A stretch of 47,779 nucleotides of DNA from Piedraia hortae CBS 480.64. Lineage: Eukaryota. Below, piece by piece: positions 1 through 47,779 of the stretch. The notes beneath the pieces were generated by a model that saw only the letters and a program-made list of their open reading frames with translations, was not told the DNA's origin and searched no databases. The position numbers and the translations under genes were made by a program. The stretch is from positions 1 through 47,779 of the forward strand of contig MU006035.1 of NCBI GenBank assembly GCA_010093745.1. The letters are read 5' to 3'. How positions within the stretch are numbered: position 1 is the first letter of the stretch; each line of letters begins with the position of its first letter.

Positions 1-254
1 GAAAGCAAACATCGCAGGCGAATTTTTTCGACCCCCTCCAGAATCTCCCAAAACACCTCTCCATGTACTCCAGAACACTCTACGATCATTTTGACGTGTT
101 TTTCGACCAAACATTTTTTTCAAACATCGGGGGCCCGCCGATGTTTGCTCATTATGCTAGGACCCCTCCAGGGCACTTTGCCATGCTCTACAATGCTAGG
201 GAATCCATTTTTCCCAACCAAAGGGTTTACGCCCAAAACCCTTTGCTCATTGGG

Positions 255-1721
255 CTATGCAGGTGTTGTTGGAGCGTCCGATGGCTCTGGCGATCCTTCA
301 TGATCATCATCCTGGACCTTTCTCCATACTTGGGGGCTTTGCTTCTTTTCACCCTTTTCCTTTGTTTCGGGTCGGATGAGGATAGACGCAAGGGGATTGT
401 TGCTGCCCTTTGACATGGACGCGTTCTCCAAACTTGGTTCTTCGGGCGCCACGGGCTGATCTTCTAAGCGCTCATCCATCCTCAGCTCCTGTATGGTTTT
501 TACGACTTTGCCACTAGTAACATCTATCGAGGCCACAATTTTTCGCTTCTCATGGCCTGGTCTCGCATGCCATTCCATTTCCCGCAGCAGTTGTTGCTGT
601 CGTAGGATCTGCTGCGCTTTCTCAGCAGGTGATGCCCACATGTTTGTGCCAGAGGATGGTATTTCAAAGTCGGCGGCTTCATCGTGAATACGAGTGCGCC
701 TGGTGTTGTTCGCTTGATAGGAGAGAAGTCTGTCCCGATGCGCCCTTGCTAATGATTCATCGTCTGAACCGGATGGTGTGTACATGTTTTGCTTTCGGCC
801 AGAGTACATCCGAGGTTCGCTGGTGATAAGTTCGGCTTTCTTGAAAGCCGCATTAGTCACCCTTTGTCTTTCAGCCCCTCGCTCTGCTTTAAGTATCTTC
901 AATACCCTTGCAAGGTCTTCTCGTGCCAGCAACGGCGCATGGCAAAACGTGCATGGGCCCAAGCCCTGTTTTACACAAATGATTTGTCCACATCCCAGGC
1001 AATTCGGTGCTATCTCGAGGAGTGGATGATTAGTAGCCATACACTGGCACTTTCTTTTCTGGTCATCAGTATCTGTAAGCAACGGATTTGTTTGCATCTC
1101 CAGACTTTTAATGGCGGAATCCAGGTCGTCCAGTGTTGTAGAAGCACCACGCATGGCCAAGCCACCCGATATGTTGACTTTTATTGCGCGAGGATGCCTC
1201 GCGAGTGACGCCGGTCGTGGTTTGGACCGCAAATCCTCCAGCAATGGGCCAGCAGCCGATGGTGGGGCCTTATCTGCTTGGGCGGGTGGCAATGTTTTAA
1301 GAGTCAGGTTTTGACTAGTTTTGTCCTGTTTGTTTTGTTTGGCGGATCCTTTCATGTAGTCTTCTAACTCGCTCTTCCGGTAACCAGGTTCTCCAGCTTC
1401 TATTTGTCTGGCTGGTAAAGTATGAAGAGGTTTCTTTTCTTTCTTGGCCCGCCCTTTGGTTGAGCGTTGCGGCCTCTCTCCTGGTGATGGTCCACGAGTC
1501 TCGGGCTGCTTTCGATGATTGCCGAGTCTTCGCATGTTAAAGGATGCAACGAACTCCAGCACCGGTGGACCATCGCCGAGTAGCCCCTCGAAATGCTCGG
1601 CGGCAGCGGAAGGGGGCATGGAGGCTGCATAGTTGATGACTTCCATAAGACTGTCGTCATCAAGTGGAAGAAGGGACTTTAAGGCAGGTACTGCCCACTG
1701 CACAAGCTCTGCAGATGCCAT
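255..1721 (-). CDS. RQT4: C2HC5 zinc-finger protein, TRIP4/ASC-1/Rqt4 family (ribosome quality control trigger subunit)
   Basis: 488-aa ORF with CQCMATNHPLLEIAPNCLGCGQIICVKQGLGPCTFC (zf-C2HC5) and the family block AHRDRLLSYQ..RRTRIHDEAADF..W. Confidence 0.85.
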   Translation of the reverse strand: MASAELVQWAVPALKSLLPLDDDSLMEVINYAASMPPSAAAEHFEGLLGDGPPVLEFVASFNMRRLGNHRKQPETRGPSPGERPQRSTKGRAKKEKKPLHTLPARQIEAGEPGYRKSELEDYMKGSAKQNKQDKTSQNLTLKTLPPAQADKAPPSAAGPLLEDLRSKPRPASLARHPRAIKVNISGGLAMRGASTTLDDLDSAIKSLEMQTNPLLTDTDDQKRKCQCMATNHPLLEIAPNCLGCGQIICVKQGLGPCTFCHAPLLAREDLARVLKILKAERGAERQRVTNAAFKKAELITSEPRMYSGRKQNMYTPSGSDDESLARAHRDRLLSYQANNTRRTRIHDEAADFEIPSSGTNMWASPAEKAQQILRQQQLLREMEWHARPGHEKRKIVASIDVTSGKVVKTIQELRMDERLEDQPVAPEEPSLENASMSKGSNNPLASILIRPETKEKGEKKQSPQVWRKVQDDDHEGSPEPSDAPTTPA

Positions 1722-1886
1722 GATATTAATGATATCCTTTGTCTGCTGCTTACCTCAGGTGGAGCGGGCCGCCAGACGGTGCGGACCGCGCAGGCGAAGG
1801 GAACGGGCCGTGAGATATACCAATATGTTTTCTGAACGATTACTCGTATCATTTGCAGACTACAGAGCACCTACAGCATGCAGCCC

Positions 1887-2866
1887 CTATGAATGTGAAC
1901 TTTCGCGCAAAGTGTCCCCAGGAAAGTCGGTCTGCGTGGATGCATCGCGCATCGCGGGACGCAGGCGCCCAGCATCGCCATTATCTAGCTGGTCAGCACA
2001 GGCCAAAGTTAACGAGAAGACAAGCTTACCGATCGTACCATCGTAAGGGCGTACTTCGGACTGAGACGGCAATGTCGGTGTGTTGGGCTCGTCGGCGCGC
2101 TTGTCTCCGGGTGTTGCGGTCATGGCGGCAGTCGACGGGGTCGCGTAGGCCGACTGCTGGTAGCCCTGCGGAGGAGGCGGGTACTGCTGACCCTGCTGCT
2201 GGCCTTGTTGATTTGACTGGCCCGATTGACCCTGCTGGTTCTGCTGGCCTTGGGATTGGCCCTGCGGCTGTGCAGCGAAAGATCGATCACCGGGCTGCGG
2301 AAGAGGCTGACCATAAGCGCCATAAAGCTGGGTGTTTGGCGGCGGCCCCTGACCGCGCCAGACGGTGTGGGCAGGGACAAAGGCTTGCGTCTGCGCGTTG
2401 ACGGGCGTGAAGACGCATTCTTGTTGGAAGCGCTGGCAGTGGGTGCAGCGTCCGTCCTCGCTCGTGTCAAAGCCTGAGCAACGAATCTTGCGACGACGAC
2501 AGTAGCGGCACGCTATGGCGGTGCGCTGGCGCGGAGCCGGCTGCGACGGGGGGTACGGCAGCTGCTGCGAGGGAGCATAAGCAGACGAAGAGTACATTTG
2601 AGCCGGGCCAGGGAGCGAGCGATACTGCTCGGGATGCTGAGGCTGAAGGGTTTGCATCGCGGGCACCTGGGCGACAGCCTGAGAGATGGGCGGAATCTGC
2701 GATAAAATGTCAATGCGTCGTCTAGGTTGGGCGCAAATCAACTAACCTGGTTCGGTCGCTGGAATTGCGCGTTGGACGGCGGTGGCGACCACTGCGCCTG
2801 AGCCTGGGTGGTGGCCGGCGCGGCACTTGGAGTCCACTGCGACGTGTGGGCTGGCGATTGATACAT
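1887..2866 (-). CDS. Zn(II)2Cys6 transcription factor with Q/P-rich regions
   Basis: ACRYCRRRKIRCSGFDTSEDGRCTHCQRFQQEC binuclear cluster. ATG at 2866 (MYQSPAH). A 50-nt GTTAGT..CAG intron at 2697-2746 joins NQ|IPP in frame. A possible in-frame ~45-nt intron near 1985-2029 leaves the 3' structure uncertain. Confidence 0.8.
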
Positions 2867-4659
2867 GGGAGCACCCGCCGACGGTGACGGGAACGGCGGG
2901 CGGCGGGCGGCGGGCGGCGAGACGGGCGGGAGCGGCAATGCGAGCTGGGGGCGGGCCGAGGCGAGTGCGTGCAATTACACGCAGTCTTTGCAACCTTTCG
3001 GCCTCCAGGTGCAAATTTAGCGGATAATGGCTATAGAAGAGCCAGCTGGAGGGATGCGAGCGTGTTTTGTGTTGGGAAAAGTAAGAAAATGCTGGGGTGA
3101 GGGAAAGCGGGAGACCCCACGCTAGCGTCATGAAGGGGCGCGCCGCGCCGGAGCTGAGCCCGCGCCTCCCGTCCGACCCGCCCGAACCGCCCGAACCCGA
3201 GCCGTTCGCCCCGCCCCGCCCGAGCCGCGTTGCCAGCGGGATATTCTTCGGCTTGCTGCTGCACAGCTACATTTGGATAGCTAAAAAGTATGGTTGAAGA
3301 TATTGCATGACTGGCATCTCAGCAGCTGTCAGCCCGTCGCCGTCTGGCGCGGAACTCCCCTAGCCCTCCATGCAGGTAAAACGAAATTCTGTATACAACC
3401 TCGGCCATACATGGCTTGAACCAAAGGTCTAATGGAAGAGTTATTGCGCAAATTATACTTTGATCTTCTTGATCACAAGGCAATCATGACTGGATGAAAA
3501 TTGCAGATAACTTTTTCCTTATTATCCGTCTATTTTGCCGGATAGTAGGTATCCCTGCTCTCAATCTACGGGTAAGAGGACCGAAAAGACTGCTGCACTA
3601 CTTAGGCTACCCATGATGTGGATTTCGATTCCATCCTGTTGTCCATGTCCTTCTGGAATTTCAAGGTCCTTAACCAAACGGCCTGCTGTGCTGACGGATA
3701 TAATCCTTTACCTGCAGCGATAAGCCGGCGTCTTGAGTATTGTATCGTTCTGCAGATGCTTACTGTACCCGCGCTGACGCTCGCATTGCTGCTGCACCCT
3801 GCTAGCTAAAAGCTGATATCTCATCTACTGCTATGACTACTTGAAACCAGTGCTCTTTCAAACGTAGCACGAGTTCTGATTCTGATAACATTGTCACCAT
3901 GGGCTATCCCAAGTAGGTAAAGGATCCGAGGTACAGGAGTAAGGAGCATTGTTCCACGATTCCAAATGATCCCAGAACAATAATGCTACACCCAGTGTGA
4001 CTCCTGGACCAAGACCTCATGGCTGCATCTAGTTTTTGGCTAGAGAGCAATGGGGTGGAAGCGTGGTTAGGACAACAAACTGGACAATCAGTTTGATTGG
4101 TGGAAATAGTCCAGTGTTGACTAAGCCAACTGCCCAGCCTCGTAGGGCGTTCGCGAGATGAAACCCATTGATCATGAGAACGACGAATCCGTCAAAATGT
4201 TCAAAAGCGTTATCACCAATGGTCAGATAGTTGGGGATCACGCGTGAATCCTCGAGCGTAATCATCTAGAGGCTGATACATGTAAACAATTTAGCTGTGG
4301 CTGAGCCTTAATGCAGCTGTTACGATCAGCGTGTGAGTCTAAGAAAGTGACAAACGATCGCGTTGGAATTGTTGCCCACATGCTTGGGTTTGCGGAGATA
4401 CCGAAGAGGCTGGCGAGGCTTATTGCGTGGCGCGAACGTTTGTCCGCTTGCTTTTCCTCTGTCAAGTGGATATGGACCGGGGAAAAAGCCTCGACGCATA
4501 GTCAACCCAATAACACACTGCTCCCTCACGGGCCGTCTCCACCTTACTCATCGGGCGCCCTGCATGCCTGGTAGTACAAGCCCGGTATAGGGTACGAGGT
4601 GCCGACTATAGTAGCAGCAGGCTCCTCGAGGCCATGTTGATTTCCACTTCCCTCCAACC

Positions 4660-6636
4660 ATGGGCACACGAACCTATGCAGAGGTTGCTCCAACCTCGAC
4701 CACTATGGCCCTCAATGCGTCCATTTTCGGGTACAGTGGACATTCTTTGGTCACTCCGCACGCGGCCCTCAAGCCCGTGTGGTGGACAGACCGCAGAATC
4801 AACGAAAAGGTGACCGAGTCCTTTATCGCTAGCAAGCTACAGCCAACGGAGCGTCCTTTTCTGTACCGTTCAGTGCATTTTGGCGAGAGCCTAACAGATG
4901 ACACCTATCTCGACTGGATTATCGATCGGGCAAAGCGGTTGTTCCTCATCCTCAACCACATTGGCGTCCCGGAGCAGATATTCGGATGTATTGACCAGTC
5001 GTGGGACGATCAGGACCTGCCTATACCAAGGGAAGCAATCAAAACAATGGATCTGTCATACGTACCAGATGAGACGCTTGATTCTGAATTCTACAAAACC
5101 CAGTTCTTGTACTTGTTACGCGAGCTCGAATCGGGCGCACACATTGACTACGGGCCAAATGAGCACATTCCCATGGACCACGTAAACACGGCTCCTCCGG
5201 CTACTGCCCTACAGGTTCACGACCGCGTTCAGGTCCCCGGTCGGCCCGAGATTTATCAACGACGGCGGTATTCCATCAGCGACAATGGCAGACGAAGGAG
5301 AGAAAGCGAAACTTCCAAGGCGTTATTTTTGCGAGAAGTCCGCCGAGCGCAGGCCATTGAGCACGAGCACATCTGTCCCATATGGGCAACATACACCTCC
5401 TCCGAGTCGGCATATACGCTGTCCCCCTTTGTCGCGGAGCACACGCTGGAAAGCTTCATGACAGCACGGGTGCCCATACAATTCAAACGCGTAGCGACCG
5501 CAAAGCGTCCCCACGTCCTTTGCGAGTGGATGCATTGTCTAGCTGATACACTTGCCTATCTGCATCACAACAAAGTCGGCCACACACCCATTTGCTCGTC
5601 TCAAATTGTCATCTGCAAGGATAACCACATCGCCTTTGCTGACGCGGGGGGATGTTTTGAGAAATTTGCCTTGCCGCATATGCGCAACCGCGAGAAATAT
5701 GAAAAAGAGAAACTCATCTACGCGGCGCCGGAGGTGCCCTCTGGGAATACAATTACCCGCAAGGCAAGCTTCAACACAATATCCTCTGAAAGGCCTATGT
5801 CTCAAGGCGACGGACGAAGCCTCACGCCCAGCACATCGCCCTCGTCGTTCAATCTGAAAGGGATATTCCCGCGAAAGAAGCGCAACAGTGCAAGCAGAAA
5901 TTCGCACAGTCCAATCATCGCACCATCCCTATCATTCTTCTCCCGCAGTCCTCCCCCTCAAAATATGCTATCCCGTCTGCCAGCCAGCCCACCTCAATCG
6001 CCTACATTCCCGCCAATATCCCCCTCAAGGATCCAATTTCCCTTTCCCCCCGATGGAGCCGGTAGCGTCACCGCCACAGCAGCCCTACAATCCCTCAAAC
6101 GCAGCGAAGTCTTCAGTCTAGGCTGCATATTTCTCGAGATCGCTACTCTAATCATCAGAGGAAAGATCAACGACCTCGCCAAGTTCCGCGCAGCGCATTC
6201 TCCAAACGGGACAACGGCAACTTATCACGCCATCCCACCAGGTAAACTCGCGGCGTGGATAGAGGGTTTGAAAGCCGATAGCTCCAAGCAGCGGATTCCG
6301 GTTGAGGGGAACGTTTTCGCCGCGTTACCGGGGATTTTGGATTTGATTCAGAAAATGCTAGCGCTTAATCCTGCGGGGAGGCCGGATGCGGCGTTTGTGA
6401 GGGATGGAATCAAAATTGCGTTGAGGGCGAGTGGGAGTTCGACCCCGCTTTGTTGTGAGAGAAAGACTTGGGTCAAGAGAGAGAAGCCACTTCCTGTTAT
6501 TGGGGAGAAGTTGAAGCAGAGAGGTCAAGTTCGTGGGAATGTCAATGTTGGATTGAAATGGCAGATTCAGCCGCAGCGGTTCGATGGCGTGGTGCAGAAC
6601 GAGTGGTGGGCTGAGCAGGATGGAGGTTGGATATGA
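4660..6636 (+). CDS. Fungal protein-kinase-like protein, probably a pseudokinase
   Basis: 658-aa ORF with kinase-fold landmarks (EHEHICPIWATY, LAYLHH, YAAPE, SEVFSLGCIFLE, KMLALNPAGRP). The HRD and DFG positions read HTP and DAG. The start could be the downstream MALN. Confidence 0.75.
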   Translation: MGTRTYAEVAPTSTTMALNASIFGYSGHSLVTPHAALKPVWWTDRRINEKVTESFIASKLQPTERPFLYRSVHFGESLTDDTYLDWIIDRAKRLFLILNHIGVPEQIFGCIDQSWDDQDLPIPREAIKTMDLSYVPDETLDSEFYKTQFLYLLRELESGAHIDYGPNEHIPMDHVNTAPPATALQVHDRVQVPGRPEIYQRRRYSISDNGRRRRESETSKALFLREVRRAQAIEHEHICPIWATYTSSESAYTLSPFVAEHTLESFMTARVPIQFKRVATAKRPHVLCEWMHCLADTLAYLHHNKVGHTPICSSQIVICKDNHIAFADAGGCFEKFALPHMRNREKYEKEKLIYAAPEVPSGNTITRKASFNTISSERPMSQGDGRSLTPSTSPSSFNLKGIFPRKKRNSASRNSHSPIIAPSLSFFSRSPPPQNMLSRLPASPPQSPTFPPISPSRIQFPFPPDGAGSVTATAALQSLKRSEVFSLGCIFLEIATLIIRGKINDLAKFRAAHSPNGTTATYHAIPPGKLAAWIEGLKADSSKQRIPVEGNVFAALPGILDLIQKMLALNPAGRPDAAFVRDGIKIALRASGSSTPLCCERKTWVKREKPLPVIGEKLKQRGQVRGNVNVGLKWQIQPQRFDGVVQNEWWAEQDGGWI

Positions 6637-6652
6637 CATGAGGTGACGATGG

Positions 6653-6698
6653 ATGTGTATATGGCTACATGTGTATATGGCTATGTGTATATGGGCTA
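6653..6698. repeat. Short tandem repeat, about 3 copies of atgtgtatatggct
   Basis: atgtgtatatggctac atgtgtatatggct atgtgtatatgggcta, just after the kinase-like stop codon. Confidence 0.8.
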
Positions 6699-7286
6699 TG
6701 AACAGAGATCTGTCCTCTCGACTGATGTATAATCATCACAAGTCCTGGCCAGCCAGTGGCCCAACGGCGCAGCACAAACAATGCAGTTGGCATCGACTCC
6801 TCAACAACATTGCATACGGCTGCACGTGCATCTACGCAGCCACATGCGTTCATGCACTCGAAAACTTGGCATCCCTGCCACCTCGGCATGCGCTCCTTTG
6901 GCCTTCGTCTGGAAGAAGGGCCTGAATCCCGGAGTAGTGGGATTAAATAGAAGGCAGCCTTGTTGACGAGAACGGGAAACGGAGACTTACGGAAAAGTAT
7001 ATCTTGAATCCGACGGTCTGGATGTCAATGAGTCGTTCCTGCGGGCTTAATTTAGTGCATGACATTTCTTATTCCAAAGTCGCAGCCTCTGGCTGAAGAT
7101 CTTCAGATGTGGCTGTTTGGTGAGGTGCTTCTCGACATCCACATGATGTGATTATTATGAAGCCGCATGGAAAAGCACAGATTTGGGAGTTGGGTAGCCT
7201 GATCTTCACAACGGTTTGGTGGATGCCAAACTTTCAAAAGCATGTTCACCATTAATTTTCATGTCCTAAAGTGCATCCTGCTGTTG

Positions 7287-8448
7287 CTAGTTGTCTGGCA
7301 TGACAACCAAATTCAAATAAGTAACCTGCGCATATATTAGCAAAAGCACTTATATCAGCTGAGATCGTACCAATGGTTTCCCACCTGCCAGCAACTCCGC
7401 TATACGCGTCAGTCCCTCACTGCCCGTAACCTCATCATCTTCCAGCTTCCTGATAACTGTATAGTTACGCAAGCGCAACAATTCAATGTCCTTGTGATCA
7501 GCATCGTAGCCCTTGGGCTTCACTTTCAAAGCATTTGAAGCATTCATCTTCAGGAACGCCTTGAGCGGTGATTTGGAGCCCCCGAAGAACGCGTCAACGA
7601 TATCCTTGTCCTTGAGCACGTTCTTGATATTCTCTGGCTGCTGATCAATGTCATTCCGCAGAGCAGCCAACGATGCAGCTTCGGGGTGCCAGAGTCCAGC
7701 GCCTGCGGGTGTCAACGAGACCCAAGGTATACGTAGATTGAGGACCTACCGACAAAGCTCCCTCCCGCGGCAATTTGCACGTAGTAGTGGGCATAGGAGC
7801 CTTTGCGGCCCGTTCGCGACCTGCTCGTTAGTCACATCCCTTATGGGGTCGGATATCTATTACCATGCAGCTGAAAAGTAAGGCTTCACAGTCAGCAGTC
7901 GGCTCCCACTTTGGCAGGCAGACATACCTTGTATGGAGTCGGATCTGAACTGAACCGTACGTCACGATATATGCGGAATATCAGGTCCTTCAGGGGAAGT
8001 TCTGGGATTGTATCATCCAATTCCATGACCTTTTCGTTTAAACAAGTAACAAACGAGCGCCAGTCTTTTTCTGCTTGACGAAAATCCGCGTCGTGCACTT
8101 GGTTCGTTAGTCGATGTCTGCTCCGCAACTGGTATACGTACTCTTCAGCCAATCTCGATCATTGTTCTCCTTTAGGTCGCCCAAGAAGCGGAGGGTGTTG
8201 GGATGGATAGAGTCGTTTTGATAGGGAACACTGCCGGCCTGTCTGGCTGCCGGGAGGTCGACAACGACTTCATGCCCTGGTCCCAAACCCGTTCGTACGC
8301 CTGGCCTCCAAAGTTCCTTCTTGGAAGGGAAATAGTCCGACTCCGTCTTGGTCGCTCTCTTGCGCTTACGTCCCACCCGTTCTTCTTCGGATTCTGACAC
8401 GCTCGCCTCCTCTTCCTCAATAACACGGTTCTTGGAACGCAGCTTCAT
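7287..8448 (-). CDS. DUF2461 (TIGR02453-like) family protein, 6 exons
   Basis: Exons 8448-8142, 8097-7928, 7883-7864, 7820-7750, 7702-7371 and 7325-7287, with 43-47 nt GT-AG introns carrying branch-site motifs. Spliced protein: FLGDLKENNDRDWLKMH..IFRIYRDVRFSSDPTPYKPYFSAAWSRTGRKG..GAGLWHPE..VTYLNLVVMPDN*. Confidence 0.85.
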
Positions 8449-8456
8449 CGTTGGAA

Positions 8457-9172
8457 ATGTCGGATTTCGCTCAAATGAAGCGGGCGATGCTCCCCGCGGG
8501 AATGCAAGAGGCTGGGGACGAAGCGCGACCAGATCGCAGTCCAGCGGGATGTATCGACGTTCAAATTCGAGACTTAGTTGACGAAATCAACGCTAAACCA
8601 GACTATATAACTACCAGTAGCTGTGCAGGGCGATGTGTAGTCTATCTGGAAGGCGGAGGGTCAAAGGGAGGTAAGGGAGGGGGACGATGGCTCTACACAA
8701 CCCATGAAGCGCATACTCTACAGCTGGATGAGCAGGACATTTGCAAGACCCTGGGTCTCTCCAACGGCCCAGCAAAATTTCCGCAGGACCCCGAAACGGC
8801 GCGATATGTACATTTCAAATTCGAGCCTATGGTGCGCACGTTTACTTCAGATCAATCCGTTGTTGGCTGACTGACACGCAGATATTACATATGCGCGCTG
8901 CGACAGTGGCGGCCGCACAGAAGGTCCTTACTGCGGCTTTACAGGCCGGTTTCAGGGAAAGTGGTGCCCAAGTTCCTGGTGGCCGTTTTCCGCTTGTGGC
9001 TGTGAGAAGCTCGGGCCTGGCGCTGGACTGCCTTGTGGGCTTCATCGAGGGCGATGTGGTCAAGCTAATGGTCGAGCCAAACTATCTGCAAACGTTGATG
9101 GGGGTCGCATCTAAAAGATTTGAACAGAACACGCTCCGTATAGAAAGGTTCAGACAAGCTCTAGCTTCTTAG
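8457..9172 (+). CDS. TYW3: tRNA wybutosine-synthesizing methyltransferase TYW3
   Basis: Motifs DRSPAGCID, YITTSSCAGR, FKFEPM|ILH, AGFRESG and VAVRSSGL. Intron 8832-8881 (GTGCGC..CTGAC..CAG). Confidence 0.9.
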
Positions 9173-9185
9173 ATTTCTATCAGTT

Positions 9186-12100
9186 CTATGCTTCGTCATC
9201 TGTATCAGGAGGCTTGGGAGTTCCCTTCGGTGAGTTCAACCATTCAATATGGCGAAGTCTTCTTCTTGCCTCACGTTCTTTCAACTGTGCTCGTGTGAGC
9301 TTCTTTTTCTTTCGTGCGCGAAACTTCATATCCCCCTCTGCTTCAGACACAGGCGCACTGCCAGCTGGGGTCCCGTTTGTGCTTGGCGCGGCAGACGATA
9401 CATTGGAGCTCGCCAGGGCAGAGGCCGGCCGACTGGAGTCGTCGAAACGATCAAGATTGACAGCCAAATGACCGCGTTGCGTCAAGCGACCGTCATTTAC
9501 ATGCCACTGCTCTGGACACAGCGCCCCAACAAACTCTTCGTTGTGCGAAATCATGACAACTCCGCCGCGGTAGTCGCGAATGGCCACAGCCAGACCACCC
9601 AGGCTGTCGCGGTCAAGGAAATTGGTAGGCTCGTCAAGGACAAGCAGATGGGGGTTATTCCACATGGCTCCCGCCAAGACGACCTTTACCTTTTGTCCTC
9701 CTGACAGTCCCGATATATGAGTATGGTTTGCAAATTCTGGATCCAAACCGAGATCTTCAAAATGTTTGGAAATAACCTGCGGCTCCAGCTGACGAAAGCC
9801 CAGGCCCTCCCGCGATGCCTCGTGGTCGTCAAACTCTTGGACCAGTTTCTGGAAGCCGTGGTCCAGCAGCGTCTCACGCGAAATCATAGTGTTGAACTTG
9901 GGTAGCCAACCTACCCACTTGACTTCATATTGAAAGCTTTTCTTGTACTTTTGCCGACCAATTAGGGCCTCAATCTGACGCGCACCGCGTCCATCACCAA
10001 CTTCAATGGGCTTCGACATCTGCTCACGTTCCTCTGCGGTCATGACGCGCGTCTGCTTCATCAGCACTTCGCGGTCATCGCCGTGGGCATATCGCCACTG
10101 CAGATATTGATTGGGGGTTTTTTCTAGGTGCATTTCTACGTGCTCCAGCGCGTGTTGCTTGATGTATCCAATGCGCAGATTGGGATGTTTCTCCACTTTG
10201 CCCTGCTGCGGCACAACTTCACCTGTCAGGACCTTGATGAGCGTTGACTTACCGGCACCGTTTGGTCCGATGATGGCCACGCGACTACTTAGCGTCAGCG
10301 CCGCCGATACCTCAATCAGACTCGGCTTCGATGCTCCAGGATAGGTGAACGTGGCGTTTGTCATTTTCAGAATGCTTCGAGTGTTGCTCTTAACGCCAGT
10401 GAGAATGCCTGGTGTCGGGAATTTGAACTGTGCCTGCGTAGCCGACAGCGTATAGTAAGACTTGGCCTCAGGGTAGGCTTTGACCAAGGCAGCCAGGTTG
10501 CCGCGATAGTGAACGAGCTTCTTGTTCTCGTAGTTGTAGATGTCAGTGCACACTTCATCCAAGAAACCGCTGTCGTGGGAAACGATGAGCGACGTGATTT
10601 CTGTGTGCTTCTTTAGATACTCCTGTAACCACTTGATATTGGCAACATCAAGGTGATTCGTCGGTTCGTCGAGCAAGAACACGTCGGCACGCATCAGCAT
10701 TGCACGAGCCAAGGCGAGCTTCATCTTCCATCCACCTGACAGGGAGCCTACATTCTGTGACTGTGTACCCTGAGGCCCCGACGTGAAGCCGACCTCTTCC
10801 AGAACGGCGGAGATCTGCTCCCGGCCTTCGTTCTGCAGCTCGGGATCTTTAAGGCAGTAGTCTAGGATGGTCAGGTCGGCGTCTTCTCCCTGGTTGTGCT
10901 CCACAAAGCAGGTGCGAACCTGGTCTTGAGGCGGGAATCCGTCCAGCTTCCCGTTGGCGATCGATCGCATCAGCGTCGACTTGCCCGCTCCGTTACGACC
11001 GCACAAACCGTAGCGGTGGCCCTTTAGGAGACGCATATTAGTGTGGGACAACAGCAGTCTGCCGCCATAGCCCAGAGAGAAGTTGGCATTGACAATCTCC
11101 ACCTCCCCGTCGTCGTCCTTGACAGGTCCTCCATATTTACGGTGATCTTCAGCTACGTAGAACTGGTGCACAGCCTCAGCCGCGGCTTCTGCCTGTTCTT
11201 TTTGCATCAGACCACACAGATATGGGGCGCAATTCTGGACTATACGTTCTAGGGCGCGTTGATTCACGTCCTCAGCCACCATTGCCGAGACAAACTGTTT
11301 AGCAAGCGGCCAGATGGCTGCATCACGAATTGTTTCACACTTTTTCGTCTCCGCCTCTAACACGGCGGCCACATCTTCTGCCAAGACCTTTTGTAGAGGC
11401 ACATTCTTTGCTTCCCCATTGGCTTGCGCCTCTCGGGGCTGCTCACCCATGGCCTTGAGCATTACGTCCAGCGCTCTCTGGCCAATCTCACGCACTTCTG
11501 GCAGAGAGGCACCGTTCCGGACGCGCTCAACGCCGGGCTTCAGCTTCGGCAGAAAGGCGCGAGCCTCGACGGGATCGTGCACTAGTTTCGTAAGGTTTTC
11601 GATGACAACGACCGTCTGACGGGTGACTTCCTGCGTCGTGGTGGGTGTGTTGAGCGACCGCTCGAGTAGCGGTGTCAGCAGGGCCAGAACGGGCGACTCA
11701 ACAACGGTGACAAACGTCGTCTGGCTGAGGGCGTGGATGGCCTTGCGCTGCGCCTCTGTGCTGGGATCTTCCATACTTTTGACCAACAACGGAATTCGTG
11801 GCGCCACGTCGTCGTTTTGCAGCAACGTCGTCAGGCTGCTCATGGTCTTCAATGCCTGCCGTGACACTTCGGACTTGAGATCGTGCATTGCAGCCTCGAC
11901 AATCGGGATCAGCCGGTCCAGCTTCTTGCCCATTGCCAGCCGCAAGACGTCCTTGTCCCGCTCCACCTCGGCGCTGTCCATCCCCATCTTGGCTCCTTCG
12001 GCCATGCGGCCCATCAGCCCCAGTGCGCCAACGGTGCCCTGCCATTTCCCTGTCTTCTTCCCTACGTGTTCTGTCAACAGCGGTAGCAGTCCGTGAACCT

Positions 12101-12545
12101 TGGCTTCGGCCGACAGATGCTTAAACAGGGCATCGAGCGCATACTGGGCGCCTTCTCTGACGGCGCTCTGCTTGTCAGCCAGCGCATCTAGGGCACAGGG
12201 CACAAGGCCCGGCGCCTGCAGCAGGAACACCACCTCGCTCAGCTTCTGCCTGGCCGGAAACCGCTCGAATATTGCCCCGAGGGCGAACATGGCGCCTTCT
12301 CGCCGTGCCGCATTCTTCTTGTCTGTCGCCGCCTTTGTGACTTCGTTCAGGATGCCGAATTGGTGCAGTCCCTGGTAGCCGACCGAGTTCAGAATGACGT
12401 CTGTCAGCGCATACGATGCATCCAGAGAAGCCTGAGATGTCTTTGACTTGTAGATGGTATCCGTAAGGCTCGCAATGTCCTCGTGCGATGGAGGCGTAGC
12501 TGTCGTGTTGGCCGCAGCCGTACTGGTGATCTCAGTTTCAGACAT
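9186..12545 (-). CDS. NEW1: eEF3-like ABC-F ATPase New1/Elf1
   Basis: HEAT-like N-terminus, two ABC cassettes (GRNGAGKST and GPNGAGKST, LSGG signatures), a chromodomain-like insert (FQYEVKW) and a New1-type tail (HIEWLNSPKGTPKPPDTDDE). The first ATG is 12545 (MSETE); the ORF track start is a GTG. Confidence 0.9.
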   Translation of the reverse strand: MSETEITSTAAANTTATPPSHEDIASLTDTIYKSKTSQASLDASYALTDVILNSVGYQGLHQFGILNEVTKAATDKKNAARREGAMFALGAIFERFPARQKLSEVVFLLQAPGLVPCALDALADKQSAVREGAQYALDALFKHLSAEAKVHGLLPLLTEHVGKKTGKWQGTVGALGLMGRMAEGAKMGMDSAEVERDKDVLRLAMGKKLDRLIPIVEAAMHDLKSEVSRQALKTMSSLTTLLQNDDVAPRIPLLVKSMEDPSTEAQRKAIHALSQTTFVTVVESPVLALLTPLLERSLNTPTTTQEVTRQTVVVIENLTKLVHDPVEARAFLPKLKPGVERVRNGASLPEVREIGQRALDVMLKAMGEQPREAQANGEAKNVPLQKVLAEDVAAVLEAETKKCETIRDAAIWPLAKQFVSAMVAEDVNQRALERIVQNCAPYLCGLMQKEQAEAAAEAVHQFYVAEDHRKYGGPVKDDDGEVEIVNANFSLGYGGRLLLSHTNMRLLKGHRYGLCGRNGAGKSTLMRSIANGKLDGFPPQDQVRTCFVEHNQGEDADLTILDYCLKDPELQNEGREQISAVLEEVGFTSGPQGTQSQNVGSLSGGWKMKLALARAMLMRADVFLLDEPTNHLDVANIKWLQEYLKKHTEITSLIVSHDSGFLDEVCTDIYNYENKKLVHYRGNLAALVKAYPEAKSYYTLSATQAQFKFPTPGILTGVKSNTRSILKMTNATFTYPGASKPSLIEVSAALTLSSRVAIIGPNGAGKSTLIKVLTGEVVPQQGKVEKHPNLRIGYIKQHALEHVEMHLEKTPNQYLQWRYAHGDDREVLMKQTRVMTAEEREQMSKPIEVGDGRGARQIEALIGRQKYKKSFQYEVKWVGWLPKFNTMISRETLLDHGFQKLVQEFDDHEASREGLGFRQLEPQVISKHFEDLGLDPEFANHTHISGLSGGQKVKVVLAGAMWNNPHLLVLDEPTNFLDRDSLGGLAVAIRDYRGGVVMISHNEEFVGALCPEQWHVNDGRLTQRGHLAVNLDRFDDSSRPASALASSNVSSAAPSTNGTPAGSAPVSEAEGDMKFRARKKKKLTRAQLKEREARRRLRHIEWLNSPKGTPKPPDTDDEA

Positions 12546-12807
12546 TTTGGCAAATTTGGTCTCCCAGAGGAATCTCAGGTCGGGCGCAAGGCCAAGAGTC
12601 TCTCTCTTCTTGTTCAGACGTTCCAGGGGCGCCGCGCGACAAGAAAGAAAATTCGCTAAGTGTGGTGGGTCAGGGTTCAGCCGCGTTGGATTGGTGCCTG
12701 AGGCATTATAGTCAGCAAAGACGCACATAACAGTTTTCTCATCTGAACTGTATATGAAATTGTTTAGATCGAGCACTTTGGACCTTAATCATTTTCAACC
12801 TCTCAAC

Positions 12808-14217
12808 ATGGACTACTCCACTTTTGCCAATGTCTTGGCAAAAGCCTATTCGCTTATCCTACTCCACTTGCATATTGTCTTCTCCGCCTTGCTTCCCATT
12901 TACACTGGCGCCTATGCCTCACTGTCAAGGCCACAGTCGGCTGGAAAACCAAAGAAGACATCCGGCAACCGCAAGGGGGAAGAGGCAGGATGTGCTGTGC
13001 CTATGGAAAGGCTTTCGGCCACGGATGCCATCCTTTTACCCATTGTGGGTGGAGCCACTTTGTCAGGATTGTACTTCTTGATCAAGCGATATGGAGCTGC
13101 CTTGGTCAACAAAATCCTCGCCTGGTATTTTTCCTTTATCAGTTTTCATTTCTTGACTGTATCCATCAAGGATGCCCTAAACGTTGTAGCAAACATAGCT
13201 CTTCCCAAATATTTTGCTCAGAATGGAAGGCTTTACAAAATAGACAGTCAAGGGAATCAGGTTGCCTTTGCTGACGGTAAGACGGCGACTCCTCGCTGGA
13301 AGGCAATTCGCATGGGCTTGAAACAAAAATACCTTGTCAAGATTCATGTATCTAAGATTGTGGATATTAAGGTCCAGCTTACACCAGTCAATGTCTTCGC
13401 CTCATTCGTTGCAATCGCATTAATCGCGTATGCCAATGCGGTCGGCCAACCATGGTGGCTCGTCAACCTTCAGGGGTTTGCCATCTGCTACATTGCAATG
13501 CAGCTAATGACACCGACTACATTCACAACTGGAGCACTGATCCTTTTTGGCCTCTTCTGCTACGACATCTGGGCCGTCTTCTTCACCCCAATGATGGTGA
13601 ATGTTGCTACAAATTTAGATGCGCCGATGAAGTTGCTCTTTCCACGCTCTGAGAATGCTGGTGCTGAGACCCCTTCGAAGAGCTACAGCATGCTGGGACT
13701 AGGTGATATAGTTCTTCCCGGCCTCAACATCGGACTAGCTCTCAGGTTCGATCTTTACATGCATTACTTGAAGAAGCAGAAGCTGGACCGTGACAACAAG
13801 GTCATTAAAGCGCCATATGTGTCAGTGGCTGGCAACTTTGGTGACCGCTTTTGGACGGCTGGCTTACCCCCCTCCGACAAGCCTGCGCAGTTGAATGTCT
13901 CTTTTCCGAAGCCATACTTCACAGCTGCCATGGTCGGCTACGTGATGGCAATGGCGGCCGCCTTTTCAGTCATGGCCATCTATGAACATGCACAGCCAGC
14001 CTTGCTTTATCTCGTCCCGGGCGTACTCTGCGCAATATGGGGCACAGCCCTAGTTCGTGGAGAGCTGAAACAAATGTGGGCTTATAGTGAGATGATCAAG
14101 AAAGACCGTAAGGCTTCTAAATCAAAGATGAAAAGTACAGTAGATGGCAAACGTCCAGCAACAGCTGCAAAGACACAAAAGCCCATGTTTGGTTTTTCAA
14201 TCACTCGTGGCACATAA
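12808..14217 (+). CDS. sppA: Signal peptide peptidase (GxGD intramembrane aspartyl protease, SppA/Ypf1 family)
   Basis: Catalytic YD (CYDIWAVF), GLGD (LGLGDIVLPG) and QPALLYLVP motifs with multiple TM segments. Likely start MDYST at 12808; an in-frame ATG also exists at 12754. Confidence 0.9.
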   Translation: MDYSTFANVLAKAYSLILLHLHIVFSALLPIYTGAYASLSRPQSAGKPKKTSGNRKGEEAGCAVPMERLSATDAILLPIVGGATLSGLYFLIKRYGAALVNKILAWYFSFISFHFLTVSIKDALNVVANIALPKYFAQNGRLYKIDSQGNQVAFADGKTATPRWKAIRMGLKQKYLVKIHVSKIVDIKVQLTPVNVFASFVAIALIAYANAVGQPWWLVNLQGFAICYIAMQLMTPTTFTTGALILFGLFCYDIWAVFFTPMMVNVATNLDAPMKLLFPRSENAGAETPSKSYSMLGLGDIVLPGLNIGLALRFDLYMHYLKKQKLDRDNKVIKAPYVSVAGNFGDRFWTAGLPPSDKPAQLNVSFPKPYFTAAMVGYVMAMAAAFSVMAIYEHAQPALLYLVPGVLCAIWGTALVRGELKQMWAYSEMIKKDRKASKSKMKSTVDGKRPATAAKTQKPMFGFSITRGT

Positions 14218-14298
14218 AAGTCGCATGAAGCCTCAAAAAAAAGACTCGTGAGTGCTTTTGACATTCAATGTGAACACGTAGTGCAGCAGTAATGACCA

Positions 14299-17200
14299 TT
14301 ACATTACCATACAATTTTCCTCGTCTCGCCTCTGATCTCGACGCGTGAGCTTTCCATTGACCGGTGGGGGTCTTCCTCTTCCACTTTTCTTCAACTCCTC
14401 TAATCTTTCCATTGCTTTTGGGAATTTGTATGCTGCAAGCCGTTAACACAATACTTCTAAATGATTTAAAACACCCACCTGCTGCACGTCCATACCACTT
14501 CCTCGCCTCTTCAGTACTAGCCTGACACCCAATGCCTTGCTCACAGAGATAGGCCATGGCAAACATTGCTTTTGGCAAAGGCGGCTCACTCGATGCAGCT
14601 TTGCGAGCCCACAAATAAGCCTCAGTTGGGTTAGGATCCAGTATACCTTCAGCACCGGTGAGATACCATCCACTCAGTGCCAACTCAGCCTGATGCTCTT
14701 CCTTTGCCGCAGCTTTGCTATACAGCTGGATAGAGCGTCTATGATCAACCGGCAAATCCAACTGACCATACTCGTAAGCCTGACCCAGCCTTAACAGCGA
14801 TTGTTTATGTTCCAACCCAGCAGCAGCTTCAAAAAACTCCCTCGCCCTGCGCACATCAGCAGGAAACTGACTCCTAATCACCGAATCCACATTCATAGGA
14901 TCATAAACCCTGCCCAACTCATGCAAAGCATGCGGATTAGTCTTATCAGCCTTCTCCGCCGCTCGATTGAGCCACATAATCGCGTCTCCCACCTCCCTCT
15001 TCTGACCCAACAGACCCTTGAGAAGCACAACCCCAAGCTTAAACTGTGCATTCCCATCATCAAGCATAGCAGCGTGTTTATACCACTGCAAAGCTTTAGT
15101 CAAGTCTTTGCTCGTCCCACCACCCTCTTCAGCACCCATCTCACAACAAAAAGCCGTGCGATATGCAGCTTGCGGGTGGCCCTGTTTGGCAGCTGCTTGG
15201 TAGAGTTTGAACGCCTCTCGAGAGTCTATATCTAGTCCCAGTGCTCCGTCGCCATAGCATTCGGCTAGGTAGAATTGTGCGTCGGGGTTTCCCATTGAGA
15301 CGAGCTTTTTCACTCTTTTCATTGCTTCTGAGACGTATTTTCCTCGGTTGCGTGCCGCGGTTTGGGGGTCTGGGTCTGAGACGAGGACTGTTGATGCCTC
15401 TGCGAGTCGCTTCGCGTATTGTAGGGATATGGCGGCGTTGTCGGGATCAGAGCTCACCTTTGAGCGTAGACGCTCGAGCATCTCGTGGGTGACTGGTTTT
15501 GACACGTCTGCAGAGGCCGAGGGCTGTGTAGTCGTCTTGCCGTAACTGCGGACAGGTGTGGGTTTGGGTTTGGAGGCTGCTGATTCGGGTAGAGGATGGT
15601 ACGGAAGTGCATCCGGATTGGAAGGGTTGTGCGGCGCCGGTTTAACTGGCCTTGGGGCGGGCTTCTGGGTGGACGGTAGTGGATCGCGGGCCCTTGTAGC
15701 TGGTTGCTGTACTTGATGAGGTGGTTTGTGGAAACGCTGTGGCTGCGGCTGCGGCTGCAGCTGCGGTAGTGATGCCTGGTAGTTGTAGTTGGGCTGATAC
15801 TGCATAGGGGATGCCTCGCTGGCATTGTGATATGGAGGCTGCATTCCCCGTCCTTGATTCAAAGCATGGCGCTGTGCTGGCTGATAATGTTCAGGGTAAT
15901 TTTGCCAACGAGCATTCTCAGCACGGTCAGGTCCGTTACCCCTCACACCATGATTGATATTTGGAGCTGGCTGAGAGTAAGGATTCACATCTCTAACAAC
16001 CTGATAGTGGCCTGTAGCGATGGGCAAAGGCGGCATTGGCGGCGGGACAGGACGGTGCATCTCCTTAAGATCGCGGTCAACCGTCTGACCTCGTCGGTGT
16101 GGCGCCTGTGATGGAGGTGAATCAAAGTTTGGCATTTCAGCTTCGATCTCTTCCTCACGTGTTCTTGGCGAGCTAGAGTATCCGTAGCCGGGTTCAGCCG
16201 TTACTTGATTCCGTTGATGGCTTGCTTTTGATGGCACGGGAGATGCATTTGGGCCTTGAAGAGGCCTCGATTGCCCTGGTAATGGCTGAGGAGACCCCGT
16301 AGTGTGATGACGAGGTGTGTGTGAAGTCGAAGGCCGCAATGGCAGCTGTACATTGTGCACTTGGCCTTGTCTTATATCTAGCTGAGGCAAGTATCTGTGG
16401 TCGTCCAATACGCCCGGATCTTCTGCTGTCCTCGGTCTACCGTATGCAGCATGCTGTGTAGGAGGTTGCCAATTTCCGTAAGGTTGATCAGCAGGAAAAC
16501 TAGTGTCCGAATTCTGATCATTACGACCTGCATAAGATGGGCCAGGTGGCATCCTCTGCATATGAGGTTGCTGAGCAAGTGGTTGAAAGTGAGAAAGATT
16601 CTTCGGACCAGCATTCAACGAAACTTGATTATACTGGGGCGAACTTCGAAAGGCCAACTGCTGACCACTATTGTTACGCAAGGTTCCAGGCCTTTGTTGG
16701 TGTGATGTTTCCAGCCTTGAGGAGACGGTGTTGGACCTGTGCTGTGCCTGAGCTTGATTCGATCCGTCATTACTGACATTTCGAGGTGCTACAGGCTTTG
16801 GGTCACTCCGCTTATGCCCAGGGGAAGTTTGCGGTCGTCGAGCCTCTTCACCAGATGTTCGACCCGCTGATTTTGATGTTCCTGGCCGCTCTGCTGCCTG
16901 TGCTTTGCGATCTTTCTTGGCATTGGTTGGAAAATGTGGAAAAGCATTATCTTGTGGGATGGCATTGGTAGTGTCAGAGTCTGCATGAAGTTTGGCCTTT
17001 TCCCTAGCCTTCCATTCCTCCATTGCGCTTTGCTTTTGCTCAGGTATCTGTTTTCGCGGAAGTGATAGTTGCGGAGCAACGCTACTAGGCTTCGCTGCAT
17101 ATTCCGGCTGTCTCGGCTGGTTTGTTCGAACCGAATGTGCTTCCGATATTTCAGAATACGCCGACGGGAGCTGCTGTATTGGCGGACGATTGACTGAAGC

Positions 17201-17596
17201 TGCTTGGAAATTCACTGGCTGTGGTTGATGCAGTGCGACTGGTGGCTGAGGCGGGCGTTGATATACACTCTGGCTGTACTGGTACGCATTATCCTGGACA
17301 TATCTGCCGTTTGGCTCGTAATATTCTTCGTAGTGTGGGAAATGTTGTTGGTATCCTCGATTGTTGGGATAACCTTGAACTGGAACCTGTTGTCCTGGAT
17401 GGCCCCAGGCAGGATCCATGCCATAGTCGTGATGTTGTGTGTGTTCTGATTGTTGCCAGCGATCATGGGAGCCCGCGTACTGGATATTCGGTTGCGTAGA
17501 CGGATCCCTTTGCTCATAGCCATAGTTGAGTTGCTGGGACGGTGCCCCTTGAGGATAATAAGGCCCATTATGTACTGTTCTTCCATTGTAGGCCAT
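14299..17596 (-). CDS. CHS4: Chitin synthase activator Chs4/Skt5 (SEL1 repeats, C-terminal CAAX)
   Basis: ATG 17596 (MAYNG), long P/Q-rich N-terminus and SEL1 repeats (AQFYLAECYGDG, AELALSGWYLTG). Intron 14433-14478 gives the final exon AYKFPKAMERLEELKK..EENCMVM*, stop at 14299-14301. Confidence 0.88.
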
Positions 17597-18116
17597 GTCT
17601 ACCACAGCAGCCTGAAGGGCATTGGAGTAATATCAGAGGCCAAAATTGGTAACTACCGGGTCCCCCGCATACGCGACCCCGATCAAGGCGCTAAAGAACG
17701 AGATCTACCTGTTATAACGGCAGGGATCGGCACGAGCGTGAGATCAAGGTCCAATCGGAGGTTAACGAGGGTCTAACCTATGCAGGGTCTCATGCGGGCG
17801 CGTTTTGACGGCGCTAACTAACACATCATCGGAGAAACCACGGTAGACTGTAGCTGTGGTCAGATGGCTGTCATGCACTGTGATTCACCAAGCTATTCTA
17901 CGCACTGTCTCAAGCTACTGATTCACAGTTGTCAAGTAGCCGCCTGCGGGCTCCGCCCCGATGCCGTCCGTGCGGAACGATTCCGAGCAGAGTCGTTCCC
18001 CTGGGGCCCCGCAAAATCCCGATGACAAAAGTCGTGACAGCAAGGTCCGCTCCGCTACAGCTCCAACAGCTTGGTTGACACTGGCAGTGGTTTGGTAAAC
18101 TTGTGCCACCACCAAC

Positions 18117-19713
18117 ATGATGAGCTGCGCGATGCCTCGGTCGCCCGCTTTCGTTCACCTTTCACGTGCAATTACCCCCGCAGCGACATCACGCGGATCA
18201 TTTGGAGCTCTGCGGCAGTTGCGGCCAACACCCACAAGACCTTTCAGCACTACTATCAGCATGTCTGTGGCTGAGCGCATCGAAACCGATGCCTTTGGGG
18301 AGATCAAGGTTCCCGGCGACAAGTACTGGGGCGCCCAGACCGAACGGTCCCTAGAGAATTTCAAGATCAACCAGCCGCAGGATCGAATGCCACCCCCTGT
18401 CATTCGCGCTTTTGGCATCTTGAAGGGCGCTGCTGCCAAAGTGAACATGAAATATGGACTTGGTAAGCCTTCAAAGCTGCCCAAATCGCGACTTGCTGAC
18501 CCGAATAGATCCAAAGTTGGGCAAAGCGATCCAGCAAGCGGCCGCCGAGGTCGCGAGTTTGAAGCTGATCGACAACTTTCCGCTGGTTGTGTGGCAGACG
18601 GGGTCTGGAACTCAGAGCAACATGAATGCCAATGAGGTAATTTCCAACCGTGCCATTGAAATTCTCGGGGGAAAGATGGGCAGCAAGAAGCCGGTCCACC
18701 CTAATGACCATGTCAACATGTCCGCTTCGTCAAATGATACTTTCCCTACTGTAATGCACATCGCCGCCGTTCTTGAATTCGAACAGGTGTTGTTGCCCAG
18801 CTTGAAGGCCCTGAGAGATGCCCTGGAGCAGAAGCAGCAACAATTTGAAAAGATTATCAAAATCGGTCGTACTCACCTCCAGGATGCCACTCCTCTAACA
18901 CTGGGCCAGGAGTTCTCGGGTTATGTTGCCCAGTTGGACTATGGCATTGAGCGAGTGCAATCTGCTCTTCCCAGACTCCGATATCTTGCCCAAGGCGGCA
19001 CTGCTGTAGGAACCGGACTGAATACATTCAAAGGATTCGCCGAGGATATTGCAGCCGAGGTCAGTGCCATGACCGGTACTCAGTTCTACACGGCGCCAAA
19101 CAAATTTGAGGCCTTGGCTGCCCACGATGCCATTGTCGAGGCCCACGGCCAGCTCAATACTCTGGCAGTCTCTCTTTTCAAAATTGCCCAAGACATTCGT
19201 CTTCTTGGTTCCGGCCCTCGGTGCGGTCTTGGCGAGCTTAGGCTTCCCGAGAACGAACCCGGATCATCCATCATGCCTGGAAAAGTCAATCCGACCCAAT
19301 GTGAAAGCATGACGATGCTCTGCACGCAGGTATTCGGCAATCAAGCAGCTGTTACATTTGCCGGCAGCCAAGGCAACTTTGAACTGAACGTGTTCAAGCC
19401 CGTTATGATTTCGAACCTGTTGCACTCGACTCGTCTGTTGGCTGACGGTATGAATTCTTTCAGGTTACACCTTGTAGACGGCCTTGAAGCCGACGAGAAG
19501 CGGATAGGAGCTCTGATGAAGGAGAGTCTCATGCTTGTGACGAGTCTGAATCCCGTCATTGGCTACGATGCAGCTTCCAAAGTTGCCAAGAACGCACACA
19601 AAAAGGGACTGACACTAAAAGAGAGCGCCATGGAGCTCAAAGTCTTGACAGAAGAACAATTTGATGAGACCGTGAGACCTGAGCTGATGATTGCGCCCAA
19701 GGAGAAGAAGTGA
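18117..19713 (+). CDS. FUM1: Class II fumarate hydratase with mitochondrial presequence
   Basis: [11 protein letters not shown] signature, [11 protein letters not shown] and [12 protein letters not shown]. Intron 18463-18508 joins KYGL|DPKL. An R/S-rich presequence precedes a second ATG at 18261. Confidence 0.97.
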
Positions 19714-19769
19714 ATGTTGTTAGAAGAGAAGTAGACGTGTACAAAGTTTTTCACCCATCTACATAACCC

Positions 19770-19808
19770 CATTCATTCATTCGTTCGTTCGTTCATTCAT
19801 TCATTCAT
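19770..19808. repeat. Compound (TTCA)n/(TTCG)n microsatellite overlapping the MMS19 stop codon
   Basis: cattcattcattcgttcgttcgttcattcattcattcat in the 87-nt gap between convergent FUM1 and MMS19. Confidence 0.85.
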
Positions 19809-22710
19809 CCCCCTCCCCCAACCCCAACCAAACCATCCTACACCTAACAGCCTCAGCACGCACATCCCTCTTCTTATCATCCAAACACTTCAACAAATCC
19901 TTCAACACCCTCGGCCTTAGCGGCACCACAACCCCCCTCCCACACTGCACCGGAACCAAACCCAAACACTGCAGCGCATGAATCCTCACTTTCACCGAAT
20001 TCGAAACCGCATTGTTCAACAACCGTCCCACCAGTGAAGCATCATACTCCCTAACCGCATCGGGCGTGAACCGGAGGAGGAAATCAAAGTACGCTAGAGC
20101 GGGGAATTTAGCTCCTTGGTCCTCGACTTCGTCGAGATCCAGGACTTGAAGTAGTGGTGCGGTTAGGGAGGGGGGGAAGTCGGAGGAGTGGGGTTGCCAT
20201 TTTAATAATCCCGAGAGGGCGAGGAGGTAGTTTTGCTTTGCGGTTGGATTGGCCGTGGGGATTTCCTTCTCTAAAAGGGGGAGGGCTTGGTAGAATGTTT
20301 TTTGCTTGTAGAGGGTTGAGACTTTGCAGTGGTTGGATTTGGTTAGGATGGGGTCTTGTGCGAGGAGAGTGGAGAAATTTCGGGCGAATGCTTTGTCGCC
20401 CGTTTGGAGGAGGCTGAGGAGGGCCTCGAGGTATTTGCTTGCTATGGCGCCGCTGCGTCCTTGGACGATCAAGGCTTTGACTACGGCGAAGGCGAGGTCG
20501 ATGTTTGATGGTGAGGGTGGGTTTCCGGAGAGCATGGTGTCCACTTCCAGGCCTGTTTTTCCTAGTGTTTCTTGCATCTCTTTGGGGTTTATGAATTTGT
20601 TTATGCAGAGGGACATGTGCTGGAGAATCGATGGAGTAGATGTCCCCTTCTTACGCACCATTTCTGCTAGGCTTTGCAGCCATCCGCTTGCTTCTGCAGA
20701 GTCGACAATCTCTGGTCGCAGAGCAGCATGGTAATAAAGCATAAAAGGTGCAGCAGATTCGGTGATTGATAGTTTCCCCTTGTATCTTTCGTACACTGTC
20801 TTCTGAAATTGCTCACTCTGCGACCTCAAGGTGATATTAACTATGCGCCCAACCACATCCGGCATTCTGCACTTGCCAGAGATAACATCGACCGTAAGTG
20901 GCTCCGCAAAGTCAGTGAAGTAGCTGCTCTGAAGGGTGTCGTTTTCCTGTGAAGCAAATTCGTATAGCAAAGCAAGCAGCAAGAGCCGTTGATAGCTCAT
21001 AGGAGAGTATGACCGATAGGCTGCCTCATACTTATTTCTTAGTCCAATGATGACGGTAAGAAAGACCTGTTTTTCGGTGCCTATTTGAGCAAGACCTTCC
21101 AAGATTGGCTGCACTTTTGCCGTGTCCGATGGGACGTCGGGGAGTCTCGCCATGAATGCTGGGATAGCTCGCTCGCACACTGTGCGTGGATCAATTTTTG
21201 CGATTTCCTTTAAAGCATCGATTGCTTGAGCACGGAAATCGCCTTCTTCTTCGTCTAATACAGTATCTGTCACCGAGTCTACAGCAGTGGCGGTCTCTTC
21301 ACCAGACAAAAGTCCACGTATGCTGGTGAGATACACTAGTCCGTTCAGCGATATCAGTGGAAGAGACTCATCGGATTTGGACGAATGCAGCAAGTTTCGG
21401 ACCATAATATGAAGCGCCTCGCTGGAGTGGCCTTTTAAGGCTTCCAAGTCCACCGCAGTATTTGAGCCTTGATCGTATGCGGATAGAACTTGATTGAACG
21501 TTCCAAGCAAACCGCACTTGCGCGGTGTGGATTCAGTAGAATTGTAAAGAGTGAAGATTGTAGGAAATATACCCCGGGCAATCTTGTTAGCGACGATTGG
21601 ACTGGAGCTTGCAACAGAATGGAGTATTCTACCAGCAGCCTCGGACTGTTTGGTGGGCGCATCCTCCAGGTAGTGGCCACATTCCTTGATAACTGCCCTC
21701 AAGTAGACATTAACCGAGTCTTCAGAGACCTGTGCTAGCTTCGACGCAAGCAGAAAAAGCGCTTTCAGGGATTCTGTTGCCAGGTCTTCTTCTTGTGCGT
21801 GCAGGACTTCAAACTTGAGAGCATCCCACAGCTTGATCGCGTATAACCTTGTAGCTTCGTGCCCATAAGACTCAATACACGCGGTAATCGTGACCAGCAC
21901 ATCTCTTTTAGTATTAAGGGACGTCGAGTCCAACTTGTCTAGCAGCTGCGGGAAGGCAAACGGAGCGAACAGAGTATTAGCTGTGATGCAATCCCGCAGT
22001 CGTTCTTTCAAGTCTTGGGCGGTGATCTTGTAAGGATCGTCGGGTGGAGGCTTAAAAGTGATGGGAAAGTAATTGAACACAGCTTCAAACAACTCTTGAG
22101 CATGGGCATGTACATCCCATTCCATCATTGGAACCAGGTAAAGAGAGAATATAACCATCAAGTTCCTGGGATCCCTCTCACCATCAAAAAAGGAAACAAA
22201 AGCGCTCATAAAGTTGGGGTCTTGAATGTACATTTGGCGAATCGCACCGCGGTACTTGTTTAATAACATGTTGATTAACTGGACAATGGCAAACCTCTGC
22301 GACTGGTATTTTATTTGTCTCAAAGGGTTGATATTGTCCAGAAAAGTTTTCATCACCCTTTGCGTCAGAGCGCAGTCCCATTTTCCAAGCTTCTCCAAGA
22401 CAAGCAGCGCCTTTGCGGACGAATCGATCCCTTCAACATCACCTTCGATGCGACCAATGAGAAATTCGCATAGGAGATGCCTCTCCTGTCCGCTGAGTAC
22501 TTTTGGTGGTAGAAAGGACAGCACATCTGCTAGATAAGCTAGCGTCTTGCCGCGTCGAGCCGCATCACTTTTATCATTGAGGTAGGGTTCTAGGCTCGTG
22601 ATGAGACTAACCAATTTGAGTTCCTTGGTCTCCAAGAGCTTTGCGTTGTCAGCCGCTATGCGTGCTTTGTCCTTGTCGGCTTCTAGAAGGTAGAGCTGGA
22701 TCCCAGACAT
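19801..22710 (-). CDS. MMS19: MMS19/Met18 cytosolic Fe-S assembly targeting factor (HEAT repeats)
   Basis: Motifs DGERDPRNLMVIF, VFNYFPITFKPPPDDPYKIT and LWDALKFEV, and C-terminal LDDKKRDVRAEAVRCRMVW. First ATG at 22710 (MSGIQLYL). Confidence 0.93.
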   Translation of the reverse strand: MSGIQLYLLEADKDKARIAADNAKLLETKELKLVSLITSLEPYLNDKSDAARRGKTLAYLADVLSFLPPKVLSGQERHLLCEFLIGRIEGDVEGIDSSAKALLVLEKLGKWDCALTQRVMKTFLDNINPLRQIKYQSQRFAIVQLINMLLNKYRGAIRQMYIQDPNFMSAFVSFFDGERDPRNLMVIFSLYLVPMMEWDVHAHAQELFEAVFNYFPITFKPPPDDPYKITAQDLKERLRDCITANTLFAPFAFPQLLDKLDSTSLNTKRDVLVTITACIESYGHEATRLYAIKLWDALKFEVLHAQEEDLATESLKALFLLASKLAQVSEDSVNVYLRAVIKECGHYLEDAPTKQSEAAGRILHSVASSSPIVANKIARGIFPTIFTLYNSTESTPRKCGLLGTFNQVLSAYDQGSNTAVDLEALKGHSSEALHIMVRNLLHSSKSDESLPLISLNGLVYLTSIRGLLSGEETATAVDSVTDTVLDEEEGDFRAQAIDALKEIAKIDPRTVCERAIPAFMARLPDVPSDTAKVQPILEGLAQIGTEKQVFLTVIIGLRNKYEAAYRSYSPMSYQRLLLLALLYEFASQENDTLQSSYFTDFAEPLTVDVISGKCRMPDVVGRIVNITLRSQSEQFQKTVYERYKGKLSITESAAPFMLYYHAALRPEIVDSAEASGWLQSLAEMVRKKGTSTPSILQHMSLCINKFINPKEMQETLGKTGLEVDTMLSGNPPSPSNIDLAFAVVKALIVQGRSGAIASKYLEALLSLLQTGDKAFARNFSTLLAQDPILTKSNHCKVSTLYKQKTFYQALPLLEKEIPTANPTAKQNYLLALSGLLKWQPHSSDFPPSLTAPLLQVLDLDEVEDQGAKFPALAYFDFLLRFTPDAVREYDASLVGRLLNNAVSNSVKVRIHALQCLGLVPVQCGRGVVVPLRPRVLKDLLKCLDDKKRDVRAEAVRCRMVWLGLGEGDE

Positions 22711-22832
22711 CTTATGTGGGTTCCGAGAATTGATCGCCTTCGGCTTGTCATGTCGGTGACAGCGGCGCGGCCCGACCCTAGCAGCTCGCACAAAGCCTGC
22801 GCCCACCAAATTCTACTCGGTCATTGTGCGAC

Positions 22833-23863
22833 ATGTCAAACAGTTCTTGCAAAGTAGTACTTGCAAGCACAATAGCAAAAAGCTTGCTACCAGAAATTCA
22901 GTCTGAGATCAAAGGTCTCACCGAAAATCCCAAACTTCATGGCTATCTAGCGAATGACGATCCCGGAGCTCGCATGTATGCAGACTGGACCGGAAAAACT
23001 TGCAAAGAAAAGTTAGCAATACTAACATGTATCTGACCCAATCAAGACTAATACGAAAACAGCGGCATCGACTTTGTATTGCACCGTGTCGATCGGGAAG
23101 ATCTAGAAAATGAAATTGAGAATGCAAATGCTGATAAAAATGTGGACGGCATAATCGTTTACTACCCTGTTTTCGATTCTCGGCGTGATCAAACCATTCA
23201 GTGGGCGGTCAGCATGTACAAGGACGTTGAGGGTCTATCACCCCAGCTGATCAGTAACATGTACCAAAATGTCAGGTTTTTAGACCCACCAGCGAATACT
23301 CGAAAGTCAATCCTGCCATGTACACCGCTGGCCATTATCAAGATTTTGGAACATCTGCACATTTACAACACCATACTTGATTATGGACGACGACTGTTTG
23401 GAAGGAGAATTACCGTCATCAATCGTAGCGAAGTTGTTGGTAGACCTTTGGCTGCACTTTTGGCCAACGATGGCGCTGAAGTATACAGCGTCGATATAAC
23501 TGGTGTTCAAAAGTTTAGTCGTGGGAGCGGCCTTCGGAAGCAAAAACATGACGTGGAAGAAATGCAGGGCTGGAATCTCGAAAAGTGCCTCCCTATCAGT
23601 GATGTCGTGATAAGCGGCGTACCCGGTGAATCTTTCAAGGTACAGACAAAATTCTTACGTGAAGGGGCGGTATGCATCAATTTCTCAACTGACAAGGTAT
23701 GTCTTACCTTACCTTGTAAACCAATCTGACGAGTCTGCAGAACTTTGACCCTGATGTCAAAGACAAGGCATCCATCTATGTCCCAGCAATTGGTAAAGTT
23801 ACTATCATCATCTTAATGCGAAACTTGATTCGCATTATAAAAAATCGCGCAAGTGTAGATTAG
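22833..23863 (+). CDS. MTD1: NAD-dependent methylenetetrahydrofolate dehydrogenase
   Basis: Exons 22833-23011, 23063-23696 and 23741-23863. Motifs VDGIIVYYPVF, KDVEGL, ILPCTPLAIIKIL, VINRSEVVGRPLAALLANDGA and YVPAIGKVTI. Confidence 0.93.
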
Positions 23864-24125
23864 GCGAATGCAAACTTATCCGAATCTGGTTGATGAAAAT
23901 AAAAGCCGAGCCTATCAAGATATACAGGGGAGAAAACGAGGTAGATACCATCTATAGATGGTAAACCTGAGACAAAGCTATGATCTGGGACCCTTCATGG
24001 ATCCACTTAGACACACAAGTCTACAGCTGAAGTCAAGATGGATTGATGGACACATAATTGGGTTGACAATTCCTCTTACAATAGGTCTAAGCTGGGATAT
24101 AAGGATATATGAACAGCTGGACCCT

Positions 24126-26586
24126 TCACCCGTTCAACTCAACATAGTTGGCCGGGAAGAGGCCACTGTGCCCACCATAGTGGCCAAACCACCAATCCTC
24201 ATCAGGGAATTCCTGCGGTCTGTCAGCATACTGTTTGGAGTTGGATGAAAATACTCACAATGTCAGTAATCGTGGCACCGTCAGGGAAACTGAGTTCGTT
24301 ATCTTCTGCGGCCTCATAATCGTATTGCGCCGTGGCAGTCTTACCGCCGGCAGCTGGTTGCGAGACAGCTGCAGGCAGTGAGGGTGGATGTGCGTGGGAG
24401 GCGGCTGGAGCAGCAGCCGGGGGAGCAGCCGGGGCAGAGGAGGTTGCTTGGACCAACTCAACATAGTTGCTCGGGAAAAGTCCAACCTCCCCTCGGGGGT
24501 TCTGTCCCATCCACCAGTCTTCGTCAACCATGTCAATGTTAGTAATACGGTCCCCTTCACGTAGCTCCAGCTCATTATCCTCTGCTTTCTCGTAATCGTA
24601 TTGTGCAATCGCTTCATGGGCTCCCGACGCTCCACGAGGATCTTCGACATGACCAAACGTACTGGCAGCAGCAGCCTGAGCGGCGCCCCGAGCAGGGTTT
24701 TCCTCTTGAACTTGCGCCTCTCGCTCTGGCTCCTTGTGCTGGCTGATTACTTTTTCCAAAGAATCTGTAGGCACAGACTGGGCCGGCATCTCTTCAGCTT
24801 TCTCCAAGGTCGGATCTACACCGCGTGCAACGGGCATAGCGATGCGAACGGGAGATCCCGTCGCAAGCTCTTCCTGATCACTCTCTTCAGGCTCATCTTT
24901 CGGCACTGGAAGGGGAGGGGGCGGGGGTAAATCCTGGTGCTCTTCAGCAGGCACACTGGGCTGCTGATGTCTCGACGGCAGCCCAGGCATTGGCACACCA
25001 CCCGCGCCCGCATTTGGTTTGCTTGAGGTATCAAGCGGCGGGGGCGATGGGCTGCCCGGAGCTCCCATGGGTGCAGCGCCATTGAATCGATCGCGTATTG
25101 AACTGACGCCGCCGGCTGCCGGCTGAGCCTCCCGGTCAGGCGAGGAGGGCTCGTGTTCAACCTTCGGGGAGCCACCGCTACTGCCCCCTGTTCGCGTGGG
25201 CATTTGCACACTCCACTTCTTACCACCATATCCGCTCTGCCATCCACCGCTTGTCTGGGGCTGCACGGGCGAGGCAGGCTTGGGCTGGTGCGAGTCCCCG
25301 GCCCCGCTCAAACCCCGAGCTCGCTTTTTCTCCTCCCACAGCTGTGCCGGCGTCTTGCCGCCCTCGTCGGCAAAGGTCCGACTGGCAACGCCTACAGGAG
25401 CAGAGGGCACAACAGGCTTGGCATCAAACCCGCCTGGTGTCGGAGCTTTGGTGCCAGTAAAGCTGGACTGCCCAAAGCGATTGGCAATCTGTGGCTTGGG
25501 TAGCGAGGTCAGACGATGGCCCGAAGGCTGCTGGAACGCAGATGAACGATCTGCCAAAGACATTCGTGGCCCATCCTGGTCAGCGGTGGGTTGGGATGAC
25601 GTCGGCATCGGAGCATTTTGGGCTTTCCGTCGAATGGCTTCGATGTCGACCTTCCCCACGGGCTCATATGCGCCCTTGACAACCGTAGGTCGGTCATCCT
25701 TGACTGTGCCCTGCTCCTGGGCTTGCCTCCGAAGGGCCGCAATGTCGACCTTACCAACAGGTTGGTAGCCTCCCTTGACGACGTCTGGATTACTGGAGCC
25801 TGTGCTTTCCGCCGCCTTATTGCCTGGACGCTGCGAAGAGGCCGGGGCCTGAGACCGCAAGGCGCCAATGTCTACCTTGGTAGGCTGGTAGGACGAATGC
25901 ACCTTCTCTAACTGCGAGCGCGTCACTGGTGGTGCGTCGTCGCCCCATCCGTCGGCATCTGTCGGTCCAGATGGTGCAGCCTGTCGCGAGCGTGAGCCCA
26001 ACGGTTGGAAGCCAGCGCCAAAGCTTTTGGTCGGCATCACCGGCTTGGACGCCACGGGGGGCGGTGGCTTGGATGATGCGGCCAACGTTCCGCCTCCGCT
26101 GTACTTGGATCCGGAGCTATCGGCGACCTTTTGTACGATCAGCTCCGGGCTCAGGTCCCGGTCCGACCTGGCAGTCACCTGCACGTGGTAACCATGCAAG
26201 ATCTTGGAAACGGCATTGAGGTGGCTGGTAAAGTATCCCTTGGTTCGTTCTGGCACGCCCTCGCCGCACCACGCAATGAGGACGCTCTTAGGCAGGCTCG
26301 TGTTGGGGTCTTTGACCTTGGCGAACGCGAATTGGATCCGTCCATCGGAGAACTCCTCTATAAGATCGACAAGCTCGCCCTCACCCGTCGTCTGTACTTT
26401 CAGAACGCTCTCTTTGCCCGTGTCCTGCTGAAAGGCGCTGACAAGCGGCGCTTGCACGGTAAATAAAGCCCATTGGCCATAAGTTGGAGATGACGCCGCA
26501 GGGCCCGACGGAGCAGGGGCCTGTACGATCTTCTGATAGCTGGCAGTAATCGATGGCCCGTTGGAAGAAGTATTTAGAGTAGCCAT
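24126..26586 (-). CDS. ABP1: Actin-binding protein Abp1/drebrin-like (ADF-H plus two SH3 domains)
   Basis: ADF-H domain (GELVDLIEEFSDGRIQFAF..IAWCGEGVPE) and SH3 (AQYDYEKAEDNEL..GLFPSNYV). Intron 24213-24258 completes the second SH3 (EFPDEDWWFG..GLFPANYVELNG*). Confidence 0.92.
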
Positions 26587-26814
26587 GGCGGTGGAGGCAA
26601 GCGCGCCGAGATGGGTGCTGTCCTTTGGGCCGTGTGCGCCACAAATCCAGGCTCAGTGCCAAAAATCACAGTCTCAGGTCGCGACTTTTGCCCCGTGCCT
26701 GCCCCACCGCGCCAAGACAATCTGTCACCTTTTTCTCCGACTACCGCTCAACCTCTGCGCCGAATTCCTCAACCGCACTTCGAAAGAACAAGGTATGCTA
26801 CTCCTGTTCCCTTC

Positions 26815-26921
26815 TCTCTATGATGTTATAATTTGCGTGTGATGGCCGTTAACCGGAGATTCACGCCTGTTTCTCATACGGCGCGGTCGATGTGATCTTT
26901 ACTTCTTACATATTCTGAGAT
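26815..26921 (+). ncRNA. Box C/D snoRNA, snR87/U16-like (18S Am436) with a second LSU guide
   Basis: Box C ATGATGT 26820. Guide TAATTTGCGT 26829-26838 plus D' GTGA pairs with 18S GCGCAAAUUA. Guide ACTTCTTACATATT 26901-26914 plus box D CTGA 26915 pairs with LSU AAUAUGUAAGAAGU. rRNA sequences recalled from yeast. Confidence 0.8.
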
Positions 26922-27050
26922 GCTGCTCATCATGCCGCAATGCAATCCAGTACTGATGTTGACTCGGAACAGTTTTTAGGAGATAACTGGCGGGCTTCGG
27001 TAGGTTTCTGCCAGACACTTGAAAGGTATGCATTCTCTCTTACTCCCATC

Positions 27051-27133
27051 TGTTCATGATGCAAAACAAATGCACTAGATAGTACCTGATCTGTTGACAT
27101 GACGCCTATCAATCACCAAGATCACTGAGAACA
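27051..27133 (+). ncRNA. Box C/D snoRNA, U24-like D guide (25S Cm1437) plus snR65-like D' guide (25S Um2347)
   Basis: Terminal stem TGTTC/GAACA; box C ATGATGC 27056; CTAGATAGTA plus D' CTGA 27086; C' ATGACG; TCACCAAGATC plus D CTGA 27125. The +5 rule lands on the U of UACUAUCUAG and the C of GAUCUUGGUG. Confidence 0.85.
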
Positions 27134-27431
27134 CACTGCCCTCCAGCTCACCGGCAATCTAAAGTGCGTGGCTAACATGAGTTATACAGGATTACCTTCG
27201 AGCACGCGGTCAAAGCCAAATGCAGGCCTCTGGTTTGCTTCTGTACGATTATACAGGTTTCTATCAAATCAAGTAACTTACATGCATTCTATCTACGGTA
27301 CTTCTCATCTATCAACCAAGCAAACACGTGGGTATCTTGCGACGACGTTCAGCTCGCCTAAAAAAAGCGCCGGATGGAACCGGGGTCGACATGACAATTT
27401 ATTGATATGTAAACTCAATTGGACGGCTCCG

Positions 27432-27461
27432 GAGAATGCACTACCGAGAATGCACTACCGA
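27432..27461. repeat. Perfect 14-bp tandem duplication
   Basis: gagaatgcactacc gagaatgcactacc ga. Confidence 0.8.
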
Positions 27462-27934
27462 AGCTGGATCGTGTCACCGGCATTTTGGATAAGACACATG
27501 TGCCTGAGCGCGGCAATGCCTCCACCTACGTTCCTGTCCCGTGTTCGGCCTCGCGTGCCGACCCGTGATCCTTGCAACGACCTCACTCCGGCTCAGCTAT
27601 GCACGAGCTCTCATGTACACATACGCAGGTATCCGAGACTTGTGCCAAGTCCAGCAATACGCATCCTCAGCCCCATCAAACCTTGGTGCAATTTATATCA
27701 CCGACGCTGTCGCAGACATAGTCTCACAATGGATGTCCAAACAAAAGGTATTCGCCTGCACTCGGACAAGCTTGTTTGCCTCACCTATCCTTTATCTCAC
27801 TGGCTAGCAGTTCCCTGTAACATAACATGCCTGTATTTCTATAAACGTCTGTATTCTCTCGTTTCTTTGTCCTCTTGCCTGCAATTTTGTCCAAGAGTAA
27901 ACTACAGCGTTACTCATCAGAGTCCAGTCGTTGG

Positions 27935-29315
27935 ATGGCAGAGATGGATGGTAATAGTGGCTGTCGCCTCAATACGCCTGGCGGCATTACCATTGAAGCA
28001 CAACCACGCAACCCTTTCCACTCTCCATACGACTCCATGCCGGCTTCGGGTGCAGCTTCAACGTCGGGATTTCAGAGTGTTCAGGGACATGGTCACTTCA
28101 AGTCTCGTCGTGTGAAGAAAAGTGAAACGGAAAGGCCATGGCTTAACAAAAAAATATCCAAGGGAGAAGTGGGTGACCATCATACCACTCATTAGGTTAG
28201 CCATTGGGTTAGCCATCACCGGGTTTCTCGTTCACCAAGGGTTGTCGGCCGTCAATCACTCACAGCACTGCCTCATTCTGGATGACGATTGCTCCCGTGG
28301 CTTTGACCATAATATTTGGACAAAACCAGTCGAAGTTGGTGGATTTGGGTGAGTTCTAACTTCTTTAAAGCCGAACAACTGGCTAACGTAACAGGAACGG
28401 CCAGTTTGAGTGGACACCGACACCGACGAGAATGTCTTTGTCCAGGATCGCATGCTTGTCATTAAGCCCACGCTCCAGGATGCAAATCTGATGGAGCAAT
28501 ACAACATGATTAATCTTCTGAACAAAGGCTGCTACTCCAACAACTGATCTCACTGTGTGGCCGTTACCAACACCACCAATGGGACCGTTGTTAACCCGGT
28601 CAAGTCTGGACGTGTTATATCCAAAACGTATGGGTCTTCGAAAGGCGCCTCGATCAAGTACCGGCATATCGAGTTGAAGCCAAGCTCCCGGATGGCGACG
28701 GGCTATGGCCCGCGATCTGGATGCTCCCGGTGAAGGATACTTATGGCCCATGACCGGCTTCGGGGGAGATCGACATCCTAGAGGCACGTGGCAACAACTA
28801 CACGTACCCACAGGACGGCAATAACATGGCATCGTCCACGCTGCATTGGGACCCTAATGCGTTGATTGATGCTTAGTGGCAGAACAATGTCAAATGGGGT
28901 CGTTGCATACCACCTATTCAGCCAAGTTCCACGAATTCGGACTCGAATGGAATGAGAAATATCTCTTTACGTACATTGATACCAGACTCTTGAATGTCAT
29001 GTATGTGAACTTTGATAAACTGATCTGGCAGAAAGGCAATTTTTCCCTTCTGATGCGAATGGGACACAGCTGGTGGACCCATGAAGTCAAACGGGCAAGT
29101 TCAGTACGTCGTTCGATCAAGACTTTTTCCTTATTATTAATGTTGCTGTTGATGGCACCAATGGCTGGTTTGAGGATGGGTCCAAAGGCAAGCCATGGGT
29201 TGACATATCAACCACTGCGAAGCGTGACTTCTGGCGAGCAAGAGGCCAATGGTACTAGACCTGGCAAAAGAATGGACATATGACGATTAAAAGTGTAAAA
29301 ACATGGCAGCACTGG
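27935..29315 (+). pseudogene. Decayed membrane-anchored GH16 beta-1,3-glucanase/glucan-binding (GNBP/CCF-like) gene
   Basis: Fragments HFKSRRVKK..ERPWL, REKWVTIIPLI, VEVGGFG|NGQFEW (intron 28349-28394), WPAIWMLP, GEIDILEARGN, FHEFGLEW and FDQDFFLIINVAV. Stops at 28545, 28751, 28874, 29082 and 29256, plus about five frameshifts. Confidence 0.9.
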
Positions 29316-29600
29316 GTCAGCAAGGGCGATGCTATTGTCATAAAAATTTGGAATAGAATAGAACACCGTGTAAAAGTTGAAGGGTCTTGTTGCCGATATC
29401 CTATTGCGGGCTGGAGACACTATCATGACCTCGAGCCCTATTTGTGCAATATACTCATGTCTTCATTACTCTTGAACCTGTTCAAAGCCGCGGAACGTTT
29501 CCGCACTCGGGAACCAGTAGCGGTAACGGGAACGGGTCGTGCCGTTCCGAATACAAAGACGGGCCATTGTTGACCACAGAACTTGCAAGTTACAGCAATC

Positions 29601-31310
29601 ATGGCGGAGATACCCATCAAGGTGAAGCACCGAGGCAAACTGTATGATGTAGACGTAAACCCAGAGAGCGCTGGCGAGGAGCTGAAGATGCAGCTGTATT
29701 CACTCACAGGCGTCGAGCCCAAGAACCAGAAGGTCATGGCGAAGAAGATGATCAAGGACGATACGCCTCTTTCATCGCTTAATCTAAAGCCCGGCAGTAC
29801 CATCATGCTCATTGGATCGGCCTCGGTAGATATGACCATTCCTGAAGCGCCCCAAGTCAAGATGAAATTCAAAGAGGACATGACGGATGCAGAGCTCGCT
29901 CAACAAGAGGGGGCAATTCCGGCTGGCCTTCAGAACATGGGAAACACGTGCTATGCGAACGCTACATTGCAGGCCTTACGTGCTATGCCGGAGCTTCAGC
30001 AAGCTCTAACGAGTTATAAACCAAGCCCACCCTCTTCTTCAGCTCCCGAGCCTAGCATGTTCACCCCAGAGCAGCTGGCTCAGTACGGCCTCGGTTCATT
30101 TTCCACGGGCGCCGATCTCACCGCCGCCCTTCGCGATCTTTTCCGTCAAATGGGCGAGACTCAACAGGGCTTTGCCCCGATCATGTTCCTGACTGCGTTG
30201 CGCAACAGATACCCACAATTTGCAGAGCGGTCGAAAAGTGGCCACGGCTATGCCCAGCAAGATGCTGAAGAAGTCTGGACGCAGCTGGTTCTGACTTTGC
30301 ATGAAACCATTAAGCCCGAGGACGGCGAGGAAAATGGCGAATTCAAGAGTTGGGTGGACAAGTACATGGGCGGCAAGTTTGAAGTAATGACCACGTGTAA
30401 TGAAGCACCCGAAGAGGACACGACGACGGAGACATTCCATGACCTCAAGTGTAATATTCGGGGAGACACAAGCCATCTGTCGGAAGGCATCAGAATTGCC
30501 TTGGATGAGACTCTGGAGAAGGAGTCGCCCACACTGGGCCGCACGGCAACTTACACGCGCAAGTCTCGCATCAGTCGCTTGCCGAGATATCTTCCCGTTC
30601 ACCTCATTAGGTTCTTTTGGCGCAAAGATACGAAGAAAAAGGCAAAGATCTTGCGAAAGGTTGCTTTTCAGCATGAGATTGACGTTACAGCATTCTGCAC
30701 TGAGGAGCTTAAGAAGAAGCTCATTCCAGTTCGTGATAAGATTCGGGAAGTGCGTAAGGAAGAAGAAGACGTGGAGAGGGCCAAAAAGAGACAGAAGCGC
30801 AAGCGCAAAGACATGGAGGATGCAGCAATTCAAGGCGACAGCAAAATACGGTCCGATGAGCCGTTGCAGAAGCGCAAGGAAAAAGCAAATGCAAAGGCAT
30901 CTGGTTCCGCGAAAGATGCAGAGCCTGCCAGCGAAGAGACGTTCAAGACAGATGCTGAGATCGATGCAGAGCATGCTGAGAGAATCTTGACGATGAAGAA
31001 AGAAGCGCTTGAAGCCGTGGATCCCGAGCTCAAGAAAGACACTCAGGCAAACCAAACCGGTCTATACGAGCTAAGAGGCGTCGTAACTCACCAGGGATCC
31101 TCTGCTGACTCTGGTCACTACACTGCATACATCAAAAAGACGGCACAACCAGGCAAGGCAGAAGACGGCATGTGGTGGTGGTTCAATGACGACAAGGTTC
31201 AAGAAGTGGGAAAGGACAAGATCGAGACATTGGCGGGCGGCGGTGAAACACACAGTGCTCTGATACTGCTCTATCGCGCGGTGGAGTTGCCGGTCTTGGA
31301 CAAGAGTTAA
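29601..31310 (+). CDS. UBP6: Proteasome-associated deubiquitinase Ubp6/USP14
   Basis: N-terminal UBL (QLYSLTGVEPKNQKVM), Cys box GLQNMGNTCYAN, QQDAEE, His box HQGSSADSGHY and WFNDDKV. ATG at 29601. Confidence 0.96.
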   Translation: MAEIPIKVKHRGKLYDVDVNPESAGEELKMQLYSLTGVEPKNQKVMAKKMIKDDTPLSSLNLKPGSTIMLIGSASVDMTIPEAPQVKMKFKEDMTDAELAQQEGAIPAGLQNMGNTCYANATLQALRAMPELQQALTSYKPSPPSSSAPEPSMFTPEQLAQYGLGSFSTGADLTAALRDLFRQMGETQQGFAPIMFLTALRNRYPQFAERSKSGHGYAQQDAEEVWTQLVLTLHETIKPEDGEENGEFKSWVDKYMGGKFEVMTTCNEAPEEDTTTETFHDLKCNIRGDTSHLSEGIRIALDETLEKESPTLGRTATYTRKSRISRLPRYLPVHLIRFFWRKDTKKKAKILRKVAFQHEIDVTAFCTEELKKKLIPVRDKIREVRKEEEDVERAKKRQKRKRKDMEDAAIQGDSKIRSDEPLQKRKEKANAKASGSAKDAEPASEETFKTDAEIDAEHAERILTMKKEALEAVDPELKKDTQANQTGLYELRGVVTHQGSSADSGHYTAYIKKTAQPGKAEDGMWWWFNDDKVQEVGKDKIETLAGGGETHSALILLYRAVELPVLDKS

Positions 31311-31527
31311 ACGAGTGCCGTAGTCTAAAATTTTATGTGGGGGAGCGGTCCCTCCTTCCTCTTTTGTCGCAAACAACGTTACGCTATCCAGATCTGGTAA
31401 GGCTTGGCGCACACCGCACTCTCATTTTCTGCCCTTTTGCAGGCTTCCAATTTTTGAAAGCCATCATAATCAGTGGTTTTCAAAGTACAGCTTACAAGCA
31501 GCAGGGTTTAACAGTGATCCGCTCACA

Positions 31528-33599
31528 ATGTTTTATTCTTACGACCGTAGGATGCTGATCACACCTCAACAGGAACTTTACTGACTGTAACAGTATTGAC
31601 CAGCCAAAAATATGGTGTAGCAACCATATGGCTGGTGGCCACGCTGGGTTCGAAGAACTCACTGAAGAAAGTGTCCCGTCGGGATATTCAAAAGGTCAAT
31701 GTGGAAAAGGCTTGTGAAACCATCATCATGTCTGAAGCACCCATGGCCTTGCGCCTACAGAGCAGCTTGCTGTAAGTCTTCTCAAGGTGCTTTTGTGATG
31801 ATTCTGATTGACCATTTCAAGTTCTGGCGTTGCTCGTGTGTTCTCGCACCAGTGCGGTTATCTTTTGACGGACGCTGAAGCCATGCGTAATAACATGATC
31901 GCAGTCATACGCTCCATGCAAACGACGGATCTGGAGCAGATGGGCAGCAACAACAGGAGGTAGGGTGCTAACGATATGTCGATCTTTGAAGCTAACTGTC
32001 ATTAGGGCCGAGCAGCTGATCCTTCCCGATGATCCGGATTTCTTTCCAGAATTCGACCTCTTACCGCTGAGTATCGACAACGTCTTCTCACGAGCTAATG
32101 CGGCCGCAGGGCAGAAATCCCAAGAGTCCAATCTTTCGCCATTTCGCTCTGTTCAGTCTGGAGCTTCCAGTCGACAAAGCTCTGTATTGAATGTCCAGAT
32201 CGTACATGATGAATCGGGGGCCAGCGGTCTTGGACATGAGGCTGACAACCATCGTGAAGGACTTTTGGATGATGGTCTTGGTATCACTATCGAGGCTGAC
32301 GGAACCATGCGTTTTAGTGAGGCACCCGTCACTCGTGCGTCCGTCGCCAATAGCGAGGGGTTTGGTCGCGTTGTGGACGATGCCGCTCCGTTGCCCATGG
32401 ACGACTATGTTCATGAAACTAATCCTGAAATTGTCAGTTGCACCATCCTTCTGATTCGCTGACTGACGATACGTTAGGCTGCAGTACGGAATGAAGATGA
32501 CTTCATGCCCGTAATGGACGACGATATGAACATCATGCCTGATGGCGGTAATGAGCAGGCTGTAGTGGCTGATCAGGGGTCGGAAGTTCCAGTGGATGCA
32601 TCGACAAAGGCTCCGTTGAGGCAGCATCAAACGAACAGAGCCAGAGTCCTTGCACCGGATTCTACGTTGGAAGTTCGCAATGCAGAAATTGCTCAATGGG
32701 CTTCCGAATATGGCACCATGATGAGAGTGGCTCTCCGTCAGAAAGCAGCCACGGCATACTCTTATACGGCGAAGAAGAATGCCGAGAATTGGGTTCTCCG
32801 TTTGGGCCGTATTGACGGGGCCGACGGGCCTCTTGATGTGTTTCGCAGCATTCAAATTCTTGGCACCTTGAGCAGTATCAAACTTCCTCATGGTTCTAAA
32901 CGAGTGCGTAACGAATCAGAAGAACCTGAGCCCGAAGCTGGACGCAAGAGAGGCCGAACTCAGGAACCTTTTGATGAGATGGACCTTGGCTTTGATGATG
33001 GCGCATTTCCCGTCATGAACGAGGATACTGGCATTGAAGTTGGACGTGAGGCTCAAACACCGCTGGACGAGCATCGGCGTTCCAGCATGATGCCCTGGAA
33101 CCGCTCAGCGGGCTCTCACCGTCCGACGGCTGTTCCCAGTTCCTCTATCAAAAGCGGACCAGGTGCCACTCGTCGTGGTAGCAGGCTTCACTCGACCTCT
33201 CCCCTGATCGGCAGTGGCATGCATGGAGGAGACATTAATATGCAGGGCCTCAGCCTCAACGATGAAGCAGAGCTTGGTGATATTGGACCTTCTGAGCTGG
33301 ACAACTTTGAACTGCAGGGGCCAGCGGACGATGCAGACATGAGTTCAGCACCGCAGCTACCGTGGCAGCGCCCCGATCTGGACGAGGAAGGCAGCAACTT
33401 TCTTCGATTCGTCCAAGATGGTATTGACCATCAGCCCCAGGCTTCAATCGATTTCGAGTCTTTGATTCCGGCCCGAGATCATACCCGCATGGTTGCAGCC
33501 CAGGCGCTCATGAATGTTCTTACGCTCGGGTCAAAGAACCTGATCTCTGTGAAGCAAACGGACGTATTCGGCCCCATTACCATCAGCCTCGTTGCGTAG
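31528..33599 (+). CDS. REC8: Meiotic cohesin kleisin Rec8, 5 exons
   Basis: Introns 31547-31593, 31772-31821, 31960-32005 and 32433-32477. The spliced N-terminus is MFYSYDLLTSQKYGVATIWLVATLG..APMALRLQSSLLSGVARV. The C-terminal winged-helix segment is AAQALMNVLTLGSKNLISVKQTDVFGPI. Confidence 0.85.
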
Positions 33600-33758
33600 G
33601 TAGGTAGTTTCTGTCAAATTGCCCAAAGGCTGCAAAGAAAGATTGCTTAATTGTAGGAACATTCATCGACTATCTGACAAAGGCACACCCATAACGACCT
33701 GACCCGAGCCGAGGTCCACCAAGATTCATCAATACTAGCCTCCAAAGAAGGTAGACAT

Positions 33759-34400
33759 TCATGCAGTGGCTGGCTCCCCAGCAATTACTTTCTCGACCTC
33801 AATCTTAGGCAGTGACGAACCCGTGCCGCCCAAATCAGTGGCACGGGCCTTGGGGTTCTTTGTGTAGTAATTTTGGATGGCTGATTTGATGCCATCTTCA
33901 GCAAGCATAGAACAATGCACTATGGATAGTCAGTATTTCCCGGCTCATCTGAAGAACAAGGACAACTAACGTTTAACCGGTGGCAATGAAAGCTCTTTGG
34001 CAATTTCTGTGTTCCTAATCCGACTCGCTTGCTCTAGCGTCATGCCCTTGACAAGCTCGGTCAGATAACTGCTGCTCGCAATGGCACTTCCACATCCAAA
34101 TGTCTTGAACTTAACGTCCGTTATCCGCTCGTCCTTTGGGTCGACCTTAATCTGAATCTTCATGACATCACCACAGGCCGGGGCACCCACAAGTCCAGTG
34201 CCGACATCTTGCTCGTTCTTTCCCAAGGAGCCCACATTGCGTGGGTTGTTGTAGTGGTCGAGCACTTTTTCGTGGTAGCTACGTTGGCCCCCTCGAACAG
34301 CCGGCGTGGCGCGGGCAAAAGAGGAGACTGCAGGCCGAGGCGTTGACTGCAGCATGCGCGCGGCCTGGGCAGGTGCAGTTGTAAGAGCTCGTTTGAACAT
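33759..34400 (-). CDS. ISU1: Mitochondrial Fe-S scaffold Isu1/IscU
   Basis: YHEKVLDHYNNPRNVGS, GAPACGD and FKTFGCGSAIASSS. Intron 33920-33970 joins LPPVK|LHCSMLAED. Stop at 33759-33761. Confidence 0.96.
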
Positions 34401-34632
34401 GATGTTGTTATCCTCAGAATTCTGGTATTGTTATCGGGAGGCGACGTTGGTTTGAGTTGCCTTCGATGACCTCATGGCACAAGGAACGGTCGAACGGGCC
34501 GAGCCGTAAAAGTGGGGACGCACTCACGGCTTATGCCGTTGCGGGAATCTTTGACGCTGCGACGCGAGCTCACCTCTGCAACCCACAAGCTTCGGTAATA
34601 CCAAAAGATCACTGCCACTGCATCCTTTGAAT

Positions 34633-35274
34633 ATGGCATCCACTCTGGATCACGAGAAGCTGGTCCGCCTGCAAAATGCGCAGCGCACCGGTGAGTAAAT
34701 TTTTAACCGTGGTGACTGGTCATTGCTGACATGCTCTACAGGGTAAGAACCATTGGCATCATCAGCTTCAGCGAACTCGGGACGGCTAATCTCAATATAG
34801 TGGCAAAGGCACGCCGCGGAGACCGACAAAGAAGGTGCACAAGAGCGCCGGCACGGACGACAAGAAATTGCAGACGACGCTGAAGAAGCTCAATGTGCAG
34901 CCAATCAACGCGATAGAGGAGGTCAACATGTTCAAGTCTGATGGAAATGTCATCCACTTCGCCGCACCCAAAGGTCAGTGATCAATCACACAATAGACGT
35001 GCAAACTAACCTAATGGTAGTTCACGCCGCTGTGCAATCCAACACATTCGCAATCTACGGTAAGGGCGAGGAGAAAGAGCTTACCGAGCTCGTGCCTGGC
35101 ATTCTCAATCAGCTCGGTCCTGATAGCTTGGCGTCGCTGCGCAAGCTAGCCGAAAGCTACCAGACCCTGCAGAAGGCCGAGGAGCCCCAGAAGAAGGAGG
35201 CGGACGATGACGATGACGAGATCCCGTCTCTTGTTGAAGGCAAGGACTTTGAGAACAAGGATGAAGTCGAGTAG
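34633..35274 (+). CDS. EGD1: Nascent polypeptide-associated complex beta subunit (BTF3/Egd1)
   Basis: Exons 34633-34690, 34742 (1 nt), 34801-34973 and 35021-35274. Spliced protein: [66 protein letters not shown]. Confidence 0.93.
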
Positions 35275-35376
35275 GGGCGCCTTTGCCATGCGACCCAGGA
35301 GGCAAGCGTGTGCGGCCTATGCAGCGCACTCCTATCATGAGGATACGTGGATGAAAAGTCTCGTTAGCCACTTGTA

Positions 35377-36060
35377 CTACGTTCGTCTACTTTGTGCTGG
35401 TTCAATGAGAGGCGTGTTGGTCAATCCTATGGCGTCCAGGACTCCTGCTTCCCGCTGCATGATTATTGCGCCCCTCGGGTTCAGCTGACGGTAATAAGCC
35501 GGGTCTTGGCTGACCTGCTGAAAGCCCCGTTTTCTGTACCATTCTAAGCCGTCCAAGTTGGCTTCCCATACGTGAGCACAAATGCCAGTAATAGCATATT
35601 TCTCAACCGCCTCTTTTGCCAGAGCATTGAGCATCATGGTGGCAATGCCGTGTGCGCGATATGGTGCGTACACGGCAAGGGTGCTGATGTACAATACTGG
35701 TCCACCCCTCGAGGACGGAACGAGAGGGTCAGGGAACAATCGACAGCGCATCGCCCCAACGAGCTTGCCGCCCTTCCTATCTCCCGTGCCAGCATCATCG
35801 TGCCAAACGGCGACCAGAGTAATGGAATTCGCGACCTGATCATTGATTATCTCAGAGTAGAAGCTTTGCGGGTATGGAATGGGCAGGAGCAAGCCGTTTA
35901 ACCGTTTAAGCCAGGGCAGATCATCTTTGACGCAGTGTCGGAGGTCAAATTGAGGTGGCGGAGCAGCCTGCGGTGCTGACGACACTACAGAACATTTTTC
36001 GGGTAACGAGACCGGCAACCTGCCACGGTCCAGCCAAGCGGTCAGCGATGACTGCGGCAT
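35377..36060 (-). CDS. GNAT acetyltransferase, Naa50/Nat5-like
   Basis: LLPIPYPQSFY, LYISTLAVYAPYRAHGIAT (acetyl-CoA motif A) and HVWEANLDGLEWYRKRGF. Confidence 0.8.
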   Translation of the reverse strand: MPQSSLTAWLDRGRLPVSLPEKCSVVSSAPQAAPPPQFDLRHCVKDDLPWLKRLNGLLLPIPYPQSFYSEIINDQVANSITLVAVWHDDAGTGDRKGGKLVGAMRCRLFPDPLVPSSRGGPVLYISTLAVYAPYRAHGIATMMLNALAKEAVEKYAITGICAHVWEANLDGLEWYRKRGFQQVSQDPAYYRQLNPRGAIIMQREAGVLDAIGLTNTPLIEPAQSRRT

Positions 36061-36200
36061 GATGGTTGACGCGTCGCTAACGTCATACCGCTAGCGCGGG
36101 GCGCGGGGCGCGGGACGCGGGGCTTGGCGGGGCTCGACGTCATGTCGATGTCAAAAACCGTGAGGCAAGAGTAAATCTGAGAGGCGCATCCACTCTGTCC
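36061..36200. promoter_or_regulatory. 140-nt bidirectional promoter with (GCGCGGG)x4 array and CRE-like ACGTCA sites
   Basis: Lies between divergent ATGs at 36060 and 36201. gcgcggg repeats at 36094-36121. ACGTCA at about 36080 and 36137. Confidence 0.55.
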
Positions 36201-39137
36201 ATGGCATCGTCAGCGCCGCTGAACACGGCTCAAGGGCTTGCTCAGCTACAGGACCCTCCCATAATACCCCAGCGCTCTGTCCAAGAAACTGCCCAACAAG
36301 ACTCTACCCCTCAGCCTTCCCTTCAGCGCTCAACCACCGAAGCAGAGCAATTTGTAGATGCCCCAGAAGAGCCGCAGCAGCAGGATGTCACCCCCGAGCG
36401 GTTCGAGATGCGCTCGGTGCCCTCGACAATCTCCTCGACGGCGTCGGTGCCGCCGCCTGGGGCTGCCCTTACCGGAAAACAAGAGCATTACCTAAAGCGC
36501 GAGCTGATCTCGAAGCAAACCAAGTGGGAAGTTGACGAACTTGCTGAGCCAACGGCGCTCCAGCGCTTTGGGGCTCCGTTTCGGTCTGACGCTGGCGAGG
36601 TGGCTCCCGAGGACAGCGAACTCCCAATATTACGCTACATTTTTGTTCATCACATCCGGAACTTCCCATTCTTAAACCAAGCCAAGGAAAAGGAGTTTTG
36701 GCAAGACAAGCTACAACGATTTTTGGAAAGCTTCGCCAACAAGCACATTTCCTCGGCCGAGGACCGTTTGGAGCAGACGAAGCGACAAAAGCTCGCTGTG
36801 AAAGCCGAGAAATTAGTCGAGTTGATGATGGTCAGTGGAATCCCAACATCATCCGGCTACGAAGAGCGTATCCGCTTTAGCGAGATGGAAGTGGTGGACC
36901 GCGGAGCCAACGCTGCCGGCCTCGTGGCGAATCGACCTGAGGGTAATGTGATTAATGGGTGGGATGTCAACGTAGCTGGTGTGCGGATAGCTCGTGTCAA
37001 ACGCCACGTTCGCCACCATGAGCATGCAGAATTCATACTGCGAGTACAACGGGGCAACGAACCTGCTTGGTACATTTCAAGACGCTTCGGTGCCTTTGTC
37101 CAGTTGCGCAAGCGACTGCGAGTTGAGCTTCCGGGAAAAGTGCTGGCACCTCTCCCACGCAAGAACAAAAGCGGCACACTTATGGGCGAGGATGTGGACG
37201 AGGATGATGACGATAGTATGTCATCAAACTCCATTCCAGACACCCAGTCCGAACAAGTTGCTGGTTCATCGGGAGGAATCCGTGGCTACCTGTCAGCTTG
37301 GACTGGCGGCTCAGGCTCCAAGTCTCCACGCCAATACTCAGCACGGGGGAGCATCGACTCTTCCCGCGAGCCTCTTAGTCCAGACCATTCAGTTACCCTC
37401 GTACGGGAGGAGCAGCGTGTCTCCCTCCGGGCCTTCTTGCGCAATTATCTGCAAAATGCTAACATCGCCCACTCTCCAGCCATGCTAGACTTTCTCTCAC
37501 ACGATCCTATCCAGCCGACAGCTGATGAAGTTGCTGACATGAGTCGTCGCCGGCTTATGGACGAGCGGCGACTGGAAGAGCAGCATCGCTTCTATGAGGT
37601 GGCAAGCGACCGGGCGCGAGAGCTGGATGTGCACATGGAAAAGTTCCGCCGGAAAGTTGTTGAGCGCGATGGGCTTCGTGAACTTTTCAGCGAAATTCGC
37701 AAAAAGGATCGCCTCGCTGATCTGGATCCGGAATACAAGAAGTTTGCCGAGTGGCTGCGAATAGAGGTGGCTGCAACGCTGTACCACTTGTTCTTGGCAG
37801 AAGATAACAGTCCGGACCTCTTTGCACAGGCCAAGCGGATTCACTCATTGATGCCTTATGGTGCACTCAAGCAGGTTATCCGCTTTACTAATCCTACAGC
37901 GGTCATGGCCAACGTTTTGGATCTATTCATGGCGCAGCCGCTTGGCTCCAAGTCATTGCTCCAGCGCATCTTTGGATTTGCTTTGGGCGATGGCATCAAA
38001 ACTATACAAAAGGCCATTGACTCTCTTACTGCCAACATCGGGGCTGAGAGCCTTTGTGCACGCATCCAGAATTACACAACCAGTCCTGAAAAGGTCAAAA
38101 ATGGCATTCGGACAAATGCGGTGGACCAGGGTACTGACCTCCTGTTGCAAATCTTTACTTCGAAGGATATAGCACCGCCTTTGTCTGTAGTTCAAGTTGA
38201 GAGGACGCAGCAGGCATATGTGGCATGGAATGAGGCGGTAGACCAAGCTGGTGGTAATGTGCGGCAAGACGCAGAACTGTACGCACATTTGAAGCAACTG
38301 CTCAAGCTTTACACGCGACTCCGTGACAAGCAGATGATGCTTCAAATGATTGAAGAGCCCAATACGCTGAGGTTATTTCGGGACCTGTTTACCATCTTCT
38401 ACGAGCCCCTGGTACGGGTGTACAAGTCAGCAAACGTGTATGGCAGCGTAACCGACTTTGCACGGTTCGCAGATGATACCATACAGACAGTAGAGCGGGC
38501 GCAGCAGCAGGATGTAAGCGCGGATCCCAATCAGACGGTGCAGTCGTTCATCGACCTCTGCGAGCGTCATGAAGATGACCTGTACAAATTCATACATGAA
38601 GTGCACACTCACGATGATGGCTTATTCGACAAACTCATGACTTGGATCGAAGGCATACTCGACTTTCTGCGCAATGGCCCTCGCAACGGTGGCACCTTGG
38701 ATATGAACGCGCTTTTCGTCAATGGCGTAGAATCTGGCTTGATTGACGCCAAGATCGCGCTGCGTGAGATTAACAGTCTGATTAAATGGCAAATGGCACG
38801 TAAGCGGTGGCACTCAGACAAGACGCGCCAGAAGATGGCATCCGGTGGGGGAGAAGACACTGGTCTTGCTGGCCTGACATCCGCTTTCCACCCATCAGAC
38901 TTCGGTTTGAACGCAATGGATCTGCAAGATCTTGGCGATGATGACGACAGGGAAGAAGAGACATCTAGCGGATCAGATGTCACGGCCGACCCCATCGAAG
39001 CTGAGCGTAGGCGAAGGCAGAAACACCAAGGCATGCTCAAACGCACCGCTGGTGAGCCTGTCAAGCCCGTTGTGCGTGAATGCCACAAGCTCATGCCTCC
39101 CTTTTTAGACATGCTCCGGCGCGTTCTGGCCGAGTAA
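36201..39137 (+). CDS. PX-domain protein of the YPR097W/Lec1 type (PX-associated N-terminus, DUF3818-like C-terminus)
   Basis: QEHYLKRELI, LPILRYIFVHHIRNFPFL, PX core ISRRFGAFVQLRKRLRVELPGKVLAPLPRKNK, REEQRVSLRAFLR and IFYEPLVRVYKSA. Confidence 0.8.
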   Translation: MASSAPLNTAQGLAQLQDPPIIPQRSVQETAQQDSTPQPSLQRSTTEAEQFVDAPEEPQQQDVTPERFEMRSVPSTISSTASVPPPGAALTGKQEHYLKRELISKQTKWEVDELAEPTALQRFGAPFRSDAGEVAPEDSELPILRYIFVHHIRNFPFLNQAKEKEFWQDKLQRFLESFANKHISSAEDRLEQTKRQKLAVKAEKLVELMMVSGIPTSSGYEERIRFSEMEVVDRGANAAGLVANRPEGNVINGWDVNVAGVRIARVKRHVRHHEHAEFILRVQRGNEPAWYISRRFGAFVQLRKRLRVELPGKVLAPLPRKNKSGTLMGEDVDEDDDDSMSSNSIPDTQSEQVAGSSGGIRGYLSAWTGGSGSKSPRQYSARGSIDSSREPLSPDHSVTLVREEQRVSLRAFLRNYLQNANIAHSPAMLDFLSHDPIQPTADEVADMSRRRLMDERRLEEQHRFYEVASDRARELDVHMEKFRRKVVERDGLRELFSEIRKKDRLADLDPEYKKFAEWLRIEVAATLYHLFLAEDNSPDLFAQAKRIHSLMPYGALKQVIRFTNPTAVMANVLDLFMAQPLGSKSLLQRIFGFALGDGIKTIQKAIDSLTANIGAESLCARIQNYTTSPEKVKNGIRTNAVDQGTDLLLQIFTSKDIAPPLSVVQVERTQQAYVAWNEAVDQAGGNVRQDAELYAHLKQLLKLYTRLRDKQMMLQMIEEPNTLRLFRDLFTIFYEPLVRVYKSANVYGSVTDFARFADDTIQTVERAQQQDVSADPNQTVQSFIDLCERHEDDLYKFIHEVHTHDDGLFDKLMTWIEGILDFLRNGPRNGGTLDMNALFVNGVESGLIDAKIALREINSLIKWQMARKRWHSDKTRQKMASGGGEDTGLAGLTSAFHPSDFGLNAMDLQDLGDDDDREEETSSGSDVTADPIEAERRRRQKHQGMLKRTAGEPVKPVVRECHKLMPPFLDMLRRVLAE

Positions 39138-40481
39138 CCTGTATCATGAAGCCGCAAGCCCCGTTTACACGTCTAAACGCATGTAGAGCTAGTCAATAAT
39201 GAGATAGATTTTGATGAATGGCATGAAACGACATGACCCGGCCTTCATATTCCAAACAAATCCGTAGTTAAAGCGCCTGTGACATCATTAGCACGGTAAA
39301 CATCAAAGTTTGAAGAAGCTGTGAGACCAAGCATGCATCCCACACGACATTTTCACATGTTGGTCCACGCAAGGGATATAGGAAACCCATGAGGCTAAGG
39401 AAACGACGTCCCTTCTGGGCGGTATCGACGTTTTCCCAGGCTGAGAGGATCCCTAGGCCTGGGACTCCCACGTCTTTGGATCAACGTCCGTTCGATCAGT
39501 AGCGGTATTTGCCCTTGCAACTTGTGCCCATGCTTATGTATTTTTTTTTTTTGTGGTACAATGTAGGGTGGTTCTTGAGGAGCTACGCTAACATCTGGCT
39601 TGGAGCGATGAGGTACAGCATGACTCGAGCCGCTTTGCCGTCTAGCCGAGCCCGGCAACGCTTCTAATCGTCCACCAGTGGGTAGACCTCAGGCCTGGCA
39701 GATTAAGATGATGAGATCATGCATGATACTTTCCTTTGATCGTAATAGCATCACACGCATCACAAAGATATTGTGAAAGCTTCGTCGTGAGCATGGACTT
39801 GTGAGGCTGTACTTTGTAAGTTTGTATCATAGAGTCTACCATGTGACGAGAATGTGGATCTGCTTCCGGATCATGTGGACGAATGTGGGGTGAGGGTGCT
39901 TGATAATGCATCACTCTGCATCACATTGCTATTACGTTGCGTGTAAGAGATGAGTAAAAGCGATACTGACCCTGGGAATATAGTTCACGTAGCGTTGAAT
40001 CTTGGGCCTGTGAACGTCCCTTGACAAAAGTGATCATTTGCCATGAAGATGCAGTGAAGATGCAGTAAGGCTTACTTTCAAAAAGATAATATAGGGAAGG
40101 TAATAGAGCCAAGCATGATTGAAAACGTTCACTACATTGTTGTGTGAATCAAAGCCCATGTTTTCCACGTTTCTGGCCCGATTCGGACTGTCAAGCAGAC
40201 TTGGACCCTGAGTCGGATCGGGCCGTCCGCCTATTTTTTTGGAGCTGCTCACCGCCTGGCGGCTGGCAACATTTGGTGAGTCTGAGCTATAAATCCCTCG
40301 TTTCCATCTTTTTTTTTTTTTTGATTTACCGATACCATCTCAGTGCAACACAAAGATACATGACTCTTACCAGTGATTCCAAACACTTGCGGCGGCTTAT
40401 GCGCTCACCTGCAGAAGTACCCAACTGCCCAGATTATTAACTTGCAAGTACTTGGAACCGTATTCACCGCGGTTGCGACCC

Positions 40482-41698
40482 ATGGCATACTCTGGCTGGA
40501 TGGCGAGACAAACGCTATATCAACCCGTTCAGCCTTTCTCCAACTATGTCTCGAATCAAAGCCAATCAATCGGCTCTGATTGGACGTTCGAATCAGTAGT
40601 TTCAGCTCCGGCAGAGTTCCCGCCACCCATCTTGCCCCAGTCCCAGGACGAGGTCAAATGCACGCAGCAAACCCCACAATCACCCCACTCTCATGCAGAT
40701 GGACTTGCGTTGGCCCAACGCGATCCCAAGACCAGTCTCCCTTCAAAAAGTATGTCCCAAGGCCATTATGTTGCTGTCCTTCCTCGTCGGGATGCCAACG
40801 CCCGCAAGAAAACCAAGCGAACTGATATTCCGGCGGGGAGAAACCTCCAGAACCTCGATGCCATGATTTCCGAGACCACGGATGAAACGCTTGTGCTAGA
40901 ACTCAAACAGCACAAGCGCCTACTTCGTAACCGGGGGGCAGCGTAAGACTATTACCCGGTTATTGCATTAGTCCCTAACTCGTTTCTAGGCTCGCTTCTC
41001 GTCAGCGCAAGAAGAAGTACACAGAAGACCTTGAGAAAAAGGAAAAGCTGCATGTACAGCAGATTAGCGCTTTGGAGAAGGAAGTTGACAATCTGCATCT
41101 TGAACTCTCGCGACGCGAGCAGCGAGCCAATGGCGAGATCGAGTCTTTGAAAGACGAGATTCGATCGCTCAAGTTGGACTGTCAAGCAGAAGTGACCATA
41201 CCAACCTGCCCCGACGCTGATGTTCTCCTGTGGGGGATGCCCATGGCTCCAAACTCGGTTGACACTTCTCAAGATACCGACGCATCCTTTGCGTCTGGTC
41301 TCCTCTTTGCGCTGCTTCTGTGTGGTGCCGTAGCCACATCACAGTGGTCCCGGGAGCCCGTTGAGATGCCACACATGCCGGTAGAGGTGTGTACCGCGAC
41401 GCTTGAGGTCCTGGACAGCCTGCTGTCTCGAGCGGACGGGACTGTTGATGGACAACAGATGATGCAGCTGCATCCGCTTGCCGTGGATAGTGTGCAGCCG
41501 ATATCAGGTCCCACATCGCCACCAACACCGACTACTCCAGGACGCACATTGGGTCAATTCTTGGCGAATCTGCAGCGGCAGATCAGTATGCACTCGGCCA
41601 GCCTGCCATGGGAGAAAATCTCATTGGATGTGGTAAGAAAGTGTCGTGATCTCGTACGGGGACAGCACGCGCAGTACGCGTTGGATCTGAGATGGTGA
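40482..41698 (+). CDS. bZIP transcription factor with C-terminal hydrophobic segment (LziP-like), start uncertain
   Basis: Intron 40943-40989 joins ELKQHKRLLRNRGAA|LASRQRKKKYTEDLE, followed by a heptad region and FASGLLFALLLCGAVAT. TATAAA near 40288. First in-frame ATG at 40482. Confidence 0.7.
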
Positions 41699-41737
41699 CG
41701 ACGATGATGGTAATGACAACCACGAAGACGACGACAG

Positions 41738-41740
41738 TGA

Positions 41741-41774
<34 letters not shown>

Positions 41775-41782
41775 GGTGGTGG
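41738..41782. repeat. Compound (TGA)n(TGG)n trinucleotide microsatellite
   Basis: About 7 TGA followed by about 8 TGG, between the convergent bZIP and SEL1 genes. Confidence 0.9.
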
Positions 41783-41935
41783 CAATGATATTTTATGACT
41801 TATGGCTAGAAGTGTGCCAACAATGGAGCGTCTCTTGTTTGCGGTCATAACTACTGTCCTGGCACCACAGCCCTCTCTGGCAGAAGGCTGCTGGTCGGGA
41901 GACCGTCGTGGAGATATTTTGATGAAAACAGGCAA

Positions 41936-42868
41936 TCAAGGATTATACTTGTTCTTCCAAATCCACGAATTCCCCACCGCCGGCCTCCCCCTGACCTTTT
42001 CCGCCTCCCGCAAGAAGCGTGCGGCGGCAAACTTGTCTTTGCGGCCGCCGAATCCGTCGAGATAACACCAAGCCGCCTCTTCCATGGCATCTGGATCGCC
42101 CAGATTAGCAGCCGTTTCGTAGTAATGGCGTGCAGCAGCTGGGTCTTTCTGAATGCCCCAGCCATGACGAAAGCAGTTGCCTAGTTCGAAAATTGCGAGG
42201 ACAAGTTCGCCTTTGGCTCCACCCTTTGTCAGCGCGTCTTTCTCAATCATGGCAGAGTTGGAGGCGGCAAGGGAGAGGTAGCGAATGGCTCCATCCGTGT
42301 CAACAGGTGTTCCCCAGCCATGGCGAAGTGCAAGGCCATAGAGCACTTGAGCCAGAGCATGATTGGAGTCAGCCAGTTGGTGGAAGATGGCCGTTGCTTT
42401 GTTGAGTTCTCCTTCCTCGTGAAGGCGGATTCCTTCCTGCAGGGTGGCCTCGACTTCGTCGGCTTGCGGCGGGGCAGTTGTGCGTGGCACAGCTGCTTTT
42501 GGGACGGGATTCGTCTGCGCCAGAACGGTTGCCCTCTCTTCCCATTCGGCCTCGGCTTTGCCGTTTCCCAGAGCCGGGGCCGGTGCATCAGGCAAGTCTC
42601 GTGGCAGAATGGCAGACGACGACCGCGGTCGGGTCTCACGGTGAAAACTCAGTTTCTCCTTCAGCCGCTTCGGGTCCTTGTCCCGCTCTTGATGCCATGA
42701 CCGTCGAAGTCTGAGGCCACGGGTCTTCTTGGGAGGAGCTGCCGGCTTCTCCGGGCTGGGAGGTTCGATGACTTCCTGCAAATCTGTTGTTGTGCGCAGA
42801 ATCGTCAGCTCAGGCTTTGGCTTCGGCTGGACGGTTTCTTTTTTGCGGATTAGGTCCTTTAGCGCCAT
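41936..42868 (-). CDS. SEL1-repeat protein, Nif1/Dsf2-like
   Basis: LQEGIRLHEEGEL..AQVLYGLALRHGWG, ELVLAIFELGNCFRHGWG..YYETAANLGDPDAM and GNSWIWKNKY. Confidence 0.8.
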   Translation of the reverse strand: MALKDLIRKKETVQPKPKPELTILRTTTDLQEVIEPPSPEKPAAPPKKTRGLRLRRSWHQERDKDPKRLKEKLSFHRETRPRSSSAILPRDLPDAPAPALGNGKAEAEWEERATVLAQTNPVPKAAVPRTTAPPQADEVEATLQEGIRLHEEGELNKATAIFHQLADSNHALAQVLYGLALRHGWGTPVDTDGAIRYLSLAASNSAMIEKDALTKGGAKGELVLAIFELGNCFRHGWGIQKDPAAARHYYETAANLGDPDAMEEAAWCYLDGFGGRKDKFAAARFLREAEKVRGRPAVGNSWIWKNKYNP

Positions 42869-43061
42869 GTTGCCTTGCTGTCATGGCTCCGACGTCAGCC
42901 TGTTGGTGACGGATGTCACATTAGTCGTGTATCACAATGGTGAAGCCCCGCCATGCCACCCCCCATCATATAACGATATATCAGGACAGTTGGAACACTG
43001 AGAAGGAAAGGGAAATGAATGAAAACGATCCATTAAACCGTAGTAACCTAGAGTGATTACA

Positions 43062-44021
43062 CTAGCCGAGACGAACAAAATCTTGCTGCTGTGAAAGACC
43101 CGCGTCGGGACTTTGCGGTGGTGACTCTGATTTACCGGCTTTGCGCAAAACACTGGCATGCTCCGGATGGGGCAATGGACAACGTCCAGCCTTATTCCGA
43201 GCACACTGGCCAGTGTTGGCAAAGTCTGGACACTCGTGGACATGACGTTGGTCACAGTCCGCTCCCCGCGCACAGTAGCCCGTCGTGGCAAAATCGCGGC
43301 AGACGGGAGCGGCGGGAGACACGGCAACGTGGGGGTAGCGACAAGCTTCGTTTGTGCACATTGCACGGAGGAAAAAGGTGCAGGCCGGCACCCGGTGGTA
43401 GGTCATTTCGTGGGAAAGGTCGCAGTGCTCACCTCGCGGACACTTGCCCGTCTTGAGGAAATCCTTGCAGATGGCAACCTTATTCGGATCATGGGCATAG
43501 CGGCAGCGCGGCCCAAAAGGACATGTACCTGCATCAACGGTTAGAAAGCGACTTACCCGTTACGAGAATGCTACCGTGTTTTGTGAAGTTCTCGCACTGT
43601 GGTCGTGTTTTGTCACCTGCCTGTCAGCGTCATCTTTTCAACATGTCCAGGACGTACCCAACTTCCGACCGGAAGCCTGGACATGGCCGTCCTCGGCCGT
43701 CTCCCGCTCCGTCTGTTTCTCGGCCTTTGCCCGTTGTTCTCCCGCAAACGTGGATCTCATCGTGATGGCATTGTTGCGCATCACGAGGTTTCCGGCGGCG
43801 GGAGGGTTCGCAGCGACCGCAGGGCCATTCAGGACAAGCGTCCGGTTTTTATGGACGCGCAACGTACCACCACGACCTCGCCGCGCATACGGTCGCCATC
43901 GCGAAGCGCCATGCTGTGAAAAGTTGCCCCTCAAGGGAACCTGTTGTTGCTGCTGTTTATGTACGTTAATACGATTCGCTAAGACCGCAATCTGTGCCAT
44001 CAAGTCTGCCTCGTCAGCCAT
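43062..44021 (-). CDS. Tandem CCCH zinc-finger protein, ZC3H3/Red5-like
   Basis: ATG 44021 (MADEADLMAQIAVLANRINVHK). Introns 43617-43657 (41 nt) and 43529-43574 restore CENFTKHGTCPFGPRCRYAH, followed by four more CCCH fingers. Confidence 0.8.
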
Positions 44022-44227
44022 GTTAGTGGAAGAAGTTGGGAACTGCACTTGAGCCCACCTACACGACTTACACGCTAGGCCGCTTTCAGATTAGTTCCGA
44101 ATCATTTCCGTCACATGTGGGGCCGTCCCCGATGGAGGTTAGCGCTTAATTCAGCGTGTGACTATTCTAAGTTGTGGTAAGCGCTAATCTTGATCGGTGC
44201 TCTGGTATCCCACAGAAGCCCCCACCT

Positions 44228-45181
44228 TCAGGGAAAGGCGGCCTTTAGATTCTCCACTATGGCAAATATAAATGCACTACTTGGGATTGATCTCGCTACA
44301 GTTATGCCACAACCGCGGTAGAGTCCACGAAGCCCATGTGCCCGCCAGAGCTCCCTGCCAACCGTTGCGAAGCCTGGCCGATTCTGGCTCAGCTCGCCAG
44401 TTTGCATTGTGCTTTTGATGGTGTCAGCAGGGTAGAACAGGAAGTTGTACGTCGCGCCGGCAGCCGCCCCAGACATCATTTGCTGGGCGATGGGAATGGT
44501 GACCACTCTATCTTCAGGCTGGTCGGTGGCTGCAGTGATGCGCCGCCTGAACCAAGCGGTGCAAAACTCATAGCTCCCAAACCATGCTGCCGTTCCGCCC
44601 GTTTCCCGGAAGAATGTGCCAATATGCCCTCTCCAGAAACCGAGAATGCCTTCCTGGCGGAACACATCCCGTATGACAGTAAAAGGCGAGTGTACAGCGC
44701 GAGATTGTGGCGAGTACTGCATGCGACACTTGACAAGCTCAATTGGTGTCAATATGAGCGAAGTTAATGCGCCTGAGAGACCGCCAGCGACCGTTTTCCA
44801 GCCAAGTGTTAGTTCCATCTCTTCTTCAGCTCGTAAAAATCTCTGTGCAACTGTATAAGAGCCGAATAGTGCGGCATTTTCTGCCGCTGCGCCCGCTATA
44901 GGGGCGCTGACACCGCGATACAGGCTGCGAAATCCTCCGGTCCGCAAGCTCCATCGGAAGCAGTCCAAAGGGCCAGTAAACTGTAGTGGTAGATGGTGTG
45001 GCTGCGATTGGAGGCGCACTTTGACCGTATCAAATGGGTACTCTATTAGTTTTCCTGCACATCCTGCAAAACTGCCGAAAAGAAGATCTCGTAGGGCCTC
45101 GGTGCTGGCAGAGTGCTTGGCCTGTGCGTTTTTACTAGCAAAATGCGCCGGTGGGAACAAGTGGTAGGTCTCATCTGGCAT
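44228..45181 (-). CDS. ORT1: Mitochondrial carrier, ornithine transporter Ort1/Arg-13 type
   Basis: Three carrier signatures (YPFDTVKVRLQ, TPIELVKCRMQ, YPADTIKSTMQ), plus AAENAALF and RETGGTAAWFGSYE. Confidence 0.85.
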   Translation of the reverse strand: MPDETYHLFPPAHFASKNAQAKHSASTEALRDLLFGSFAGCAGKLIEYPFDTVKVRLQSQPHHLPLQFTGPLDCFRWSLRTGGFRSLYRGVSAPIAGAAAENAALFGSYTVAQRFLRAEEEMELTLGWKTVAGGLSGALTSLILTPIELVKCRMQYSPQSRAVHSPFTVIRDVFRQEGILGFWRGHIGTFFRETGGTAAWFGSYEFCTAWFRRRITAATDQPEDRVVTIPIAQQMMSGAAAGATYNFLFYPADTIKSTMQTGELSQNRPGFATVGRELWRAHGLRGLYRGCGITVARSIPSSAFIFAIVENLKAAFP

Positions 45182-45371
45182 GGCAACTTGGCATTAACAT
45201 GGTTTTATGACACTGGCAGAAAACGCACACAACAGTCGTTTCATATATGCTCGTCGGAGAATTTCCAAGATTTTTTGCTGGGAAACCCTGCAAGCGCCGG
45301 ACCGTCCCGATCCGAACCTTAACGCATCAGCGAAATCTGAAGCCATTCCTTGATGGCTTTGAAGACGCGAG

Positions 45372-47030
45372 ATGCCTAAGCGCAAGTCCCTGGATGTGCC
45401 GGATACAAGGCCTAAAAAGAGCCAAAGAAGACAGAGTCCCAAGCGGCAGCCGCATCCAGGCTTGCGCCCCACGACTCGCGACGAACCTGACGATGCGCAG
45501 CTCTCTAAGAAGGTGCTCTTTTCCACCCCGACTAGGCGTGACAAGCACCCCCAATCGAAGACTGCCGAGACGCCCATTGCCATACGAAATGATAGATCTG
45601 CGCGGAAACGAAGCCAGCGCATTCTGGTAGTTCATGACTCCGACGTTGAAGAGGATGAGTTTGAAGGCGAAGTCGCCATTGCACAACAGATCTGGGATGA
45701 TGAGGAGGCTACGAGGGTGGATGATGGCGACACTAATGTAGAGGAGGTGGTGGTGGTGGAGGAGGAGGAGGAGGAGGAGGAGGAGCCATCTCTGGCTCCA
45801 GAACCCACAGCAAAGGCTGGAAGACGGAGAGGCAGACCCGGAAAGCTGCTCCCTTCGCCGTCGCCACCTCCTGATCTGACGCCGCATGAGCGATATTTCC
45901 TGCAAAACCGTACAGGCACAACCAAGACCTCTGCGAGCACACTCGCCGCTGATCAACTCCTCAACCACGACGATTACCTCGCGCAAATCAATGCGCACAC
46001 TGATCCACACGCAGCACATATAACTCGATTAGGCCGTCTTCATGAGCGTGCCTTTGACCAATGGAACTTTGAGCTCGATGCCGGTTTCAACCTTTGCCTC
46101 TATGGTTACGGCAGCAAGCGCAGCCTGGTCATGGAATTTGCAGAGCGCGTCTACGACCTCTCCAATGGACGTCGCACGATAGTCGTTTTCAACGGCTATG
46201 CTCCCGGTACCACTATTCGGGAAATGCTCATCACACTCGCGCAAGCGGCTTTGCCCAAGGGCACCAAGCTCCCTACTCATCCTAACTCTCTTGTGGATCT
46301 CCTTCTTTCCTCTCTAACAGGCTCTTCCAAGATTACACTTGTAATGCACTCTCTCGATCACATTTACGTCCGCAAATCAGCCACGCAGTCTCTCCTCGCC
46401 CGCCTAGCCGCCCACCCATCCATATCTCTCATCGCAACATGCGACACACCGCACTTTCCTCTCCTATGGGACGCAGGCCTCGTCCGCCAATTCCACTTCC
46501 TATTTCACGACGCAACGACATTCCAACCCTACACTATTGAACTCGACGCCGTAGAAGAAGTTAACACCCTCCTCGGACGGCACGGCACGCGCCTTAACGG
46601 AAAAGACGGCGTGCACTACGTTTTGCAAAGCTTGCCCGAGAACGCACGAGCTTTATTCAGGATCCTAGTTGCGGAACAGCTCGCTCTCGCGGACACTACC
46701 GCTGGCGAGGAGGTTGAGAACAACGAACCCGTAGATATGCTAGGGGCAGAGCATGATGAAGATGCTCTGCATCAACAGCCTACTCCTGCGCGGAGGGCGC
46801 GTAGGCAAAAGCAGAAACTTCCGCCTATGCATGGCGTGGAATACAGGACTCTGTACCAAAAGGCTGTTGAGGAATTTGTCTGCTCCAGTGAACTCAGCTT
46901 TCGCACGTTGCTCAAGGAGTTTAGAGATCATCAGATGGTTGATAGTACGCGCGATGCTGCGGGGACGGAGAAGTTAAGCGTGCCCTTTGGGAGGACGGAA
47001 CTGGAAGGGTTGTTGGAGAGTTTGGTTTAA
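45372..47030 (+). CDS. ORC2: Origin recognition complex subunit 2
   Basis: FDQWNFELDAGFNLCLYGYGSKR, VFNGY, FLFHDATTFQPY, GVHYVLQSLPENARALF and FRTLLKEFRDHQMV. Contains a (GTG)n(GAG)n tract encoding poly-V/poly-E. Confidence 0.95.
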   Translation: MPKRKSLDVPDTRPKKSQRRQSPKRQPHPGLRPTTRDEPDDAQLSKKVLFSTPTRRDKHPQSKTAETPIAIRNDRSARKRSQRILVVHDSDVEEDEFEGEVAIAQQIWDDEEATRVDDGDTNVEEVVVVEEEEEEEEEPSLAPEPTAKAGRRRGRPGKLLPSPSPPPDLTPHERYFLQNRTGTTKTSASTLAADQLLNHDDYLAQINAHTDPHAAHITRLGRLHERAFDQWNFELDAGFNLCLYGYGSKRSLVMEFAERVYDLSNGRRTIVVFNGYAPGTTIREMLITLAQAALPKGTKLPTHPNSLVDLLLSSLTGSSKITLVMHSLDHIYVRKSATQSLLARLAAHPSISLIATCDTPHFPLLWDAGLVRQFHFLFHDATTFQPYTIELDAVEEVNTLLGRHGTRLNGKDGVHYVLQSLPENARALFRILVAEQLALADTTAGEEVENNEPVDMLGAEHDEDALHQQPTPARRARRQKQKLPPMHGVEYRTLYQKAVEEFVCSSELSFRTLLKEFRDHQMVDSTRDAAGTEKLSVPFGRTELEGLLESLV

Positions 47031-47779
47031 TGAGATTTAGGGGTAGAGAGCTAGAGCGAGTGATGGTGGTCGCCATATTCGATCAGATTCGCACTTATTC
47101 ATCCACACCAGCCAGGTACGAATAGCCCGGCGAGGACACATCTGTAGGGGCAGAGGTTTCCATATGACTATCTATGTCGATCAATCTCACGGTTTGGTTT
47201 TGTAAAAAATTTCAAAGCTTATTTATGTGCATGTGCACGCATGAATGCTACATAACACAAGGCAGTATGTCATAGAAGATAGTGGAGTAACTGCAACACC
47301 GTCTGATCATCTCTTGTGCACATCAGCTCTGATTCTTCCGAACTTAGGTCAACACCGGCTCATCCCCACCGTCTCTAGATGGTCCAGGGTATGGTCCGTG
47401 CCGTCACCAGGTGTGCTGGTGGGGTTGAAGTTCCGTTGCGAACAAGCAGAAAAGCCGGAAAGTGATAATTTCCAGGAGAAGCTTTCGAGATGGCATTATT
47501 CGATATCTAAATCATCAGATACAGCACTGAACCTGAAATTCTGCCTAGATGGACCACTTGCGCAAGGAGTCGTTCAAAAGAAAGGGTAAAACCCAGAAGA
47601 CTAACTGGCTGAAGGCGATAGGGGGGGAGTCTGGCTTTTTTCCGCCAGTGCGACACGCCAACCCTAATTGGGCAAGTGAACTTCTATTATAATTGTGAGC
47701 AGATGTGTACCTGCATACAAATCTCTACGGAAAACTAGTTGACGCGTGAAGTCGAGAGCCGAGCGACGGTTACTAATAA

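Follow-up and report, generated by a model that had tools for sequence, protein, structure and literature searches.

Evidence for a conserved single-nucleotide exon inside a glycine codon of the NAC-beta gene of Piedraia hortae

In the Piedraia hortae gene for NAC-beta (Egd1/BTF3), a subunit of a chaperone bound to ribosomes, we conclude with high confidence that the G at position 34742 is by itself a constitutive internal exon, flanked by two ordinary short introns of the U2 type (51 and 58 nt) that both lie inside the codon for Gly20. The gene lies in a stretch of assembled DNA of 47,779 bases (the window), where its letters agree to the base with those given, with their coordinates, in a first-pass annotation of the same DNA. 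Three hallmarks of a single-nucleotide exon are present, in that two complete U2-type introns stand one base apart, one base is kept between the outer exons in the mRNA, and the phases of those exons are incompatible. Exons of this kind are already known; what is new here is the NAC-beta case, which stands out by how deeply it is conserved and by how many gene models go wrong because of it.

The gene is read from the forward strand. The 5' UTR of its mRNA covers at least 34612..34632, as given by the start of an RNA contig at 34612 and the ATG at 34633, and the coding part of exon 1 (34633..34690, covered by the contig to 34690) comprises 19 codons and the first G of Gly20. Intron 1 (34691..34741, 51 nt), which is missing from the RNA contig and has a homologous intron in 72 of 80 related loci, carries the donor gtgagt, the motif ctgac at 34726-34730 and the acceptor ctacag. 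It is followed by the one-base exon (34742..34742), the middle base of the Gly20 codon GGT, and then by intron 2 (34743..34800, 58 nt), with the donor gtaaga, the motif ctaat at 34786-34790 and the acceptor atatag, for which sequence, RNA and relatives all speak. Exon 3 (34801..34973, covered by the contig) opens T GGC AAA GGC ACG CCG CGG, that is, with the third base of Gly20 and then GKGTPRR..APK, and encodes the basic motif near the N-terminus as well as the first part of the NAC domain. Intron 3 (34974..35020, 47 nt, canonical GT..AG) lies inside that domain and corresponds to a contig joint that skips 47 bases, GT..AG (cut +2). The coding part of exon 4 (35021..35274) is known from the sequence and the spliced translation and ends with the stop codon at 35272-35274, and the 3' UTR (35275..35389) extends to a poly(A) site marked by a loose A-rich end behind 35389. 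A counterpart of intron 3 is present in 75 of the 80 loci; in two of these (L070 and L072) the NAC-domain intron begins GC (G-gcaagt) about 172 bases after the GKG codon and appears to be a GC-AG intron.

The first-pass annotation had described two complete GT-AG introns around a lone G, and these can be read directly from the sequence. Each of introns 1 and 2 has its own donor, a branch-like motif 11-12 nt from its end and a YAG acceptor, and the acceptor of the first physically overlaps the donor of the second (cAG-G-GTaaga). The Gly20 codon is split three ways, its two G's coming from exon 1 and the micro-exon and its T from exon 3. The bare motif YAGGGTRAG is unremarkable and not enriched in the window, where it was observed once (34739-34747) against 1.25 occurrences expected from shuffles. 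What goes beyond chance is its position, in a 110-base gap where the exon phases differ by exactly one base.

The NAC-beta gene is flanked by two genes on the minus strand. The divergent upstream neighbour (33969-34430), which is covered by an RNA contig over 34000-34427, encodes an Isu-like Fe-S scaffold (NifU_N, E 3.6e-43), and it starts no more than about 200 bases from the NAC-beta ATG. Downstream, a convergent GNAT acetyltransferase ORF (35380-36090) ends at about 35377-35379. With its poly(A) site at about 35389, the NAC-beta mRNA therefore reaches into the final codons of this ORF.

When 34633-34690, 34742, 34801-34973 and 35021-35274 are joined, the resulting 486 nt translate exactly into the database protein P0001, "transcription factor BTF3 [Piedraia hortae CBS 480.64]", so the deposited P. 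hortae protein is already correct. Residues 4-159 of P0001 align with residues 5-160 of human BTF3 from ribosome-NAC structures (7qwq chain) without a gap (E 2.8e-45), an alignment that takes in the basic N-terminal ribosome-binding stretch, and the NAC domain (PF01849) is recognised in the whole protein with E 1.2e-24 and in exon 3 with E 1.6e-15. On the strength of this domain and of the collinearity with the solved BTF3, the predicted product is assigned to NAC-beta (Egd1/Btt1/BTF3).

The reading frame depends on the single base. The flanking exons are in phases 1 and 2, which are incompatible without it, and the same phases are found in all 73 full arrangements described below. As the first-pass annotation had anticipated, skipping the G in one large intron shifts the frame, and the computed translation then stops after 46 residues; its further statement that retention of intron 2 leads to a stop also agrees with the computed translation, in which the stop comes after 20 residues (after 21 if intron 1 is retained). 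The same annotation had suggested that such retention might serve as an NMD-coupled control point, which is speculation; almost any retained intron yields a premature stop, and no stop-containing isoform was found among the contigs of the RNA run used here (X1), which drop rare forms.

Evidence for the mature junction comes from this one public run, whose library type was guessed ('RNA?') and whose assembled contigs were inspected over 34000-36000. The run behaves as RNA, as judged from the A-rich, poly(A)-like loose end behind 35389. Among its contigs there is no partly spliced form and no lariat, species that assembled contigs would not reveal. An intron-free contig of 534 nt lies on 34612-34690, 34800-34971 and 35019-35301 with no other letters, and its first joint skips 109 bases and not 110, so that the mRNA reads ACCG+G+TGGC, the very junction string that the first-pass annotation had foretold; this is one contig from one run, and X1 may be the same data that lie behind the deposited gene model. 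The contig differs from the genome at no position, which speaks against the view that a base is missing from an exon through an assembly or base-calling error and that a plain in-frame intron of 110 nt is present. Although the window is a single assembly and the first-pass annotation had itself named a miscalled base as something that would undo its reading, 72 independently assembled loci share both the phase mismatch and the inner site, and an error of this kind is about as improbable as any explanation that we weighed.

Mature mRNA by itself fits equally well a single intron of 109 nt with non-canonical ends, for example GT..TA (34691-34799) or TG..AG (34692-34800), in which the inner AG-G-GT would be an unused bystander. 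The positions G34690, g34691, G34742 and g34800 are all G, and for this reason the mRNA cannot tell which G was kept; indeed, the aligner itself labels the joint as 109 bases, GT..TA, and gives 3 letters as ambiguous. Such a skip could be placed in four registers (GT..TA, TG..AG, GA..GT and AG..TG), however, and GT..AG ends occur in none of them. The comparison with related loci also weighs against this reading.

A metagenome scan with exon 3 as query returned 80 loci, this orthologue evidence consisting of DNA, and in 72 of them the complete layout of G, intron, G, intron and N was found, with exon 1 ending in ..R-I/T and the first G, and with N followed by GGN-AAR-GGN. These 72 full loci were grouped by intron 12-mers into 55 clusters, which gives 56 representatives including the window. 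A comparison of the ag-G-gt arrangement across related loci had been proposed in the first-pass annotation, and the arrangement turns out to be invariant in all 55 clusters. Among the 56 representatives, a(-2), g(-1), G, g(+1) and t(+2) do not vary and intron interiors carry about 0 bits; the position before the inner ag-G-gt is always C or T, in the second donor, +3 is A in 53 and +5 is G in 52, and CTRAY stands at a distance of 5-27 nt from the inner acceptor in 54 representatives and of 10-21 nt from the outer one in 55. The combination of YAG-G-GTR with an upstream CTRAY occurs in 54 of the 56 representatives versus 46 of 11,200 shuffles (0.4%). The micro-exon base is G in 73/73 full arrangements (72 loci and the window), an invariance that is partly forced by the Gly codon itself, and the third base of that codon, N, is free to differ (C in 21 representatives, T in 18, A in 16 and G in 1).

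These observations make the single 109-nt intron improbable. An unused inner site would not be expected to stay invariant, together with its branch motif, in 54-56 of 56 diverged loci, and since N is A, C or T in relatives, the shifted acceptor would have to vary by lineage between GT..NA and GT..NC. We therefore infer that the base retained is G34742 itself, and not a neighbouring G. The proposal of the first-pass annotation, that a one-base exon is obligatory for building NAC-beta, is upheld by the 109-base skip in RNA, by a product that equals the deposited protein and aligns gaplessly with human BTF3, and by the invariance of AG-G-GT in the 55 clusters.

The introns differ greatly in length across these arrangements, from 51 to 487 nt for intron 1 and from 58 to 252 nt for intron 2. 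Those of Piedraia (51 and 58 nt) are the shortest of all 73 arrangements, in which the medians are 93.5 and 131 nt, and first introns of 475-487 nt are found in L001, L004 and L009. Introns 1 and 2 were also compared with each other; no similarity was found between them (median z -0.1 in the 56 representatives), and an origin by intron duplication was rejected.

The remaining eight loci are of several types. Three are truncated, L071 within intron 1 (it shows ag-G-gtaagc) and L073 and L079 within intron 2. L055, L065 and L067 are cDNA-like, being intron-free throughout, with an uninterrupted RIGGKG; among the 80 loci there is no cDNA/genomic pair from the same species, and the best cDNA-like locus is 86% similar to a locus with all three introns. 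L069 and L078 are genomic and contain a 5' UTR intron and the NAC-domain intron, and their Gly codon holds none, so that they too read RIGGKG. Among the 74 genomic loci in which the region is fully visible, both introns are thus present in 72, neither is present in two, and in no case is just one present. In L069 (640-1320) and L078 (1-660), the exon 1 peptide (..AQAAAVRIG) resembles chytrid proteins, which for L069 may give a hint of its lineage and only that; neither locus has a close named relative, the best matches of L069 being Myriangium (83%) and Synchytrium (82%). In L079 (1-560), the last 128 bases of intron 2 are kept and the NAC-domain intron is absent, a combination seen in no other of the 80 loci, and this sequence may be a partly spliced transcript from which intron 2 is removed last, or it may stem from a genome in which intron 3 has been lost.

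Protein databases bear a second trace of the one-base exon, in the form of wrong gene models. In a junction-blind sample, made up of the best 120 database proteins found with exon 3 alone, 28 read ..RI-G-GKG, 38 have extra residues, two lack a Gly and one lacks the motif, and the other 51 have another or a truncated N-terminus, many of them being unspliced ORF calls. Of the 43 NCBI-named entries among these best 120, as tallied by hand, the junction is correct in only four (Piedraia, Uncinocarpus, Endocarpon and Letharia), and 24 unnamed, transcript-like proteins, mostly from contigs of about 1 kb, read ..RIG-GKG... In a second sample, obtained with an Aspergillus venezuelensis protein as query and leaving out rows tallied earlier, five of 57 further named entries are correct; this sample takes in Aspergillus fumigatus, A. 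niger ATCC 1015, A. oryzae, A. flavus and A. terreus, all of which deviate, and the junction is wrong as well in the entries for Coccidioides, Paracoccidioides and Blastomyces. For Eurotiales, 37 of 38 named NAC-beta proteins deviate and one is correct, and these deviations, which are seen in protein models, imply that the same one-base exon is likely to be present there. With a query that includes the junction, and is thereby biased towards correct models, 29 of 44 named entries are correct, among them chytrids, early yeasts and several other annotated genomes of Dothideomycetes. Correct models are few because gene finders cannot model an exon of one base and resort to in-frame workarounds. 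From the site of the error it is six codons downstream to the basic stretch aligned with RRKKK, which has been described as the ribosome-binding motif of NAC-beta (PMC8745203).

The commonest error is a single extra residue (I, T, D, E, N, A or H), found in 9 of the 43 and 20 of the 57 named proteins, and it could also be taken at face value, as a sign that splicing runs from the second GT of the donor (gtgaGT, 34695) to the acceptor at 34800, a join that is in frame, adds one residue (RTG-D-GKG) and stays open for 162 residues. The RNA contig skips 109 bases and not 106, however, with no extra letters, and the extra residue occurs only in proteins from genome annotation and in none of the 24 transcript-like proteins. 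Its identity is foretold by the donor letters, with gtAT plus N giving Ile, gtAC Thr, gtGA Asp or Glu, gtAA Asn or Lys, gtGC Ala and gtCA His, and the prediction is matched in two pairs of locus and species, in that L041 (gtatgt, N=C) foretells the Ile of the Pyrenophora teres model and L016 (gtatgt, N=T) the Ile of the Teratosphaeria model. The extra residue is thus explained by predictors that use the second GT of gtNNgt, 4 bases downstream of the true donor, and the models without Gly probably arise from an acceptor 2 bases downstream when N is A. As the main product of the gene, the form spliced from 34695 is very improbable, and it could occur as a minor isoform.

With the one-base exon as the preferred reading, its age can be considered from the placement of the metagenome loci, which were assigned by tblastn of named proteins (from GKG onward) at similarities of 93-99%, a measure of resemblance and not a phylogeny. 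In this way, L023 (96%, Wilcoxina mikolae) and L036 (94%, Choiromyces venosus) were placed in Pezizomycetes, L026 and L051 (93%, Oidiodendron maius) in Leotiomycetes, L022 (93%, Pseudevernia) in Lecanoromycetes, L003 (96%, Rhinocladiella) in Eurotiomycetes, and L015 and L048 (99%, Ophiobolus), L041 (98%, Pyrenophora teres) and L024 (97%, Didymella) in Dothideomycetes, the class to which P. hortae itself belongs (order Capnodiales). Loci with the full layout therefore resemble members of five classes of Pezizomycotina, and because of this breadth the arrangement is best regarded as inherited and not as a local accident. On these similarity-based placements, the arrangement seems to have arisen at the base of Pezizomycotina or close to it. 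We lean slightly towards the view that the one-base exon dates to the common ancestor of the subphylum, for which can be offered the DNA of the five classes, the annotation artefacts in Eurotiales (Aspergillus, Penicillium) and in Orbiliomycetes, and a pattern of loss in which both introns are gone and never just one.

How so small an exon could be spliced follows from general features of fungal introns. Intron definition is the usual mode for short fungal introns, and where splice sites are paired across the intron there is no minimum exon length. There is no room on cAG-G-GUAAGA for U1 at the second donor (-3 to +6) together with the factors that sit where intron 1 ends, and since these two splice sites overlap, the most likely course is that the introns are taken out in succession, by intron definition, an order of events that we infer from the anatomy of the site. 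Either order would be workable. If intron 1 were removed first, ..CCGG-gtaaga would present a normal donor for the second step, and if intron 2 were removed first, ctacag-GTGGC would present a normal acceptor. The site would in this way act like a ratchet point of recursive splicing that keeps one base. Ratchet points, or zero-length exons, are reportedly known from work on Drosophila Ubx. They resemble the NAC-beta site in that a 3' splice site is followed directly by a 5' splice site, and excision of the upstream intron leaves a fresh donor; however, a ratchet point keeps no base, whereas the NAC-beta site keeps one, which is coding, and it is thus not a zero-length exon.

Two introns packed together in a fungal gene also bring to mind the stwintron, in which an inner intron interrupts a splice signal of an outer one. 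Fungal stwintrons have been described in Pezizomycotina and, like the NAC-beta introns, involve consecutive splicing of a compound intervening sequence (PMC5587772; PMC5639578; PMC9024468), and the types [D1,2] and [A2,3] are a single base away from the NAC-beta layout (PMC5587772; PMC9024468). In a stwintron, however, one splice signal is interrupted and nothing is retained, whereas the two NAC-beta introns are intact and independent, neither lacking any signal in the primary transcript, and they leave one base between them in the mRNA. Moreover, [D1,2] needs a T after the first intron and [A2,3] needs an A before and a G after the second, and the sequence has G and G..T at these places. A stwintron is therefore extremely improbable, and the distinction from stwintrons that was drawn in the first-pass annotation holds, as the interrupted signal that defines them is absent. 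A term search of the stwintron papers (PMC5587772; PMC5639578; PMC9024468) returned no passage on micro-exons or NAC.

One-base exons have been described in Arabidopsis APC11 (PMC4674806), in Fusarium CYP621A (PMC12940212) and in Coprinopsis cinerea (PMC12230235), and in the literature searched no report was found that links NAC-beta to one. In APC11, as in NAC-beta, a constitutive one-base exon lies between canonical introns and was missed by annotation (Guo & Liu 2015, PMC4674806). Its authors argue for intron definition, with the introns removed one after the other and with no minimum exon length where pairing occurs across the intron, and they cite recursive splicing as a model (PMC4674806). 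APC11 is, however, a plant gene in which the identity of the base is described as irrelevant to splicing (PMC4674806), whereas the NAC-beta exon belongs to a housekeeping gene of a fungus and supplies the central G of a Gly codon, in a layout that recurs in 55 clusters. A further parallel is Fusarium CYP621A, which shares with NAC-beta the AG-G-GT core, a G that stands second in a Gly codon of a conserved motif and the argument from a phase-1/phase-2 mismatch, which is supported by reads, and which its authors term the first one-nucleotide exon in a fungal gene (Nelson & Syed 2026, PMC12940212). That case concerns a rarely expressed P450 in one genus (PMC12940212), in contrast to the highly conserved NAC-beta, with loci that resemble five classes. 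In the basidiomycete Coprinopsis cinerea, a long-read annotation lists 13 exons of 1 nt in 13 genes, which shows that one-base exons recur within a fungal genome; NAC goes unmentioned in the portion of its supplement text that was searched (PMC12230235).

Single-base exons represent the lower limit of what a spliceosome can define, and the NAC-beta case adds an RNA-backed example in an abundant housekeeping gene, found across a large part of a fungal subphylum. Because the arrangement is conserved across so much of that subphylum, a natural mutagenesis has already been run, in which evolution has left all positions free to vary save YAG-G-GTR and the branch motifs. On the practical side, most automatic NAC-beta gene models go wrong exactly at the one-base exon. 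If the exon is ancestral to Pezizomycotina, it would be the most widely and deeply conserved single-nucleotide exon known. It would then also provide, in nature, a setting where overlapping sites oblige two spliceosomes to work in succession, and it would possibly tie NAC-beta dosage to splicing capacity.
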